A DNA stretch of 64,000 bases from contig CBDCNQ010000004.1 in assembly GCA_965219445.1 (NCBI GenBank), forward strand, positions 160,001 to 224,000, given 5' to 3'. The stretch is from Longimicrobiales bacterium. Its GTDB lineage: Bacteria > Gemmatimonadota > Gemmatimonadetes > Longimicrobiales > Gaopeijiaceae. Shown one piece after another: positions 1 through 64,000 of this stretch (its first letter is position 1; each line of letters begins with the position of its first letter). The translations under genes and the position numbers were made by a program. The notes beneath the pieces are model-generated. The model made no database searches. It was given only the letters and a program-made list of their open reading frames with translations, and had not been told where the DNA came from.

Positions 1-553
<553 letters not shown>

Positions 554-554
554 G

Positions 555-800
555 TCATCCCCCCGCGACCGGCGGAATCAACGCCACTTCGTCGCCGTCG
601 CTCAGCAAGGACGTCGAGTCCGAATAGTTCATGTTGACGGCTACCGCGGGGGAGGCGGGAAGGACCGTAAAAGCGCCTCCACGGGAGCGGAGCGCCGAAA
701 CGAGATCCGAGACAGTCGCTCCCTGGGGAAGAACGAGCTGGAGCTCGCCAGTGCCGAGGAGCTCCTTATAAGACGCGAAGAACAGGGTGCGGATTTCCAC
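555..800 (-). CDS. moaD: Molybdopterin synthase sulfur carrier
   Basis: 81 aa beta-grasp protein ending PPVAGG, next to moaE. Confidence 0.95.
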   Translation of the reverse strand: MEIRTLFFASYKELLGTGELQLVLPQGATVSDLVSALRSRGGAFTVLPASPAVAVNMNYSDSTSLLSDGDEVALIPPVAGG

Positions 801-848
801 GTGGTCGTACGTCCAAGCGACAGGAGCAGTTAAGAGGAACGCCTCAGG

Positions 849-878
849 ACATTAGAGGCACCCCACCACTCCCGTCAA
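849..878 (-). promoter_or_regulatory. Putative sigma70 promoter for moaDEA
   Basis: TTGACG-18 nt-TAATGT on minus strand upstream of moaD. Confidence 0.45.
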
Positions 879-903
879 CGTCTCCTACATCGACCTTACG
901 GCA

Positions 904-1470
904 TCACCGTCTGGGGCCTGGCAACCCTTGACGCCGGCCACCCGGTGGCCCGCGGCCCGGGCCTCCGCCGCCACGCAGGGTTCGGATCCTCTCGCCGAGC
1001 TGCTGGCGCATCACGATAAAACGTACGACCTGCCGCGCACTCAGGATCTGGAGAAACGCCTCCTGTTCCTCTCGGAAGAGGGTCGCTTCATCACCGCTGA
1101 GCTCGAGCATCTCCTCGAGAACATCGGAAGCCTCCTCCTCGGTGAGCTCCCGTGCCCCGCCTGCGCCCAAGCCCACGATCCTGGCCCGTGTACTGCGCTC
1201 TCTTTGCGAGAACTCCATTCGCCGTTGGCGGAAATCCTCTACCACCTCTTGGAGCTGCTGGACCTGATCATCGCCGAGCTCCAGTTCTTCCCGGACCAGA
1301 TTGTCAAAACGGGCTTGAATTCTCCGCTCCATCTGCGCGCGCCGGCCACCGCCGCCGGGACGCTGCGCGACGAGGCCCTCGGCCCCACTCGTCAGCAAGG
1401 CGGTCACCAAGAGACCCCCCGTCACCAAGAGGCTCGAGGCCTTTTTCATCGCTCGAGTTGGTCCGTTCAT
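904..1470 (-). CDS. Exported helical protein (Spy/CpxP-like), third gene of ECF operon
   Basis: Signal peptide, helical L.L.DDQ..Q..E pattern, overlaps anti-sigma gene. Confidence 0.6.
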   Translation of the reverse strand: MNGPTRAMKKASSLLVTGGLLVTALLTSGAEGLVAQRPGGGGRRAQMERRIQARFDNLVREELELGDDQVQQLQEVVEDFRQRRMEFSQRERSTRARIVGLGAGGARELTEEEASDVLEEMLELSGDEATLFREEQEAFLQILSARQVVRFIVMRQQLGERIRTLRGGGGPGRGPPGGRRQGLPGPRR

Positions 1471-1943
1471 CCTCCGAGCTCCTCCAGTAGCACTGCCAAA
1501 TCTTCGTCGGAGAGGCCGTCCAACATCGGTACACCAGCCACGTCCGCGTCATCGCTCGGCCAGACCACCGCGAAAGGATCCTCCCCGAGGGGCCCCACCT
1601 CGGGAAGCGCCTGCGTGCGTTGCCAAATCAGGGCCGTGCCCAGCGCCAAGACCACGGACGCAGCAGCAGCAAGCCGCCGGCCCGTGAAGAGCCCGGCCTC
1701 ATGGAACTCAACGCCGGCGCCCGAATCGATCTCCAACGCGACTGCAGACTTGATCTCGGAAGCGAGCGACGCGGGCGTGCTGAACGTGGCGGCCTGAATC
1801 CTTCGGAGCAGCTCGACTTCTCCGGAACACGACTCGCAAGACGAGATGTGGATGGAGACGACGGCGCGATCGCTCTCTTCGAGCTCGCCACGGACCCACT
1901 CCGGCAGGAGGTCCTTAACGTCTGCGCATTCGATTTTCGTCAT
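1467..1943 (-). CDS. Zinc-finger (zf-HC2) anti-sigma factor
   Basis: HISSCESC motif plus one TM helix, coupled to ECF sigma gene. Confidence 0.85.
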   Translation of the reverse strand: MTKIECADVKDLLPEWVRGELEESDRAVVSIHISSCESCSGEVELLRRIQAATFSTPASLASEIKSAVALEIDSGAGVEFHEAGLFTGRRLAAAASVVLALGTALIWQRTQALPEVGPLGEDPFAVVWPSDDADVAGVPMLDGLSDEDLAVLLEELGG

Positions 1944-2497
1944 GGCCCCAGCAACTCCCTCAACCGCTGTATCCCATGGTGATAATTCACCCGGGCCGAC
2001 CCCTCCGAAGAATCGATGGTCTCACCGATCTCTCGGAAGCTCAAGCCCTCGAAGATTCTCAAGCTCACTGACAATCTCTGTTTTTCGGGTAAGTCCGCCA
2101 GCGCCTCTCTGACCCGTGCGACCTCGGACCGTAGCGTGACCTCCACCGAAGGATCATTCCCCACGGCTGGAAGCATGTCCAGGTCCTCGACCCTGTCTTC
2201 CCTTCTCCGCATGAACTTGCGGAGGAGACCGCGCGCCTCGTTGCCGGCGATGGCCAGCAGCCACGTTCGAAACGCGGCCTCACCCCTGAAGCGTTCGATC
2301 GCCCCGAAGGCCTTGAGAAAACTGTTCTGGCTCGCATCTGCCGCTAGATCCTCGTCACTCAGGATCGCCGCACAGGTCCGAAACACCACACCATGATGGC
2401 GATCCACGAGAACGTTCATGGCCCGCTCGTCGCCTTTTCGGACTCGTTGAACCAGCTCCTCGTCCGTGGGCGACGCCAGGCGTGAATCCTCGACCAT
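1940..2497 (-). CDS. ECF RNA polymerase sigma factor
   Basis: Region 2 (FRTWLLAIAGN) and region 4 (LPEKQR..GLSFREIG) motifs. Confidence 0.92.
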   Translation of the reverse strand: MVEDSRLASPTDEELVQRVRKGDERAMNVLVDRHHGVVFRTCAAILSDEDLAADASQNSFLKAFGAIERFRGEAAFRTWLLAIAGNEARGLLRKFMRRREDRVEDLDMLPAVGNDPSVEVTLRSEVARVREALADLPEKQRLSVSLRIFEGLSFREIGETIDSSEGSARVNYHHGIQRLRELLGP

Positions 2498-2506
2498 CGT
2501 GAATCA

Positions 2507-2530
2507 GACGTCCCTAGTCAGGAGAACGTT
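2507..2530 (-). promoter_or_regulatory. Putative autoregulatory ECF promoter
   Basis: AAC-17 nt-CGTC about 10 nt before the sigma ATG. Confidence 0.5.
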
Positions 2531-2643
2531 AAACGGCCTGGTGAGGAAGTGGAGCGAGCCCCGTTAGGAGCGCAGACCCGCCAGATCTTAGGTAGGAGGT
2601 CCAGCGGACGAGCTGGTCCGGCTCTGGTCCCGATTGAAGCGAC

Positions 2644-2946
2644 CTATCCCGGGCCGCGCCCGTCGAGTTGGCCGACGCGGGTGCGCAGATGCTTCGAGGG
2701 CTTGAAGACCGGCGCGCTTCGTGACGGAACCTCAACGCCCTGGCCCGTACGTGGGTTCCGGGCCATGCGGCTCTTCCGCTTTCTCACCTTGAAGGTCCCG
2801 AATCCTCGGATCTCGATATTGTCACCGTTCGCGAGAGCGCGCTTGACCGCGTTCAGGAGACCGTCCACGACCAGTGCGCAGTCCTTTTTCGTAATTCCAG
2901 GACCTATGGCCTCTGCGACCTGTTCGACGAGGTCGGCCTTGGTCAT
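2644..2946 (-). CDS. HU/IHF family DNA-binding protein
   Basis: MTKADLVE, IEIRGFGTF, RNPRTG motifs. Confidence 0.95.
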   Translation of the reverse strand: MTKADLVEQVAEAIGPGITKKDCALVVDGLLNAVKRALANGDNIEIRGFGTFKVRKRKSRMARNPRTGQGVEVPSRSAPVFKPSKHLRTRVGQLDGRGPG

Positions 2947-2990
2947 GCAATTTCCTCCGAGATGCGGTGAGTAGCGCCGGCAGGGAAGCC

Positions 2991-3020
2991 AGAGTAACGG
3001 TGTCGTGCCCGGAACGTCAA
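2991..3020 (-). promoter_or_regulatory. Putative sigma70 promoter for HU/IHF gene
   Basis: TTGACG-18 nt-TACTCT. Confidence 0.4.
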
Positions 3021-3033
3021 GGGACGCTTGAAC

Positions 3034-4158
3034 CTACGAAGGCCGGGCTTCCATCAACCCGATGAATTGATCGAAGAGGTATACACTGTCGTGGGGTCCC
3101 GGCGCAGCCTCCGGATGGTACTGGACACAGAACACCGGGCGCTTTCGGTGGACCAAACCCTCCACCGTTCCGTCGTAGAGATTGAGGTGGGTCAAGCGGA
3201 GGTCCGGAGCCCCCGGGATCTCCTCCTTCTCATCCGCCAGGACCGCAAACCCGTGGTTCTGAGACGTGATCTCGACCGTGTTGCGATCGAGGTTGCGCAC
3301 AGGGTGATTCGCGCCATGGTGGCCGAACGGAAGCTTATAGGTCTGCGCCCCGAACGCCCGAGCGATCAGTTGGTGGCCCAGACAGATTCCGAAGACCGGA
3401 ACGCCTCGTTCGGACAAACCGAGGATTGCCTCTTCCGCCTTCTCCACCGCTGAGGGATCACCGGGGCCGTTCGACACGAAGAGCCCATCCAGCTCCTGCG
3501 AGAGAATTTGGTCGACCGGCGTCTCGGCCGGAATGACGGTGACCCGGCACCCACGCTCGGCCAAAAGGCGTGGCGAGTGGGCCTTGACCCCGAAGTCGTA
3601 CGCAACGACATGGAACCGCTCTTCGCCAACGGCAGGTACCTCATACGACGCCTCGGTGGAGACACCGCATGCCAAGTCGAGGCCCTCCATGGGCGGATGC
3701 GCGAGCACGCTCTGGAGCATGTCCGCTTCGTCTGCGCCGGCGGGGGCAATGGCGCCCCGCTTGGCTCCCTCCGATCGGATGTGGAGGGTGAGCGCCCTGG
3801 TATCGACACCCGTGATTCCAACCACGCCACACTCGAGGAGATAATCCTCCAGGGACCCAGTGGCCCTCCACGACGAGTGGCGGGGCGGGGCCTCACGCAC
3901 GACAAAGCCCGTGACTTCGGGACCCTCCGACTCACGATCCTCGTCGTTGACGCCGTAGTTGCCGATCAGGGGATACGTCATTACAACGTGTTGCCCCGCG
4001 TAGGACGGATCGGTGAGGATCTCCTGATACCCGGTCATGGACGTATTGAAGACGACCTCTCCCAGTGACGGCCCGGGAGCTCCGAAGCCGTAGCCGTCGA
4101 AGCGGCGGCCATCCTCCAGCAGAAGATACGCAGGATCCCGCTTGTGAATACGAGCCAC
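3034..4158 (-). CDS. carA: Carbamoyl-phosphate synthase small subunit
   Basis: GEVVFNTSMTGYQE, SNGPGDP, GICLGHQ, QYHPE. Confidence 0.97.
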   Translation of the reverse strand: MARIHKRDPAYLLLEDGRRFDGYGFGAPGPSLGEVVFNTSMTGYQEILTDPSYAGQHVVMTYPLIGNYGVNDEDRESEGPEVTGFVVREAPPRHSSWRATGSLEDYLLECGVVGITGVDTRALTLHIRSEGAKRGAIAPAGADEADMLQSVLAHPPMEGLDLACGVSTEASYEVPAVGEERFHVVAYDFGVKAHSPRLLAERGCRVTVIPAETPVDQILSQELDGLFVSNGPGDPSAVEKAEEAILGLSERGVPVFGICLGHQLIARAFGAQTYKLPFGHHGANHPVRNLDRNTVEITSQNHGFAVLADEKEEIPGAPDLRLTHLNLYDGTVEGLVHRKRPVFCVQYHPEAAPGPHDSVYLFDQFIGLMEARPS

Positions 4159-4309
4159 AGTCAGAAGGCTGTTGAAGGAACAGAAGATCCGCTTTTTGGA
4201 GCCAGTACGAATCGGCTTCGGCCGGCGGAATCTAGAATCGAGAGGAATCGAGTCAAGCGAGCGAGGGGGTGGCTCGCGGACTTCTGCGACACTCCGCTAC
4301 ATTCCCCGA

Positions 4310-4882
4310 ATGACAGAAACGCTCGAGGTGGCCATCTTCGCGGACGAATCTTGTCTAGGGAACCAGTTCCAAGGACAGGCCAACCCCGGTGGCGCAGCCG
4401 GAATGCTGGAGTACTGGACCGGGGACCGGTGGGTACGTCGAGATTATTGGATATCGGAGCCGGACACGACCAACAACCGCATGGCCCTTCGTAGTGCTAT
4501 CGTGGGACTGGGGCTGCTCCGCAAGGGCCCCTGTGACGTTCGGTTCGTGTCGGACAGCCAGTACCTGGTCAAGGGCATGAAAGAATGGGTCGAAAGATGG
4601 AAGGCTCGAGACTGGACACGGAAGGGCGGCAAAATCGAGAACCTGGAGCTCTGGAAGGAGTTGGATCGGGCGAGGGATAGGCATCACGTCGAATGGACCT
4701 GGGTGCGAGGCCACGCGGAGCATCCCCAGAACGAATACGTTGATCACCTCGCCACGAGAGCCGCAAAGGATGGTACCTCCTCCGACGGACTGATCGAGAG
4801 CGGGTTCAGCGCTTGGCTGGAAGAACAGCGAAATCGGCGCGGCCGGTACGGCGATTTTGGGGAGCTCGCACCACCAGGCTAA
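4310..4882 (+). CDS. rnhA: Ribonuclease HI
   Basis: TTNNRM, SDSQY, WVRGH..HPQNEYVD; start placed at ATG 4310. Confidence 0.9.
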   Translation: MTETLEVAIFADESCLGNQFQGQANPGGAAGMLEYWTGDRWVRRDYWISEPDTTNNRMALRSAIVGLGLLRKGPCDVRFVSDSQYLVKGMKEWVERWKARDWTRKGGKIENLELWKELDRARDRHHVEWTWVRGHAEHPQNEYVDHLATRAAKDGTSSDGLIESGFSAWLEEQRNRRGRYGDFGELAPPG

Positions 4883-4898
4883 TCTCGGGAGCCTAGGT

Positions 4899-4941
4899 AA
4901 AAAAAGAAGCCCCCGACACGGCAAGCCGCCTCGAGGGCTTC
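4899..4941 (-). terminator. Rho-independent terminator (minus strand; may also serve rnhA)
   Basis: GAAGCCC...GGGCTTC stem followed by a T7 run on minus strand. Confidence 0.8.
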
Positions 4942-5246
4942 AGTTTCGTTGGTAGAAGCTTCGTCGTGCCTGGACGCCCACCTGACCTCCGGTTTACCTC
5001 GCGGCTCACCTTCCTTCAGGTAGCTAACTCAGCCTCCCTTTTAACCCGATCTCGCGTGATAGCGATCCTGAGTCCTCCGAGCTCCGGAGGGTACGACGGA
5101 GACCAACGACTCTTCCATCGGCTCACCGAGTTCCAATTCCTCGGCAAGCTTCCACCGCTGCGACGTCTCGCCCGGTAGATCACGTTTCGCGAATCGACCG
5201 AAGGGATGACCAACGCCATCGAATCAGCGAACCACATCGGAAACGC
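4899..5246 (-). ncRNA. Candidate structured non-coding RNA, family not recognised
   Basis: Own promoter and terminator, no credible ORF, many nested helices (see findings). Confidence 0.6.
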
Positions 5247-5252
5247 ACCACC

Positions 5253-5281
5253 AGTATGGTGAGCCCGAGGACACCCGTCAA
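5253..5281 (-). promoter_or_regulatory. Putative sigma70 promoter of candidate ncRNA
   Basis: TTGACG (5281-5276)-17 nt-CATACT (5258-5253), AT-rich tract upstream. Confidence 0.65.
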
Positions 5282-5532
5282 GCTTAGAAATCAGAAATCA
5301 ATTCGTTTATTTGATTACGATGTATATCATTACAATATATAATGTTATACAATTTTATTAAAGTATTTTCTATGTCTTGTCATATCTTCAGAAACAGATT
5401 GTTTCGAGGGGGATGTGCGAGGAAAAACACGGACTCCCGGGTGGAGCATTTTGGAAAAAATCGGGAGACTGGAGACACCGACCGCGCCCTGATGGGGTGT
5501 CTATTTGTTGGCCCGCCAACATGGATCAGGGG

Positions 5533-6240
5533 TCAGAAAACGGGTTTCGGCCGTCGGGGAACGACAGGCTCGGGCTTCGGCCCGCCGGAGATGGAGCGGC
5601 CGAAGATTTCCGAGAAGGCCTCAGAAACGATCCCCAGGATGTCGCTGACATCAACCGGCCTCCCCAGCTCCTGGCTAACAGACGTTACCGACACATTCTG
5701 GATGCCACATGGGACGATCGTATCAAAATAGGAGAGATCGTTCGACACGTTCAGCGCGAATCCGTGAGACGAGATCCAACCACTCGATACTCGCACCCCG
5801 ATGGCGGCGATCTTTCGACCGTCCACCCACACGCCCGTGAGATCAGGGACGGGCTCCCCTCGTATGCCGATCTGGTCGAGTGTGTGTACCAGCACCGCCT
5901 CTAGGTCTCGCAAATACCGGTGAACGTCCTTCCGGCCCGGCTTCAGATCGAGGATCGGATACGCCACGAGTTGTCCGGGTCCATGGTAGGTGACGTCGCC
6001 CCCCCGCCCTACGTCGAAGAGATCGATTCCGAGGTCCCGGCGGCTCGATTCGTCGGCGAGAACGTGTGAGCGCGAGGATGCTGTGCCCAGGGTGATGACG
6101 TGGGGATGTTGGAGGAGTAACAGCTGATCCGGTATATCGCCGGTTCGCCGGCGCACGACCAGGTCCGATTGTAGGGCCAGCGCCTCTGAATACGGAATCA
6201 AACCCAGATCCCGTACCTCTAGCGCTGTCGCGTCATTCAT
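5533..6240 (-). CDS. lipB: Octanoyltransferase LipB
   Basis: RGGDVTYHGPGQLV.YP, KIAAIG, HGFALN, IVPCGI. Confidence 0.96.
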   Translation of the reverse strand: MNDATALEVRDLGLIPYSEALALQSDLVVRRRTGDIPDQLLLLQHPHVITLGTASSRSHVLADESSRRDLGIDLFDVGRGGDVTYHGPGQLVAYPILDLKPGRKDVHRYLRDLEAVLVHTLDQIGIRGEPVPDLTGVWVDGRKIAAIGVRVSSGWISSHGFALNVSNDLSYFDTIVPCGIQNVSVTSVSQELGRPVDVSDILGIVSEAFSEIFGRSISGGPKPEPVVPRRPKPVF

Positions 6241-6258
6241 GCGCCACGGGCCGGTATT

Positions 6259-7686
6259 CTAGGCGTCCTCGGGGAAGTCCTCGATAAGAGCCTTCAGCTC
6301 CGCGAGGAACCGGGCAGCGTCGGCTCCGTCCACGAGCCGATGGTCGTACGCGAGAGAAAAGAGTGCCCGCTTCCGAATCGCGACGGCATCCGTGCCTGTC
6401 AGCGGATCCTCAACGACCACGGCCCGCTTCTCGATCGCCCCGGTGCCGAGGATCGCGGCCGTCCCCATCGGGATGATGGGCATACCAACCATGGTACCGA
6501 GGACTCCAGGATTGGTGATCGAGAACGTCGATCCTTGGATTTCCGCGGGTGTCAGCTTCCGTGACCGGGCACGACTTGCCAGGTCCATGATCTTCTTACC
6601 GATCCCTACGAGGCTGAGTCCGTCCGTGTCGTGCATTACGGGCACGATTAGGCCGGGGTCGAGATCTACGGCTATCCCGATATTCACGCTGCCTCGATGG
6701 ATGACGTTGTTCCCCGAGACGGTACCGTTGATCATCGGGTACTTGCGCAACAACCGCGAGCACGCCCACACCACGAACGCGGTAAAACTCACCCGCACTC
6801 CCTGCCCCGCCCACTCGCCCTTGTGGGCCACCCGGATCTGGTCAACTCGGGAAAAATCGATCTCGATGAAGGAGTGCACATGGGGCGCGACCCTCTTCGC
6901 CAGAACCATGTGCTCCGCGGTGAGGCGGCGGATCTTGTCCATCGGCTCGACGTGGTCCCCCTCTCGCACAGGGAACTCCGGGTGCTGCGCCTCCCCGTAA
7001 AAGGCCGTCCACAGGTCCGCCGAAGATCCAGAGCCCGAAGGAACCCTAGGGGGGCTTGCGGCCGCGGGGCCCGACTCCAAGGCCACCACGGGCGCCTTCG
7101 CCCCGCCATTTTCGATGAAGTCCAGAATATCCTGTTTTGTTACGCGACCGGCGTGGCCGCTTCCCCGAACGTCAGCGATCGAAATGCCATGCTCCGCAGC
7201 GATCTTCCTCACTACCGGAGTCGAACGGGTCCGTATCCGCACCTCCGCGGTCTCCGGAGCACCTTCCTGGGGGGCAGCTTGGGCAGCGGGGCCATCGGAC
7301 GATGAAACTCCCGCGCCTACGAGCTCCGGAGCGGCGTGCGACGGTCCTGCCTCGGGCTCCAGTCCGTCTGGGACATCGATCGAATCGTGCGCGTCGGCGG
7401 CCGGGGCTCCGGCCTCGCTGGAGGTCGGGGTGATGGCCGCGCCCGCCTCGGTGTCGATATATGCCACGACCGCACCGACTTCGACCGTCTCGCCCTCCTC
7501 GACCCGGACCTCTACGAGCGTGCCCGATTCCGGTGAGGGGATCTCAGCGTCCACCTTGTCCGTTGAGATCTCCAGAATTGGCTCGTCTCTCTCGACCGGG
7601 TCCCCGACCTGCTTCAGCCACTTTGTTACCGTGCCCTCAGCGATAGATTCACCCATCTGGGGCATGGGAACCTCGATGCGGGCCAC
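6259..7686 (-). CDS. 2-oxoacid dehydrogenase E2 (dihydrolipoamide acyltransferase)
   Basis: Lipoyl domain STDKVDAE, subunit-binding GSG..GRVTK, catalytic DHRLVDG; specificity not determinable. Confidence 0.93.
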   Translation of the reverse strand: MARIEVPMPQMGESIAEGTVTKWLKQVGDPVERDEPILEISTDKVDAEIPSPESGTLVEVRVEEGETVEVGAVVAYIDTEAGAAITPTSSEAGAPAADAHDSIDVPDGLEPEAGPSHAAPELVGAGVSSSDGPAAQAAPQEGAPETAEVRIRTRSTPVVRKIAAEHGISIADVRGSGHAGRVTKQDILDFIENGGAKAPVVALESGPAAASPPRVPSGSGSSADLWTAFYGEAQHPEFPVREGDHVEPMDKIRRLTAEHMVLAKRVAPHVHSFIEIDFSRVDQIRVAHKGEWAGQGVRVSFTAFVVWACSRLLRKYPMINGTVSGNNVIHRGSVNIGIAVDLDPGLIVPVMHDTDGLSLVGIGKKIMDLASRARSRKLTPAEIQGSTFSITNPGVLGTMVGMPIIPMGTAAILGTGAIEKRAVVVEDPLTGTDAVAIRKRALFSLAYDHRLVDGADAARFLAELKALIEDFPEDA

Positions 7687-7716
7687 GTCAGAACTCCATA
7701 TTCAGGGGGAACGGGG

Positions 7717-8100
7717 TCAGTCGTTCCCGTCACCACCTGCGGGAGGCTCGCTGGGCTCCGCGGATCCATCTCCCGCATCTACGGTCTGATCGAGGGTAGG
7801 CAAAATCGGCTGAGCGGCCGGCGCAGTGGGCGCCAGGTCCTGCCGTAAGATCGACTGCGGTACCTGTGCACGCGACGACATGATGGAGAGGATCAGAGAC
7901 AACAGCATGAAGAGAGATCCGGTCGTCCAAGTGGCCCTCGTGAGCATGGTCGTGGCTTGGCGCCCGCCTAAGATTCCGTCCGTCGCGGCGGCGCCGCCGC
8001 CCATCGCTGCCAGCCCACCGCCCTTCCCAGACTGCAGAAGGACCACGACACCCAAAAAAATGCCGTCGAGAATCAGGATTGCCAGCAATGCAGCGTACAT
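7717..8100 (-). CDS. secG: Preprotein translocase SecG
   Basis: VLLQSGKGGGL, two TM helices, next to tpiA. Confidence 0.92.
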   Translation of the reverse strand: MYAALLAILILDGIFLGVVVLLQSGKGGGLAAMGGGAAATDGILGGRQATTMLTRATWTTGSLFMLLSLILSIMSSRAQVPQSILRQDLAPTAPAAQPILPTLDQTVDAGDGSAEPSEPPAGGDGND

Positions 8101-8182
8101 GAAACCCCCATGGCTCAGGGTTTGGAGTAACGGCTAAACGTCGCCGGGTCCCCTTGGGGTGTCAACCGGTAAACCCTTGCAG

Positions 8183-8953
8183 TCAGCCAGCTTCAGCGAT
8201 CCTCGCGAAGCTCCCAGGATCGAGGCTCGCTCCACCCACGAGCACCCCATCCACGTCGGCCACCGCAAGGAGTTCAGCCGCGTTATCAGGCTTCACGCTC
8301 CCACCATAGAGGATGGCGACCTGTTGTGCGAAGCCGTCGCCCCGTACCTCCCTCAGACGGCCGCGAAGAATACCATGCGCATCTGCCACATCCTGCACTG
8401 TCGCGGTCTCTCCGGTGCCGATCGCCCAAACCGGCTCGTACGCTACGAGGAGCGATCTTTTCACGTCCTCGGGAACGCCGAGCAGAGCGGCATCCAGCTG
8501 GCGGACGATGACTTCTTCCACCTGTCCATCCCGGCGCTCCTCTAGCGTCTCTCCGACGCACACCACGGGCGCCAGGCCTTCACCCACTGCCGCGGCCACC
8601 TTGCGCTCGACCTGCGCGTCTGTTTCACCGAACACATGTCGGCGCTCCGAATGTCCGACGAGAGCGAATCGGGCACCGGCCGCCAACGCCATTCCGGCCG
8701 AGTGTTCCCCGGTGAAGGCACCGCTGGGCTCCCAGTGGATATTCTGGATGCCGAGGCTGATCTCCGGACGCCCCACCCTCGATTCCGCGGCCGCGAGAAG
8801 GGAGATCGCCGGAGGAAAAATCAAAATCGTCGGCTCGGGGATCGGAAGCTGGGGAGAAAACTCGCTGAAAAACTTGCGCGTCGCGGCGGGGCCGTGATGC
8901 ATTTTCCAGTTGCCGGCGATCACCTTTGGTCTCACGTCATGCCCTCCTGACAT
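8183..8953 (-). CDS. tpiA: Triosephosphate isomerase
   Basis: AGNWKM, GHSERR, AYEPVWAIGTG, YGGSV. Confidence 0.98.
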   Translation of the reverse strand: MSGGHDVRPKVIAGNWKMHHGPAATRKFFSEFSPQLPIPEPTILIFPPAISLLAAAESRVGRPEISLGIQNIHWEPSGAFTGEHSAGMALAAGARFALVGHSERRHVFGETDAQVERKVAAAVGEGLAPVVCVGETLEERRDGQVEEVIVRQLDAALLGVPEDVKRSLLVAYEPVWAIGTGETATVQDVADAHGILRGRLREVRGDGFAQQVAILYGGSVKPDNAAELLAVADVDGVLVGGASLDPGSFARIAEAG

Positions 8954-8998
8954 GCACGATCGATGTGCGCGGTCGATACGAATCGATAAGAAGCGACG

Positions 8999-10207
8999 CT
9001 AACGGTCCGACAGAGCCGCGACGCCCGGTAAACTCTTGCCCGAAAGGAGTTCGAGTGAAGCACTGCCACCCGTCGAGATGTGCGTGATGCGATCGATAAC
9101 GCCGGCCGCCACCGCGGCTGCGGCGGAGTCTCCCCCTCCTACGATCACCGTTGCACCCCGATCGGCTGTCGACGCAGCGGCCTGCGCGACCTGGAACGTG
9201 CCCGACTGGAATGGCTCAAGCTCAAAGACGCCCATGGGTCCACTCCATATGACCGTGCGCGCCCCGGCCAAGGCGTCGGCGAAAGACTCTGTCGACCGCG
9301 GCCCGATATCCCCGATGCGTTCACCCTCCCTCACTTCGTCGCGCGCCGACACACGGGTGGTGGCATCGGACGTGATGCACGGGGCCGTTACCACATCCAT
9401 GGGCAACAGAAGCTTGTTTCCGGCCGAAACCATCAGTGAGCGTGCCGTATCGATCCGATCGTCTTGCACGAGAGAATCGCCCACGGCCCAGCCTTGCGCT
9501 TTGTAAAACGTGTTGGCCATGGCCCCACCGATCAGCAGCCGGTCCACGGAGGGAAGCAACGCCTCGATCACGTCTATCTTGCTCGAAATCTTCGCCCCGC
9601 CGATGACGGCCACGAAGGGATGCTCCGGGTCGGCCATGGCATCGCAAAGGAAACGGAGCTCCTGTTCCAATAGAAACCCCGCCACCGCCTCGCCCCCGGC
9701 TTCCCGTACGGCCTCGGCGATGCCCTGGGTAGAGGCATGGCTTCGGTGTGCGGTTCCAAAGGCGTCATTGACGAAGAGCTTCGTCCCATAACGAATCTCC
9801 TCCGCCCACTGGAGATCGTTTTGGACATCCTCAGAGCAGAAGCGCGTGTTCTCCAGGAGGAGGACATCTCCGCTCTTCATCCCTTGGACGGCTTCGCGGG
9901 CGAGGGGGCCGGTCGTCATGGGGCAAAACCCGACCGGAAATCCTAGAACTTCCTCGAGTTTTCCAGCGACCGGACGGAGGGAGAGCGCTGGGTCCGCCCG
10001 ACCCTTTGGTCGGCCCAGATGAGACAGCAGAACCGCCTTCGCCCCGGCCTCGACCAGATACTGGATCGTGGGCAATGTTCGTACGAGACGGGTATCGTCA
10101 ACGACTTCGCCATCTTTGCCAAGCGGCAGGTTGTAGTCCACCCGAACGACTACGACTTCGTTGGCGAGGGTCTCCGGAGGACAATCCTCGAGCGTCTTCT
10201 TGGCCAT
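8999..10207 (-). CDS. pgk: Phosphoglycerate kinase
   Basis: SHLGRP, LENTRF, NDAFGTAHR, GGGDS. Confidence 0.97.
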   Translation of the reverse strand: MAKKTLEDCPPETLANEVVVVRVDYNLPLGKDGEVVDDTRLVRTLPTIQYLVEAGAKAVLLSHLGRPKGRADPALSLRPVAGKLEEVLGFPVGFCPMTTGPLAREAVQGMKSGDVLLLENTRFCSEDVQNDLQWAEEIRYGTKLFVNDAFGTAHRSHASTQGIAEAVREAGGEAVAGFLLEQELRFLCDAMADPEHPFVAVIGGAKISSKIDVIEALLPSVDRLLIGGAMANTFYKAQGWAVGDSLVQDDRIDTARSLMVSAGNKLLLPMDVVTAPCITSDATTRVSARDEVREGERIGDIGPRSTESFADALAGARTVIWSGPMGVFELEPFQSGTFQVAQAAASTADRGATVIVGGGDSAAAAVAAGVIDRITHISTGGSASLELLSGKSLPGVAALSDR

Positions 10208-10213
10208 CCGGGA

Positions 10214-12005
<1,792 letters not shown>

Positions 12006-12009
<4 letters not shown>

Positions 12010-12857
12010 ACGGGGGTCCGACTAGACCGAGCGGCTTCTAGAGCCCGCCTCATCGCATCGATCGGGGCCGCCTCACCCCACCAGTGTTCGAAGGCCACGG
12101 CGCCCTGGTACACCAGCATCTCCCCGCCATCCACCGCCGGAATCCCAAGGTGTTTGGAGGCTGCCACGAATGGCGTAGCGCGCGGGCCATACACGAGGTC
12201 CATTACGGCACCCGCTCCTGAAAGCCGCTCGAGGTCAAGTGGGAGTTCGTCTTCACTGTCGAGCCCGAGGCTGGTCGTATTCACGACCAGATCGAAGTCG
12301 CCGTCGTCGATGTCGGAAGGACTCTCCGCGACGCGTACGCGATCTCCACCGATTCTGCGTGCCACCGCTCGGGCCCGCTCAACCGTACGATTGAGAATCA
12401 AGACGTCCTCGGCCTGATGATCTACTAGGCTGAGCAATGCCGCGCGCGCCGCGCCTCCCGCCCCGAGTAGGAGCACCCGATACCCAGCCGCGTTGCCGTC
12501 GAGAAAGTGCCGCAGTGCTCGCCCGAAGCCTTCGACATCGGTGTTGTCCCCACAGAGTTTTCCGCCCTCGCCCCAAAACGTGTTACATGCCCCCGTACGG
12601 CGGACCGCCTCCGACGGGCTGTCGATGATGGAGGCGGCTTTTTCCTTATGAGGAAGCGTGATGTTGCCCCCGCCCCCGCCCCGTGCGATCCCCGACATGA
12701 ACCCGACCATCCCCTCGGCATCGCAGCGAAGCGCCACGTACACGCCATCGACCCCGGTTTCTTGAAACGCAGCGTTCTGAATCACGGGCGAAAGCGAGTG
12801 CCCAACCGGATTTCCGAGGACCGTGAACACCCGAGTCCGTGCCGTCAGCGAGCTCAA
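12006..12857 (-). CDS. aroE: Shikimate dehydrogenase
   Basis: HSLSP, NITLPHK, DNTD, GAGGAA; TTG start overlapping upstream stop. Confidence 0.93.
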
Positions 12858-13387
12858 GGAAGGGCCTCCCGTTGGGGAGAGAGGAACTCGGTGTCGACGC
12901 GTTCGAGAGCGGCCTCCACCAAGCCGTCCAGCACCTCCAGGCACTCACGGTAGGCCTCAGCGTCTCCACCGAATGGGTCCGGCACCCCCGACTCACGCGC
13001 ATGGTCACCTCCATGGGAGAAGGCGGACAACATCCACACCTTGCCACCGCCTCCAAGCGCCTCAGCGGCATCTGCGTGTTCTGGCTCCATGGTCAGGATG
13101 AGGCTGGCCCAGGCCACCAAATCCGTGTCGAGCGGAGTGCTCCTGTGTCCCTCGAGACTCAGCCCGTTGGATTCGGCCGCTCCCTGCGCCCCCTCGCTCG
13201 CCCCACCACCGGGGGCCGCCGAGACACCCGCCGACCGGATCTCGACGCCGTCCCACCCATGCCGGCCCACCGCCCGTTCGGCGATCGCCTGAGCCATCGG
13301 ACTCCGGCAGGTGTTGCCCGTGCACACGAACAGGAGTCTGAAGCTGGGTTGATCACTCATGGATGTACCGGTCATGGGCTCATTCAC
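12854..13387 (-). CDS. Low-molecular-weight protein Tyr/Arg phosphatase
   Basis: VCTGNTCRS P-loop and DPFGG motif. Confidence 0.93.
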   Translation of the reverse strand: MNEPMTGTSMSDQPSFRLLFVCTGNTCRSPMAQAIAERAVGRHGWDGVEIRSAGVSAAPGGGASEGAQGAAESNGLSLEGHRSTPLDTDLVAWASLILTMEPEHADAAEALGGGGKVWMLSAFSHGGDHARESGVPDPFGGDAEAYRECLEVLDGLVEAALERVDTEFLSPQREALP

Positions 13388-13399
13388 GTGCTACTCCAC

Positions 13400-14092
13400 T
13401 CATATGCGGTCGGTGCCACCGTGCCCACCGGCGCCGCCGGCTCGGACAGCGGGAAGTACGCAGCGGACCCGCCCCAGGGGTATGGTACCCTGACGTAGAA
13501 CCACCGGCTCTGGCCCCGAGCAGTCGATGATCGTGGACGGCGGAGAGGGCTCCAGAGCTCCCCCGTCGAGCACCCACAGTTCCTCCCCCGCCCCGGCAGC
13601 GAGGGCAGCGCCGAGGGCACTCTGAGCGTCCAAGGCCGGAGCCTCCCCGGCCCGATTGGCACTGGTTGATAAAATGGGGCCACCCCTGCCGCGGACCAAC
13701 TCCTGAACCAGTGGGTGGGGGCTCACGCGAACCGCGACGCTCCCGTCCGATCCTCGGACGCCCTCGGGATACCGCTCCCCCGGGTCCGACAACACGAGCG
13801 TAACGGAGCCTGGCCAGAAGACCTCTGCCAGCTCAGTCGCCTCCGGCGTCCAGGTCAGATCACTCACGGCTTCCTTGTCGGGAACCAAGAGCAGCATGGG
13901 CTTCGCCGGGTCCCGACTCTTGAGTTCCGCCAGCCTGTCAATGACCGAGGGCGTCGGAAGGCCACCGAATCCGTAGACCGTTTCCGTCGGGTACGCCAGC
14001 AGTCCCCCAAGCCTCAAGTGCTCCTGTACCAAGTCGAGGGTATCTGCCGCCCGAGTGGCTTCGCGGGCATCGATGAGTCTGGGACCGGTCAC
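13400..14092 (-). CDS. tsaC: Threonylcarbamoyl-AMP synthase (TsaC/Sua5)
   Basis: YPTETVYG, K.R...KP, STSAN. Confidence 0.92.
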   Translation of the reverse strand: MTGPRLIDAREATRAADTLDLVQEHLRLGGLLAYPTETVYGFGGLPTPSVIDRLAELKSRDPAKPMLLLVPDKEAVSDLTWTPEATELAEVFWPGSVTLVLSDPGERYPEGVRGSDGSVAVRVSPHPLVQELVRGRGGPILSTSANRAGEAPALDAQSALGAALAAGAGEELWVLDGGALEPSPPSTIIDCSGPEPVVLRQGTIPLGRVRCVLPAVRAGGAGGHGGTDRI

Positions 14093-14131
14093 GACGCCGT
14101 CCAGTGGCTCGCGAACTTCCGGAACACCACA

Positions 14132-14860
14132 CTAGCAGCCTTCATGGCGGGACAACGTCAACTCGGCCATTTCGAGATCCTCCGGCCGGGTGATCTTCAA
14201 ATTGTCCGCTGACGACTCCACCATCACCACCCGGCCTCCTACCCGCTCCACGAGCGTCGCGTCGTCGGTCGCGGGGAGGTCCTCCGTGTAGGCCCGGCGA
14301 TACGCATTCATGATCACACCGAGCGGAAAAGCCTGGGGTGTCTGGGCGTGCCAAAGACGTGACCGATCCGGCGTGGTCGCCACCTGCCCGCCGCCGTCGA
14401 CCTCCTTCACCGTGTCGACCACGGGAACGCCGGCGACCGCCCCCACCCCACTCCCAGCCAGTTCGATGCACCGGCCGATGACATGCCCAGAGACCAGCGG
14501 GCGTGCCCCGTCGTGGACCACCACCAAATCGAGCGACCCCGACAGCGCCCGAAGGCCTGCCCACACGGAGTCTCGCCGGGTCTCGCCACCCTCGACCACT
14601 CGGATTCTCCGATCGGCTTCGATCAACCATGCGGGGGGAGACTCGGCATGGGCAGTCGGAAGAGACACGACCACCTCCCGAACCCCGGGTTGATCGAGGA
14701 AGGGCCGCAAGGCCCGGATCAAGACCGGCTCACCGCAAAGCTCGAGAAAGGGTTTGGCCATGCCCCCCATGCGCTGTCCGGAACCCGCGGCCGGGACCAC
14801 CACGCCGACGGTGAACTCCCCCTCCCGTGACTTCGATTGATCGCCCGCAGGCCCGGTCAC
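14132..14860 (-). CDS. ispD: MEP cytidylyltransferase
   Basis: AAGSGQRMG..K, VHDGARP, QTPQ.F, TDD, KIT..EDL. Confidence 0.95.
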   Translation of the reverse strand: MTGPAGDQSKSREGEFTVGVVVPAAGSGQRMGGMAKPFLELCGEPVLIRALRPFLDQPGVREVVVSLPTAHAESPPAWLIEADRRIRVVEGGETRRDSVWAGLRALSGSLDLVVVHDGARPLVSGHVIGRCIELAGSGVGAVAGVPVVDTVKEVDGGGQVATTPDRSRLWHAQTPQAFPLGVIMNAYRRAYTEDLPATDDATLVERVGGRVVMVESSADNLKITRPEDLEMAELTLSRHEGC

Positions 14861-16272
14861 GGCCCGTCGTGACCGCCAGGCTCTGCCCCCGCGGCCCTGG
14901 ACGATCCGCGAGCCACTGAATCGAAGCGCGTGTAGGCCTTGTGGAAGTAGAGATCCACTAGACCGGTTGGGCCATTCCGCTGCTTGCTGACGATCAGCTC
15001 GGCCTTCCCGTCGATTGAGTTCCCGTCCTTGTCCACCGGGCCAAAATAGTATTCGGGACGGTACAGAAACATGACCAGATCGGCATCCTGCTCGATGGAT
15101 CCGCTGTCCCTGAGGTCCGAGAGCTGGGGCCGTCGGTCCGTACGCTGTTCCGGCGCCCGGCTGAGCTGACTGAGTGCGACGACCGGTACCTCCAGCTCTC
15201 TCGCAAGCGCCTTGAGGCCCCTCGAGATCTCGCTCACTTCCTGAACCCGGTTCTCCGAGCGGCCGTGGCCCGTCATGAGCTGCATGTAGTCGATGATCAG
15301 GAGCCCCAGATCGGTCTCGGCCTTGAGCCGCCGCGCCTTCGCCCTCATCTCGAGGACCGTGCTCCCCGGTGAATCATCGATCCATAGGGGCGCGGTGTTC
15401 AAATGCCCAGCGGACGCGGCAAGCCGTTGGTACTCTTCGGGACTCATCTTTCCACGACGGAGCTTCTGCGCATCGACCCGGCCCTCGGCGCAGAGAAAGC
15501 GCTGCACCAGCTGCTCTTTGGACATCTCGAGGGAAAAGATGGCCACCGTCGTATTGTGCTCGATTGCGGCGCTCTGAGCCACGTTCAGAACCCAGGACGT
15601 TTTTCCCATCGAGGGGCGCCCCGCGACGATCACCAGCTCGCCTTTCTGGAGGCCGGTAGTCATGCGGTCGAGATCCTTGAAGCCCGTCGGGATCCCGGAG
15701 ATCCCACCGGCGGATTCTTGGAGACGCTCGATCTGCTCGAACGTCGGCCACAGGACCTCCTTGATCCAAACGAAGCCCTGTCGGTCATGGCTCTCGGCAA
15801 CCCGGAACACCCTCTGCTCCGCCTGATCCATGACCTCCTCGACGGAACGCTCCCCCTGGTCGTGGACGTCCCGGATGATGTCGGATGCGGCGCCGACGAG
15901 CCTCCTGAGCATCGCCTTGTCGCGGACGATTCGGGCGTGGTACTCGATGTTGGCCGCCGTCGGGACCGCGTCGAGAAGTTCCGCGAGGTAGGGCGACCCC
16001 CCAGCGGACTCGAGCTCACCCGTGTTCTTGAGCTCCTCATTGAGCGTGATCACGTCAACGACGTCCCCGCGCTCGAAGAGGCGCACCATGCCTCGGAAGA
16101 GTCGGCGGTTGGCCTCCCGGTGGAACATGGAGTCGTCGACGACCTCGATGGCTTTCGCGACCGCATCGTTGTCGATGAGCATACCGCCGAGGACCGTGAT
16201 CTCGGCCTCCAACGAGTACGGCAGCTCCCGATCGTAATCGGGCAGCGCGGCAGGAATTGAGGCAGTCTCCAT
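14857..16272 (-). CDS. dnaB: Replicative DNA helicase
   Basis: GRPSMGKT, IDYMQL, LSQLSR, SGSIEQDAD, KQRNG; no intein seen. Confidence 0.97.
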   Translation of the reverse strand: METASIPAALPDYDRELPYSLEAEITVLGGMLIDNDAVAKAIEVVDDSMFHREANRRLFRGMVRLFERGDVVDVITLNEELKNTGELESAGGSPYLAELLDAVPTAANIEYHARIVRDKAMLRRLVGAASDIIRDVHDQGERSVEEVMDQAEQRVFRVAESHDRQGFVWIKEVLWPTFEQIERLQESAGGISGIPTGFKDLDRMTTGLQKGELVIVAGRPSMGKTSWVLNVAQSAAIEHNTTVAIFSLEMSKEQLVQRFLCAEGRVDAQKLRRGKMSPEEYQRLAASAGHLNTAPLWIDDSPGSTVLEMRAKARRLKAETDLGLLIIDYMQLMTGHGRSENRVQEVSEISRGLKALARELEVPVVALSQLSRAPEQRTDRRPQLSDLRDSGSIEQDADLVMFLYRPEYYFGPVDKDGNSIDGKAELIVSKQRNGPTGLVDLYFHKAYTRFDSVARGSSRAAGAEPGGHDGP

Positions 16273-17066
16273 CAGCTTCCGTCCATGATCTGTCGAAGGA
16301 GCTGGAGATCGTCCCACGTGGAACGGGTCCAGCCCGCATTCCTCAGCAGCGCCGCAGGGTGATAGGTGACGACCAACGGGACGCCTTCATAAGCGTACAC
16401 CGAGCCTCGGAGCTTTCCGAGTGGGCGGTCCGTCCCCGTGAGCAACTGCGCTGCGAAGGTACCAACAGCCAGAATAACCTCTGGCGCAACCAGGGCAATC
16501 TGGCGCTTCAAAAAGGGTGAGCAGAGCTCGATTTCGTCCGCCATGGGGTCGCGATTTCCGGGCGGCCGGCACTTGAGAACGTTACAGATATAGACCGAGT
16601 CCTTCCGGGACAGATCCACCGCAGCGAGTAAGAGGTCCAAGAATTTCCCTGCCTGGCCGACGAAAGGCAGGCCGGTACGGTCTTCGTTGGCGCCGGGCGC
16701 CTCACCTACCACCATGAGGCGCGCCTGCGGATTTCCGTCCGAGAAGACCACGTGAGTCCGGCTCTTGGCCAGGCGGCACCGTTGGCAGCACTCGGCCACC
16801 GCCTTGAGCTCCGTGTATTTCAGGCCGGTGAGGTCGGCGTCAGTGGCGGAGATCTCCACGCCATCATCTTCGGTCGGATCGGCACGGGCAGTCTCGTGTA
16901 CCGTGGCACCACTCCGCTTCGTGTGGACCCCTCTACGCGCCCCCGCGACGGCGATGAGTACCTGCTCTCGCGTGGGCCCCTCGAGGAAGATTTCGTCGAG
17001 GCTCAGGTCCTCTTGCTGCCGAAGAAAGCGCGCGACGTCTTCGAGATTTTTCGGATCGGCACTCAC
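16272..17066 (-). CDS. Uracil-DNA glycosylase, family 4
   Basis: C..C.L Fe-S motif, GEAPG, KCRPP.NR, YHPAALL. Confidence 0.93.
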   Translation of the reverse strand: MSADPKNLEDVARFLRQQEDLSLDEIFLEGPTREQVLIAVAGARRGVHTKRSGATVHETARADPTEDDGVEISATDADLTGLKYTELKAVAECCQRCRLAKSRTHVVFSDGNPQARLMVVGEAPGANEDRTGLPFVGQAGKFLDLLLAAVDLSRKDSVYICNVLKCRPPGNRDPMADEIELCSPFLKRQIALVAPEVILAVGTFAAQLLTGTDRPLGKLRGSVYAYEGVPLVVTYHPAALLRNAGWTRSTWDDLQLLRQIMDGS

Positions 17067-18307
17067 GCGCCGGACTCGACGATCCCGGAAACCCGGTCGA
17101 AAATCACCTCTGCGACCTCATCCTTGGTTGAGAGAGGAAGCTCCTCGGTCTCTCCGTCCTCCCCGAGCAGCACTACCCGGTTCGTGTCTACTTCGAATCC
17201 AGCACCCTCCGCATTCTCTTCATTGGCGACGATCAGATCGAAACCCTTGGACTCGAGCTTCGCGCGAGCGTTTTCCATGAGAGACTGCGTCTCGAGAGCG
17301 AATCCGACCGAAACCGATCCCGTCTTCCGCACGGTGCGGGTCTCCAACGCCACGTCTGGATTCTCTGTAAGTGAGAGAGTCATGTCCGATCCCACGTCGG
17401 CCCGCTTCAGTTTCTTTTCCGAGGGGTCCGCCGGCCGGTAGTCCGCGACCGCCGCGGCGAAAACCGATACGTCCGCCTTGGGAAGGTGCTCAGAAACGCA
17501 GTCGAGCATCTCACGGGCGGTCTCGACCGTGAGCACCTCCACGCCATACGGACCCGGCAGGGACACAGGGCCCACCACAACCGTCACGTCCGCTCCCCGT
17601 CGCCACGCCGCGGCCGCCAAAGCGAACCCCATCCGGCCGGAGGACCGATTGGCGATGAACCTCACGGGATCGAACGCCTCGCGGGTAGGGCCGGCCGTGA
17701 TGAGCACTTTCTTGCCCCTCAACGGAGACGCCTCTGACAGCACCCGGCCGATCTCTTCGACGATCTCGTGGGGCTCCAACATCCGCCCAGGGCCGGTTCC
17801 TTCCCCGGCGGCCAACGGGCCGGTTCCGGGTCCGGCCACGCGGTACGACAGCGACTCCTGCAAATAACCGAGGTTGGCCTGCGTCTGAGGGTGGGAATAC
17901 ATCCGGTCGTTCATGGCCGGACAGATGAGCACTGGAGCCCTCGTCGCCAGTAGAGTCGTGGTGAGCAAGTCGTCCGCCCTACCCTGAGCCGCCCGTGCAA
18001 TCAGATCGGCCGTCGCTGGCGCCACACACACGACGTCGGCCTCGGACCCGAGCTTGATGTGGAGAGCGGCCCCCTCGGTGGAAAACATCTCAGTTGCGGA
18101 GGAGCGGCCCGTGACCCCCTCGAACGAGAGAGGCTGGACGAAACTTTGCGCGCCGGCGGTAAGAATCGTGTCGACAGCCGCGCCGAGCCGCGTCAGGTCT
18201 CGGGCGAGCTGAACGGACTTATATGCGGCGATGCCTCCGGTGACGCCGAGGACGATCCTCCGTCCCTCCCACGGACGCCGGGGATGAAGTACACGTGGGG
18301 ACGACAC
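17063..18307 (-). CDS. coaBC: Bifunctional PPC synthetase/decarboxylase
   Basis: GGIAAYK, PAMN, DPVRF..NRSSG.MG, GFALET. Confidence 0.96.
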   Translation of the reverse strand: MSSPRVLHPRRPWEGRRIVLGVTGGIAAYKSVQLARDLTRLGAAVDTILTAGAQSFVQPLSFEGVTGRSSATEMFSTEGAALHIKLGSEADVVCVAPATADLIARAAQGRADDLLTTTLLATRAPVLICPAMNDRMYSHPQTQANLGYLQESLSYRVAGPGTGPLAAGEGTGPGRMLEPHEIVEEIGRVLSEASPLRGKKVLITAGPTREAFDPVRFIANRSSGRMGFALAAAAWRRGADVTVVVGPVSLPGPYGVEVLTVETAREMLDCVSEHLPKADVSVFAAAVADYRPADPSEKKLKRADVGSDMTLSLTENPDVALETRTVRKTGSVSVGFALETQSLMENARAKLESKGFDLIVANEENAEGAGFEVDTNRVVLLGEDGETEELPLSTKDEVAEVIFDRVSGIVESGA

Positions 18308-18315
18308 ACTCGGTT

Positions 18316-18531
18316 CTACCCCTCGCGACGCCTGCGACCGACCAGGCGGAACTCGATCTGACCCGAAGTAAGCGCTTCGAGGGACTTCGTGGTGAGTTTC
18401 TTCTCCTCCCCGAGGGGGAGGGTCTCTCTGGGCAAGGAATTGAGCTCTCGAGCGTACTTCGCCGCCACGAGCACGCCGAGATACTTGCTCTGCGTGTGTG
18501 CGGCGGACTCGTCGGGCGTGAATACGCGCAT
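18316..18531 (-). CDS. rpoZ: RNA polymerase omega subunit
   Basis: SKY..V.VAAK.AR motif in gmk-rpoZ-coaBC order. Confidence 0.88.
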   Translation of the reverse strand: MRVFTPDESAAHTQSKYLGVLVAAKYARELNSLPRETLPLGEEKKLTTKSLEALTSGQIEFRLVGRRRREG

Positions 18532-18604
18532 GATGAAGCTCCTGGGCCAGGCCCTATATGTTGTCCTATTACAAACGTTTACGTCGCGCTACTCATTCGG
18601 AATG

Positions 18605-19258
18605 TCAAGATTTTTCCGCGAGAAGCCGATCGATCCGGTCTTGAAGTTCGCGAATCGCATTCGATAAGTCGATGGCTCGATCGGTCCGACGGCCCTCGGC
18701 CAAAACGATGCTCCGAACGTCGTTGATAGCGTGATCGAGGTTCTCATTGACCACGATGTAGTCGAACCGGGACGCCTGTTCCAACTCACCGCGGGCGTTC
18801 TCGATCCGCTGGGTCACGTTGTCTTCTCCCTCGGTACCCCGCTCGGTGAGGCGCTCCACCAGCGCATCCGCCGAGGGAGGCAGCACGAACACGAGAACCG
18901 CGTCCGGGACACGATCTCGCATCTGCATCGCCCCCTGAACGTCGACATCCAAGATCAGGAACCGCCCCTCTTCGCGAGCGGCCTGAAGCGCCTCCCGCGA
19001 GGTCCCGTACAGGTGGCCATGCACCTCGGCCCATTCGACCAACTCGTCGGCCTCGATCATCGCACGGAAGTCCGCCTCGGACAGGAAGTGATAGTCGACA
19101 CCGTCAACCTCGTGGTCCCGGGCAGGACGTGTCGTCGCGGAGACCGAGAAGACGACGTCCTCGATTTCCTTTACCAGAGCTCTCGCTATCGAGGTCTTTC
19201 CGGCTCCACTGGGCGCCGAGAGCACGACCGGGCAGGTCCGGTGCGCGAGTGAACTCAC
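18605..19258 (-). CDS. gmk: Guanylate kinase
   Basis: SAPSGAGKT, TTRP.R..E.DGVDYHF, YGT. Confidence 0.97.
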   Translation of the reverse strand: MSSLAHRTCPVVLSAPSGAGKTSIARALVKEIEDVVFSVSATTRPARDHEVDGVDYHFLSEADFRAMIEADELVEWAEVHGHLYGTSREALQAAREEGRFLILDVDVQGAMQMRDRVPDAVLVFVLPPSADALVERLTERGTEGEDNVTQRIENARGELEQASRFDYIVVNENLDHAINDVRSIVLAEGRRTDRAIDLSNAIRELQDRIDRLLAEKS

Positions 19259-20148
19259 TCGACGTTCTCCAACTGCTCCCGTAGTCGCTCGACCTCTTCC
19301 TTGAGACTCACGGCCGTCTGCGCGATCTGTGCGTCGTTGGCCTTGGACCCGATCGTGTTGGCCTCCCGATTCATCTCTTGGACGAGGAAGCCGAGCCTCT
19401 TCCCGACCGGCTCGCTGGCTTCGGTTTGCAGTGCCTCATTGAACAGTTCGACGTGGGAGCGGAATCGTACGATCTCTTCACTGATATCCCACTTCTCGGC
19501 GAGGTACGCGATTTCTCTCGCCAAGCGATCCTCGTCGACGGAGTGCGACTCGATCAGTTCGGCCACGGCCGTCCGTAACCGGTCACGCTCCACGACCAGG
19601 CGCTCCGGGGCATTTGCTTCGACTTGGACCAATGCCTCCTCGATGGCCTGCAGATGCTCTTCCAGGTCTCGTTGCAGCCGCGACCCCTCGGCTTCCCTCA
19701 GCAGAACCACCTCCGCAGCGGCCGCTTCCGTCAGCCTATGGATCACTTCCCCCTCCACCAGAGCCGACGCGTTTTCCCGCTCCGGGGCCCGGAAAATCTC
19801 ACCGAAACGGGAGACGTGTGACACGTCCACTGGAGCTTCGAGCTCGAGCTCACGCCGAAGGGTCTCGAGAAGCTCGCCGTACCGCTTTGCGCGCTCCAGA
19901 TCCAGTTCCGGAAGTGTGTCGTTCGCCTCTGTCGTATCCCGATCGATGGACAGTGTGCACGTGACGTGACCCCGACTCAGAAACGGCCTGAGCCAGGACT
20001 GGATGTCACTCTCGAAGCGGTCGAAGCCGGTGGGAGTGCGCATGTTCACGTTGAGGAAACGATGGTTGACGGTCTTGATCTCGACACGCGCGACGCCTGC
20101 CGCAGTCACCTCCTCAGCCTCGCCGAAGCCCGTCATGCTTCTGATCAT
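19255..20148 (-). CDS. yicC: YicC/YloC family endoribonuclease
   Basis: MIRSMTGFG, QEMNREANTIGSK, REQ.ENVE. Confidence 0.95.
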   Translation of the reverse strand: MIRSMTGFGEAEEVTAAGVARVEIKTVNHRFLNVNMRTPTGFDRFESDIQSWLRPFLSRGHVTCTLSIDRDTTEANDTLPELDLERAKRYGELLETLRRELELEAPVDVSHVSRFGEIFRAPERENASALVEGEVIHRLTEAAAAEVVLLREAEGSRLQRDLEEHLQAIEEALVQVEANAPERLVVERDRLRTAVAELIESHSVDEDRLAREIAYLAEKWDISEEIVRFRSHVELFNEALQTEASEPVGKRLGFLVQEMNREANTIGSKANDAQIAQTAVSLKEEVERLREQLENVE

Positions 20149-20164
20149 CTGCGTATCCCAGCCA

Positions 20165-22081
20165 TCAGTTGTTCATGATCCAACGAATACCGTAAATGGC
20201 GCGGTACCTTGGCTGTCGACGGTCCGGGAAGTCCACGTTGTCGCTCTTGCCCCTGATGTTCTCCCAGCGGATGAAGAGATTGAGCGTCACGATTCGTACC
20301 TGAATATGTGTGTACCAATCCTCCAAGAGGGGCACCACAACGAGATCCGGGACCCTGGGATCGCCACCGGGCTCCAAAATCCCGATCGGCATCGGATCTC
20401 GCCTGGTCACACCAAGTCCGCCCCATACCTCCAGGTTTCGTGATTCCTTGAAGATGCCGTGATACGTGAGCGCCCCGTCCCAGAGACGCCTCGGAAGGTA
20501 CGCGAGATCGGCATCCCACGCTTGCACCGCCGCTTCGAGTGCAAACCCCCTCAACGGAAGGGGTATCCTGGCCGTAGCTTCGAAGCCCATGCGCTCGCCT
20601 CCTGCCACAGAGATTCCATCGGGATCGAGAGCGAGCCCGAGGGGACGGAGCGAATCGGCCTCCATCGACAGCCAAGCTCCCGAGAAATGGAAGTCTCGCC
20701 AAGAGAGCCTGCCCCCGGCCCGGATTCCTGTGCGGTTCGTGAAGCGTGGACGGGGTTTTTCGACAGGGGGAGGCGGGAGCGGTGGGCCGAGCCTGAGAGA
20801 CCGAAGGTACGCCTCGTATTCCGACACGAACGGCGCCCCCGTCTTCCCATCCTCATAGGAGGCGAACAGCGAGAATCCCCAGACGGGTGCCGTTTCAATC
20901 CTCGCTCGCCAGGACGTGGCATACTGGCCGACCCACCGCTCGACTCGCATCGATCCATCCAGTGTCGCCCCCGACGGATGGGCGCCTCCCGCCGCTACTT
21001 CATAATCCTCACCCTGCACGCCATGGCCGGAGAATCGGCGCGCCGCGCCCTGAGCCCACAGGTTTCCGAGCGTGTACTTGGTCCGGAGTCCGAGCTGTGT
21101 ACGACGGATATCGAGTGCACCGTAGACGGGCTCTTCTGGGCCCCCGGCCAACGTCGACGCACCCCAATAGCCCTCTCCGATCAGCCCCTCGGCCAGACGC
21201 CACCGTGCTCGAAGGTTCCAGTCGTTCCGTGTCAAGCCGGTGACGAGGTCGGCAACGTCCGTGCGGGGAGCCACACGCCTCATCTCCGCCACGATGCCAC
21301 CCCGATCCCCGCGGGACACTGCGTATCGAAGTGCGAAGCCGCTCAGTGAGCCGCCCTCAGCCAGGCCCGGTCCTCTTGTCTCCAAACGGTCGAAGGCCAA
21401 AGTGAGCGCCCCCCGGAGGGCGTTGGGATGGACGAAAACGCCACGGAGGAGATTGGTTCCCAGATCGCCGGTCCCCACATGCACCAGGGTGGCTGGATCC
21501 GGCCCCGTCGGCTCTCGGGTTCTGAGCTCGATGCGTAACTCTCCGGGCAGCCGCTCCACTCGGACCTCGGCCAAGCCCGCGATGCCAATTCGGGACAGGT
21601 CGGGCACGGCACCATCGAGCGGTACCCACTCGAAACCATCCGACAGAACCCGGACGCGGCCGCCCCCCACACCGAACGACATCACGGTCACCGGGGTCCC
21701 GTAGTCACCCCCTTTCAGGGCGATCACGCCGGGAATGAGGCTGACGAGCTCCGCCACAGTGACCGCCCTCGTCGACGCGAGCGCCTCGCGATCCCAGGAC
21801 CAGACCGCCAAGCCGACCGAGGGCCCCGGACCCGACGTGATCGTGGGCAGCATCGGGGGTGCCACACTACCTGAATCGGCGAGGATCGCACTCGAGTCGG
21901 GGAGGATCGCGCTGGAATCGGCCTCGGCAACTCCGGGCGCCGGGCCGGTGGAGTCGGCTCCGGCCAAAAGCGTATCCGCCGGCGGGCCCGCGATGCCCGG
22001 GATTTGCGCCACAGCCGCGGACGGGACGAGGCCCACCGAAAGCATCAGCGCGGTAAGAGCAAGCCGCGCAGCGAGATTCAC
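20165..22081 (-). CDS. Outer-membrane protein with plug-like N-domain and beta-barrel
   Basis: Signal peptide, LVSLIPGV plug-like segment, amphipathic strands; GTGA overlap with pepA. Confidence 0.65.
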   Translation of the reverse strand: MNLAARLALTALMLSVGLVPSAAVAQIPGIAGPPADTLLAGADSTGPAPGVAEADSSAILPDSSAILADSGSVAPPMLPTITSGPGPSVGLAVWSWDREALASTRAVTVAELVSLIPGVIALKGGDYGTPVTVMSFGVGGGRVRVLSDGFEWVPLDGAVPDLSRIGIAGLAEVRVERLPGELRIELRTREPTGPDPATLVHVGTGDLGTNLLRGVFVHPNALRGALTLAFDRLETRGPGLAEGGSLSGFALRYAVSRGDRGGIVAEMRRVAPRTDVADLVTGLTRNDWNLRARWRLAEGLIGEGYWGASTLAGGPEEPVYGALDIRRTQLGLRTKYTLGNLWAQGAARRFSGHGVQGEDYEVAAGGAHPSGATLDGSMRVERWVGQYATSWRARIETAPVWGFSLFASYEDGKTGAPFVSEYEAYLRSLRLGPPLPPPPVEKPRPRFTNRTGIRAGGRLSWRDFHFSGAWLSMEADSLRPLGLALDPDGISVAGGERMGFEATARIPLPLRGFALEAAVQAWDADLAYLPRRLWDGALTYHGIFKESRNLEVWGGLGVTRRDPMPIGILEPGGDPRVPDLVVVPLLEDWYTHIQVRIVTLNLFIRWENIRGKSDNVDFPDRRQPRYRAIYGIRWIMNN

Positions 22082-23574
22082 CCTGCTCGACTCCGCACCC
22101 AGTCGACCAGAAGCCTCGTGGGGAAGCCGGCGGCGCCTTTTCGCTGGTAGGACAGCTTGCCCTCGCCGTAGGCCGTTCCCGCGACGTCGAGATGCGCCCA
22201 AAGGCAATCCCCCACGAATTCCTTCAGGAAACAAGCCGCCGTAATACTCCCTCCCGCGCGGCCCCCAACGTTGACGAGGTCCGCGACCTCGCTGTCGATC
22301 TGCCGCCGATAATCGTCCCAGAGCGGGAGAGGCCAACAGCGCTCCCCCGACCGCTCTCCCGCCTCCCTCAACTCAGCGACCAGATTCTCATCCGTGCTAA
22401 AGACAGCCGCTGCATGGTGACCCAACGCGACGACGACGGAGCCTGTGAGGGTCGCACAGTCGACGATCGCGGCCGGGTTGAGGCCTCGGGCGTAGGAGAG
22501 GGCATCCGCGAGAAGCAAGCGCCCCTCGGCATCGGTGTTGACCACCTCGATCGTCTTCCCCTCACGTGACCCGATGATGTCGCCCGGCCTCATGGCTCGG
22601 CCGTTGATCAAGTTCTCAGACGAGGGGACGATCCCCACCACGTTGAGGGGAACCTTCAACTCGGCGATGCCCTGCATCGCTCCGATGACGGCGGCCCCCC
22701 CGGACATATCGAAGATCATATCCTCCATGCCGCTGGCCGGTTTGATCGAGATCCCCCCCGCATCGAACGTGAGCCCTTTCCCGACCAGGACCAGGGGCGC
22801 CTCGCCGTCGGGGCCCCCGTCATGGCGCAGCACGATCAGGCGTGGTTCCTGAGCCGATCCCTGAGCGACAGACAGCAGTGCATGCATGCGCTCCGCCTCG
22901 AGTTCTTCCGGCCCCATGATCGTGACTTCCAGGCCATGCTCACCGGCCATTCTCGAGGCTTCATCGGCCAGATGTGAAGGCGTCGCGACGTTCCCCGGTC
23001 GCGACTGCAGCGTCCGGGCAAAGTTGGCGGCCCGTCCCACCGCGCCACCCGCGTGGACCCCGGCCTCCCCCGTGTCAAGATCCTCGGGGTCGACCATGAC
23101 CTCGAAATCCGACACGTCGACGGGACCGTCGTCCTCGTCCGGGCTCTTCATTTCCGTGAAGCGCCATGCCGCCAAGACGGCGCCTTCGGTGGTGGCCTGC
23201 ACCGCACCCTCGGACACATGCGATCCGAGATATGCGGTAAGGCCCGAGACCCCGACGGCCTCCGCCGCCCTAACCGCGTGGCCCGCAAAGCGTCGTGTCG
23301 CCTCGAGGTCGAACTCCGACGGCTTCCCGGCTCCGAGAAGAAGCACACGCCGGGGGCCGCTGCCCTCTTTCAGATAGACGAAGGCGCTTTCACCCGGCTT
23401 GTGCTTCAGATCCTCCGCTGGACAAGCACCGGAAATCACCTCTGAGAGACCGGCTGGCACAAGGACCTCGGCCTTGTGCACCTCGGCCTCCTCCTCGGAC
23501 TCGTGAACGGGAAGGACCAGGAGCGGCGTGGCGTGGGCGGCCGCATCGGCCGAAGAAACGTGGCTGACGTTCAT
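22078..23574 (-). CDS. pepA: Leucyl aminopeptidase (M17)
   Basis: GKGLTFDAGG, NTDAEGRL, HLDVAG. Confidence 0.96.
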   Translation of the reverse strand: MNVSHVSSADAAAHATPLLVLPVHESEEEAEVHKAEVLVPAGLSEVISGACPAEDLKHKPGESAFVYLKEGSGPRRVLLLGAGKPSEFDLEATRRFAGHAVRAAEAVGVSGLTAYLGSHVSEGAVQATTEGAVLAAWRFTEMKSPDEDDGPVDVSDFEVMVDPEDLDTGEAGVHAGGAVGRAANFARTLQSRPGNVATPSHLADEASRMAGEHGLEVTIMGPEELEAERMHALLSVAQGSAQEPRLIVLRHDGGPDGEAPLVLVGKGLTFDAGGISIKPASGMEDMIFDMSGGAAVIGAMQGIAELKVPLNVVGIVPSSENLINGRAMRPGDIIGSREGKTIEVVNTDAEGRLLLADALSYARGLNPAAIVDCATLTGSVVVALGHHAAAVFSTDENLVAELREAGERSGERCWPLPLWDDYRRQIDSEVADLVNVGGRAGGSITAACFLKEFVGDCLWAHLDVAGTAYGEGKLSYQRKGAAGFPTRLLVDWVRSRAG

Positions 23575-23588
23575 GGATTCGCTTCCAG

Positions 23589-24824
23589 CTACATGTGCTC
23601 GATGACGGCCTGGCCGAACTCTGACGTCTTCAGAATCCGCCCACCGTCCATCTGACGTTCCAGATCGTAAGTCACCGTCTTGGCACCCACCGCCCCCTCC
23701 ATGCCGCGCAGCACGGCCTCAGCGGCTTCGTCCCAGCCCATGTGTTCCAGCATCATGACCGCCGAAAGGATTAACGACCCCGGGTTCACCTTGTCCTGGC
23801 CCGTATACTTGGGCGCCGTACCGTGCGTCGCCTCGAACAACGCGACATCGTCCCCCACGTTGGCGCCAGGCGCCATCCCCAATCCACCCACCTGGGCCGC
23901 GCAGGCATCCGACAGGTAGTCGCCATTCAGATTCGGCGTGATGAGTATGTCGTACTCGTCAGGACGCATCAGAACTTGCTGGAACATGGCGTCGGCGATG
24001 CGGTCGTTGATCAAGAGCTTGCCCGTCGGATCCGCGCCGTCCCACACGGCCGATTCGGCGATCGTGCTGTCAGCAAACTCCTCTGCAGCCGCCTCGTACC
24101 CCCAGTCCCGGAACGCGCCCTCGGTGAACTTCATGATGTTGCCCTTGTGGACGAGCGTGGCCGAGCGCCGCTTTCGCTCCAGTCCATAACGAATCGCCGC
24201 TGCCACATGGCGCTTCGTGCCGAAGGCGCTCATCGGCTTGATCCCGATTCCGCTCTTTTCGCGGATGTTCGTACCCAGTTCCTCCACCAAGAAGGCGCGT
24301 ACCTTGTCCGCCTCGGGGGTGCCCGAAGCCCACTCGATCCCTGCGTATAAACCCTCCGTGTTCTCACGAAAGATGATGACGTCGAGCCTCTCAGGCTCCC
24401 TCATGGGAGACGGGACGCCCTCGATCCAGCGCACCGGACGGATGCAGGAATAGAGATCGAGAACCTGCCTCAACGTCACGTTCAGAGAGCGAATCCCCCC
24501 ACCGACCGGCGTGGTGAGCGGACCCTTGATGCCCACTTTGAAGTCCCGAAGTGCGTCGAAGGTCTCTTCGGGAATCCACTCTCCGGTTTTTGTATTGGAT
24601 TTTTCGCCGGCATAAATCTCCATCCAGATGATCTGCCGCGCCCCTTGGTAGGCATGCTCGATAGACGTGTCGACAACGGCCTGTGTGGCCCGCCAGATGT
24701 CGGGGCCGATGCCATCACCTTCGATGAAGGGGATGATCGGTCGGTCCGGCACCACCAACTCATCGCCCCCGTAGGTGATTTTGTCCCCATCCGCCGGTAT
24801 CACCGCGTGCGTGTAGTTGGCCAA
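23589..24824 (-). CDS. icd: NADP-dependent isocitrate dehydrogenase
   Basis: [41 protein letters not shown]; start placed at TTG 24824. Confidence 0.96.
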
Positions 24825-25046
24825 AGAGCACCCCAGGGTGTTGTCGTAGATGTTCGGATTGTCTAGGCCCCGCAGCGATGGGACAGGGCTGGTAAGCCAC
24901 AAAAGATACCCCCGGGGGAAGGGGTCGCCAATGGCCGGTAGAGATCCCGAGAAGCCCTTCACTTGCATGGATCGTCTGTCCAGCCGATCTTCCTGGTCAC
25001 TAGATGAGATCGGTTCTCAACTAGCCCCATCTGATCAGGAGGGTTT

Positions 25047-26102
25047 GTGATGAAGCGCTTGACCGGGGGTCGCCCTTTGATGGCCATGGGCGTCGTTTTC
25101 TTGGCGGCTTGTTCAGGGGATAGTGGCGGCGATGGCACCTCCGGGGACGCCGGCGTCGTGAATGTCTATAGTCACCGGCACTACGACACGGATCAAGAGC
25201 TCTTTCGACGCTTCACCGAGTCGACGGGTATTCGGGTGAACGTCCAGACGGCATCGGCCGACGAGTTGATCACCCGCCTCGAGACCGAGGGCGCCGACAC
25301 GGAAGCGGACATCCTGGTCACGGTGGATGCGGGCCGGCTCCAGCGAGCTAAAGTACGCGGGCTCCTTCGTGCGGTGTCCTCCGAGACGCTCCACAAGAAC
25401 GTCCCCGACCATCTGCGGGATCCGGAAGGTTATTGGTACGGCCTGACCCAGCGTGGTCGGGTGATCGTCTACTCCAAGGATCGCGTTTCGCCCAAGGATC
25501 TTTCGACCTACGAAGACCTCGCCGACCCCAAGTGGCGGGGCAAGATCCTCGTACGCAGCTCCGAGAACATCTACAACCAGTCCCTCCTCGCCTCGATCAT
25601 CGCCATCCACGGCGACGACCGAGCCGAACGTTGGGCGGAGGGCGTCGTCGAGAACATGGCCCGCGCGCCGCAGGGTGCAGATCGCGATCAAGTCCGCGAT
25701 GTCGCGGCCGGCGTGGGTGACCTCGCCATCGTGAACACCTATTACCTCGGCCTCCTGTTCAACGGCGAAGACCAACGCGACCGTGCCCTCGCCGACAAAG
25801 TGGGCGTCTTCTTTCCCAACCAAGGCGATCGCGGCGCGCACATGAACGTGAGTGGCGCGGGCGTGACCGCTCATGCACCCAACCCGGACAACGCGTTGCG
25901 GCTCTTGGAGTTCCTGACGGATACCGAAGCCCAGACCGGGTACGCGGAAGCCAACTACGAGTATCCGGTGAAGCCGGGCATCCAGTGGGCGCAGACCCTC
26001 ACCAAATGGGGAGAATTTCGTCCTGATACTCTGAACCTTTCCGTTCTGGGCGAGCTCAACGCACGCGCCGTCATGGTCTTCGACCGGGCCGGCTGGCGAT
26101 AA
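25047..26102 (+). CDS. Fe3+ ABC transporter substrate-binding lipoprotein (FutA/FbpA-like)
   Basis: Lipobox LAAC, YS.RHY, YNQSL, NTYY motifs. Confidence 0.9.
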   Translation: MMKRLTGGRPLMAMGVVFLAACSGDSGGDGTSGDAGVVNVYSHRHYDTDQELFRRFTESTGIRVNVQTASADELITRLETEGADTEADILVTVDAGRLQRAKVRGLLRAVSSETLHKNVPDHLRDPEGYWYGLTQRGRVIVYSKDRVSPKDLSTYEDLADPKWRGKILVRSSENIYNQSLLASIIAIHGDDRAERWAEGVVENMARAPQGADRDQVRDVAAGVGDLAIVNTYYLGLLFNGEDQRDRALADKVGVFFPNQGDRGAHMNVSGAGVTAHAPNPDNALRLLEFLTDTEAQTGYAEANYEYPVKPGIQWAQTLTKWGEFRPDTLNLSVLGELNARAVMVFDRAGWR

Positions 26103-26146
26103 GAGGGGCCATCGCGGTACCTGCAGACAATCCGGTGCGCTGAGTC

Positions 26147-27862
26147 ATGGCGACGCCCATAGACGCGAAGGCCCGGAGCGTTTCCGACGCGCTCCGGGCT
26201 TTTCGTTATCGGTGGCGGGGGGGGTTCCGAGAGGGCTTCACACGGTGGAGTGCCTCCGCCCTGGTGGTGGTGGCCCTGACGGTTCTGCCGCTCGTCGTGA
26301 TCCTGTTCGGCGTGTTCGGACGCCGGAGCGAAATGTGGGGGCACCTGGTCGATACGGTCCTGCCCGTGTACGTGGGGAACTCCGCCATCCTCATGCTCGG
26401 CGTGGGTGTCTTGTCCCTCGTGATCGGGCTCGCGCCGGCCTGGCTCGTGTCGGCGTACGACTTTCCGGGTCGGCGGACATTCGAGTGGGCCTTGGTCCTA
26501 CCCTTGGCGATCCCCACGTACATCATCGCCTACACGTACGCCGGAGTCTTCGAGTACGACAACCTGATCCCGAGTGCACTGAGCGCCGTATGGCCTGGTA
26601 TGGAAGTGTGGCGTATCCGCTCCGCTGTCATGTCCCGGGAGGGAGCCATGGTCATGATGGCGCTCGTGCTCTACCCGTACGTGTACGTCATCGCCCGAGC
26701 GTCCTTCCTCCGACAATCCGGTACCGTACTGGAGATGGCGCGTACCCTGGGGCGCGGCCCCTGGGACACGTTTTTTCGAGTCGCCCTCCCGATGTCGAGG
26801 CCGGCCGTGGCCGGCGGCCTGACGCTGGTTCTGATGGAGGTGCTCAACGACTACGGAGCCGTAAAGTATTTCGGCATACCGACATTCACGACGGGCATCT
26901 TCCGAGCGTGGTTCCCACTGAACGACCCGATCGCGGCCATGCGCCTGTCCGGCATCCTACTCCTGTTCGTCTTCACGCTTATCATCTTCGAGCGCATTCA
27001 ACGCGGGCGCGCCCGCTTCGATGACGGCGCACGTGGGTATCGGCCCGCCATAAGACGAGGGCTGAGTCGGCGTGCCCGTTGCCTCGCGACGAGCGTGTGC
27101 CTCCTGCCGCTGACGTTGGGGTTTCTTGTGCCGGTCTCCCAGTTGGCGGCGTGGGCCGGACGCGCCGGAGCGGGAGCCCTCGACGCGCGATTCTTGCGAC
27201 TCATCCTGAACAGTTTCTCTCTGGCGCTTACCGCCGCGCTCATCGCGGTGCTAGGGGCGCTCCTGATCGGATATGCCGCACGGCTGAGTCCAACCCCGTT
27301 GCTCCGACTGGCGTCGAAGGTCGCCGTTCTCGGCTATTCGATTCCGGGCGCGGTGGTCGCCGTGGGCGTCTTCCTGCCCTTCGTGTGGATGGACCGACGG
27401 CTGAACGCGTTCATGACGGCGGCCTTCGATGCTCCCACGGGACTCCTGTTGAGTGGAACATTGCTGGCACTGATTTTCGCCTACGTCGTGCGCTTTCTCG
27501 CGGTGGCCCTGAACCCCATCGAGTCTGGCTTCAAGCGTCTTTGTGGCAACCTCGACGACACGTCGAGATCGTTGGGTGTCCCCCCGCTGAAAACGCTTTG
27601 GAAGGTGGATCTACCCCTGCTCCGCGGCACCCTGATCAGTGCGGCGCTCCTCGTCTTCGTCGACGTTCTCAAGGAGCTTCCCCTTACACTGATTCTCCGC
27701 CCCTTCAACTTCGACACGCTGGCGACCCGCGCGTTTCAACTCGCGACGGACGAGCAGTTGGCCCGGTCTGCTGTACCGGCGCTCCTCATCATCGCCGTCG
27801 GACTCGTGCCCGTGATCGTGCTGAACAAGCTGATTGGGGGCGGGGGTAGGGAGTCGTCGTAA
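26147..27862 (+). CDS. Fe3+ ABC transporter permease (FutB/FbpB-like)
   Basis: Two permease halves, LKELP.TL.LRPFNF.TLA motif. Confidence 0.9.
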   Translation: MATPIDAKARSVSDALRAFRYRWRGGFREGFTRWSASALVVVALTVLPLVVILFGVFGRRSEMWGHLVDTVLPVYVGNSAILMLGVGVLSLVIGLAPAWLVSAYDFPGRRTFEWALVLPLAIPTYIIAYTYAGVFEYDNLIPSALSAVWPGMEVWRIRSAVMSREGAMVMMALVLYPYVYVIARASFLRQSGTVLEMARTLGRGPWDTFFRVALPMSRPAVAGGLTLVLMEVLNDYGAVKYFGIPTFTTGIFRAWFPLNDPIAAMRLSGILLLFVFTLIIFERIQRGRARFDDGARGYRPAIRRGLSRRARCLATSVCLLPLTLGFLVPVSQLAAWAGRAGAGALDARFLRLILNSFSLALTAALIAVLGALLIGYAARLSPTPLLRLASKVAVLGYSIPGAVVAVGVFLPFVWMDRRLNAFMTAAFDAPTGLLLSGTLLALIFAYVVRFLAVALNPIESGFKRLCGNLDDTSRSLGVPPLKTLWKVDLPLLRGTLISAALLVFVDVLKELPLTLILRPFNFDTLATRAFQLATDEQLARSAVPALLIIAVGLVPVIVLNKLIGGGGRESS

Positions 27863-28032
27863 GGAGAAGTAGGGTGAGGAAGATCGTTTCGGCGATATAC
27901 GTATGTTTTGATATGGGTGATCGAAGTCGCAGAAGTTGGCGTGGGAGTGGGCGCGGTTGGAGTATCTTCTCCCCCACAACTCCCCAAAAGCAGTGAAAAC
28001 AACAGGGCACTCAACGCAACGGTACTCTTCAT
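27863..28032 (-). pseudogene. 5' remnant of a lipoprotein gene
   Basis: Lipobox LLGSC followed by PTAPTPTPT linker, then frame runs into permease 3' end. Confidence 0.4.
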
Positions 28033-28211
28033 ACGACCATCGTCCCCCAGAAGTGTTTTCACAACGTACTCGCCTCACCGGACGCGCAAAACACTGCCGC
28101 GCCGCATCGAGGCTGACGGCTTTTCCCCTTGACATGCGCCCGGGAATCCGACTAGGTCACGGCACGCCGATTCCTGGGAGGAACCATAAAGGGTCGGCGA
28201 TTCGAGGAGGC

Positions 28212-29183
28212 ATGAAGATGTCCAGGGTGTTTTTCGTCAATGGTCAAAGCGAGCGGGTGGCGGAGATCTTCTCGGAGGAGGCGCCTCGCGAGGGGTTTGA
28301 GCTGACCTGGCTACCCCGTCGTGTCAGCGACGAGGAGAAACTCCCCTTGATGCGGGAGGCGGACTTCCTGGTCCTCCACCCGGCCCAGATCTCTGAGGAC
28401 CTCCTGCGAGCGGCCAAGACGCTGCGCCTGATCCAACTCTTGACCGCCGGCTATGACAAGATAGACCTGGGCCTTACCGCCGAGTTGGGTATCCCGGTGG
28501 CTACCAACGGCGGGGCCAACGCCTGGTCGGTGGCCGAGCACACTGTTGCCCTCCTCTTGGCTCTTTACAAGCGTCTCATCCAGTGTGACCGGGCGATGCG
28601 GGAGGGACGGTGGCGGGAGCCGATTTCGGGGTTCAACACTTTTGAGGTGGCGGGCAAAACCCTGGGCCTGGTTGGGGCGGGGAACATCGGCCGGAAAGTA
28701 GCCCGGCGCTTGGCGGCGTTCGAGGCCCGGGTCATATACTACGACGTCGTGTCCGCCCCCGAGATAGAGAAAGATCTAGGGGCCCGCCGAGTCTCTCTGG
28801 AGGAGTTACTGCGGGAGGCAGACATCATCAGCCTGCATGTCCCCGCCACCCCGGAGACCGAGGGGATCATCGGGCGGGAAGCACTGGGCATGATGAAGCC
28901 CACCACCGTCCTACTCAACACCAGCCGCGGGCCCGCGGTGGACGAGGAGGCCCTGGTCGAGGCCTTGAGGGAGAATCGCATCGCTGGAGCGGGGCTGGAT
29001 GTCTTTTGCACGGAACCCTTCCCCGCCGATCATCCTTTCGTGCAGCAGGACAATGTCGTCCTTTCACCCCATGTCGCGGGGCATGGATACGAGGGCTGGT
29101 TCCGCCGGTCCCGTTTTGCGTGGGAGAACATCCGGTGTGTGGCGACGGGTGAACCCCCACTTTCTGTGGTGCTTCCTAAGTGA
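28212..29183 (+). CDS. D-2-hydroxyacid dehydrogenase
   Basis: GLVGAGNIG, NTSRG, GLDVF..EP, SPHVAG; RBS GAGGAGG. Confidence 0.92.
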   Translation: MKMSRVFFVNGQSERVAEIFSEEAPREGFELTWLPRRVSDEEKLPLMREADFLVLHPAQISEDLLRAAKTLRLIQLLTAGYDKIDLGLTAELGIPVATNGGANAWSVAEHTVALLLALYKRLIQCDRAMREGRWREPISGFNTFEVAGKTLGLVGAGNIGRKVARRLAAFEARVIYYDVVSAPEIEKDLGARRVSLEELLREADIISLHVPATPETEGIIGREALGMMKPTTVLLNTSRGPAVDEEALVEALRENRIAGAGLDVFCTEPFPADHPFVQQDNVVLSPHVAGHGYEGWFRRSRFAWENIRCVATGEPPLSVVLPK

Positions 29184-29213
29184 GTGCTTCCTAAGTCAAG
29201 GGAGGGTTAGACC

Positions 29214-29654
29214 ATGAAGGTAAGAGTCAACCAGAAGACGGATTTCCATTTTATCGGCAAAGGTGAAGACCTTGACCTAGAGTTGCCGATTGACGCCGCC
29301 GCGCATGTGGGTGGGAAAGGCAGGGGATTCAGGCCACCAGCCCTTCTTATGTACTCTATCGCGGCGTGCATGGGAATCCATGCCTATGAGGCGCTCCACC
29401 AGGCCGGCAAACACGTGGAAGATGTTGAGGTGGAAACGGACGGGGAGCGCCGGCCAGATTATCCAAAGGTCTATACGAAGATCATGCTGAAGTTTCGCAT
29501 GAAAGGGCCAGACCTCACCGACAAGGATGTCCGGGACGCCATTCACGAAGCGCTGACCCGCACCTGCAGCATTGCCGTTATGGCGAGTCGGGTGGCCCCC
29601 ATAACCTGTGAGTACGAAGTCGGTTCCTTGAAAGGGACCGTCACGTCAGCGTAG
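29214..29654 (+). CDS. OsmC family protein
   Basis: G.RP..LL..IAAC and second Cys (TCSI). Confidence 0.85.
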   Translation: MKVRVNQKTDFHFIGKGEDLDLELPIDAAAHVGGKGRGFRPPALLMYSIAACMGIHAYEALHQAGKHVEDVEVETDGERRPDYPKVYTKIMLKFRMKGPDLTDKDVRDAIHEALTRTCSIAVMASRVAPITCEYEVGSLKGTVTSA

Positions 29655-29668
29655 GGAGGAGGCGACCC

Positions 29669-31093
29669 ATGGATCTGAATGAATCCTTCGAGAGACTGGA
29701 TCAAGATCTTCGAACACTGCTCAGCGCACCGGTCGGCTCGAAAAGGGTCAAGATTACCGATCTGACCCCGAGGGATGGGCAGCAATGCAAACTCGCCACC
29801 AGGGTTTCCACGGATGACCTTCTCCCCCTCTGCGCGGCCCTGGACAAGTGTGGCTTCTATGCGGTGGAGGTATGGGGAGGGGCCAGCTTCGACGCCTCCT
29901 TGAGATACCTGAAGGAAGATCCTTGGGAGAGACTCAAACGAATCAAGGAGGTCATGCCCAACACCAAACTTCAGATGCTCTTGAGGGGCCAGCACATCCT
30001 CGCCTATAAACCCTATCCGGACCGAATCGTCCGCAAGTTCGTCGAGAAGGCGGTGAAGAACGGCATTACCGTCTTCCGGGTGTTCGAGGCCACCAACGAC
30101 TTCCGGAACGTCGAGGTGGCCGCCAAGGCGGTCAAGGAGTTCGGGGGAGAGGCCCACGTGGAGGTGAACTACACCATCAGCCCGGTGCACACCCATGAAA
30201 AGTGGATGGAGTATGCGGAGCAAGTGTTGGAGATCGGGGCAGACTGGCTATCGCTGAAGGACGCAACGGGTATCATCATGCCCTTCGACGCCTACAGGAT
30301 CATCAAGGGCATGAAGGACCGTGCCAAGGAACTGCCGGTCCTCCTCCACACTCACGATATGACCGGGGCCTCCAGCATGTGCCACGTGATGGCCCTACTC
30401 GCCGGGGTGGATATGATCGATACCGTGCTGAGCCCGCTGGCTTTCGGCTCTTCACACCCCGCGACCGAAACGATGATCGCTGCACTCAAGGACACACCCT
30501 TCGACACGGGCATAGACCTGAAGCTACTCGAGGAGCCTACCAGGATCACACGGGACATCGGGGAGAAGTATTCGGAACACGCAACGAAGTACGCTGGTGT
30601 CAACGCCGAGGTGCTCAAGCACAAGATGCCCGGCGGGATGATCTCCAACATGGTCGCGCAGTTGAAAGAGGCTGGCCGGATGGATCTGATGGAGGCGGCC
30701 CTGAAAGAAAGTCCGAATGTGGAGAAGGACCTGGGCTATCCGCCGCTCCTGACTCCCACGAGCCAGATCGTCGGCTCCCAAGCGGTATTCAACGTGCTGA
30801 TGGGAGAGCGATACAAAATCATCACGCAAGAGGTCATGGATTATGTCGCGGGTAAATACGGCCGGCCACCGGGCCCGGTGAGCGAGGAGCTCGTGACTAA
30901 GATAATGGGCGACAAGTCTCCTGATTACTCGGCAAGAGCAGGGGACCTCGCCGATCCGGAGGACTGGGACAGAGCGGTGAAAGAACTCGGCCCTCTGGCA
31001 AAGAGCGACGAGGATATCCTCATGGGGATACTCTACCCCATGCAGGCCAAGGACTTTCTGACCCTCAGGGAAAAGAGCGACCTCCGCTCATAA
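29669..31093 (+). CDS. Pyruvate/oxaloacetate carboxyltransferase (OadA/PycB-type, no fused biotin domain)
   Basis: RDGQQ, E.WGGA.FD, QMLLRG, HTH, PGGM.SN, TPTSQIVG. Confidence 0.9.
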   Translation: MDLNESFERLDQDLRTLLSAPVGSKRVKITDLTPRDGQQCKLATRVSTDDLLPLCAALDKCGFYAVEVWGGASFDASLRYLKEDPWERLKRIKEVMPNTKLQMLLRGQHILAYKPYPDRIVRKFVEKAVKNGITVFRVFEATNDFRNVEVAAKAVKEFGGEAHVEVNYTISPVHTHEKWMEYAEQVLEIGADWLSLKDATGIIMPFDAYRIIKGMKDRAKELPVLLHTHDMTGASSMCHVMALLAGVDMIDTVLSPLAFGSSHPATETMIAALKDTPFDTGIDLKLLEEPTRITRDIGEKYSEHATKYAGVNAEVLKHKMPGGMISNMVAQLKEAGRMDLMEAALKESPNVEKDLGYPPLLTPTSQIVGSQAVFNVLMGERYKIITQEVMDYVAGKYGRPPGPVSEELVTKIMGDKSPDYSARAGDLADPEDWDRAVKELGPLAKSDEDILMGILYPMQAKDFLTLREKSDLRS

Positions 31094-31119
31094 CCTGATC
31101 GAGTTATTGAGTTAGAGAT

Positions 31120-31284
31120 ATGGGAATAGACTGGGGGCTCGCTGCGCAGATTAGTGGCTTTGGCTTTGTTCTAGTCTTTGCCGTCCTAATCATGCTGGCT
31201 CTAGCTATCTGGCTCGTCGGGGTGATAGTTGGCAGAGTCGCTGCCAGCAAGGCTGAAGGCGGGCAAGAAAGAGAACGAACTTAG
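31120..31284 (+). CDS. oadG: Na+-translocating decarboxylase gamma/delta subunit (missing from ORF track, 54 aa)
   Basis: Manual translation MGIDWGLAAQISGFGFVLVFAVLIMLALAIWLVG...; G..VF.VL TM motif directly before beta subunit. Confidence 0.8.
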   Translation: MGIDWGLAAQISGFGFVLVFAVLIMLALAIWLVGVIVGRVAASKAEGGQERERT

Positions 31285-31301
31285 GAATTGACTGGAACAA
31301 G

Positions 31302-32456
31302 ATGCTAGGATTCCTTCAAACCGGCTTTGCCGACCTTACCTGGGGGCATGTCGTCTTAATATGTGTGGGGCTCACCTTCATCTATCTCGCTATTGTCAAG
31401 GACTTCGAGCCCTATGAACTCCTCCCTATCGGGATGGGATTGATCTTGGCTAATCTCCCTGGCACTGGACTCTTGGTTCAGCCTCAGGAGGTGGGAGGCG
31501 AAATTGGGACTGCCGGTCTCTTGGGAATATTGATTGAATTTGGTCTCCTCAGATATACAGTCCTGCCTCTGCTAATCTTCGTTGGTCTTGGTGCGTTGAC
31601 GGACTTCGTACCACTCATAGCCCGTCCGCGTCTCTTTTTGCTTGGGGCAGCGGCACAAGTAGGAATAATTGTTGCCTTCCTCGGCGCTTTGGCTTTGGGG
31701 CACTTTGGTATCGCCGAGTTTGGATTGGAGGAAGCGGCTGCCATCGCAATCATTGGCGGTGCTGACGGTCCCACAACGATCTACGTCACCTCCCGGCTTG
31801 CGCCTGAGATAATGGGGATCACGGCGGTGGCCGCATATTCTTACATGGCAATGGTAGCCATCATTCAACCTCCCATAATTAGAGCTCTCACATCAAAAAG
31901 GGAGAGAGAGATCTATATGGAGCCAGAGTTACGCGAGGTGTCAAAAACAGAAGAGATCTTGTTCCCCATAGTATGCCTCATTCTGATCATATTGCTGGTA
32001 CCTCGCAGCGCACCCATCGTGGGAATGTTTATGTTTGGAAACTTACTCCGGGTAAGCGGTGCAGTAGAAAGGCTTTCTGACACGGCACAGAATGCCTTTG
32101 TCAACTCAATCACTATACTCCTCATGCTTTCTATCGGAGCAAGTATGCCTGCCGAGCTAGTAATGCGCCCGGAAACCCTTATGGTTCTGGCTTTGGGTCT
32201 TTTCGCCTTTGCTTGTGGGACAGCCGGGGGTGTGCTTATGGGGAAGCTGATGAAGCTAGTTAGCAAAGAACCCTTCAATCCGATGATAGGTGCCTGTGGT
32301 GTCTCGGCCGTGCCAATGTCAGCCAGGGTAGTGCAGGGAATGGGGCAGGAAGCCAACCCGAGCAACTTCCTGCTGATGAATGCCATGGGACCAAATGTGG
32401 CTGGTGTTGTAGGTTCTGCTGTTGTCGCTGGGATCTTTTTGAGTGTTCTAGGCTAG
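31302..32456 (+). CDS. oadB: Na+-translocating decarboxylase beta subunit
   Basis: IIGGADGPT, AAYSYMA, VSAVPM.ARV, AMGPNVAG. Confidence 0.95.
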   Translation: MLGFLQTGFADLTWGHVVLICVGLTFIYLAIVKDFEPYELLPIGMGLILANLPGTGLLVQPQEVGGEIGTAGLLGILIEFGLLRYTVLPLLIFVGLGALTDFVPLIARPRLFLLGAAAQVGIIVAFLGALALGHFGIAEFGLEEAAAIAIIGGADGPTTIYVTSRLAPEIMGITAVAAYSYMAMVAIIQPPIIRALTSKREREIYMEPELREVSKTEEILFPIVCLILIILLVPRSAPIVGMFMFGNLLRVSGAVERLSDTAQNAFVNSITILLMLSIGASMPAELVMRPETLMVLALGLFAFACGTAGGVLMGKLMKLVSKEPFNPMIGACGVSAVPMSARVVQGMGQEANPSNFLLMNAMGPNVAGVVGSAVVAGIFLSVLG

Positions 32457-32497
32457 GCGTCTTCGTTTGGCGGGTGATGCTTATAGTGTGAGAGGGG

Positions 32498-32719
32498 ATG
32501 GCTGAACAGATTGTGAAGGCCCCCATGAGGGGAAGGGTGATCCGGGTTCATGTCGAAAAGGGGAGCCAAGTCGAGGAGAGAGACCGCATGTGCGACATCG
32601 AGGCCTTGAAGATGGAGATGCCTATCATGGCCCCGGCGGGCGGCACCATCAAAGAGGTCTATATCTCTGTCGGTGAGGAGATCGGGGGGGGCGATCCTCT
32701 GTTTGTGATTGAGAGCTAG
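32498..32719 (+). CDS. Stand-alone biotin carboxyl carrier protein
   Basis: APM.G, EALKME biotinylation motif. Confidence 0.88.
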   Translation: MAEQIVKAPMRGRVIRVHVEKGSQVEERDRMCDIEALKMEMPIMAPAGGTIKEVYISVGEEIGGGDPLFVIES

Positions 32720-32802
32720 GGTGACTATTGACTATTGAGGTGCCCCCAGTTGCGGTACCACTTAACGCCTCTGGCGTGCGAGACTCCCTATCAAGCACAA
32801 CG

Positions 32803-33045
32803 TCAACCGAGCCGCTCCCGTCCGCTCGTTTGTTCCAGAGATCGTCCTGTCCGGCACGATTCGAGATGAAGGTCAGCGACTGACCGCGCGACTTCCTCCA
32901 CGGTTAGGTCCCGTGTGGAGCCGACCTCTGTCTCTCTACTGTCGCGTTCGAGCAGCGCCAAGAGGTCGGCCCGCGTGATCGTGACGGCGGAGTCATCGGA
33001 GGGCAGGGCAGAGGCGAGTTGACGGAGGCGGTCGTGGAGCGTCAT
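32803..33045 (-). pseudogene. Truncated excisionase/HTH-like mobile-element gene
   Basis: DLTVEEVA helix start, after which the HTH pattern breaks off. Confidence 0.4.
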
Positions 33046-33224
33046 ACGGCGACCGATGCTGCCAAGGCAGGCGGTCTACCGCCAAGCCAAGGAGCGAAGG
33101 GGCGAACTGAGCCAAGGATTGTACCAAAGTGCCTGTCCTCTCTTCGCCCACAAGCGGATCGACGCTACCGGGTACGGCGCGACAGGAGGCGAGCGCATCG
33201 TGCATGAATGTGTGGCGAGCAGTC

Positions 33225-33632
33225 TCAAAGCCAGACGATATCTACGGTGTCCTCGACCGCTGCGAACTCTGGGTCGCCCGTGACCACGCACACCCCGAGC
33301 CGAATAGCGGTAGCGACTGCAAACGCGTCGGCGTAGGACAGGGGAAAGCGGGCCTTGACCCTCGCCGCATCGATGACCTCGGCGTAGCCGTTCGAAACGA
33401 TCTCCAGTGGAAGCGTTTCGAGGTATCGGAGGACGCGCTCCGCCTCACTGAGGGACCGGTGCTTGGCTACGATGTAAAAGACCTCTCCGACATTGATTTC
33501 GTTCACCAGCAGGAGATCTTCGTCCCGGACGCCCGCCCTCAGGAGGTCGGCGACGACCTGTGCACCCGGCTCGTCATTCAGAAGAGCCAGGATCGTGTAG
33601 GAGTCGAGCAGACTTCTCTGTTTCTCGGGCAT
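33225..33632 (-). CDS. vapC: VapC PIN-domain toxin
   Basis: LLDS, E, LSYADAF, TGD acidic PIN residues. Confidence 0.9.
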   Translation of the reverse strand: MPEKQRSLLDSYTILALLNDEPGAQVVADLLRAGVRDEDLLLVNEINVGEVFYIVAKHRSLSEAERVLRYLETLPLEIVSNGYAEVIDAARVKARFPLSYADAFAVATAIRLGVCVVTGDPEFAAVEDTVDIVWL

Positions 33633-33855
33633 GCTCGGCACGGCGCTCCTCGGTCAGGGCTGTGGTCAGAGACGGGCCCTCCTTCAGGAGCCCGCGGACG
33701 GCAGAGACGGGATCTTCGGCGACAGGCTCGATCAGCACCTGCCGCCCCCCCGCGTGGCTGACGAGCACGAGATCCCCAGGACTTAGTCCGATGACCTCGC
33801 GGAGCCGTGCGGGGACAACCACCTGGCCCTTGGGGGAGGTTCTGACGATCGGCAT
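33574..33855 (-). CDS. AbrB/MazE-type antitoxin
   Basis: KGQVVVP..LR..GL..GD motif; overlaps toxin. Confidence 0.9.
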   Translation of the reverse strand: MPIVRTSPKGQVVVPARLREVIGLSPGDLVLVSHAGGRQVLIEPVAEDPVSAVRGLLKEGPSLTTALTEERRAEHARETEKSARLLHDPGSSE

Positions 33856-33906
33856 AGCGATATTCCTTGGTTTAACTGTATCGTAATTCGTACAACTTTT
33901 CTCTTG

Positions 33907-33935
33907 AAGTTAAACAATTACGTATGCCAGTGCAA
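33907..33935 (-). promoter_or_regulatory. Putative promoter of the TA operon
   Basis: TTGCAC-17 nt-TAACTT within AT-rich inverted repeats. Confidence 0.55.
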
Positions 33936-34120
33936 CGATGAATCTCTGACGCCATGCGAGAACGGTCTGCCCGCCCCACCCATGAACGTGACCAGGCTCC
34001 AGGGCGCGCACATAGCACAACGAGCCGGGGCTGCGGTGGTGCGTCGTCTCTACGACCGGAAGTCGTGCTGAGCCGGAAGCTGAATATGCCCGTGCTGGAG
34101 CGGGCGAGGATTTTACGCGC

Positions 34121-34171
34121 TTGCTCCTTTGTGTTTCTCGACCTATCTTCGACTTTCGGTTTATATTCGGT
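34121..34171 (+). promoter_or_regulatory. imuB promoter with two TTCG-N7-TTCG-like boxes
   Basis: TTGCTC-17-TATCTT; CTCG-ACCTATC-TTCG and TTCG-GTTTATA-TTCG. Confidence 0.6.
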
Positions 34172-34205
34172 ATTCGTTCCGCCTCATCCGATGGCTCATC
34201 CGACC

Positions 34206-35555
34206 ATGTCGAAGCCCCATTCACGCACGTATGGTGCTCCCACCCACCCCACCGTTTGTGGGTGGGAAAACAGGGACGCCATAGCCACTCGGCAGCGTGG
34301 AAGCCGCCAAGCACTGTGCACCTGGCTGCCCACGTTCGAGCTCCGGCTGGAACTGGTTCGAACCCCGGAGTTGGACAGCACGTCCGTAGCCCTTCTCTCC
34401 CCGGGGGAGAACACCCGGAGAACCATATGGCAGGTCTCCGAGCGCGCCTCGATCGCAGGCGTACGGCCGGGGCAACTCATCTCGCAGGCCGTCGCTCTCT
34501 GCCCCTCCCTCACCCTCTTGGAGCCCGATCCGGCCCACTACGACGCTACGCAGGAAGAGCTTCTGGAAACCCTGTCGGGCCTGAGTCCCATCGTGGAGCC
34601 CGCCGGCCGTGGGAGGATCTTTGTCGGCATGGATGGGCTCGGCCGGCTGTACGGCTCACCATCACGCCAGGTGGAGAGAGTTCTGCACACGCTCCTGAAG
34701 ATTTTCCCTCGCCCACTAGTGGCCGCCACGAGAATCGGATGGGCCCCCGGAAAATTCGGGGCCTGGGTGGCCGCAGCCGGAGCGGGCCCGGGCCGGCCCG
34801 TGATCGTTTCGGATCAGGAATTGCCGGCATTCCTGAACCCGTGTCCTGTCTCCGTACTCCCGGTGGATGCGGTCGTGACCGAGCGACTCGAGCGACTCGG
34901 CATCGAGACCCTGGGCGACCTGATTCGCCTTCCGAGCCCTGCCCTGGTCGGACAGTTCGGCCCCGACGGGCGGAGGGCCCGGGCGTGGGCCACGGGTGAG
35001 CGCATCGACCCCGTCCAACCGTATTACCGCCCCCAGCCGATCCGTGTCTCCATGGAATTCCACACTCCCGTGGGCCAAGTGGATACGCTCCACGGCGCTC
35101 TCGACCGGCTCCTGGAACGGGCGCTGGCCCGTCTGGAGCGCAAAGGCCGAAGCGTACAGGGGGTACGCCTCGGGGCGCGTCTGGAGGGTGGGGGCTCGTG
35201 GGCCCTGGAGGCGATCCTGCGAGAGCCCACGTCCGAGCGGGACCGCATCGCCTTCACCGTCCGAACTCGGATGGCCCTGTCCCCTCCCCTACGGGCGGTC
35301 GAGGCCCTCATGGTGGAGTTCTTCCAGTTCGGTCCCGCAACATCCCAGAACGACCTCTTCGGTCGCGCGGAAACTGGCGGCAGAGAGGAGAGTGGACGGG
35401 AGCTGTCCGAGGGCGCCATCCCGTCCTCTCTGAGGGAAGCCGTGACGGAGTTGAAGCTGAAGCTGGGGTTCTCTCCGCTTTATCGCGTCGTGGAGATCGA
35501 CCCCTGGTCCAGGATCCCGGAGCGACGACACGCGTTGCTGAATTTCGATCCGTGA
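34206..35555 (+). CDS. imuB: ImuB-like inactive Y-family polymerase (start uncertain)
   Basis: GVRPGQ....A.ALCP, SPIVE, LERLGIETLGDL HhH; catalytic acidic residues not evident. Confidence 0.8.
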   Translation: MSKPHSRTYGAPTHPTVCGWENRDAIATRQRGSRQALCTWLPTFELRLELVRTPELDSTSVALLSPGENTRRTIWQVSERASIAGVRPGQLISQAVALCPSLTLLEPDPAHYDATQEELLETLSGLSPIVEPAGRGRIFVGMDGLGRLYGSPSRQVERVLHTLLKIFPRPLVAATRIGWAPGKFGAWVAAAGAGPGRPVIVSDQELPAFLNPCPVSVLPVDAVVTERLERLGIETLGDLIRLPSPALVGQFGPDGRRARAWATGERIDPVQPYYRPQPIRVSMEFHTPVGQVDTLHGALDRLLERALARLERKGRSVQGVRLGARLEGGGSWALEAILREPTSERDRIAFTVRTRMALSPPLRAVEALMVEFFQFGPATSQNDLFGRAETGGREESGRELSEGAIPSSLREAVTELKLKLGFSPLYRVVEIDPWSRIPERRHALLNFDP

Positions 35556-35710
35556 GCTACAGAGGGAGCGGCCGATGGCCCCCATCGGCGAGCACACCGA
35601 CATGAAGCTCACGTGCTCGGGAACTTTTAGGCCTCCCCGCGGACTATTCTAAAGGTCGTGACGCCGGTGGGCTCGACACCGCAGAACGTCCACAACCACG
35701 AGGAGACGAG

Positions 35711-36134
35711 ACGAAAAATTTTCATGTCAGACGAAGGGCACACTGGGTGGTCATGTCTCTTTTCCTCGCAGTCACAGGCTGCGGTGGGGATTCTGGAACG
35801 AATGGCGGCAATGGCGGCAATGGCGGTGGTGGTGGGGGTGGCGGTGGGGGTACTTCGGTGACAGTCGGGAACAATTTCTTCAATTTGCCGAATATCTTCG
35901 TCGATCCCGGCGCGACAGTAACGTGGATGTGGACCGGGGGCGGCGATCAACACAACGTGACGTTTGCTTCCAGCAGGATTGCCGACTCCCCCACGCAGAC
36001 CACCGGTACGCATGCGGTCACGATGCCTGCTACGCCGGCGGTGTACAGTTACCGGTGCACCATCCATGGGGCAGCGACGATGAGGCGGCTCGGTGACGGT
36101 CGGTAGTGGCGGTGGCGAAGACCCTGTGTACTAG
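35711..36134 (+). pseudogene. Plastocyanin/azurin-like Cu-binding lipoprotein, damaged
   Basis: Lipobox VTGC, HNV, C..H....M ligands; ACG where ATG is expected after GAGGAG; frameshift near 36085. Confidence 0.65.
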
Positions 36135-36531
36135 TGGTGAACTCAGTGGTGTTCCCACGTCCGGCCCGATAGTGTCCTGCACACGAAGTGGAGGCCAGTA
36201 ATACGAACCAGCGCGGTCGCGCCCAGCACGACGGTGACCTGGACGTGGGACGGTGGGGAGTAGCCCCCTACGGTCTGAGTAGGACGATACCCGGGCCAAT
36301 CATTCCTGCGCGTTGAATCGCAACGCCATCTGACAGCCATCTCGTGATCAAGCCCGACGGCCGTCAGGCGGTCGAGTTGCGCATGCCGCGGGGCAGCCGT
36401 GAACGCCGTCCAGGGGCAAGGGGGGATGTGTGTCCCGGTGATTTTCATGACACGGGAACACCACCGAGCCCACCACGTAGTATTCGAACTCCCCGACACA
36501 CGAAGTGGGGCCGTTATACGAAGCAGGAGTG

Positions 36532-37089
36532 ATGTCACACGTGGAATGTTCGGAATTTCTGAGCCGGTTTTCCGACTTCTATGACGAGTCACCGGACTCA
36601 CGGCTGCGGGGGCCATTAGAGGCGCACCTCGAGCACTGTGAAAAGTGCGCGCAGTATGAACAGGCGGTCGCGAGTGGGGCTGCACTGCTGCGAACGTTAC
36701 CCCGTATCGAGCTGTCTGAAAGCTTCCGGCCCACCTTGGAACACCGCTTGTTCCACCTGGAGGACGAGAATGCCATCGCCCGGGCCGCCGGGAGTTCGGC
36801 CGTCCCGGTACTGACTGCCGTGGGCATAGCGATCGTGCTGGCGATCATCGCGTGGTCTCCAACCCTCGGGCGCTCTACGGCACAAGTGGCCTTGGCCCCC
36901 ATCGTGGTCTCCGGTCCCCCCTCTCCCGAACCCGCCCTCCCCGCTGGCACAGGAAGATATACACCGTGGGAGCCGACTCTGGATCTGGAGAAGGAACTGT
37001 GGTCGGATCCCAACGCGTTGCTCTATGAGTATTCTCCGATGCGTGAAAGGTACCGAGCCGAGGGGCTTCTCCGGCAAACCGGCTTCTGA
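36532..37089 (+). CDS. Orphan zf-HC2 anti-sigma-like membrane protein
   Basis: HLEHCEKC plus one TM helix; RBS AGGAG. Confidence 0.75.
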   Translation: MSHVECSEFLSRFSDFYDESPDSRLRGPLEAHLEHCEKCAQYEQAVASGAALLRTLPRIELSESFRPTLEHRLFHLEDENAIARAAGSSAVPVLTAVGIAIVLAIIAWSPTLGRSTAQVALAPIVVSGPPSPEPALPAGTGRYTPWEPTLDLEKELWSDPNALLYEYSPMRERYRAEGLLRQTGF

Positions 37090-37167
37090 GTTTTTTGGAC
37101 TAGTTCTTCGCGCGGCCGCACCCCACTTCTCAACAGCTTCTAGTACCCCTTGAGTCCCCACCTGGAA

Positions 37168-37200
37168 TTGCATCGCCCCGATTTTCGGTTTATCTTCGGT
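37168..37200 (+). promoter_or_regulatory. Promoter with TTCG-N7-TTCG box
   Basis: TTGCAT-17-TATCTT inside TTCG-GTTTATC-TTCG. Confidence 0.6.
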
Positions 37201-37222
37201 TTCTGAGACACCACACCAATCC

Positions 37223-37549
37223 ATGAACCCGATTCTCATGAATCCCAGCATTCCACCAGCGAACTACGCCGGACACGGGCATCACAGTGTGGTGTTCCAG
37301 CGGCAGAGGCTGCGGCCCTTGAAGTCCCCTTCCCCGGTCCGAGTTCGCACCGACGACGAGGGCTTACCGGCCGAGCTTCATCAAAAAGGAAAGCGACTCC
37401 GGGTAATGGCGGTTCGAGAGCGCTGGAGAATCGACGATGAATGGTGGCGCGAACCAATTTCCAGAGAATACTACGCCCTGGTGCTGGAGGACGGCCGGCC
37501 GGTCATCCTCTTTCGGGATCTCGTGGCCGGAGGGTGGTACGGGCAGTGA
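37223..37549 (+). CDS. Small ImuB-C-terminal-like (DUF6504-like) protein
   Basis: ERWRIDDEWW..REYY...LFRDL..WY motif. Confidence 0.7.
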   Translation: MNPILMNPSIPPANYAGHGHHSVVFQRQRLRPLKSPSPVRVRTDDEGLPAELHQKGKRLRVMAVRERWRIDDEWWREPISREYYALVLEDGRPVILFRDLVAGGWYGQ

Positions 37550-37574
37550 GAGTCCTCCGCATCCAACTCACGCC
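37532..37574 (+). repeat. 43-bp direct repeat, copy 1
   Basis: Matches 37983-38025 with one mismatch. Confidence 0.92.
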
Positions 37575-37622
37575 GTCGGGCTCCGCCCATCCTCTTGTTG
37601 ACGGGTCCTGGTCTCTTCGGGC

Positions 37623-38000
37623 AGAGTCCCCGAGGACTTCGCCTTCAAACTGAGTCCCAAGGAGTGGGCCGCTTTGAAATCACATCTTGTGACATCAAAA
37701 ACAGGGCGAGGGGGCCGTAGGAAACCGCCGAGTGTCTTCACCGAGCAGGGCGTGGCCATGCTCTCTTCGGTGCTCCGGAGCAAGCGCGCGGTCGAGGTCA
37801 ACGTGGCGATCATGCGGACCTTTGTGCGCATCCGCCGCGTCCTGGGCGCGAACGAGGATCTGGCCCGGAAGGTGGCTCGCCATGACGAGGAAATCCACGC
37901 GCTTTTCCGGCATGTGAAGGGTCTGTTGGCCTCGCCTCCAGAGCCCACGAAACCGCCTATCGGCTTTATCCATACGAAGGACGGGTGGTACGGGGAGTGA
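37623..38000 (+). pseudogene. 5'-truncated ORF6N-domain DNA-binding protein
   Basis: PEDFAFKL, GGRRK.P.VFTEQGVAMLSSVLRS, PIGF. Confidence 0.8.
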
Positions 38001-38025
38001 GAGTCCTCCGCATCCAACTCACGCC
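37983..38025 (+). repeat. 43-bp direct repeat, copy 2
   Basis: Matches 37532-37574. Confidence 0.92.
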
Positions 38026-38701
38026 ACGCAAGAAGAACCGAGTCCTCGTGCATCTGGACGGCATCGAGCCTCTCGATATCGCCCTGGACGTCATGGAGCG
38101 CTCGGGCATCCACGTCGGAGACGACGTGACCATCCAGGATCTCGCCCAGCTCCAGGAAGACGATACCAAGTGGCGCGTTCGCCAAGCCGCTCTTCATCTT
38201 CTCTCGTACAGACCGAGAGCCGAGCAGGAGCTTCGGCGCCGCCTCCGTTCCAAGGACTTTCCGCATGCGCTCGTGGAGTGGTGTCTCCGCGCCCTCGAGG
38301 AAGAGGGGCTCATCGACGACCATGCCTTCGCTTCCGCGTACGTGCGCAGCCGGATCCGCCTCAGGCCGAGAGGACGCTTTCGTTTAGTCCAAGAGCTGCG
38401 CCAAAAGGGAGTGTCCGCCGAGATAGCGGAACAAGCCATCGACGAGGCCTTCGACAACGAAGAAACGTCGGAACGGGCCTTGGCATGTGCGGCGGCTCGA
38501 CGTTGGCTCGACCGTCAGGGTTCGACCCTGATCGAGAGCCTGGCCGACACGGACCGATCCGACGAACGTGAGCGGGCCCGCCGGCGCCTGCACGCCTTCC
38601 TGAGCCGCCGTGGATTCGGGACGGATGTCATCCGCGTTGGGATGGAGGAAGCCGAGGCCGATGCGAGGGAAGCGGTTGGACAGAGAGACGCGCCGGCCTG
38701 A
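37997..38701 (+). CDS. recX: Regulatory protein RecX
   Basis: AL.LLSYR.R...EL..RL, GLIDD..FA, EL.QKGV, L.RRGF. Confidence 0.9.
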   Translation: MRVLRIQLTPRKKNRVLVHLDGIEPLDIALDVMERSGIHVGDDVTIQDLAQLQEDDTKWRVRQAALHLLSYRPRAEQELRRRLRSKDFPHALVEWCLRALEEEGLIDDHAFASAYVRSRIRLRPRGRFRLVQELRQKGVSAEIAEQAIDEAFDNEETSERALACAAARRWLDRQGSTLIESLADTDRSDERERARRRLHAFLSRRGFGTDVIRVGMEEAEADAREAVGQRDAPA

Positions 38702-38798
38702 CGCAGCGGGTGGCTCGAATCGTGTCGGTCGTTGGCCCGTTGACGCGTGGCTGGCTAAATTGAAAAATGGATTGAGTTGCACAGATGGGAGGTTCGAG

Positions 38799-39261
38799 AT
38801 GAGAGGCCTGACACCACTCCTTCGGTCTCGCCGCATTGCGGCTGTAGCTGCGCTTGCTGCGGCCGCTTTCTGGTCAGGCTGCTCGGACGCTCCAGACTCC
38901 CTATCTGGTCCCGATCTCGAGACGGCCCAATCCAGGATCCAAGAGCTAGGCATTCGCCCCGCCCTCGAGGCCCAAGAACGCCATGGGGACCGGCTCATGG
39001 CGATTCCGGGCGTGGTTGGGCATGGGGTGAGTGTAGGGGCGAACGGGCAACCGACCGTCGTGGTGTTCACTCTTCGCCCCGGCACGAGCGGCATACCGGA
39101 GCGCGTAGATGGCGTGTCGACTCGGACCGTAGCGAGTGGCATGATCGTCGCTCTGACGGAAGAGACGGCGAGGCACCGCCCGACGCCCCTGGGCATGTCT
39201 ATCGGCCACCCCGACATCACTGCCGGGACACTTGGCTTCAAGGTGAAGGACGTCTCGGGTA
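38799..39261 (+). pseudogene. Lipoprotein with trypsin-like protease start, cut by IS256
   Basis: Lipobox WSGC, IPGVVG.GV, RP...G.SIGH..TAGTLG, then IS end. Confidence 0.6.
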
Positions 39262-40648
39262 GAGCTAGGATCAGAAGGGTGTGTAAAAAAAGAGGCGACG
39301 TACCTTTCCGCTAGGTAGTAAGAAGTTAACCAGCGAATCCCGGGTGAGCGCCCGGGGGAAAGGAACGATGCCTCGTGAGGAAGAATATGGTGGGACCCGA
39401 GAGTGAGTCCAGCACGCCGACGTGGGAGTGCTTGGAAGCGCTGGTTCGTGAGAAGGCCCAGGAGATGGTCCAGCGGATTCTGGAGGAGGAAGTGACGGAG
39501 TTGCTCGGCCGGGAGAAGTCGGAGCGGAAGACGGTCGTAGACCCGGCGCCAGGCTACCGCAACGGCTACGGCAAGGCTCGGCGGCTGGCGATGAGCTCGG
39601 GCACGATCATGCTCCGACGGCCCCGGGTTCGAGGCATTGAGGAGCGGTTCGAGAGTCGGGTGTTGCCGTTGTTCGCACGACGGACGAAGGAGGTGGGTGC
39701 TCTGCTTCCGGAGCTGTATCTGCACGGGCTGGCGGAGGGAGACTTCGAGCTGGCGATGCGGGGCCTGCTGGGCGAGGGGGCCCCGTTGTCGAAGTCTTCG
39801 ATTTGGCGGCTGCGGGCGGGATGGACAAGGAAATTCGAGGAATGGTCGAAGCGCTCGCTGGCCGACCGTGAGGTCGTCTACGTCTGGGCGGACGGGATCT
39901 ACGTGAAGGCGGGGCTCGAGCGGGACAAGGCAGCGCTGCTGGTGGTTCTCGGTGCGATGCGAGATGGTACGAAGGAGGTGTTGGCCCTGAGATCGGGCTA
40001 CCGAGAGTCGGTCGAGTCCTGGTCCGAGGTGTTGCGGGATCTGAAGGCACGCGGCATCGAGGCGCCCCGGCTTTTGATGGCGGACGGCAACGCGGCGATC
40101 TGGGGCGCAGTACGGCAGGTATGGCCTGAGGCGGGCGAGCAACGGTGCTGGAACCACAAGATGAGGAACGTGCTGGACCGGCTGCCTCAGCGGGAGCAGA
40201 GCGAGGCGAAGGACCTTCTCAGGACCGTGGTCTACGCACCGAGGCGGTCCGAGGCGCTGAAGGCCCGTGAGGCGTTCGCCAGGCGCTACAGACCGTGGTA
40301 TCCGAAGGCGGTGGATGTACTCGAGGACGACTGGGAGCGGATGGTGGCGTTCTACGACTTCCCCGAGGACCACTGGAAGCATCTACGCACGACGAACGTG
40401 GTCGAGAGCCCCTTTGCCGCAGTACGGCTCAGGACAACGGCGGCGAAGCGCTTCAAGCGGGTCGAGAGCGCTACGGCGCTGATCTGGAAGCTGCTCTTGG
40501 TGGCGGAGAAGCGCTTCAGAAGGCTCGACGCTCCTCACCTCCTCAAGGACGTATTTGAAGGAAGAAAGTTCGAAGACGGAAAGCCCGTCTCAACCCAACA
40601 GCGGAAAAACGCCGCCTGAAACATTTACACACCTATTGACCCAACCTC
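39262..40648 (+). mobile_element. IS256-family insertion sequence
   Basis: Imperfect IRs GAG...GGTGTGTAAA at both ends; no target duplication visible. Confidence 0.85.
39375..40619 (+). CDS. IS256 transposase
   Basis: YRNGY, WADG, MADG, QRCW.HK.RN, RTTN.VES. Confidence 0.95.
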   Translation: MRKNMVGPESESSTPTWECLEALVREKAQEMVQRILEEEVTELLGREKSERKTVVDPAPGYRNGYGKARRLAMSSGTIMLRRPRVRGIEERFESRVLPLFARRTKEVGALLPELYLHGLAEGDFELAMRGLLGEGAPLSKSSIWRLRAGWTRKFEEWSKRSLADREVVYVWADGIYVKAGLERDKAALLVVLGAMRDGTKEVLALRSGYRESVESWSEVLRDLKARGIEAPRLLMADGNAAIWGAVRQVWPEAGEQRCWNHKMRNVLDRLPQREQSEAKDLLRTVVYAPRRSEALKAREAFARRYRPWYPKAVDVLEDDWERMVAFYDFPEDHWKHLRTTNVVESPFAAVRLRTTAAKRFKRVESATALIWKLLLVAEKRFRRLDAPHLLKDVFEGRKFEDGKPVSTQQRKNAA

Positions 40649-40709
40649 GTGCTGCCTGTGCCAAACCTCGAACTCCTTCCAGATGGAAAACCGGTCATGA
40701 AGCAGTGGG

Positions 40710-41561
40710 GTGAAGGATGGCGTCGCTGAGAAGACACGCTGGGCAACCGGCAGCGACGTCGGGTCCGCGGTACTCGACCTGGTACAACGCAGCCTCACCG
40801 TGGACACGATTATGACTCCTCGGGCTCATCTGGCGACCTGCCGTCGCGACGAGACGGCGAGCGCAGTCATGGATCGGAACGAAGACCATTTCAGCTTTCT
40901 TCCTGTGGTGGACGACACCGAGCGCAAGTGCTTCCTGGGCCTCTATAGGGCGGAGCGGTGGTTCGGCGACGAAGCGCCGGATGAGCCGATCCGCCACGAC
41001 TTCGAACTGCTCTCCGAAGACCACGTGATCGGAGCCGACGCGAGCATCATTGAATTCGTGATGACAGCTGACGAACGCCCGGCGCGGCTCGTCGTCTCAG
41101 GTAATGAGGTCGCTGGCCTGGTCACCCTATCCGATCTGCAGCGACTGCCGGTCCGCGCAGCGATCTTCACCCTGATAACCAGCCTTGAGATCGCAATGGC
41201 CGAACGGATCGAGACAGAATGGCCTGACGACCCCACGGGGTGGCTCGAACTGTTGAGCGACCAGAGGCGGGACGAAGTCCTGAAGAAGATCGACACGGCC
41301 AAGCAGGAATACGGGTTCGTCAGCGCAATCATGTTCACTCAGCTCTCGGACAAGGCCACGATCCTATGCAAGGAAAAGCTGGTTTCCGGAAGTGGGAAGC
41401 AACTAAAGCGCGGCTTCAATGATATCCGTGATCTGCGCGATCACCTCGCCCACGCGAACTACTATGCCGAGACCCCCGCGGCTGCTCGTCAGGTCTGCCA
41501 GGTGGTCAGGAAGATTCGCCGCATCCAAGCGGACCTGCTTACAGGGATCGAAGATCAATAG
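40710..41561 (+). CDS. CBS-pair protein with C-terminal HEPN-like domain
   Basis: LTVDTIMTP, FLPVVD, GLVTLSDL; RDHLAH Rx4H motif. Confidence 0.6.
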   Translation: MKDGVAEKTRWATGSDVGSAVLDLVQRSLTVDTIMTPRAHLATCRRDETASAVMDRNEDHFSFLPVVDDTERKCFLGLYRAERWFGDEAPDEPIRHDFELLSEDHVIGADASIIEFVMTADERPARLVVSGNEVAGLVTLSDLQRLPVRAAIFTLITSLEIAMAERIETEWPDDPTGWLELLSDQRRDEVLKKIDTAKQEYGFVSAIMFTQLSDKATILCKEKLVSGSGKQLKRGFNDIRDLRDHLAHANYYAETPAAARQVCQVVRKIRRIQADLLTGIEDQ

Positions 41562-41608
41562 CTCCCCTCAAGGAGAGCCGCCGTGGAGACCCCATCGGCG
41601 GGAGGAGA

Positions 41609-41635
41609 TTGACGAAGGCCCTAATCTGCTATAAT
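41609..41635 (+). promoter_or_regulatory. Extended -10 promoter
   Basis: TGC-TATAAT with TTGACG 15 nt upstream of the hexamer. Confidence 0.55.
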
Positions 41636-41678
41636 CAGACCACGGTCTCAGCACATAAGTATCACGGAAGGGAGAGCT

Positions 41679-41966
41679 ATGCCGCAGACATCCTCGAGGG
41701 ACATTGATGAGAGTGCTCTAACGAAGGGCCACCTCCGCAAGCTGAACGCACTTCGCAAGTCCGTCGGCGAAGATATCGGCGAGCGGGCGTTCGCCGAGTG
41801 GCTCTCCCGGCCAGCAACCGCAAGGGCGAGCGACCGGAACGCCGAGTTGATCGCCGAAAGTCTTTGGTCCCTTGTTGAGCAAGGCAAGCTTGCGATTCGT
41901 TCTGGCGGCTATGTGGTCAAACGCGGGCGCGGGCGAATCATCGTCGAGCCAGCGAAAAAGACGTAG
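41679..41966 (+). CDS. Hypothetical 95-aa basic protein
   Basis: Good RBS (GGGAG) and promoter; no family recognised. Confidence 0.7.
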   Translation: MPQTSSRDIDESALTKGHLRKLNALRKSVGEDIGERAFAEWLSRPATARASDRNAELIAESLWSLVEQGKLAIRSGGYVVKRGRGRIIVEPAKKT

Positions 41967-42056
41967 ACGCCCAGCGCCAGCCGCTTCCCCGACCGCCTTC
42001 CCGCGAGGGACTGATGGACACGGGAGCGACCCCCCGGCGGAGGGTGGCATGGGCGT

Positions 42057-42239
42057 GCACATGCCAACCCTCTGCGATGCCGATCGAGGCATCCCCAAAG
42101 GGGGGGTCGCTCCCGTCCACGGCCGCAAGCTCCGGAGCGGCGTCGCCGCTCCGGCGGCCGTGCCGCAACTGTAAGACAGGCAGCCACATACGGGAGCGCT
42201 GGCGCGCACATGGAAATGGCGTTTCGGTGCACATGCACC
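42057..42239. repeat. ~180-bp structured repeat, inverted partner at 43787-43966
   Basis: Manual alignment with the reverse complement. Confidence 0.85.
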
Positions 42240-42256
42240 CCGTTGTCTGATGTGCA

Positions 42257-42288
42257 TCAGGTCGCAGGTTCGTATCCTGCTACGCCCA
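42257..42288 (+). other. tRNA 3'-fragment-like att site
   Basis: T-arm GCAGG-TTCGTAT-CCTGC next to integrase 3' end; no full tRNA. Confidence 0.6.
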
Positions 42289-42313
42289 AGGGACTTACGG
42301 GAATCGTTAGTCC

Positions 42314-42341
42314 GATTCCCGCTATTTGATTCCCGCTATTT
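42314..42341 (+). repeat. Tandem 14-bp repeat GATTCCCGCTATTT (possible integrase arm sites)
   Basis: Two exact adjacent copies; near-copy at 63253. Confidence 0.75.
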
Positions 42342-42344
42342 GGG

Positions 42345-43508
42345 CTAAGAGCAGGCCCTCCGGCGGTCGTCGAGGGCCTTCCTGAGCTGGTCCTCGTCGG
42401 CCCGCTGGTAGCACTGGAGCACTGTTCTGGCCGTCTTCCAGCCCCCAAGCTCGCACAGCACCTTGAGCGGCTGGTCCATGAGGTCCGAAGCGAACTTCCG
42501 CCTCAGCGAGTGCCAGCCTCTGCGGTGCTTCGGCTCCAGCCCCGCGAGCCTCTCCGCTCTCCTCCACCAGGAGCGCGCCCGCCCGGAGCGCACGCACGTC
42601 GAAGGATTCCCGGGCGCGGGTAACACAAGCGCGTCGCCGATCCCAGGGTTCCTCTTTCGCGCCTCTTCCAAGACGACGATCGCCTCGATGGTCACCGGCG
42701 TCCGGTGTTCGTAGCCCGACTTCTCGTGCTCCACGCGCCACCGCACCACTCTTTCTTCGAAGTCGATGTCCGACCACCGAAGCTGGCGGATGGCACCGAT
42801 GCGGTGACCCGTCTCGTGCGCGAGCACGAGCGCGACACGAAACCGCCAGTCGACCTGGCGGGACACCTCTAGAAGCGCCTGGTATTCCTCCTCCACGAGG
42901 ACGACCCGGGTCGGGTTCTTCTCCTTGGGCGTCTTCAGACCCTGCAGCGGGTTCGAATCGAGGAGCAGGCGGCCCTGCTCGTCCCTCGACTTCGCGGCCC
43001 AGTTGAGGATCGCCAGCAGTAGCTTCAGGTCCTGTTGGATTGTTCGATCCGATACGGGCCTTCCGCTCGGGCCGACCCGGCCCGCCCGTCGTTCCCTGAT
43101 GAACCTGTCCCAGTCGCGCTGGGAGAGCGTTGCCGGGCTGCGGTCCCGTCCGAAGAACCCAAGGAACATCCGCATCGCGGCCCTGTCGTGCCGCCGCGAT
43201 TGCCTGCCCTTGGTGGGCGTCACCTCTTCACCGTAGATGTCAAAAAGCGTCTCCAGCGTGGGCGGCTCGGGCTCGGCTTCCGCTCCGCCCCCGATCTCCG
43301 GCCCGGCGAAGCCTGCGGCGAACTCGTCCGCCTGCCTCTTCGCCCGTGCCCAGTCGCGGTGCTTGAGCGATTTGCTCAGCCTGCGCCCGTTCTCACGCCA
43401 CTCGATCTGGAGCAGGCCGGTCTTGGGATCGGGAAACACCCGTACCCGGTTCCGGCCCCATTCGCCGGCGCCGTAACTGTGCCGGCTTCGTTTCGTGCGT
43501 GCCATCAT
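42345..43508 (-). CDS. Tyrosine recombinase/integrase
   Basis: TG.R (GHRIG), K, HSLR, GW, Y catalytic pattern. Confidence 0.93.
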   Translation of the reverse strand: MMARTKRSRHSYGAGEWGRNRVRVFPDPKTGLLQIEWRENGRRLSKSLKHRDWARAKRQADEFAAGFAGPEIGGGAEAEPEPPTLETLFDIYGEEVTPTKGRQSRRHDRAAMRMFLGFFGRDRSPATLSQRDWDRFIRERRAGRVGPSGRPVSDRTIQQDLKLLLAILNWAAKSRDEQGRLLLDSNPLQGLKTPKEKNPTRVVLVEEEYQALLEVSRQVDWRFRVALVLAHETGHRIGAIRQLRWSDIDFEERVVRWRVEHEKSGYEHRTPVTIEAIVVLEEARKRNPGIGDALVLPAPGNPSTCVRSGRARSWWRRAERLAGLEPKHRRGWHSLRRKFASDLMDQPLKVLCELGGWKTARTVLQCYQRADEDQLRKALDDRRRACS

Positions 43509-43786
43509 TCGATTCCTCCTCGATGATGGACTGCACGATCTGCGCGCCTGAAACTTCGCGCTGAAAAGGCATCTTCGCCAGACGGGCGATTCCGCGTGCG
43601 CCGGGCCTTCCGGCGTTCAGGCCGCTCCGAGCCGATGACCCGCCGCGCTGGCGCTTCCCGATTCACGAGTCCGGCGCTATGATGGGAAGGTTGTTTTGCA
43701 GACGTGTCGAGAGCGGCTCGGGGGGCCGATCTTGACCGCCGATCACCGGGGGTCGGTGGCGTACCGCGCGTGCACATCGACATCGA

Positions 43787-43966
43787 GGTGCATGTGCACG
43801 GAACCACCGCTTCCATGTGCGCGCCAGCGGTTCCGTATGTCGCTGGCTGCTTTGCGGTTGCACCACGGTCGCCGGAGCGGCGATGCCGCTCCGGAGCTTG
43901 CGGCCGTGACCGGAGCGACCCCCCTCTTTGGATGCCCAGTACGGCATCGGGGAGGGTTGGATGTGG
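43787..43966. repeat. ~180-bp structured repeat, inverted partner of 42057-42239
   Basis: Manual alignment. Confidence 0.85.
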
Positions 43967-44405
43967 GTGCCCAGGACGGGCGCATCCCGGACTTGGCGGC
44001 TTGGGCTGTGGCCCGAGCCATCGGGGGTACCCCGGCCTTGCTCGGTGATGCCCGGCTGCCAGACGGCCGGCCGGTCGGCGAACGGGTGATCCGCCGCCTC
44101 GAAGCGGCGCTCAAACCGCCTTCCCGCGTAGGGATTGATGGATCGGGAGCGACCCCAAGGGACGGGGGCAGGGGTGTGAAAACACACCTGCGTCCGAACC
44201 CGTACCAGGCCCTCGGACTGGGGGGTCGCTCCCACCACGGCCGGTGCCGCCCCTGCGGTGCTGGCCGGCCTGTCCGCGGAAGCGCAAGACGCTGCCGCGC
44301 CAGCGGATAGGCGGGAAGCTCCGTGTGAATCGCCGGGGCGCCGAAGTGTGAATCGTACCCCCGCGTCGTTTGCGCACTCCAGTGCGGCCGTAAGTCGCGC
44401 GCCGC

Positions 44406-45380
44406 TCATCGGTAGCGAGCCCCGGCGAGGCGCGCGGTCCGCCATGTGCTGCCGCGGCGGATTGAGGCACGGGCGGCCTGCCGTCGGGCCTGTTTCTCCA
44501 GCGCCACGCTGCGCTTCATGGCGGCCTGGAGACCGCCGTACTCCTCCAGGATCGGGACCGCGCCCGCGAGAATGGCCTCCTCGATCCGGGCGAGCTCCTT
44601 GCGAACCTGGGGGTCGAGTTCGGCTGGACCGGAGGGCTCGGCCCAGTGGCGCATGACTCGCCGTGCCCGCTCAAGCTCTCTCGAGGGGCGACCGACCGCG
44701 ACAACCTCGACGGATCGGCCTCGTCTCCCAAGCACGTGCCAGAGCCCGCGGTGCGCCGCACCCCAGGAGTGAAGCGCGGTCGCGGTCGCGTGGCCGGGAT
44801 CGGCGTAGACGAAGACGGCGCGCTCGGCGTCCAGCGCGACGGGCAGCTTTACCGGGAAGTAGCGCCGAGTCGCACCGGCGCCACCCCGGTAAACCCGGAC
44901 GGGCAGCAGCCCGTGTTCGATGCCGAGGGCCTCGAACGCGGCGACTTTCTCGGATTCGGTGGCCAGCCAAGGCAAGCCGGGATGCTCGATCACGTAGTCG
45001 AGCGAGAGCAGGCGCCGCATGAGTACGGCGGGCGAGGCGTCGCGGCGGTGGCGGATGTGCTCGGCTCCGATGGCCCGGTAGATCCGCCGGGAGAAGATGC
45101 GGCACACGCGGCCGATCCCCCGGATGCCGGGCACGGTGTCCTCGGCGGCCAGGCCCTGCGCGATCAGCGCGTGGACGACGCGCCGCACCTGTTCCGGGTG
45201 TGCATCGAGGAATCGCGCGCACTGGACGCGGGTGAACGCGCCGCTGTGGAGGCAGACGAACGCGATCCACCCGGCCTTTTCTCCCGTCCAGCCGAATGGC
45301 GCGAGCGCCTCTTCGCTTCCCTGGAGGTGAACGATCGCATCGCTCACCGCCGACTTGAACTGCTGCTTCCGCGTCTCCAT
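44406..45380 (-). CDS. Hypothetical mobile-element protein with winged-helix-like N-terminus
   Basis: 324-aa ORF; FTR.Q...VRR.V..LI..GL wHTH-like pattern. Confidence 0.6.
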   Translation of the reverse strand: METRKQQFKSAVSDAIVHLQGSEEALAPFGWTGEKAGWIAFVCLHSGAFTRVQCARFLDAHPEQVRRVVHALIAQGLAAEDTVPGIRGIGRVCRIFSRRIYRAIGAEHIRHRRDASPAVLMRRLLSLDYVIEHPGLPWLATESEKVAAFEALGIEHGLLPVRVYRGGAGATRRYFPVKLPVALDAERAVFVYADPGHATATALHSWGAAHRGLWHVLGRRGRSVEVVAVGRPSRELERARRVMRHWAEPSGPAELDPQVRKELARIEEAILAGAVPILEEYGGLQAAMKRSVALEKQARRQAARASIRRGSTWRTARLAGARYR

Positions 45381-45706
45381 GCCCGGAACAGTGAAGAGCC
45401 GTTTGCAAGAAAGTCAACCATTGGGGAATCTCCCAATTGCTCGTAGCGGCTAGAGATAGCCAGTACGGTACGCGAGCTGTTGGACACCGCCGCCAGCACC
45501 CCCGCCCCCGCCCCCACATGGCTCGCTGGAAGCTTGGTCACGGGACGTAGCGCGACCGGGAGGCCGGTCTGGGCAAAGCGTCGCGCCCGGCGGAACCCGA
45601 GCGCGGCGGTGTGCATCGGAGGGCACTGACCCGCAGGCGGCTCGATTGCTCCGGTGAGAACCCCGCGATATTGGTTGCTCGATTTGTGACGCGGAGAGAG
45701 AAAGCC

Positions 45707-45863
45707 ATGAAGAGCCTGCCCGAGCGCATCATGGAGCACGCCGACGCCACGCCGGAGGCCACGCCGATCTGCCCGGCGGCCCTGCTTCACCTCGGCCAAA
45801 AGGGCCGCGGTGGGTCAGGCCCTCTCCCGCCTGGCCCGTTCAGGCCGGCTCATGCGGATCTGT
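45707..45863 (+). pseudogene. Fragment of AbiEi/DUF6088-like antitoxin gene
   Basis: LLHLG / RAAV.QALSRLA..G.LMRI across a frameshift, then truncated. Confidence 0.6.
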
Positions 45864-46059
45864 GACGAGGGTTGCGGCTCTCTCGTGCCCCCCCGCATCA
45901 TTTGACCAGTCCCCTCCTGAAAACTCTGAGCTGGCCCTTGTACCGTTACGCGAATCCTTCCATGACTCTCAACGCCGGTTGAAAATGTCACACATCGGGG
46001 GGAGGTGACGGGCCTCTAAGTCGTCGTCGTCTCCTTCGATGTTCTCCTCCTCTTGCGAG

Positions 46060-46305
46060 TGACCTGACCCCCTGAAACGAGACCAGGTGCAATGTTAGGA
46101 TCGACCTGGTGTGAAGCTTTTCAGCGAGGAGGTCAGGATGGGAAGGAAGCGACACACTCCGGAGCAGATCATCACTGCACTGCGGGAGGCAGAGGTCGGT
46201 CTGGCCCGCGGCAAATCCGTGAAGCTGATCAGCCGGGAGCTCGGCATCACCGAGCAGACGTACTACCGGTGGAGGCGGGAGTACGGCGGGATGAAGGTGA
46301 GCCAG
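46060..46305 (+). mobile_element. IS3-family left-end remnant (IRL + partial orfA)
   Basis: TG-starting IR; RHTPEQII..LRE, ITEQTYYRWR.EYGG. Confidence 0.85.
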
Positions 46306-46419
46306 GGGCACGGCGCCTGCCTGCTCCGCTCACTCGGCGTGGGCGACGGCGGAGATCGCTCCTCCCTGCGAGGGCCGACCGACCGGGACCCGGCCGCGCT
46401 CGAGCTCTAGCCCGCCCCC

Positions 46420-46734
46420 ATGCAACCCTGGAAGATCAGCGCGGGGCTGACCGCTGCCCTAGCAGGCTCGGCCGTCCTACTCGCTGGGGCTCGTTTCAAG
46501 TATCTGGCGCCGTTCTGGCCACTGATCCTCTCGGACTATGGCGTTCTCATCGCCCTGCACCTGGGGTTGGCACTGACGGCCGCTCTAGCCGCCATCTACG
46601 GTGTCGCGCGAGCCGCCGGACTCGCCGACCTGGGGCGGCGCGTCGATCTCGTCGAGCGCTCCGTCCGGCGCGGCGAGGGCGATCCCGAGCTCGCCCGCGC
46701 TCTCAAGAGAGACGCCGAGGGCCACTGGGACTGA
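46420..46734 (+). CDS. Hypothetical membrane protein
   Basis: Two hydrophobic segments, 104 aa. Confidence 0.5.
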   Translation: MQPWKISAGLTAALAGSAVLLAGARFKYLAPFWPLILSDYGVLIALHLGLALTAALAAIYGVARAAGLADLGRRVDLVERSVRRGEGDPELARALKRDAEGHWD

Positions 46735-47236
46735 ACGCGGGGATGAATCCTCCTTCGACGGTAGTCCTCGGAAGTCTGCAAGGCTCATTCAGGCTTCGTC
46801 TGCACGGTCCGCGTTCCCCCCAGCCTTGTTCGAGAGAGGAAGCCTCCCGTGTTCCTCGAAAGCGCCCTGGGCGCCGGTGGGCTGAAGGGGAGGCGAAGCC
46901 AGATCACGGATGGCGCGGGACGGGGCCGGGTGCCACGCAAGTACCGTGATCAGCTGTGCGCCAACGTTGGCGAGGTCGTCGAACTCGTCGTCGAGTTGCT
47001 CCGCTTTCAGAGTTGGCGGGCGGAAGGAGAATAGAGATGCCGGAAACCAGACAGAGCAAGATTGGTGTTACGATATTCAGCGCTCGCGATCGAACGTTCC
47101 GGGCGGTGGCTGAATCCTCAGGGCCCACCTCGATGACCATGAACCGGTTGCCCAAATCAGAAAAGCAGACTAAACAAGTACACGCTCCCGAGCCACCACC
47201 TTCAACTGTCAGCAGGACACCATCCTCATGCAGGTC

Positions 47237-47475
47237 AGATACGTCGATGGACCACGGTAGCGGTGCGCGCCCGGCGGTGTGCGACTACGCGCGGTATCAG
47301 CGGGCCGAGCTCAACCGAATCAACGTGTTCCCGGTCCCGGATGGGGATACGGGCACCAACCGCGCCCTGACGGTTCAGGCGATCGCGGACCATCTCCGGC
47401 CGGGTTGTTATCGAGAGGCCTCGGCCGTAGCGTACGAGGCCACCCATGGTGCGGCTGTCGGAGCTCGCGGGAAGG
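47237..47475 (+). pseudogene. DAK2-domain (FakA-like) gene 5' fragment
   Basis: LNRINVFPVPDGDTGTN and GARG motifs, frameshifted and truncated. Confidence 0.8.
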
Positions 47476-47593
47476 TGATCACATTTCCTTGTTGATCCTC
47501 TGGATCTCGTGGTCCCCTCGCGCCGTCGGATCAGAGCAGGTCGAACGCATGAAGCCTGTGGTCTTCACCCGTGCCTGTGGATTGGGTCGTTGA

Positions 47594-48178
47594 ATGCCGA
47601 TTCCAGCTTTTGACTTTGACGGCGTTCTCCCGCCCTTTGTAGGTGTGCAAGGGCCAGGTGGCGTACCTACAGATATGTCTCCCTACGTCGCCACGGCATT
47701 GGAGGTCGCCAGTGGCTTTGGAGGCACTGCAGGGCGCCGGACCATATTGCGTGGGTGGCTTGGCCATCGAGCCGCGATGCGTGCGGCTGGATTTGACCGG
47801 GGCTTTCAGTGGCTAGACGGCAGCTTCGTCGAGGACAAGGAACCGCGTGATCTTGATCTCGTAACCTTCCTCTACCGTCCGCGGAAGGTCCACGACCCTG
47901 CCGCGCTTACGGCTGTGATGTCCGCAAATCCAGACCTTTTTCTAAGACCGCGCGTTCGTCAAAGGTACAGCCTCGACTCATTCCCGATCGACCTAGATGG
48001 ATCGCCCGAAGGCATTGTCGCAACATCATGTTACTTTCTTGGATTATTCTCCCATCGGCGTGCCGACAACCGTTGGAAGGGCACGATTCAGGTGCGACTT
48101 GAGGATCCCAACGACGACACCGCAGCGTTGGGAGCACTCGATTCAAGCCCAGCGGAGCAAGAAAGGAATCCCCAATGA
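47594..48178 (+). CDS. Pol-beta-fold nucleotidyltransferase-like protein (DUF6932-like)
   Basis: WLDGSF...P.DLDLV motif. Confidence 0.7.
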   Translation: MPIPAFDFDGVLPPFVGVQGPGGVPTDMSPYVATALEVASGFGGTAGRRTILRGWLGHRAAMRAAGFDRGFQWLDGSFVEDKEPRDLDLVTFLYRPRKVHDPAALTAVMSANPDLFLRPRVRQRYSLDSFPIDLDGSPEGIVATSCYFLGLFSHRRADNRWKGTIQVRLEDPNDDTAALGALDSSPAEQERNPQ

Positions 48179-49116
48179 CCAGCCAGCGTAAGTTGGAGCG
48201 CGACCTCCTCCATGCAGATATGGCCGCTGTTAACACGTTGCTGGACCAGCTCGATGAGGAAGATGTGATGACGCGCTTCGGTCTGGAGGCCCGTCGCGAC
48301 GAGCTGCGCGACTTAATCTCGGCGTCGGAGGCGGAGCCGGAGGAAGCAACCGCGTCCGCAATTCTCTTCTTCGGGGGCCGGCCTGTGACCGGAACCCGCG
48401 GGATCGAGAGCGAGTTCGCGTGTCTGGCGGTGAGCAAATTTCAAGATCTCGTCGCAAAGATGACAGCGCAGAAAGCCGGCACTCTTGGTCAACGGGGCGT
48501 GGTGCCGAATAAAGGCTTTTCGACGCTGCACATCACGAACATAACCCGCGGGTCAATCGGGTTTGTTCTGGAGGAAGTGCAACCCCAGACGCAGCACATC
48601 GGCGCGCCGCTTAAAACTTCGGTGAATGAGGCAATGCAGTTGCTCGATGCCTACGGCGAGGCAGACGAAGTGCAATTTCATCACGCCGTCGAAGCGATGA
48701 ATCAGCGCGTGCTTGGCACCACACGAGATTTTTTTGAACTAATGCGCGAATGCGGGGCGACGTTGCGTCTCGTCGCGAACGAGTCGGAATGCAGCCTCGG
48801 CTCAGAGGCCGTCATGCGTGCGGCTGAGCGGGCGAAGTTCACGACGACAGAAGAGGCCGAGGAGATTATCGTAGGCCAATTGGCCGGCGTGTTGCCTACC
48901 GCCCGTCGATTCGAGTTCCGCACCCGTGATGCCCGTGGAGTTATCAACGGGAAGGTCGACAGTGCGCTTACCGCCCATGTGCTCGCCCACCTTGGCCGCA
49001 AATGGGTAGATGTTGACGCGCATGCCCGGATTGTGGTGAAGCGGGTATTTCGCAAGGATGCTGTGGTACGGGAGAGCTACACGTTAATGAACTTGGTGGC
49101 GCCGACTAGCGCTTGA
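48175..49116 (+). CDS. Hypothetical protein translationally coupled to the NTase
   Basis: ATGA overlap; 313 aa, N-terminal coiled coil, beta-rich C-terminus. Confidence 0.75.
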   Translation: MTSQRKLERDLLHADMAAVNTLLDQLDEEDVMTRFGLEARRDELRDLISASEAEPEEATASAILFFGGRPVTGTRGIESEFACLAVSKFQDLVAKMTAQKAGTLGQRGVVPNKGFSTLHITNITRGSIGFVLEEVQPQTQHIGAPLKTSVNEAMQLLDAYGEADEVQFHHAVEAMNQRVLGTTRDFFELMRECGATLRLVANESECSLGSEAVMRAAERAKFTTTEEAEEIIVGQLAGVLPTARRFEFRTRDARGVINGKVDSALTAHVLAHLGRKWVDVDAHARIVVKRVFRKDAVVRESYTLMNLVAPTSA

Positions 49117-49131
49117 GGGCGGAGACATCGG

Positions 49132-49464
49132 TCAACCGCACCAGACCACTCTGCCCTCCCGGAGCCAGAAGTGCGACCGACAGCCGGTACGCCGCCACAC
49201 CGATGGCAAAAGGCTGGGACGACCGCGATGATCGATAGAGAGTGACCATCTTGGCCGCGCTTCGGGCGCGACCAGCAGTTCAATCGTTTCGCCGCATCCG
49301 CATGGGCAGCCCATGCCTATGCTCCAATCCTCCTGATCTTCGCACGTGACGATGAGATCGCGACGTGGCAGGATGGATGGCAGCATATCGCCGTCGATAA
49401 CCCGCATGCGCCGTCGCGGAAGGATCCCTTCCTTGGCATTGCGCCACCACCGGCGCAGTATCAT
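49132..49464 (-). CDS. DUF6527-like Cys/His metal-binding protein
   Basis: CPCGCG, L.PSVW, GCRSHFW. Confidence 0.8.
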   Translation of the reverse strand: MILRRWWRNAKEGILPRRRMRVIDGDMLPSILPRRDLIVTCEDQEDWSIGMGCPCGCGETIELLVAPEARPRWSLSIDHRGRPSLLPSVWRRTGCRSHFWLREGRVVWCG

Positions 49465-50861
49465 GACGGCACCTTGACACCGGGGTTAGCGAGCGCGGGC
49501 AGTCCAAGAAGAGGTTCACGGGCCCCGCAGCCCAGAAGCGGATTGGGACTTATCTCGAAAGCATCCTCGCTGAAAAAATCTTCGTCGCCAGCTGCCAGAC
49601 TAAACTGCGTACGCGCATAGTTGCGATTGGGGTCGAGGCGAAAGGGGTAGGCTCGCAGGATGAACTCATTCATGCAGGCTGCCGCCGCCCGCATGTTTAG
49701 GGAGATTACGGCTGGCGCCTCTTCAATCGCCCCCTTGATATAGCCCGCTTCGACTTCTTGAGCGTGAGCATCAGGCGCCACGGATCGGAGATATTCGGCG
49801 CGCAACCTCTCCGGGGTATAGACCTTGCGATCGCCGAGGGTGGCGCCGCCGGGCTGGACATAGTCGATACGTCCGACCGCGTCGATGATGGCGATGGCGG
49901 ACTCCGCATTTCGGACCGGAATGACGACGCCGACATCGAACAACGGCAACACGAAGGCAGCAGCGATCAGATCGGCTAAATGTCGGGCCTCCAGCGTATC
50001 GACACAGCAGAACATTACATCGCCTTGGCTAGCGGCGAGCACAGCGTCCCGTGTATTGATCGGTGCGATGACCGGGGTGGCGATGCCCGGTCCTCGATAG
50101 GTGGTGATGGCCTCGGCGAAAGCGTCGGACTTGAACCGTCGGGCTACGACGTCCGCCAGCGTAGCGTTAAGGATGCGGTTGAGATTGCGCTGCTTTATGC
50201 GATCGAAATCGATCAGCGTCACGCCACCGAAGCCGAGCCGGGCGGCCTGTTCGGCTTGGATCGATCCCGTGCCGGAAACGCCGATGATGATGGCAGTCAG
50301 CCGCCCGAGTTCGGCGGTCATACCGCTCGTGAAGGCCACCGGGCGTGCGCCTGTCTCCACCGACAAAGACTCGTCGTTCCACCAAAAGTGGATATCATCG
50401 CCCGCGCTGGTTACGAGGTCGACGGGACGCGGAGCCATATCCGAGTCGTAAAGCCGAGCGCGCATGGCACCGCTGGGAATCATGATCGCGGAGCCATGCC
50501 AATCACCATAAGCCTGAAACAGCGATTCGATGGTTATGAGGTCGCTCTTGTCGTCGGCTTCAGAAAAGGCGAACAGCCCGCCGGGATGCGAATGCAGCAG
50601 GATGAGGCAGAGCCCTTCGGCCTCGCCACGATCGATCGCTTCTTCAAGAAACCGGCCGGGCCAAGTGATGGCATCATGCCCCCGATGGGCGCAGGCATCG
50701 TAGGGAATGGGAATGATTTCGCGCACGAGCAGCCGCAGACGCGGGCCCGGTGTCCGGGCGCACAGAAGGATCGTGGCGGCCTCACAACCATCGCCCGGAA
50801 AGAGGTGGCAATGCGCCTGTGTATGAGTCGTCCCGGCCAGCGCGAGAGTCGTCGAAATCAT
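49461..50861 (-). CDS. JAB peptidase-E1 (ThiF) fusion
   Basis: E...LHSHPGG..FS..DD JAB motif; IIGVSGTGS, DFD.I...NLNR E1 motifs. Confidence 0.88.
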   Translation of the reverse strand: MISTTLALAGTTHTQAHCHLFPGDGCEAATILLCARTPGPRLRLLVREIIPIPYDACAHRGHDAITWPGRFLEEAIDRGEAEGLCLILLHSHPGGLFAFSEADDKSDLITIESLFQAYGDWHGSAIMIPSGAMRARLYDSDMAPRPVDLVTSAGDDIHFWWNDESLSVETGARPVAFTSGMTAELGRLTAIIIGVSGTGSIQAEQAARLGFGGVTLIDFDRIKQRNLNRILNATLADVVARRFKSDAFAEAITTYRGPGIATPVIAPINTRDAVLAASQGDVMFCCVDTLEARHLADLIAAAFVLPLFDVGVVIPVRNAESAIAIIDAVGRIDYVQPGGATLGDRKVYTPERLRAEYLRSVAPDAHAQEVEAGYIKGAIEEAPAVISLNMRAAAACMNEFILRAYPFRLDPNRNYARTQFSLAAGDEDFFSEDAFEISPNPLLGCGAREPLLGLPALANPGVKVPS

Positions 50862-51970
50862 TCTCCCACCTCCTTGGTGAGAGCCGCCTCGACCAAGCCG
50901 ATCTGGGACACGACGTTGTCGGTTGCGGGATCCCACGGCGCAGTTGGCCCTCGATGGCGCGACCAGCCATGAAATTCGAAGCCGAGCAGCGTACCGCGAA
51001 GCTGAGTCCTGGGGATAGTGCGGCCCGATGCCAGCGCCAGCGGCGGATACACGTAGAAGCCATAGATCGCCGCCCCCGGATAGGCCGGTGGAATCTCCAG
51101 CGCCAGCATGGTGTGCGCGAGGGTGTAGCCTGCTGGCACCGGAAAGTGCCGGATGAGCAGCCATCGCCGATTAGCATCAACGATCGTCTCCCACTTGAGC
51201 TGGAGGCGGTCGAGATAGGCGGTATCAATGTCCAGCAAACCGAAGTCGCGGCGAGACGCCGGAGGCGCCTCGCCATTGTCGACATTGCGTGGTGTGAGCC
51301 GAAGCTTCTCAATGCCAGGCGTCTCAAGGTCGAGAACATCCGTGAGGCTCACCTCGCGCTTCGTCTTGCCCGCCACCTTGAAGAAGATGTGCCACGGCTT
51401 GCTGGTGTCGAAGCCGGCCTGTTCCATGGCGGCGCTCACGGTAATGGTGCGCGTCGTCACTTCAATCACCACGCCGTGGACGTTGAGCTTCCACGCGGCC
51501 TTGCGGGTGATGAACGATTCGATGCCGTCCATGTCTAGATCGACAAGGTCATCGGCGCCAATGAGCTGATCGGGATAGTCTACCCGCTCCAGATACAGCA
51601 ACTTGTCTGCCGAGATCAAAGCGAGCTTGCGAAGCAGCCCGCCGCTCACAACGCGGCAGGACCAGTCGAAGCGTTGCCCGTCGATTGACAGGAGATAAAC
51701 GCGATCGCTGGCGACGATCACGAAGCGACCGTCATGGTGACGCAGGTCGACGACCTCCTCGAGACGGATGGTCTCGAGCGCGCCGTCCGCGAGGACCTGG
51801 AGGATGATCGCGGTATCGGGGGACTTGAAGCCAGCGGCCCGCGCGAGCTGCGCACCTGTTGGTGTCAGATCATCGATCTTGACGGCTCGGTAGGCCAGCG
51901 TCTCGTCGGCGATGGCGATGCTACGATGGTCTTTACCGCAGCCAAGCGCGGTGTCTGCAATGTCGGACAT
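50858..51970 (-). CDS. Triple ubiquitin-like domain-E2 fusion (Multi_ubiq + Prok-E2_E-like)
   Basis: Three repeats ending V/LDL..(G)..F/L; VDNG junction; P.P.GY, IPP.YP, WSRH. Confidence 0.85.
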   Translation of the reverse strand: MSDIADTALGCGKDHRSIAIADETLAYRAVKIDDLTPTGAQLARAAGFKSPDTAIILQVLADGALETIRLEEVVDLRHHDGRFVIVASDRVYLLSIDGQRFDWSCRVVSGGLLRKLALISADKLLYLERVDYPDQLIGADDLVDLDMDGIESFITRKAAWKLNVHGVVIEVTTRTITVSAAMEQAGFDTSKPWHIFFKVAGKTKREVSLTDVLDLETPGIEKLRLTPRNVDNGEAPPASRRDFGLLDIDTAYLDRLQLKWETIVDANRRWLLIRHFPVPAGYTLAHTMLALEIPPAYPGAAIYGFYVYPPLALASGRTIPRTQLRGTLLGFEFHGWSRHRGPTAPWDPATDNVVSQIGLVEAALTKEVGE

Positions 51971-52011
51971 AAATCCTCCTAAGTGTCGCCGGCTCCATTG
52001 CCGGTGATGCT

Positions 52012-52072
52012 AAATTAGAATAGCTTGCCAAGTACGTCAAGCAGCCTCTTCGCAAGCTTGCTGCGTTTAGCA
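52012..52072 (-). promoter_or_regulatory. Promoter and palindromic operator candidates of the Ubl operon
   Basis: TTGACG-17-TAATTT overlapped by GCTTG-N10-CAAGC; GCAAGCTTGC palindrome at 52052. Confidence 0.5.
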
Positions 52073-52085
52073 ATGGGATATAAGA

Positions 52086-53305
52086 TGAATTGCCTCCGTG
52101 TGGTGGACCCCTAGGTCTCTTGGGAGAAAGGAGTTCAGCATGGGAAGAACGAGACCGGCATACCCACCGGAGTTTCGGGAGCAGATGGTGGCGTTGGTGC
52201 GGGCGGGGAGGAGGCCGGAGGAGCTGGCTCGGGAGTTTGAGCCTTCGGCCCAGTCGATCCGCAACTGGGTGGTCCAAGCTGATCTGGATGAAGGGCGAAG
52301 AACTGATGGGTTGACGACCCAGGAGCGCGAGGAGCTCCGGCGCCGGATCAGCGTAAGAGTTCGTGAGAGCCAATCAGGCGAGCTTCCCGGTGCGGCTGAT
52401 GTGCCAAGTGCTGGGCGTCTCCCCCAAGCGGGTACTGTGCGTGGCGCCGTCGAGGGCCTTCGCCGAGAGAGCGGTCACCAACGGGCGACTGCGTGAGCGG
52501 ATGCGGGAGATCCACCGGTCGAGCCACGAGACGTACGGGCGGCCTCGGATGCAGGCGGAGCTTCGTGACGCGTGCTGGGGGGTCAATCACAAGCGTGTGG
52601 CCCGTCTGATGAAGCTCGAGGGCCTCGAGGGTGCGAGCCGTCGCAGAAAGTGGCGTACGACGAAGCGGGCCAAGGACGTACGGCCCGCCCCGGATCTGGT
52701 CGAGCGAGACTTTCTGGTGAGAGGTCCGGACCGGCTCTGGGTGGCGGATGTGACCTACCGTGCCCACCTCGAGCGGGTTCCTGTACCTGGCGGTGGTGAT
52801 GGATGCCTGGAGTCGGCGGGTGGTGGGCCGGTCGATGGAGACGCACCTGAGGACGGAGCTCATGCTCGGGGCGCTGAACATGGCGATCTGGCAGCGACGG
52901 CCCGAAGCGGTGGCCCACCACAGAGACCTGGCCAGTACACGTCGACCGCCTTCGGGCTGCACTGCAAGGAGGCGGGTGTGAGGCCCTCAATGGCCTCGGT
53001 GGGCGATGCCTACGACAACGCGATGTGCGAGAGCTTCTTCGCCACGCTCGAATGCGAGCTGATCGAGCGGAAGCGGTTGCGGAGCCAGGCTGAGGCAAAG
53101 ATGGCTGTGTTCGACTTCATCGAGGGCTGGTATAACCCGCGACACAGACACTCGGCCCTCGACTACGAGTCGCCGATCCACTTCGAACGGCGGAGTGAGG
53201 CTGCCTTCTACTCCCCCGCCGCGCGGGGGAAGCTCCTCACTTCCCACAGCTAGGGGAGGAGTGACAATCCCAGTTCTTACCTGTCCACTCAAAAGGGACA
53301 GCTCG
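52086..53305 (+). mobile_element. Degenerate IS3-family element
   Basis: IRs sharing GTGGAC/GTCCAC; orfA YPPEFR, orfB WVADVTY and DNA..ESFF with frameshifts and an internal deletion. Confidence 0.88.
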
Positions 53306-53353
53306 AAGGAATATAGTTCCGATTCTGCATCCGATTCTCAGAGAGGAGGCCAC

Positions 53354-53737
53354 ATGAGCGATACGCCAGACGTAGGTGCGGGAAAGCCAAATAGGCTAGG
53401 CCAATATCTCAATAGCGTCCGACGCGGTCTTGATCTTTCACTCAGGGACGTCGAAGAAACGACGGGAAAGGAAGTCAGCAATGCCTATTTGAGCCAGCTC
53501 GAAACTGGCAAGATCCGGAAGCCTTCGCCACATATTCTCTACGCTCTGTCTACAGCACTCGCCGTCCCTTACGAGGATCTCATGGAGCGTGCAGGCTATA
53601 TCGCACCGAACCGCGGGAGACCCGAAGGCTCAAAACATGGGAGTGCAGCGACCTTCGCGATCGAGGACCTAACCTCCGACGAGGAAAAAGCGTTGCTTGA
53701 ACATCTCTCCTACATTCGGTGGCAAAGCAACAAATGA
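53354..53737 (+). CDS. XRE-family HTH regulator (CapH-like)
   Basis: LSLRDVE..VSNAYLSQLETG...PSP; RBS GAGGAGG. Confidence 0.88.
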   Translation: MSDTPDVGAGKPNRLGQYLNSVRRGLDLSLRDVEETTGKEVSNAYLSQLETGKIRKPSPHILYALSTALAVPYEDLMERAGYIAPNRGRPEGSKHGSAATFAIEDLTSDEEKALLEHLSYIRWQSNK

Positions 53738-54642
53738 GTCGTCGACCGGACGACTGCTCCTTGAGCTTGGCTCAACTGGCGAAGGTCCGCAAAGAGGCCG
53801 AGCGCTCTCTACGGGAAGCAGATGTGCTCGGCGTCCTGCCGACACCTATCGACCACATCCTCGCTGTAGCGAAGGTAGAGGAGGTAAAGGACAATGTGCT
53901 TGATGAAGGCTTCCTTACCAAAATGCGCACGAAGGCAGGTGGTGGTGCACTCAAGCGAGCTTTATCCAAGGTCATGGGAGTTTTCGACGCCGTCGCTGGC
54001 CTCGTCTTTGTCGACCAGCTTCTGCTGCCGGTAAAGAAGCGATTCGTGACGTTACACGAAGCGGGCCACGGATTCATGCCGTGGCAACGCGCGATGTACA
54101 AGATCGTTGAGGATTGTGCTCAGACACTCGATCCTGAAGCGGCAGATCTTTTTGACCGTGAAGCGAACATGTTCGCCTCGGAAGTGCTCTTTCAGAACGA
54201 TACCTTCTACGACTTGGCTGCGGACGAGAAGTTCGAAATCTGGACGCCGATACGACTTGCGAAGAAGTTCGACGCCTCCCTCTATTCGTCTATCCGCCAA
54301 TATGTCTCAAAGAACGACCGGCGCTGCGTTGTCCTTGTACTACACCCGCCCAAACTTGCTGAAGGCGATGGATTCCGGGCAACGCTTCGACGCGTCATTG
54401 CCTCGAATGCCTTTACGAAGGCATTCGGTGATTATCCCTGGCCGTCAGCCTACACGCCAGATGACCAACTTGGGTGCCTAGTGCCGATTGGCAAACGCAA
54501 ATCATCCGGGAAACGCGAAGTCGTACTCATTGATCGGAATGGAGATCGGCATGAGTGCATCGCCGAGTCTTTCACCCAGACACACCAAGTGTTCATTCTT
54601 ATCCATGCAGTAAAGACACTTGGGCCAGCCGTGGCTTTGTAG
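53734..54642 (+). CDS. ImmA/IrrE-family metallopeptidase (CapP-like)
   Basis: HEAGH and EAN.FA motifs; ATGA overlap with HTH gene. Confidence 0.85.
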   Translation: MSRRPDDCSLSLAQLAKVRKEAERSLREADVLGVLPTPIDHILAVAKVEEVKDNVLDEGFLTKMRTKAGGGALKRALSKVMGVFDAVAGLVFVDQLLLPVKKRFVTLHEAGHGFMPWQRAMYKIVEDCAQTLDPEAADLFDREANMFASEVLFQNDTFYDLAADEKFEIWTPIRLAKKFDASLYSSIRQYVSKNDRRCVVLVLHPPKLAEGDGFRATLRRVIASNAFTKAFGDYPWPSAYTPDDQLGCLVPIGKRKSSGKREVVLIDRNGDRHECIAESFTQTHQVFILIHAVKTLGPAVAL

Positions 54643-54655
54643 TCTCCACGAGCGG

Positions 54656-56719
54656 TTACTCCAGCAACTTGAACACTCCGTCTTCCGCGTCCCTGTAGAA
54701 CTCGATGTTGACCTTGGTCCATACATCGTCCTGCAGGTTCATCAACTCGCGACGTGCCCCGACAGGCATCAGGAGCACGGCCGCCTGCTTGTCGACTGCC
54801 AGCTCCGCCATCGCAACCGGGTCCGGGACTTGCTCGAGCGACCCTCCCAAGTTCAGCGGGCCGACGACGATCGTTGCGCCGCGGGTCTTCCGCTCCAGTA
54901 ATCCGCTAACCATGGCCGCGAGCACTGGCAGCCCGAGCCCCCGGCCAGACTTGTCGTTGTCCCGAGGCTGCATCTGAACCGTGTACTGGTGCGCACGCGC
55001 ATCGCGGTCGCCTACCAACGTCTTTCCTGATGCGTAGAGGTTCTGGTGGCCTACGTTCACGCTCTCCCGAAACGCCGGAGGGATCGGCTGGTTCAGGATC
55101 TTCGCGGATCCGGGACCTGGTCCGACAGCCACTTCGATGCGGTAGAGCCCCGGCCCGGTACCTTCTACTCCGGGCCCGATCGCCCACACCTGCCCAGGAG
55201 GCAGCGGGTCTCCGTCAATCGCCTCGTCGCTCCGGAGCTCCGGCGTAGCCACAAACTGCTCCGTACCGTCAACTCCCAGAGTGTACGAAAAATGGGTGCT
55301 TCGGAACTCCGCCTTGAGGCACCGTTTCTGTTGCTCCTTCACGCGGCGGCGGGACTCCAGGGCGACTCGCACCATCCATTCGAGGTCGTCGTCCTCCACC
55401 TCCATCTCCGGGTCCGGCAAGAGGAGCTTGATGAGACCAGAGATTGTCTTGTGCACCGCCTCGATGTCCCGTCCAGACAGCGCGCCACCCCAGAACACCC
55501 GATTCTGGAGAATGGGGAGGCGCGTGGTGTCGCGAAGCTTGGTCCAGCACGCGCTCAGGAAGTCATTGACCAGACCGAAGTGGTCGGTGAGGTGCTCGTT
55601 TGGGTTGAGTTTGGGGAAGTCCCAGCCGGGAGCGTAGGAGTGGATCCGGTCGTGGAAGGCCGTGTCGTCTCGCATCTGCGTAGGGAGCGGGCTCAGCAGG
55701 TGTCCGATGCGCTGCTGCTGCTCTACCGAGACATCGAAATTGCCGACGAGGACCAGAGAACCTTCCGCACGGATGCTCTCCTTGCCCCGGCTGAACTCGC
55801 CCGACGCCATGTAGCCCTTCATGATATTGACGCCGTCCTTCTGATCGAAGGAGATGCCGGCGACCTCGTCGAAGCACAGCACATCGTACTGGCAGACCAG
55901 GCCACGCTGTCCGTTCGCCATGTTCACGAACATCTTGGCCACGGTGGCTTTCCCGCCCGACAGCAAGTGGGAGTACGGAGACAGCTGCTGGTAGACGTGG
56001 CTCTTGCCGGTCCCTCGCGGCCCGAACTCAACGAAGTTGTAGTTGCGTTCGACGAAGGGGATGAGGCGCAAGAGAACGACTCGCTTGGCTCGTTCGTCCA
56101 GCGCCGAGGGCTCGAGGCCCGTGGAGCGGACGAGAAAATCCATCCACTCGGCCGTGGTGAAGGAGCGCCGCCCCTTCGCCAATACTTCGAGGACCGATGG
56201 GTTCGACATCTGGATGGGCCGCATGTCAGCGACACTGAACGGCCGACCGTTCTTCTCCTGTGCGATCACCGCGTCGTACGCCAACGTCACCTCGGCGTAG
56301 AATCCGTCGGCCAGTATCCGTTCGTTCTCGGTAACGACTTCGCTGGCGATCCGGATGTCCCGAAGGCCGAGGCTGGGCAATTCGGCGATGTAACAGTCGT
56401 TCTTGGCATCGAGGCGGGCACGCACGATGTCGATCAGGCGCACCGAGCCCTGCTCGCGGGCGCGCGACTTGAACACTTCCTGCTCGGCGGACCGGACCGT
56501 GCGGCCTTCGAGCTGTGTCTTCACGATCGCGAGACCTTCGTCGATCTCGTCCTGATCGACGCTAGCGCAGTAGCGGCCCAGCAGGAATTCGACGACGTAG
56601 GTAGGGACGGGGTACTGCCGAGCGTAGCGCCGCACGAGATCTTTGCGCACCAGGTAGCCCGGGAACGCTTCGTTGGCCTTGCGGTCCAATGCGTCCATTT
56701 GAAACTCCGGTGCGCTCAT
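54656..56719 (-). CDS. brxL: BREX Lon-like AAA+ protein
   Basis: VP.YVVE.LLG.YC, GPRGTGKSH, FDEV, G.FSRG, DTAF.DRIH. Confidence 0.92.
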   Translation of the reverse strand: MSAPEFQMDALDRKANEAFPGYLVRKDLVRRYARQYPVPTYVVEFLLGRYCASVDQDEIDEGLAIVKTQLEGRTVRSAEQEVFKSRAREQGSVRLIDIVRARLDAKNDCYIAELPSLGLRDIRIASEVVTENERILADGFYAEVTLAYDAVIAQEKNGRPFSVADMRPIQMSNPSVLEVLAKGRRSFTTAEWMDFLVRSTGLEPSALDERAKRVVLLRLIPFVERNYNFVEFGPRGTGKSHVYQQLSPYSHLLSGGKATVAKMFVNMANGQRGLVCQYDVLCFDEVAGISFDQKDGVNIMKGYMASGEFSRGKESIRAEGSLVLVGNFDVSVEQQQRIGHLLSPLPTQMRDDTAFHDRIHSYAPGWDFPKLNPNEHLTDHFGLVNDFLSACWTKLRDTTRLPILQNRVFWGGALSGRDIEAVHKTISGLIKLLLPDPEMEVEDDDLEWMVRVALESRRRVKEQQKRCLKAEFRSTHFSYTLGVDGTEQFVATPELRSDEAIDGDPLPPGQVWAIGPGVEGTGPGLYRIEVAVGPGPGSAKILNQPIPPAFRESVNVGHQNLYASGKTLVGDRDARAHQYTVQMQPRDNDKSGRGLGLPVLAAMVSGLLERKTRGATIVVGPLNLGGSLEQVPDPVAMAELAVDKQAAVLLMPVGARRELMNLQDDVWTKVNIEFYRDAEDGVFKLLE

Positions 56720-59076
56720 GTGGTGTCTCCCGCGCGGGTCGGCTTCTGGGCGAGAATGCGGCCATCCGGATCGGTTACGACCACGACCAGAGCGGCGTCA
56801 GCGTGCTGGTCGTCGGAGAGAACCAGGCTGACGAGCCCGTCTTCGTCGATTCGCTTAGGTGAGGAAGCCACAGATTGCCCCGCGGGGCTACCGAGCCGCA
56901 GGTCGGCGCTAAGCGGGCCGCCCCGTACCTCGACGTTGACGTTGCAGCGGAACCGAAGCCAGGAGACGTCCCGGATTGTGGCAGCGGCTCCGCCCTCACC
57001 CGCACTTTCCACGCGAATGTCCGGTATGAGGCACTCTTGGACGCTGAGCCCACCGTGAGCGTACTCGTCCCTCTTGCTGAAACAGGCGATACCGGGCGGT
57101 GTCGCGAACGACTCGTTCGGGTCCCAGTGCCAAGAGTGGAGGGGAGCGTCGGGCCTGGAATCGCCGGAGATGACGGCGCAGCGCGCCCACTTGGACGCGG
57201 TGAGGTGCGTCGGGAGGCTGACCATGGGCAATCCGCCGGGGAGCAGGAGCCAGCCGTGGTCGGTAATGACGCGAACCGCTCGCCAGCCGGCCTTGAGCAG
57301 GTCGTTGATGCGGCGGGCCAGGCACCGCAGTTCGTCGTCCAGCAGGCGGGCGAATAGCACCCCATCGGCGTGGTGGCCGTGCTTGTCGATTTCGCCGGTC
57401 TCCATCCAGCCGCGTGGTCCGGCGTCCATCGGAAACTCGAGGGTATCGCCGACGATCTGATAGCCGCGACCCTCCATGGCTCCCCGGAGCTCCTTCTGGT
57501 CCGCCGCCCGGCCCGTGCCCCGCATCACGGGACGGAAGTCCGGACCCAGGCCGTCACCGGCGATGTCACGAGCGGCGGGAGTGACGGCTGGCTTGGCGGT
57601 GGCGGTCACCGTCGGGATCGCAGCCCAACGGTGTCCGGTGGTGGTCCTACAACCCGATCCCTCCAGGCGCTCGACCAAGCGGCGCCCAAGCTCGTACCTG
57701 AGTCCGTCGACGAAGACGACGCACTCGCCTTCGCCCGCAACGACGACGGGTTGGTCGCCGGCGGAGGGGAGCGGCTGCCGGTCCAGTGACGCTTGAAAAG
57801 CGCGAGCAGAATCATCCAGCCAGGACTCAAGCAGATGCCGGACGGCATCGGCGACCGTTTGCTCATACTTGTCAGGGGCCAGGGCGAGGGCCTCCCGGGC
57901 ACTCGCGTCCGCGAGCCAACCGCGATCTGCGTACGCTCGGGCAACATCGTCCGGTGTCGCACCGCCGAGCCTGGTGCGCGCCGACTCCGCGAGCCGGGCC
58001 AGTGGTTCAAGGACCCGGGCGAATGGCGAGCGCCCAAGCTTCGCCCACACCCAGTCCCGGCGGTCACGGTGTTCGGCCTCGAGTCGGACGACCGTTTCGC
58101 AAGCGTCTCCGTGCAACTGTGACTGGAGATCAGCCAAGGCATTCCGTACGGTCTCCTCGTCCTCGTCGTTCTGATCCGGCCACCGTTCACGATGGAGAAC
58201 GAGTTCGCCAACTGGCCGGGCCCGCACAAGCACCTCACCCACCTTGGGAAAGCTATTCGGTGCCTCAGAAAACCGGGTCCAGACATCAGCCCACCGACCC
58301 GCGCCCTCGCCCAGTTTGGCGGCAGCCGATACGTCCGCTTCCGTTGCCGGATCGAACTTAAGTTCCTGACGGCACTCTGCGCGGAATGCCTTCCAACCGC
58401 TGGCCCCCAATTGGGCACGCGCGCCCTCCGGGTCGGCCATCCACCGGAGGACGTCGCGCATCACGTCAACCCCAGCCATGCGGTTGAAGTCGGCGGCGTC
58501 CAGCCGACGGCCTCGGAGTTGGTCCATCGGGGCCAGGAGCACTTGGTCAAGAACTCCCAGCAACGCGGCCGTCGTACCCTGATCGGTCGCAATGTCGAGA
58601 CCCGCTCCTTTGGGTGAGCTGAGGAAGGCCGTTGCACTCCAGTCGCGACCATTGGGGTGGTGCCAAACGATGCCTCGGTAGAGGAGCTCCACGAGCGGTT
58701 TGAGCTCGTCGGGACAATCCTCGCCAGCCCTCAGTTGATCGCGTTCTACTCCGGGGAGGTAGATGATCGGGGTGTGATCTCTAGCGAAGCCAGGAAAATC
58801 GATCGTTCCGTCGATCACGCAGCGGAGCCAAATTGCCGGCCCTGTGCGTTCCTCAGGACGGTAGTCGCCGAGCACTAGCAGTTCAGGAATCTCGGCCCGC
58901 GCGACCGACAAGAGCCGTCGCCATTCCTCTTTCGGGTCCGTCCAGAGAACAGCGACGGGCTCGTCTTCGCCGCTCCGGACTGAGGCCCGACCCCGCAAGC
59001 TCTCGATGAGGTAATCCATGGGCCGGGAAGGACCCTTTCCCGTGCTACCGCGTGCCGCCATATGAGCTGCCGTCAC
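56716..59076 (-). CDS. pglZ: BREX phosphatase/nuclease PglZ
   Basis: VDGLRYE, PTVT, IDKHGH, TDHG, HGG.S.QE. Confidence 0.9.
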   Translation of the reverse strand: MTAAHMAARGSTGKGPSRPMDYLIESLRGRASVRSGEDEPVAVLWTDPKEEWRRLLSVARAEIPELLVLGDYRPEERTGPAIWLRCVIDGTIDFPGFARDHTPIIYLPGVERDQLRAGEDCPDELKPLVELLYRGIVWHHPNGRDWSATAFLSSPKGAGLDIATDQGTTAALLGVLDQVLLAPMDQLRGRRLDAADFNRMAGVDVMRDVLRWMADPEGARAQLGASGWKAFRAECRQELKFDPATEADVSAAAKLGEGAGRWADVWTRFSEAPNSFPKVGEVLVRARPVGELVLHRERWPDQNDEDEETVRNALADLQSQLHGDACETVVRLEAEHRDRRDWVWAKLGRSPFARVLEPLARLAESARTRLGGATPDDVARAYADRGWLADASAREALALAPDKYEQTVADAVRHLLESWLDDSARAFQASLDRQPLPSAGDQPVVVAGEGECVVFVDGLRYELGRRLVERLEGSGCRTTTGHRWAAIPTVTATAKPAVTPAARDIAGDGLGPDFRPVMRGTGRAADQKELRGAMEGRGYQIVGDTLEFPMDAGPRGWMETGEIDKHGHHADGVLFARLLDDELRCLARRINDLLKAGWRAVRVITDHGWLLLPGGLPMVSLPTHLTASKWARCAVISGDSRPDAPLHSWHWDPNESFATPPGIACFSKRDEYAHGGLSVQECLIPDIRVESAGEGGAAATIRDVSWLRFRCNVNVEVRGGPLSADLRLGSPAGQSVASSPKRIDEDGLVSLVLSDDQHADAALVVVVTDPDGRILAQKPTRAGDTT

Positions 59077-59215
59077 TAGGGATTACTCGGCATCAGCGGA
59101 ATTTCCGGATCGTCGGGCGGCTTCCGAGCCGGAATAGCCGTGGCTGACACCTCGCCCGGATCTCCAAGGTGGACCCGCGAAGGCACAGGATCGATCGGGG
59201 CAAAAGACGACGGTG

Positions 59216-62200
59216 TCACTGTGGTAGCCCTCGGTGCTCTTTCTGCCGAGCCGCCACTTTCGAAGCCCCCGTGTAGTGCAGATCGTTCCAGCGCTTGCCG
59301 TCGAACGCGGCTCCGGCCGGAGCTCTGAAGTCTGTCCGCGCCTCCTGGCTCTCCGTGCCCGGACACCCCCAGAACCATGGGAAGGCCTCCCGGGGACGCG
59401 GCTCTCCGGGTTCGTTCCCCCGGTCCTTGCACCGCCTGATGTTGGGCTTCCATCGGAGGATTCCGGCACCGGCGCGCCCGCCCTTCCGCAGGTCGGCGCG
59501 CATGAAGGGGCGGATGTTCAGGCGGACGCCGTCGTCGAGGTCCGTGTCCCAGCCGATGGCCTGGGCGTGGAGCGGCTTCCAGCGGACAAAGACATCGCAC
59601 GGAGGCTCGCCTTCAAGGATGCGCTTGAGCTGCGCCTGAAGATCCAGCGCGTGAGCGAGGCGGTCGTCGGCTCCGGGGGTGTCGTCACGCTGTTCCGCCC
59701 GCTGCCGCTGGATCCAATCGTTCAGGTAGGCGTAGGCAAGCGATTCGAGCGTCCGTCGGCCCGTGCCGTCCGGCCCGGCAAGGTGGTGGTAGTTGACGAG
59801 CGCGTGGAATCCGTCCTTGCGGCCGTCCCAGATGTGCCAGAGGAAGGGACGGTTATGGAATAGCTGGCAGTGCTCCTCAAAAAATCGGTCGCGGAGCCAG
59901 TCTTCGAGGGACTGAGGCGGTTGTCCGCCTAGCGCGGAGGCGGCAAGAAGCCGGCGTTCGGTGGCGGAGGACCATTCCCCGCCATAAGCATGTGCAAGAA
60001 GCGCACGAAGACGGTCGGCAGCGCTGGGCTCACCCCGGGCGGCAGAGAGGCAGACGATCCCGTCCGCGTCGGCGAATTGGTCGTATGCACCGCCGCAGTC
60101 CGTGATGGCGCGCTGCTCGAAGGCGAGTCGCATCTCCGGGTCCCGCTCGGCGGGCCAGCGGTAGCCGAGCAGGCGGGCGACGGCGACTTGGAGAACGGTG
60201 CTGTCGAAACGGACCGGGCCGTGTGCGGTGAGCTTGGCGTCTTCGTCCCAAATGACGCTCCGGCAGGGGTCGCCGTGGAAGACCCACTGTGTGGGGTCGT
60301 CGGAATAGGGTTCGGGGAGACCGTTGGGGTAGCGTTCGGCGGCGACCTTGGTCCAGTGGTCGAGGTCGAAGGGGACTTTGACTAGGGTCGCCGCGGTGAC
60401 CTTCAGTGCTTGGTCGATTTGTCGCAGAGCAGTCTCATGCATCCCGGACTCACAGAAACACAATACAGCGGAGGCGTGACTCTCGTCGCGCGGAGCCAGT
60501 ACGCCGACATTGTCATCGAATACTTCGCCGCCGTAGGCGTAGGGTGTGAGTTCCCCTGTCTTCCTGACCGCCACTCCATCGCGCTCCCAGATACCGTGCC
60601 CGTGGATCCGGCATCCGGGCATGGCAAGGAGACTCGGATCACTCAGCGGTACCTTGGCTAGCAGCGACCGACCTGTCCACGGCGATGCCTTATCGTCTCC
60701 AGGAGAGTCTAGCCACTTCACAGACTTAGGCAGAATACGAGGAAGCTCCCAGTAGCGGAGCAAAAACCGGGGACGGTCACCCGTGGTACTGCCCTTCCCG
60801 TAATCCGCGATCAGGGAAAGCAGAGGATGATCCTCGAGCGGCTCTAGCAGAACCCGCGAATCCGGATTCCTGAGCTGCTCCGCTTGGACCGATCTCACCA
60901 CCTTCGCCTCCCCGCTCAGCAGTTCCGCCTTCTCGGCCGCCTTGATCGGGCGCTGCCCCCGCGGAGCCGACACGTCAACCCCTGCCATTTCCCACTCCGA
61001 ACCGGGACGGTCGGCCGACAGGATAGTCAGCGCGACGTTGACGACCTCGCCGCTGATCGTCTCGAACGCCCCGGAACCCAACCGCGCCACCACATTCCAC
61101 GTCCGCTCGTTGAGCAACCTCTCGCGCAGCTTCCGGTATGTCGTCAGGAACAGCCAGTTTTGTGGCGTCACGACCGCCTGCGTGCCGTGCTCGCTCAGCC
61201 ACCGGAAGATCCGCGACACAAAGACCGTCGCGATGTCGCCCTTGGCGTGCCCATGGTGCTCTTCGGCGAACTTCCGAAGTCGGCCGCTCTGCTTTCCCCT
61301 AGCCAGGAACGGCACGTTGGTGACTACAAGCGTGTAGCGGCCCGTTAGGATCTCGGCCGCGCGCGCCATGCCCGCCGCCGCCACGGCCCGTTCATCGCGG
61401 CCTGCGGCTCCCCCTTCCCGCCGGATCACGGCATCGAGCGGCTCCCGAAGGGATTCATACTCTGCCCCGAGTAGATCATCTCCCACGGCACCCGGGTCGA
61501 TCAGAGACCCCAGCTCGCGGGCCTGCCCGAAGAGACGGTGCAGCCGGGCCATCCCCTCCTGTAGCGGTCCCCGCGCGAGAGATGCCTTGCTACCGAAGAG
61601 ATCCGGGTCTTCCGCCAGCCCGGTGAACCCTTCCAGGCGGTCCGTCAACGCAACCCATTCGGCCTCGGAGGCCTCTGGTGCGATTCCCGAGCACGCGATG
61701 TTGAGCGGCGGCAGCCGGATCCACCCACCCGCCATCCGCCATGCCGCAAGCGCCACGTTGAACGCGGCGATCTGGGTGCAACGCGGATCGATCTCCAGTC
61801 CGAAGAGGTTGTCCGTCAGGACCGCGCGAATGGCATCGGGCACGGACAGCGCCTCGTCTTCCATCCGCAGCCGCACCAGAAGATCGAAGGCTTCGACCAG
61901 GAAGTGGCCGCTCCCGCAGCAGGGATCGAGAACGCGAAGGTCACGCACTGCTCGGGGCCAGTCCGGAAACGAGCCCGCCGCCGGGCACCAGGGTCCCGAG
62001 CGCTCGCCGTCCCGGTCTTCCGGAGCCTTGCCACACGCGAAGCGCAAGTAGGTGAAGTCGTATCCGCCGCTGGCCTCGAGGCGCATCCGCTCGCGAAGCG
62101 CATCTTCGCTCACGGCCGCGACCGCAAGTTCCGGGTCCTCCCCCAACACCTTGCCCGCACGCCACGCGCCTATGGTGTTGTGCAGGAGGAACAGCACTAT

Positions 62201-62545
62201 GTAGCGCTCGGTGAAGAGCTGGGTCACTGCAGGAAGCTCGTCCGCGCCGATCTTCTTGCCGCTGCTGTTGACCTGGTCCTTCTCGTCGGCTCTCCAGTAC
62301 TGGTAGGTCCAACCGAGCGAATCCTGCGCCGTGAAGACCGACTCGGGCAGCGACTCGAGAAGTGTTTCGAGCTTCTGCCGGGTCTCGGGGAGCAACGCCA
62401 CCTCGAGGACCGGATCATCCTGGCCGAAGATCTCCGGCAGCATCTTCTCTGCCCACTCTCCCGCCAACTGCCACGGACTGGCGCCCTCTTCGCGGGCCAG
62501 CTCCCTGTATGGTGGAGACAGGTCCGACCTGCTTGAACCATTCAA
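59216..62545 (-). CDS. pglX: BREX adenine methyltransferase PglX, probably 5'-truncated
   Basis: TQLFT, DPCCGSGHF, GLEID, TNVPF, DLDDGV.LN. Confidence 0.85.
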   Translation of the reverse strand: MNGSSRSDLSPPYRELAREEGASPWQLAGEWAEKMLPEIFGQDDPVLEVALLPETRQKLETLLESLPESVFTAQDSLGWTYQYWRADEKDQVNSSGKKIGADELPAVTQLFTERYIVLFLLHNTIGAWRAGKVLGEDPELAVAAVSEDALRERMRLEASGGYDFTYLRFACGKAPEDRDGERSGPWCPAAGSFPDWPRAVRDLRVLDPCCGSGHFLVEAFDLLVRLRMEDEALSVPDAIRAVLTDNLFGLEIDPRCTQIAAFNVALAAWRMAGGWIRLPPLNIACSGIAPEASEAEWVALTDRLEGFTGLAEDPDLFGSKASLARGPLQEGMARLHRLFGQARELGSLIDPGAVGDDLLGAEYESLREPLDAVIRREGGAAGRDERAVAAAGMARAAEILTGRYTLVVTNVPFLARGKQSGRLRKFAEEHHGHAKGDIATVFVSRIFRWLSEHGTQAVVTPQNWLFLTTYRKLRERLLNERTWNVVARLGSGAFETISGEVVNVALTILSADRPGSEWEMAGVDVSAPRGQRPIKAAEKAELLSGEAKVVRSVQAEQLRNPDSRVLLEPLEDHPLLSLIADYGKGSTTGDRPRFLLRYWELPRILPKSVKWLDSPGDDKASPWTGRSLLAKVPLSDPSLLAMPGCRIHGHGIWERDGVAVRKTGELTPYAYGGEVFDDNVGVLAPRDESHASAVLCFCESGMHETALRQIDQALKVTAATLVKVPFDLDHWTKVAAERYPNGLPEPYSDDPTQWVFHGDPCRSVIWDEDAKLTAHGPVRFDSTVLQVAVARLLGYRWPAERDPEMRLAFEQRAITDCGGAYDQFADADGIVCLSAARGEPSAADRLRALLAHAYGGEWSSATERRLLAASALGGQPPQSLEDWLRDRFFEEHCQLFHNRPFLWHIWDGRKDGFHALVNYHHLAGPDGTGRRTLESLAYAYLNDWIQRQRAEQRDDTPGADDRLAHALDLQAQLKRILEGEPPCDVFVRWKPLHAQAIGWDTDLDDGVRLNIRPFMRADLRKGGRAGAGILRWKPNIRRCKDRGNEPGEPRPREAFPWFWGCPGTESQEARTDFRAPAGAAFDGKRWNDLHYTGASKVAARQKEHRGLPQ

Positions 62546-62795
62546 TCCGAACCCGGTCAGACAGCTTCACGACCATCGTCTGGCGATCGGACAGCTTGGG
62601 GAAGCGACCGTTCCACCACTCGGAATTCCATACGGCTGCATCCCAATGTTCTTTGGGGCCGATGTCGACACGATCCCGCGCGTCGGACGGCGGATCGCAT
62701 GCCTCCTGCACGAGGGCGACATCCGCGTCCATTTTATGCAGCCAGCGCCATGGCTCCTTCTGATGGTTGGTGTTCCAGCAAACCACTTTCACCAT
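62505..62795 (-). pseudogene. Endonuclease/exonuclease/phosphatase gene 5' fragment
   Basis: VVCWN and DVALVQE motifs, truncated where pglX sequence begins. Confidence 0.7.
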
Positions 62796-63394
62796 TCGAA
62801 TGCTCCGTTGAGATTTGCCACCCACACCGGCATGATGAGCACCACCGCTATAGACCGCGATCGCCACCGGGCCGAGCAGCCCCGCCACCAGCGACAACGC
62901 CACCGTAACCGTGCCGAGCCCAATCCCCGCCGTCCAGCCTACCGCTTTTACACAAATCCCGGGACACTACCTGAAGGAATTCGGAGAGTACCGCACGCAG
63001 CGCTATGTACGGCGCGCCTTCCACCAACTAGAACGCGGAGAGCTGCCGGGTCTCAATGGGTAGCCCGTCCGGCCGTGCTCTCAACCGCCCGTTACGCAGC
63101 CGACCGGCTCCGCAACGTGGGTCTACCTAATCGGCAGAAACCGCAAGGCATGAGCTGCGAGGCCATGGGCGAGTTCCGCGTTTCTGCGCCCCGCGGCGGC
63201 CTTCGAACGGCTTCTATTTATGCGTTCCTCGGATGGGACCTAATGCGACCCGGATTCCCGCCATTTGATGCCATTTTCTCGCCCTTTAAGCACGGCAGCA
63301 TCAGGTATGGTAGGACGGCAAGTGCGGCAGATCGTGCAGTCCTGGTTGAACTTAGACGATTCCTTGCCGGGATTCACGCCACCGCTACTCTGCC

Positions 63395-63595
63395 TTGCGG
63401 GCGTTGTCCGCGCAGTACGAGATGGAACAGCGGCGGCACTCCGAGCAGGTCGAAGCCTTGCGGCAGCGTGTCGAGCGGCAGACCGGGGAGAACGAAGCCT
63501 TGCAGAGGCGAATCGAGCGGCTCGACGGGCAAGTGACACGCTTGGCCGAGTACTGCAGGATGCTCGCCGCGAAATCGCGCGGCCTCCGCATCTGA
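63395..63595 (+). pseudogene. Coiled-coil fragment, possibly of a mobilisation protein
   Basis: Heptad pattern LRQRVERQ..ENEALQRRIERL.GQVTRL. Confidence 0.35.
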
Positions 63596-63774
63596 TGCGC
63601 CGCCGCGGGCCGGAGCGCGATCATGGTCCGAGCCGCTGACGATCACGTCAAGTCGCTTCCGGCCCGAACGCCGCAACGGGCGGCGCGCCAACAACCACCC
63701 GTCTGGCGGAGATGCCTTCCCGGCGCGAAGTTTCAACCGTGCAGATCGTGCAGTCCATCATGGAGAGGAATCGA

Positions 63775-64000
63775 ATGATGGCACGCACGAAACGAAGTCG
63801 GCGCAGCTATGGCGTCGGCGAATGGGGCCGGAATCGGGTGAGGGTGTTCCCCGATCCCAAAACCGGCCTGTTCCAGATAGAGTGGCGCGAGAACGGGCGC
63901 AGGCTGACCCGGTCGCTCAAGCACCGCGACTGGGCTCGGTCCAAGAGGCAGGCGGACGAGGTTGCCGCTGGCTTCGCGGTCCACGAGCCCGCTGGCAAGG
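63775..64000 (+). CDS. Second tyrosine integrase, N-terminus (runs off window)
   Basis: MMARTKRSRRSYGVGEWGRNRVRVFPDPKTG, close paralog of 42345-43508. Confidence 0.9.
   Translation, partial: MMARTKRSRRSYGVGEWGRNRVRVFPDPKTGLFQIEWRENGRRLTRSLKHRDWARSKRQADEVAAGFAVHEPAGK

Follow-up and report, generated by a model that had tools for sequence, protein, structure and literature searches.

We conclude that the minus strand of positions 4899-5281 of the window (the whole 64,000-nucleotide stretch of Longimicrobiales DNA analysed here) virtually certainly carries a genuine gene for a non-coding RNA. With a probability of about 0.52, this is an independent "ornate" RNA, whose hairpins are locked by four contacts and which associates with itself, without protein, through the palindromic loop L5. 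The predicted fold, deduced by sequence comparison, is a series of eight hairpins (P1-P8) tied by four long-range contacts (A-D), while a nested multi-junction fold is unsupported. Covariation, the conserved positions of promoter and terminator, the variable neighbours and the contigs from RNA libraries all argue for a stand-alone structured RNA.

The RNA is about 350 nt long (~5247-4899), its start presumably lying near 5247. It is preceded by a sigma70-type promoter (5281-5253) with TTGACG at 5281-5276 and CATACT at 5258-5253 spaced by 17 nt, and it ends with P8, an intrinsic terminator (4941-4899) made of a hairpin at 4941-4906 and seven U residues at 4905-4899. These signals, pointed out in a preliminary description of the locus as the bounds of a minus-strand unit, are both present in the sequence. 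Promoter-like sites number three in 2.6 kb compared to 0.8 expected, TTGACG-17-CATACT being one of the three; a TTG(A/C/T)-17/18-TA..T-like spacing recurs at the same position across 18 aligned homologs, where the terminator position is also conserved. The folding z-score is -4.57, none of 100 shuffles folding equally well. Only short shadow ORFs of 70 and 73 aa overlie the RNA, in agreement with the earlier statement that no credible ORF exists there. The upstream neighbour on the same strand is lipB (5533-6240, minus strand; NCBIfam TIGR00214), and the downstream one is the convergent rnhA (4310-4882, plus strand), which scored below the cut-off of NCBIfam PRK00203 (142 vs. 160 bits), with a Pfam RNase_H match obtained on a homolog.

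The segment 5290-5400 directly upstream of the promoter is very AT-rich in a genome of 63% GC, and this AT-richness is kept in the same-genus homologs. At a matching distance upstream of the RNA promoter, relatives bear a putative IHF-site-like motif; the tract together with the motif suggests a regulated, bent promoter. Two inverted repeats between lipB and the promoter (5506-5521 and 5391-5405) are conserved across the family, the first becoming a near-perfect palindrome in distant genera, and are candidate regulator sites or a lipB terminator.

The RNA is present in RNA libraries. Parts of the stretch were found in 17 of the 24 listed RNA runs, and the transcript check proposed in the preliminary description returned contigs over the element from four RNA runs of four studies; these runs were chosen for holding the stretch, and strand, ends and level are unreadable from them. 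Two contigs from the sponge run X1 are identical to the window (4955-5089 and 5060-5228), and the listed contig pieces lie between 4932 and 5228, with loose ends at 5238. The summed contig depth over the RNA bins amounts to between ~1,000 and 1.2 million vs. 0-126 in the flanks, which is no measure of level because relatives are pooled and the runs preselected. Taken together, the libraries hint only weakly at a transcript that is discrete and abundant.

The hairpins are supported by compensatory changes among homologs. In an alignment of 37 sequences, 32 of the 35 pairs in P2-P6 show a two-sided change and 92.8% of the cells are paired, compared to 36-52% with slid partners; this alignment was fitted to the model and hence leans toward the structure. 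The long 5′ hairpin P1 (5246-5182) contains a bulge GUGGU (5235-5231), the 5′ strand of contact A; its apical hairpin (5220-5205) is nearly invariant in the window's family-level group and absent from short forms, the apical helix being 100% paired in 16 rows with one two-sided change. P2 (5179-5151) bears a GACG tetraloop (5167-5164) and is 95% paired, with two-sided changes in 9 of 10 pairs; it is optional and missing in Longimicrobium forms. P3 (5149-5121) and P4 (5120-5094) expose the loops UUGGA (5136-5132) and CGUUGG (5108-5103), the 5′ strands of contacts B and C, respectively. P5 (5090-5074) presents the palindrome GAGCUC (5084-5079), a predicted symmetric intermolecular kissing loop, and the two-part hairpin P6 (5073-5044) carries the loop AUCAC (5060-5056), which pairs with the P1 bulge. 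The P7 domain (5038-4954) comprises a closing helix, an arm (5023-5016/4985-4978) with a GCGA loop, and the 3′ strand of contact B; the arm loop GCGAG (5002-4998) serves as the 5′ strand of contact D.

The preliminary description had proposed a nested set of helices, all of whose complementarities are present in the window sequence. The local hairpins 5074-5090 (P5) and 5126-5144 (P3) are kept in homologs, and the helix 4978-4985/5016-5023 is kept in close relatives and only there. The long helices proposed to be nested, three in number (5146-5156/4951-4961, of whose 11 pairs 7 could be counted, 5091-5098/4962-4969 and 5068-5073/5027-5032), are not conserved: 46% of the cells are paired in 39 homologs vs. 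46.2% in the control slid by +1. Competing with the covarying helices and pseudoknots, these three were rejected. What survives of the proposed "multi-junction ncRNA or ribozyme" is a stand-alone, structured RNA outside Rfam; its nested multi-junction form does not, and nothing specific for a ribozyme was seen. The covariation check on homologs, suggested at the same time, revealed compensatory changes in both the hairpins and the four long-range contacts.

Across homologs, the RNA ranges from 250 to 400 nt. Longimicrobium copies start at P3, lacking P1 and P2, and have lost the partner strand in L6 as well; from these short forms we therefore delimit a core of ~190 nt consisting of P3-P7 with contacts B and C. 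In the minimal copy L243, which spans about 1488-1712, a simple scan missed the promoter and terminator, both of which are readable in the similar L239. A divergent form (L081, L212, L213, L215, L227 and others) has a longer, different 5′ domain and no L5 palindrome; it is flanked by genes for chorismate mutase and a sodium:solute symporter, in the vicinity of rplU-rpmA.

All four contacts were measured on plain MAFFT alignments. Contact A (L1-L6) joins L1 or the P1 bulge with L6, in the window GUGGU of the bulge with AUCAC; it is 87% paired in the 29 short-P1 rows, with two-sided changes in 4 of 5 pairs, and 95% paired in the 16 long-P1 rows that include the window. Contact B (L3-J7) unites the loop of P3 with UCCAG (4974-4970), a strand inside P7, and is 84% paired in 39 rows, where the central pair is CG in 24 and GC in 11. 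Contact C (L4-3′ tail), formed by the loop of P4 and CCAACG (4952-4947), is the most conserved element, being 98.3% paired in 39 rows with a third pair that is CG in 34 and UA in 4. Since 16 of the 39 rows came via a pattern fixing L3, L4 and the tail, the variation in B and C stems from the other rows. Judged by these alignments, contacts A-C are very probably real.

Contact D would connect the P7 arm loop with CUUGC (4925-4921) at the apex of the terminator. In 26 homologs with a simple P7, selected for the short P7 arm, it is 91.5% paired with 23 compensated cells; on the mixed 39-row alignment the value is 76%, and in 10 close relatives of the window 98%, with no two-sided change. Because a GNRA-type loop meets a CUUG loop there without two-sided change, contact D may be a relic in the window; comparison of homologs still makes its presence in the window's species fairly probable. 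Six homologs (L013, L015-L018 and L020) possess an extra hairpin domain of ~50 nt between the 3′ tail and the terminator, and by eye it is the loop of this hairpin, not the terminator loop, that is complementary to the P7 arm loop.

As contact D links the core and the terminator loop, the RNA might be viewed as a cis-acting riboswitch or attenuator, in which a ligand, by altering the fold of the core, would act on the terminator via this contact, and some copies do have a same-strand gene just downstream, namely thrC at five loci and a gene for an AMP-binding enzyme at six. However, the gene that follows is convergent at 15 of the 19 lipB-linked loci, the window included, as well as in other lineages, the same-strand neighbours share no common pathway, no anti-terminator was seen, and in the six homologs mentioned above the partner in contact D sits in a separate hairpin ahead of the terminator. 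We consider such cis-regulation very improbable. The convergent downstream gene, the differing neighbours and the tandem copies with their own signals indicate instead that the independent RNA proposed here would act in trans.

Loop L5 joins none of the contacts A-D. By eye, 24 of the 36 readable rows have a self-complementary 4-mer there, which is AGCU (within GAGCUC in the window), GGCC, GAUC, AAUU or UCGA; one row with an N was excluded. With the window's genus counted once, the palindrome occurs in 16 of 28 rows vs. ~7.7 expected, the latter being a hand estimate based on 1/16 per loop window. UGCA and GUAC were further encountered in the short-P1 alignment, giving seven 4-mers overall. 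A set of 46 metagenome rows was picked without regard to L5, by taking one of the 66 copies for each distinct model score; by eye, 42 of them have a palindrome, and these 46 rows represent few independent events since they fall into about three clades. In this set two adjacent columns co-vary, AU in 26 rows and GC in 8, with 93.4% paired and none of 500 shuffles doing as well. Adjacent bases within one chain are unable to pair, and the AU/GC switch in neighbouring columns thus points to pairing between molecules.

From a GGCC/GAUC/AGCU switch, Kretsch et al. deduced bridges between molecules of OLE and of GOLLD, and they noted that the contacts of ROOL and GOLLD first found by covariation turned out to be intermolecular (PMC12286853). 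We predict from the alignments that palindrome switching in L5 is likewise the signature of a symmetric intermolecular kissing loop, and a homo-oligomeric state of the RNA seems reasonably likely on the same comparative grounds. The palindrome is missing in 12 of the 36 rows, in the divergent g44 form and in three Steroidobacteraceae copies, so that dimerisation via L5 is not universal. Alternatively, palindromes located at the tip of a hairpin might reflect a stem extension or a DNA-level repeat.

The rows without a palindrome, a third of the total, would be accounted for if the RNA were a monomeric scaffold or decoy of a ribonucleoprotein, with proteins binding the invariant L2, L4 and apical P1, and with L5 palindromes being incidental. 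The conserved unpaired letters, namely the GACG loop, the bases 5′ of contact C and the nearly invariant P1 tip, also fit protein recognition. Yet no protein gene accompanies the RNA in the 60 loci examined, Ro60 (TROVE domain) was found in none of five carriers, and CsrA in none of four Gemmatimonadota carriers (it is present in the single Gammaproteobacterium carrier examined). Moreover, the RNA persists after transfer to a Gammaproteobacterium with only a LysM gene and thrC adjoining, and the switching among seven palindromic 4-mers is left to explain. This makes the ribonucleoprotein possible, albeit rather unlikely. The invariant bases are concentrated in L3, in L4 and in the 3′ tail; the shortest forms keep only the compact ~190-nt double-pseudoknot core, just as one might expect of a trans-acting ribozyme that has its active site at the junction of contacts B and C and cleaves, ligates or modifies a substrate. 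Against it, no ribozyme model of Rfam matched the locus or seven homolog loci, self-cleavage is unneeded given the own promoter and terminator, and no segment varies like a guide or substrate-pairing stretch, so catalysis appears improbable. Self-association of an ornate RNA through L5 remains our preferred explanation.

The RNA belongs to no family of Rfam 15. No family reached the gathering score anywhere in the window; at E<=10 over 4800-5550 nothing fell on the RNA, two weak plus-strand matches lying upstream of it, and at E<=1 there were no matches in seven diverse homolog loci, so that the Rfam check suggested in the preliminary description ended without a known family at any of these levels. 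That description also denied the RNA the terminal signatures of RNase P and tmRNA. Elsewhere in the same genome lie separate genes for RNase P (272 bits) and tmRNA (178 bits, tag ANNELALAA), along with a small SRP RNA scoring 39.8 bits against a cut-off of 40. Two long irregular hairpins, mutually similar and below the Rfam 6S cut-off (G000:C5:1274195-1274400 and L064:1495-1690, minus strand), are likely 6S RNAs of Gemmatimonadota. A diverged housekeeping RNA (tmRNA, RNase P, SRP, 6S, Y RNA or CsrB) would be in keeping with a size close to that of tmRNA and RNase P and with the fact that Rfam 6S exceeds its cut-off in 0 of 61 relatives. Nevertheless, RNase P, tmRNA, SRP and a 6S-like hairpin are all separately present in the genome, and neither Ro60 nor CsrA was found in the Gemmatimonadota carriers tested. 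We rejected these identities as largely refuted and extremely improbable. A role as 6S replacement was dismissed as well: no anti-correlation can be read because 6S over the cut-off is absent from all 61 relatives, carriers or not, and the zapA-rny gap is too short for 6S. An array of 17 tRNA genes occupies 2.4 kb at G000:C3:31920-34298; the window itself has no tRNA genes.

Among 61 related genomes, 19 gave BLAST matches to the element, of which 18 were real (G000 counted), always just downstream of lipB; the match in G041 (L019) was unsupported. Among 28 further lipB loci in the order, three had a shorter RNA copy, and 11 had lipB within ~150 bases of rnhA, without the RNA. A covariance model of P2-P6 (R1, R2) run on 151 genomes of the phylum matched 23, of which 21 were real by eye, a lower bound because divergent forms score only 22-42 bits; the weak matches L082, L083, L085, L087, L089, L214 and L216 looked like coding DNA. 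The counts of 11 in 28 and 21 in 151 do not support the earlier assignment of the RNA to the core genome, and copies in Steroidobacteraceae speak against its being lineage-specific. A pattern scan of named genomes yielded at least 115 loci, 50 of them chance matches; among the matches listed, 65 pass the covariance model (59 titled Gemmatimonadota, 5 Steroidobacteraceae and 1 a "Gammaproteobacteria" record), including all the listed loci titled as Gemmatimonadota groups. On this distribution, the organism of the window would itself belong to Gemmatimonadota. In a metagenome scan, 66 of 69 copies were real. Two other loose pattern scans gave mostly chance matches; in one of them, with 120 loci, 80 were tested and none was real.

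The presence of the RNA is patchy over Gemmatimonadota and its gene contexts are many. The lipB-linked RNA is single-copy and syntenic across whole families, and outside the window's lineage the neighbours are unrelated genes, often convergent. One locus contains two tandem copies, each with its own promoter and terminator, and two apparently genuine copies occupy separate sites in G250. A second, divergent lipB-RNA-rnhA locus (L020, G010:C235) resides on a 2.6-kb contig of a genome with 6% contamination and is probably a mis-binned contig rather than a paralog. The copy L011:1500-1713 (G011) is devoid of the promoter and of the 5′ half up to loop L4, owing to a deletion or an assembly artefact. 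In one family (L042, L044, L051, L058, L060, L062), pairs of small antitoxin-like and PIN-like genes, as labelled by reading frame, replace the RNA 3′ of lipB, indicating that accessory genes can settle there.

In all five gammaproteobacterial copies for which long flanks exist, the RNA lies between a LysM gene and the gene for threonine synthase (thrC), in that order. The Steroidobacteraceae LysM gene occurs in 30 of 31 genomes of the family, and only a short domain match was obtained in 2 of 5 Gemmatimonadota; judging from this distribution, the gene is native to the family and the RNA copy occupies a native chromosomal site. The RNA itself was detected in 2 of 151 Steroidobacteraceae genomes and was absent from all nine other LysM loci tested; in the nearest RNA-less locus, the next gene, presumably dprA-like, follows the LysM gene directly. 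One horizontal transfer is the simplest reading of the Steroidobacteraceae copies. Such a transfer between phyla, together with the patchy presence, the many sites, and the tandem and paralogous copies, might suggest an RNA that is left over or domesticated from a mobile element (omega-RNA, intron, plasmid or phage RNA) and spreads selfishly. This is highly unlikely given the single, syntenic copy across whole families and the flanking proteins, none of which, among those scanned, is a transposase, nuclease or reverse transcriptase. Besides, the 192 viral loci tested gave one truncated match, on a 1.8-kb contig that is probably host DNA, and two queries against 72,556 plasmids gave none.

By architecture, the closest known RNA is ARRPOF (RF02933) from a Fusobacterium plasmid, described as a 255-nt RNA with consecutive P1-P8, four pseudoknots and a self-complementary intermolecular helix that forms homodimers (PMC12990946; PMC5737381). 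Covariation gives the same numbers of hairpins and contacts here, and the dimer is in our case a prediction. The 5′ end-L6 contact resembles contact A and is the only one with similar connectivity, whereas the J4/5-L7 contact of ARRPOF has no counterpart in the RNA studied here, which is chromosomal, found off plasmids, and in other phyla. The ARRPOF model had no match at E<=10 in any of four carrier genomes.

In OLE, the loop L9.3, which bridges the dimer, is reported to alternate between GGCC, GAUC and AGCU (PMC12286853). Both OLE and our RNA would be large trans-acting RNAs with a palindrome-switching loop (L9.3 and L5, respectively), although L5 does not have it in all members. OLE differs in being ~600 nt long, confined to Bacillota, multi-junction and provided with known protein partners, while no Rfam match was obtained here, and the OapA family was not among the flanking proteins scanned. 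With ROOL and GOLLD, the RNA shares covarying "tertiary" contacts, which in those RNAs are intermolecular kissing loops of protein-free cages, and with GOLLD an optional 5′ part and a conserved 3′ core. In contrast, ROOL and GOLLD are 580 to >800 nt long and come from phages or prophages near tRNA arrays, and our RNA, at 250-400 nt, hardly occurs in viral contigs. The raiA RNA (RF03072) is another stand-alone pseudoknotted RNA with optional peripheral stems; it is described as 200-300 nt long, abundant at the entry into stationary phase and acting in trans (PMC10861870). It differs by having two pseudoknots, P1-P6, the comFC-raiA context and hosts among Bacillota and Actinomycetota, as opposed to four contacts, eight hairpins and lipB/rnhA or other neighbours; in four carrier genomes, its model gave weak matches elsewhere only, none at the RNA locus. 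The RNA would work like the ornate self-assembling RNAs and is a member of no such known family.

We found no published description of the RNA in the literature, where paper supplements may list it as an unnamed motif. The string "Gemmat" occurs zero times in the main text of PMC11109978 and PMC5737381, and equally in that of 10.64898/2026.10.21.760802, 10.64898/2026.09.15.751765 and 10.64898/2026.07.01.735769; the 1.5 million motif clusters of 10.64898/2026.10.21.760802 could include it.

We envisage that the transcript made from its own promoter and terminator would be stable, compactly folded and active in trans. Its functional unit would be the ~190-nt core, made of P3-P7 and held by contacts B and C; P1/P2 and contact A would be a removable brace, and contact D would dock the 3′ terminator hairpin on the fold and protect the 3′ end. 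The L5 palindrome would pair with that of a second copy, yielding a dimer or a larger symmetric particle, and some of contacts A-D may form in trans, between chains. In the cell, the RNA might serve as an abundant trans-acting scaffold or sequestering particle during slow growth or stress; such a role, proposed by analogy to raiA and OLE, is tentative. Still bolder, and doubtful at present, is an abundant, chromosomally encoded RNA-only machine, in which ~190-nt cores would be arranged head to tail via one or more contacts. L5 dimers would close such an assembly, which would include the terminator, into a cage or ring, and the particle would be self-sufficient enough to pass between phyla as a lone gene.

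Classes of ornate large bacterial RNAs are few, and each of those solved (OLE, ROOL, GOLLD, ARRPOF, raiA) has yielded a new fold. The family described here is compact enough for direct cryo-EM and offers natural minimal (~190-nt core) and extended variants, and its dimer interface is predicted from sequence alone and could be tested by palindrome swaps. The host phylum is widespread in soil and sea, and the RNA is chromosomal and seen in environmental RNA libraries. It may allow one to test cleanly whether oligomers made of RNA alone serve a purpose in cells outside the context of phages.

Follow-up and report, generated by a model that had tools for sequence, protein, structure and literature searches.

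An intact Type I Bub operon with an undescribed active-site variant in its E2 domain

Investigation of the window, a stretch of 64,000 nucleotides from a Longimicrobiales bacterium (GCA_965219445.1, contig CBDCNQ010000004.1, positions 160,001 to 224,000), revealed an intact Type I Bub operon, a system that has been characterised before, with an undescribed variant of the E2 active site. Type I Bub is defined by the gene complement bubAB, bubCD and bubE (Ye et al., 10.1101/2024.11.21.623953), which was found here as bubAB (Ubl-E2), bubCD (JAB-E1) and bubE (DUF6527) (Table 1). Every catalytic residue tested is kept, the E2 Asp excepted: Tyr303, followed by Gly304 (the "YG" class), stands where the Type I reference, Citrobacter sp. 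RHBSTW-00271 (6E.1/DUF6527; Ye et al.), has Asp299, and the locus is therefore filed as a variant that has the gene complement of Type I but departs from the canonical Citrobacter type. It is probably a functional conjugation operon of Type I Bub architecture with a YG E2, its activity being predicted from sequence. Apart from the E2 variant, this is a regular representative of the described system.

Table 1. Positions of the Bub operon, its key residues and its neighbours in the window
Feature	Position	Strand	Basis and remarks
Convergent pair: DUF6932 protein (194 aa) and a protein of 313 aa outside the known families	47594..49116	+	Recurrent neighbours
bubE (DUF6527)	49132..49464	-	110 aa; C4 zinc site and S88/H98 dyad; Pfam
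bubCD	49461..50861	-	466 aa from its ATG; JAB peptidase and ThiF-like E1; Pfam, PDB
E1 crossover-loop Y374	49740-49742	-	Equivalent to Citrobacter Tyr370; 120/120 homologues (best 120 of 2883)
bubAB	50858..51970	-	370 aa; triple beta-grasp Ubl (~15-233) and family-E E2 (234-370); Pfam, PDB, model and Foldseek
E2 motif H334-G-W-S337-R-H339	50954..50971	-	S337 = Citrobacter S333, H339 = H335
Tyr303 (TAT), then Gly304	51062..51064	-	Aligns with Citrobacter "invariant" Asp299, Met300
Gly233, last residue of the Ubl, where JAB is predicted to cut	51272..51274	-	= Citrobacter G229, alignment
Divergent promoter region, GCTTGAC-N4-TTAGC repeats (candidate CapH operator)	51971..52085	.	Intergenic alignment
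Frameshifted IS3-family remnant	52086..53304 (ends approximate)	+	Pfam HTH_21/rve_3
capH-like HTH repressor	53354..53737	+	PADLOC capH, E 1e-6
capP-like IrrE metallopeptidase (HEAGH)	53734..54642	+	PADLOC capP, E 3e-12; ATGA overlap with capH

The operon consists of three open reading frames on the minus strand joined by two ATGA stop/start overlaps, which are read directly from the sequence and had been noted in the first-pass annotation of this DNA. That annotation had also named the products as a polyprotein of three Ubls and an E2, a JAB-E1 fusion and a DUF6527-like protein, and these identities hold: above the curated Pfam cut-offs, BubAB matched Multi_ubiq and Prok-E2_E, BubCD matched Prok-JAB and ThiF, and BubE matched DUF6527. 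Sequence searches of the PDB matched BubAB residues 15-233 to the Citrobacter triple Ubl 9d59 over the full length (E 5e-64), the E2 of BubAB to BubB 9eav (E 3e-27) and 9eae (E 2e-26), and BubCD to Citrobacter BubCD 9ea4 (E 1e-152); for BubE, no PDB relative was found by sequence (best E 0.31). Just two Multi_ubiq stretches of BubAB were scored by Pfam. The presence of three Ubl domains is supported by the full-length match to 9d59 and by an AlphaFold2 model (mean pLDDT 84.7, pTM 0.45, linker 230-237 below 50), in which the third Ubl and the E2 match, by Foldseek, 9ea8_B with 1.3 A rmsd and 9eae_C with 1.2 A rmsd, respectively. The three genes thus correspond, as orthologues, to BubAB, BubCD and BubE of Citrobacter, and the gene layout and motifs are not due to chance.

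Conservation of individual residues was scored in the best 120 of 689 homologue matches for BubAB, the best 120 of 2883 for BubCD and 96 homologues for BubE. As had been read from the DNA beforehand, the third Ubl ends in ...RNVDNG (at Gly233) before the E2, WSRH forms residues 336-339 and the E2 domain lacks Cys, the only Cys residues of BubAB being C11 and C105. Among the best 120 of 689 BubAB matches, Gly233 is kept in 120/120, Ser337 in 119/120 and each of the Ca2+-site residues D34/T36/E66/E72/D89/D134/E151 in 116-120; the latter correspond to Citrobacter D30/T32/E62/E68/D85/D130/E147, from which a capacity to form filaments is predicted. The JAB site E27/H90/H92/D103 (Citrobacter E28/H91/H93/D104) is complete, each residue being present in all of the best 120 of 2883 BubCD matches, and the E1 is free of Cys from residue 287 to residue 395 and carries R229 as the counterpart of the adenylation Arg227. 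In BubE, C53 and C57 were found in 96 of 96 homologues, C55, S88 and H98 in 95, and C95 in 94.

Regarding the chemistry, Citrobacter Bub has been studied by crystallography (PDB 9EA4, 9EA5, 9EA8, 9EAE, 9EAV) and by in vitro and in vivo assays (Ye et al.); the first-pass statement that the architecture is known bioinformatically and its targets are not established stands for the targets and understates the rest. In Citrobacter, JAB cuts after G229, and conjugation requires E1 Y370 and E2 S333/H335 (Ye et al.), matching the cleavage after the junction Gly and the Ser-based E2 transfer that had been proposed for the operon studied here. The steps of cleavage and of E1, E2 and BubE action, shown in the Citrobacter orthologue, are carried over to this locus through the conserved residues. 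The JAB domain of BubCD would cut BubAB after Gly233 to give the E2 and a triple Ubl with the predicted ability to assemble into Ca2+-dependent filaments, as described for Ubl3 (structure 9D59; Gong et al., 10.1101/2024.11.21.623966). The E1 would adenylate Gly233 and then hand the Ubl on via Tyr374, the E2 would take it on Ser337 and pass it to target lysines with no E3, and BubE, as a predicted zinc-binding Ser88/His98 peptidase, would strip conjugates.

Regarding the E2 active site, Ye et al. (alignment of 107 sequences) called Asp299 and His335 invariant in Type I and placed D299 beside S333, H335 and E1 Y370, a placement from which Tyr303 is presumed to lie at the active site. Among the nearest BubAB proteins (best 120 of 689), 112 belong to the YG class with His334, a count that includes one 99% near-copy, and eight have Asp-Met with Asn334. 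His occupies position 339 in 8/8 of these Asp-type proteins versus 29/112 YG proteins, where Asn (76), Tyr (6) or Asp (1) is found in its stead, and S337 is present in 111/112 YG proteins of the same set. Among representatives clustered at 50% (best 150 of 455), 137 had letters at both positions 303 and 337, and position 303 was Asp in 128, Tyr in 7, Glu in one and Gly in one; His339 was found in 125 of the 128 Asp representatives and in 2 of the 7 with Tyr, one Tyr row resembling a misaligned fragment. Judged from these alignments, YG is a minority lineage family-wide.

The genome loci (best 80 of 169) comprise 30 YG and 50 Asp-type operons. Ser337, Trp336 and Arg338 are found in 30/30 YG loci and are also invariant in the Asp-type; His339 is present in 50/50 Asp-type loci versus 8/30 YG loci, and His334 in 28/30 YG loci versus 3/50 Asp-type loci. 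Within this set the E1 Tyr is kept in 29/30 YG loci, the remaining one (L059) having His, and bubE is kept in 28/30, the two misses being contig ends. YG operons were detected in Alpha-, Beta- and Gammaproteobacteria and in one acidobacterial genome. Six organism names were looked up in the available Table S1 of Ye et al. and gave two Type II rows. No description of an E2 without the Asp was found in the literature on Bub and D299, in a search that covered the preprint of Ye et al. and few subscription papers.

A sequencing error or a private mutation at codon 303 was ruled out by the congeneric genome G007, which has Tyr303, by the homologues and loci, and by contigs from read runs, among which those of X2, X8 and X10 (three studies, one possibly the source sample) show no differences in the region of codon 303; the contig of a fourth run has 5 differences, whose positions relative to codon 303 are not given. 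Two other candidates were rejected. A His of the E1 crossover loop (H366), considered as the missing base in trans, is equally common in Asp-type loci, and His334 does not appear to be a Type II-like feature, as just 3/6 intact E2s of Type II carry a His at S-3 and no significant profile alignment was obtained between the two types.

We infer that the YG lineage keeps Ser337 as the acceptor with its His-Asp helper pair replaced, a step not part of the Citrobacter scheme: Tyr303, with Gly304 making room, and possibly also His334 would act as helper, and His339 would be dispensable. H339 is still present in the E2 studied here, and because of this retention the enzyme may run as a Ser-His E2 without Asp. 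In Type II Bub, the residue at S+2, K108, is dispensable in vitro (supplement of Ye et al.), so that the S+2 position need not be catalytic, and this constitutes a precedent for loss of an S+2 helper. A wider proposal is put forward tentatively and is rather unlikely to hold as a whole: YG E2s would form a third Bub active-site constellation besides those of Type I (Ser-His-Asp) and Type II (Ser-Lys-His), in which Tyr replaces the His-Asp pair and either activates Ser337 or carries the Ubl as an aryl ester, and the E2 would be a mobile target-specificity module combined with different Ubl and E1 backgrounds.

The history of the class was followed in trees of the separate domains. The careful E2 tree, with 81 rows and 126 columns (few for the number of rows) after removal of five trait columns, had 2 class changes in 200/200 bootstrap trees, and on it position 339 changed 9 times among 31 YG rows, whereas the 50 Asp-type rows showed no change there. 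On the quick E2 tree the lone outlier was L055, and a single YG clade without L060 was not rejected (p-AU 0.75), so that either one or two origins of YG are compatible with the data. In the Ubl tree, which had 80 rows after removal of L059, a single clade of the 29 YG rows was rejected (p-AU 0.003), and the E1 tree (76 rows, 5 dropped) had 6 class changes, 2 of them forced. Recombination of the E2 domain between operons would be the simplest reading of these quick trees with their long branches.

The alternative that fares best, plausible if somewhat doubtful, is that the YG change is chemically neutral: Ser337 would work free of specific helpers, Y303, G304, H334, R325 and E332 would reshape the target-binding surface, and the E2 would be an exchangeable specificity module. 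Several YG-specific positions (308, 325, 326, 332, 356, 362) do surround the motif, and the YG rows group into essentially a single lineage in the E2 tree, unlike in the Ubl and E1 trees, which suggests domain swapping. Moreover, in the available text of Ye et al. D299 was never mutated and S333A/H335A was made as a double mutant only, so that the E2 may not depend on Asp and His, and the variant may be chemically neutral. However, the presence of the S+2 His in 125/128 Asp-type representatives (50% clustering, best 150 of 455) implies that the pair matters there, and loss of the His-Asp pair is coupled to the Tyr.

Replacement of the helper pair around Ser337, as preferred here, is also to be set against a relay in which Tyr303 itself is the acyl acceptor of the E2, receiving the Ubl as an aryl ester from E1 Tyr374, and Ser337 is the helper. 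Position 303 is never Phe in the nearest 120 of 689 proteins, the best 80 of 169 loci or the 137 representatives, the equivalent Asp adjoins E1 Y370 in the crystal (Ye et al.), and the E1 of the pathway already works by a Tyr ester. Invariance of Tyr303 is nevertheless a weak argument by itself because a structural tyrosine, Y297, is just as invariant (120/120; best 120 of 689), and Ser337 is equally invariant in YG and Asp-type E2s; the relay is improbable.

Equally improbable is a YG E2 that is dead or a non-covalent adaptor, with the Ubl passing directly from the E1 Tyr to the target, or an operon in decay. The lost Asp, the relaxed His, the IS remnant in the control region and the adjoining truncated BREX would fit such a state, but the three ORFs are intact, S337 is invariant, and the class is widespread, in the three proteobacterial groups and the acidobacterial genome given above. 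Pairwise dN/dS, computed for pairs with pS of 0.05-0.6, had a median for the E2 of 0.16 in YG (160 pairs) and 0.29 in the Asp-type (158 pairs), the pairs being non-independent and the depth unequal between the classes; the YG value is not above that of the Asp-type, and thus purifying selection persists and there is no sign of decay.

The DUF6527 protein had been proposed in the first-pass annotation as an E3-like adaptor, and a role as such or as a Ubl carrier promoting conjugation, which could draw on its translational coupling with the operon, on an S/H pair near the Ubl C-terminus that might serve transfer, on the extremely weak activity in vitro and on a transfer role initially considered by Ye et al., is very improbable, since Citrobacter conjugates form without BubE, vanish with the wild type and return with S92A or H102A, and the dyad residues (S88, H98) are present here. 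The family is instead a Ser-His-dependent peptidase, which cuts BubA-GFP weakly in vitro and strips conjugates in cells (Ye et al.).

Regarding regulation, a divergent capH homologue was found in 37 and a capP homologue in 35 of the best 80 of 169 loci. In the published system, CapH represses until ssDNA-activated CapP cleaves it (Lau et al., 10.1101/2022.04.27.489752), and by analogy CapH would repress the Bub operon until CapP, activated by ssDNA, cleaves CapH, giving a response to DNA damage or phage stress. The motif GCTTGAC-N4-TTAGC was found within 1 mismatch in 37/37 capH loci and 0/43 others (best 80 of 169 loci), with 1 mismatch in the locus studied here; since it was drawn from 25 capH loci, the 37/37 is partly circular and the 0/43 is not. 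A putative bubAB promoter with a -35-like TTGACG and an AGGAGG RBS was located by eye, and a consensus promoter scan gave 0 sites. No RNA dataset containing the locus was listed, which speaks neither for nor against expression. The IS3 remnant separates the likely -10 box of capH from the RBS of that gene, leaving the operator-like repeats on the bub side, and may change the supply of CapH. It is missing from L005 and from the rest of the intergenic alignment, both of its junctions are bridged by contigs in 4/4 runs, and no IS-free allele was found among the joints listed for these runs, which does not imply its absence.

Positions 42314-62503 of the window, which carry an integrase and part of BREX besides the Bub operon, are 95-99% identical to G007, whereas housekeeping DNA is 82-84% identical, which points to a recently transferred island. 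The BREX beside the Bub operon is truncated, and a BubAB match was found in just 1/40 relatives searched. In viral contigs, 0 loci were found by single protein and 1 locus (45%) by alignment search. Of the best 80 of 169 loci, 15 (8 YG, 7 DM) have the DUF6932 pair immediately downstream of bubE, and searches on the family of the 313-aa neighbour and on the structure of DUF6932 gave nothing usable. Across these 80 loci, capH/capP, the DUF6932 pair and an IrrE-UvrD gene occur with both E2 classes, and no YG-specific gene neighbour was found as a candidate target; the sole intact-looking YG-only cluster (8 loci, 326 aa) is cut at the locus edge and comes from one set of close relatives. The island setting fits defence or stress cargo, and an antiphage role is not thereby shown. 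The antiviral analogy with Bil drawn in the first-pass annotation is so far unproven for Bub: in the experiments available from Ye et al., E. coli gained no phage protection from any Bub operon, and a 2026 paper still describes phage protection by Bub as undemonstrated (PMC13373217).

For the chemistry of the Bub pathway, the question is how a serine ester is made reactive enough for transfer in a cysteine-free E2. The explanation in print, His plus Asp, has not been dissected residue by residue, and the natural YG lineage, being under selection, offers a ready comparison and hints at an alternative route to the same chemistry. If the choice of target also lies with the E2, the proteins tagged may differ between YG and Asp-type operons, a point of relevance to the biological role, and the capH-linked operator motif makes induction testable.

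Regarding known systems, Bil of Types I and II shares Ubl, E1, E2 and JAB without an E3, and Type II Bil also shares triple Ubls (8u38 matches BubAB). Bil differs in that its operons consist of four separate genes, its E1 and E2 work through Cys, DUF6527 is lacking and a target in phage has been demonstrated (10.1101/2024.11.21.623953, 10.1101/2024.11.21.623966), whereas the locus studied here has no Cys in the E2, no E1 CYS domain and no arrangement as four separate genes. Type II Bub (6E.2; BubA, BubBD and BubE; E. coli ZDHYS365) shares the logic of a Tyr-E1 and a Ser-E2 and has BubE, and its E2 likewise lacks the His-Asp pair (Ser-Lys-His, with a dispensable S+2 Lys, in the available text of Ye et al.). 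It differs by an E2-E1 fusion (DUF6791, for which no match was found in the host genome), by the lack of JAB and by a separate Ubl, and a profile alignment of Type I and Type II E2s gave a probability of 0.5%, which is not significant. Compared with Citrobacter Type I Bub, the locus has Tyr303-Gly304 for Asp299-Met300 and His334 for Gln330, the S+2 His is unconstrained across the YG lineage, and the control region of capH and bub contains an IS3 remnant. It agrees with the Citrobacter system in gene order, fusions, junction Gly, JAB site and E1 Arg and Tyr, in the E2 Ser, His and C-terminal Lys (K366 = K358), in the C4 site and dyad of BubE and the Ca2+-site residues, and in its location on a mobile element with CapH and CapP, an association common to Bub operons (168/544; Ye et al.).

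The integrase-bearing island that includes the Bub operon matches a congeneric genome, G007, at 95-99%, as against 82-84% for core DNA, and further copies of related integrase modules lie just past the end of the window. Attachment sites of the island were not found. Within the BREX remnant, the product of pglX lacks approximately 120 N-terminal residues relative to that of G007, and the long ORF located upstream of pglX in G007 has no match in the window's genome. A one-base insertion at window position 54025, inside the IrrE metallopeptidase gene capP, was detected in one contig each of the sequencing runs X2 and X8, possibly representing a frameshifted capP allele or a copy from another organism.

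Regarding variant active sites, the loci L098, L099, L100 and L102 encode another family-E E2 type with the motif PPSGPHV...WQYWSRPHP, in which the Ser is retained, the Asp is absent and the His is shifted to S+3 (relative to the catalytic Ser). Divergent E2s of the YG type, with Tyr-Gly replacing Asp-Met, were found in L060 and in the proteins P0125 and P0152, with the S-3/S+2 residues A/S, T/Y and Q/Q. In the locus L037, approximately 1 kb of extra sequence appears to interrupt bubCD.

Features in the window and in other Bub loci
Feature	Location	Strand	Remark
Mutator-family transposase gene and one gene with a weak CBS-domain match	window 39375-41561	+	just left of island
Integrase-bearing island	window 42314-62503		
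DUF6932 and 313-aa protein genes	window 47594-49116	+	convergent with bubE
BREX remnant (brxL, pglZ type B, shortened pglX)	window 54656-62545	-	
IrrE/UvrD/PD-(D/E)XK fusion, example	L020:2421-5843	+	17 further loci alike
YG-type E2	L060:5890-7062	+	divergent
bubCD, apparently interrupted	L037:7113-9896		

Among the best 80 of 169 loci with BubAB matches, 18 encode, directly upstream of bubAB and on the same strand, a 1140-aa fusion of IrrE peptidase, UvrD helicase and PD-(D/E)XK nuclease. In 15 of these 18, the fusion gene follows genes for a 201-aa protein and for an HTH protein that is sigma-like; the fusion with its neighbours may be a further regulator of Bub operons or a partner module for them. 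Directly after bubE, 15 of the same 80 loci (in Alphaproteobacteria and one acidobacterial genome) carry genes for a DUF6932 protein, a family absent from the papers listed by a literature search, and for a second protein, 313 aa long, that fits no known family. The pair in the window has weak PADLOC matches to PDC-M63A (E 3e-8) and PDC-M32A (E 0.002).
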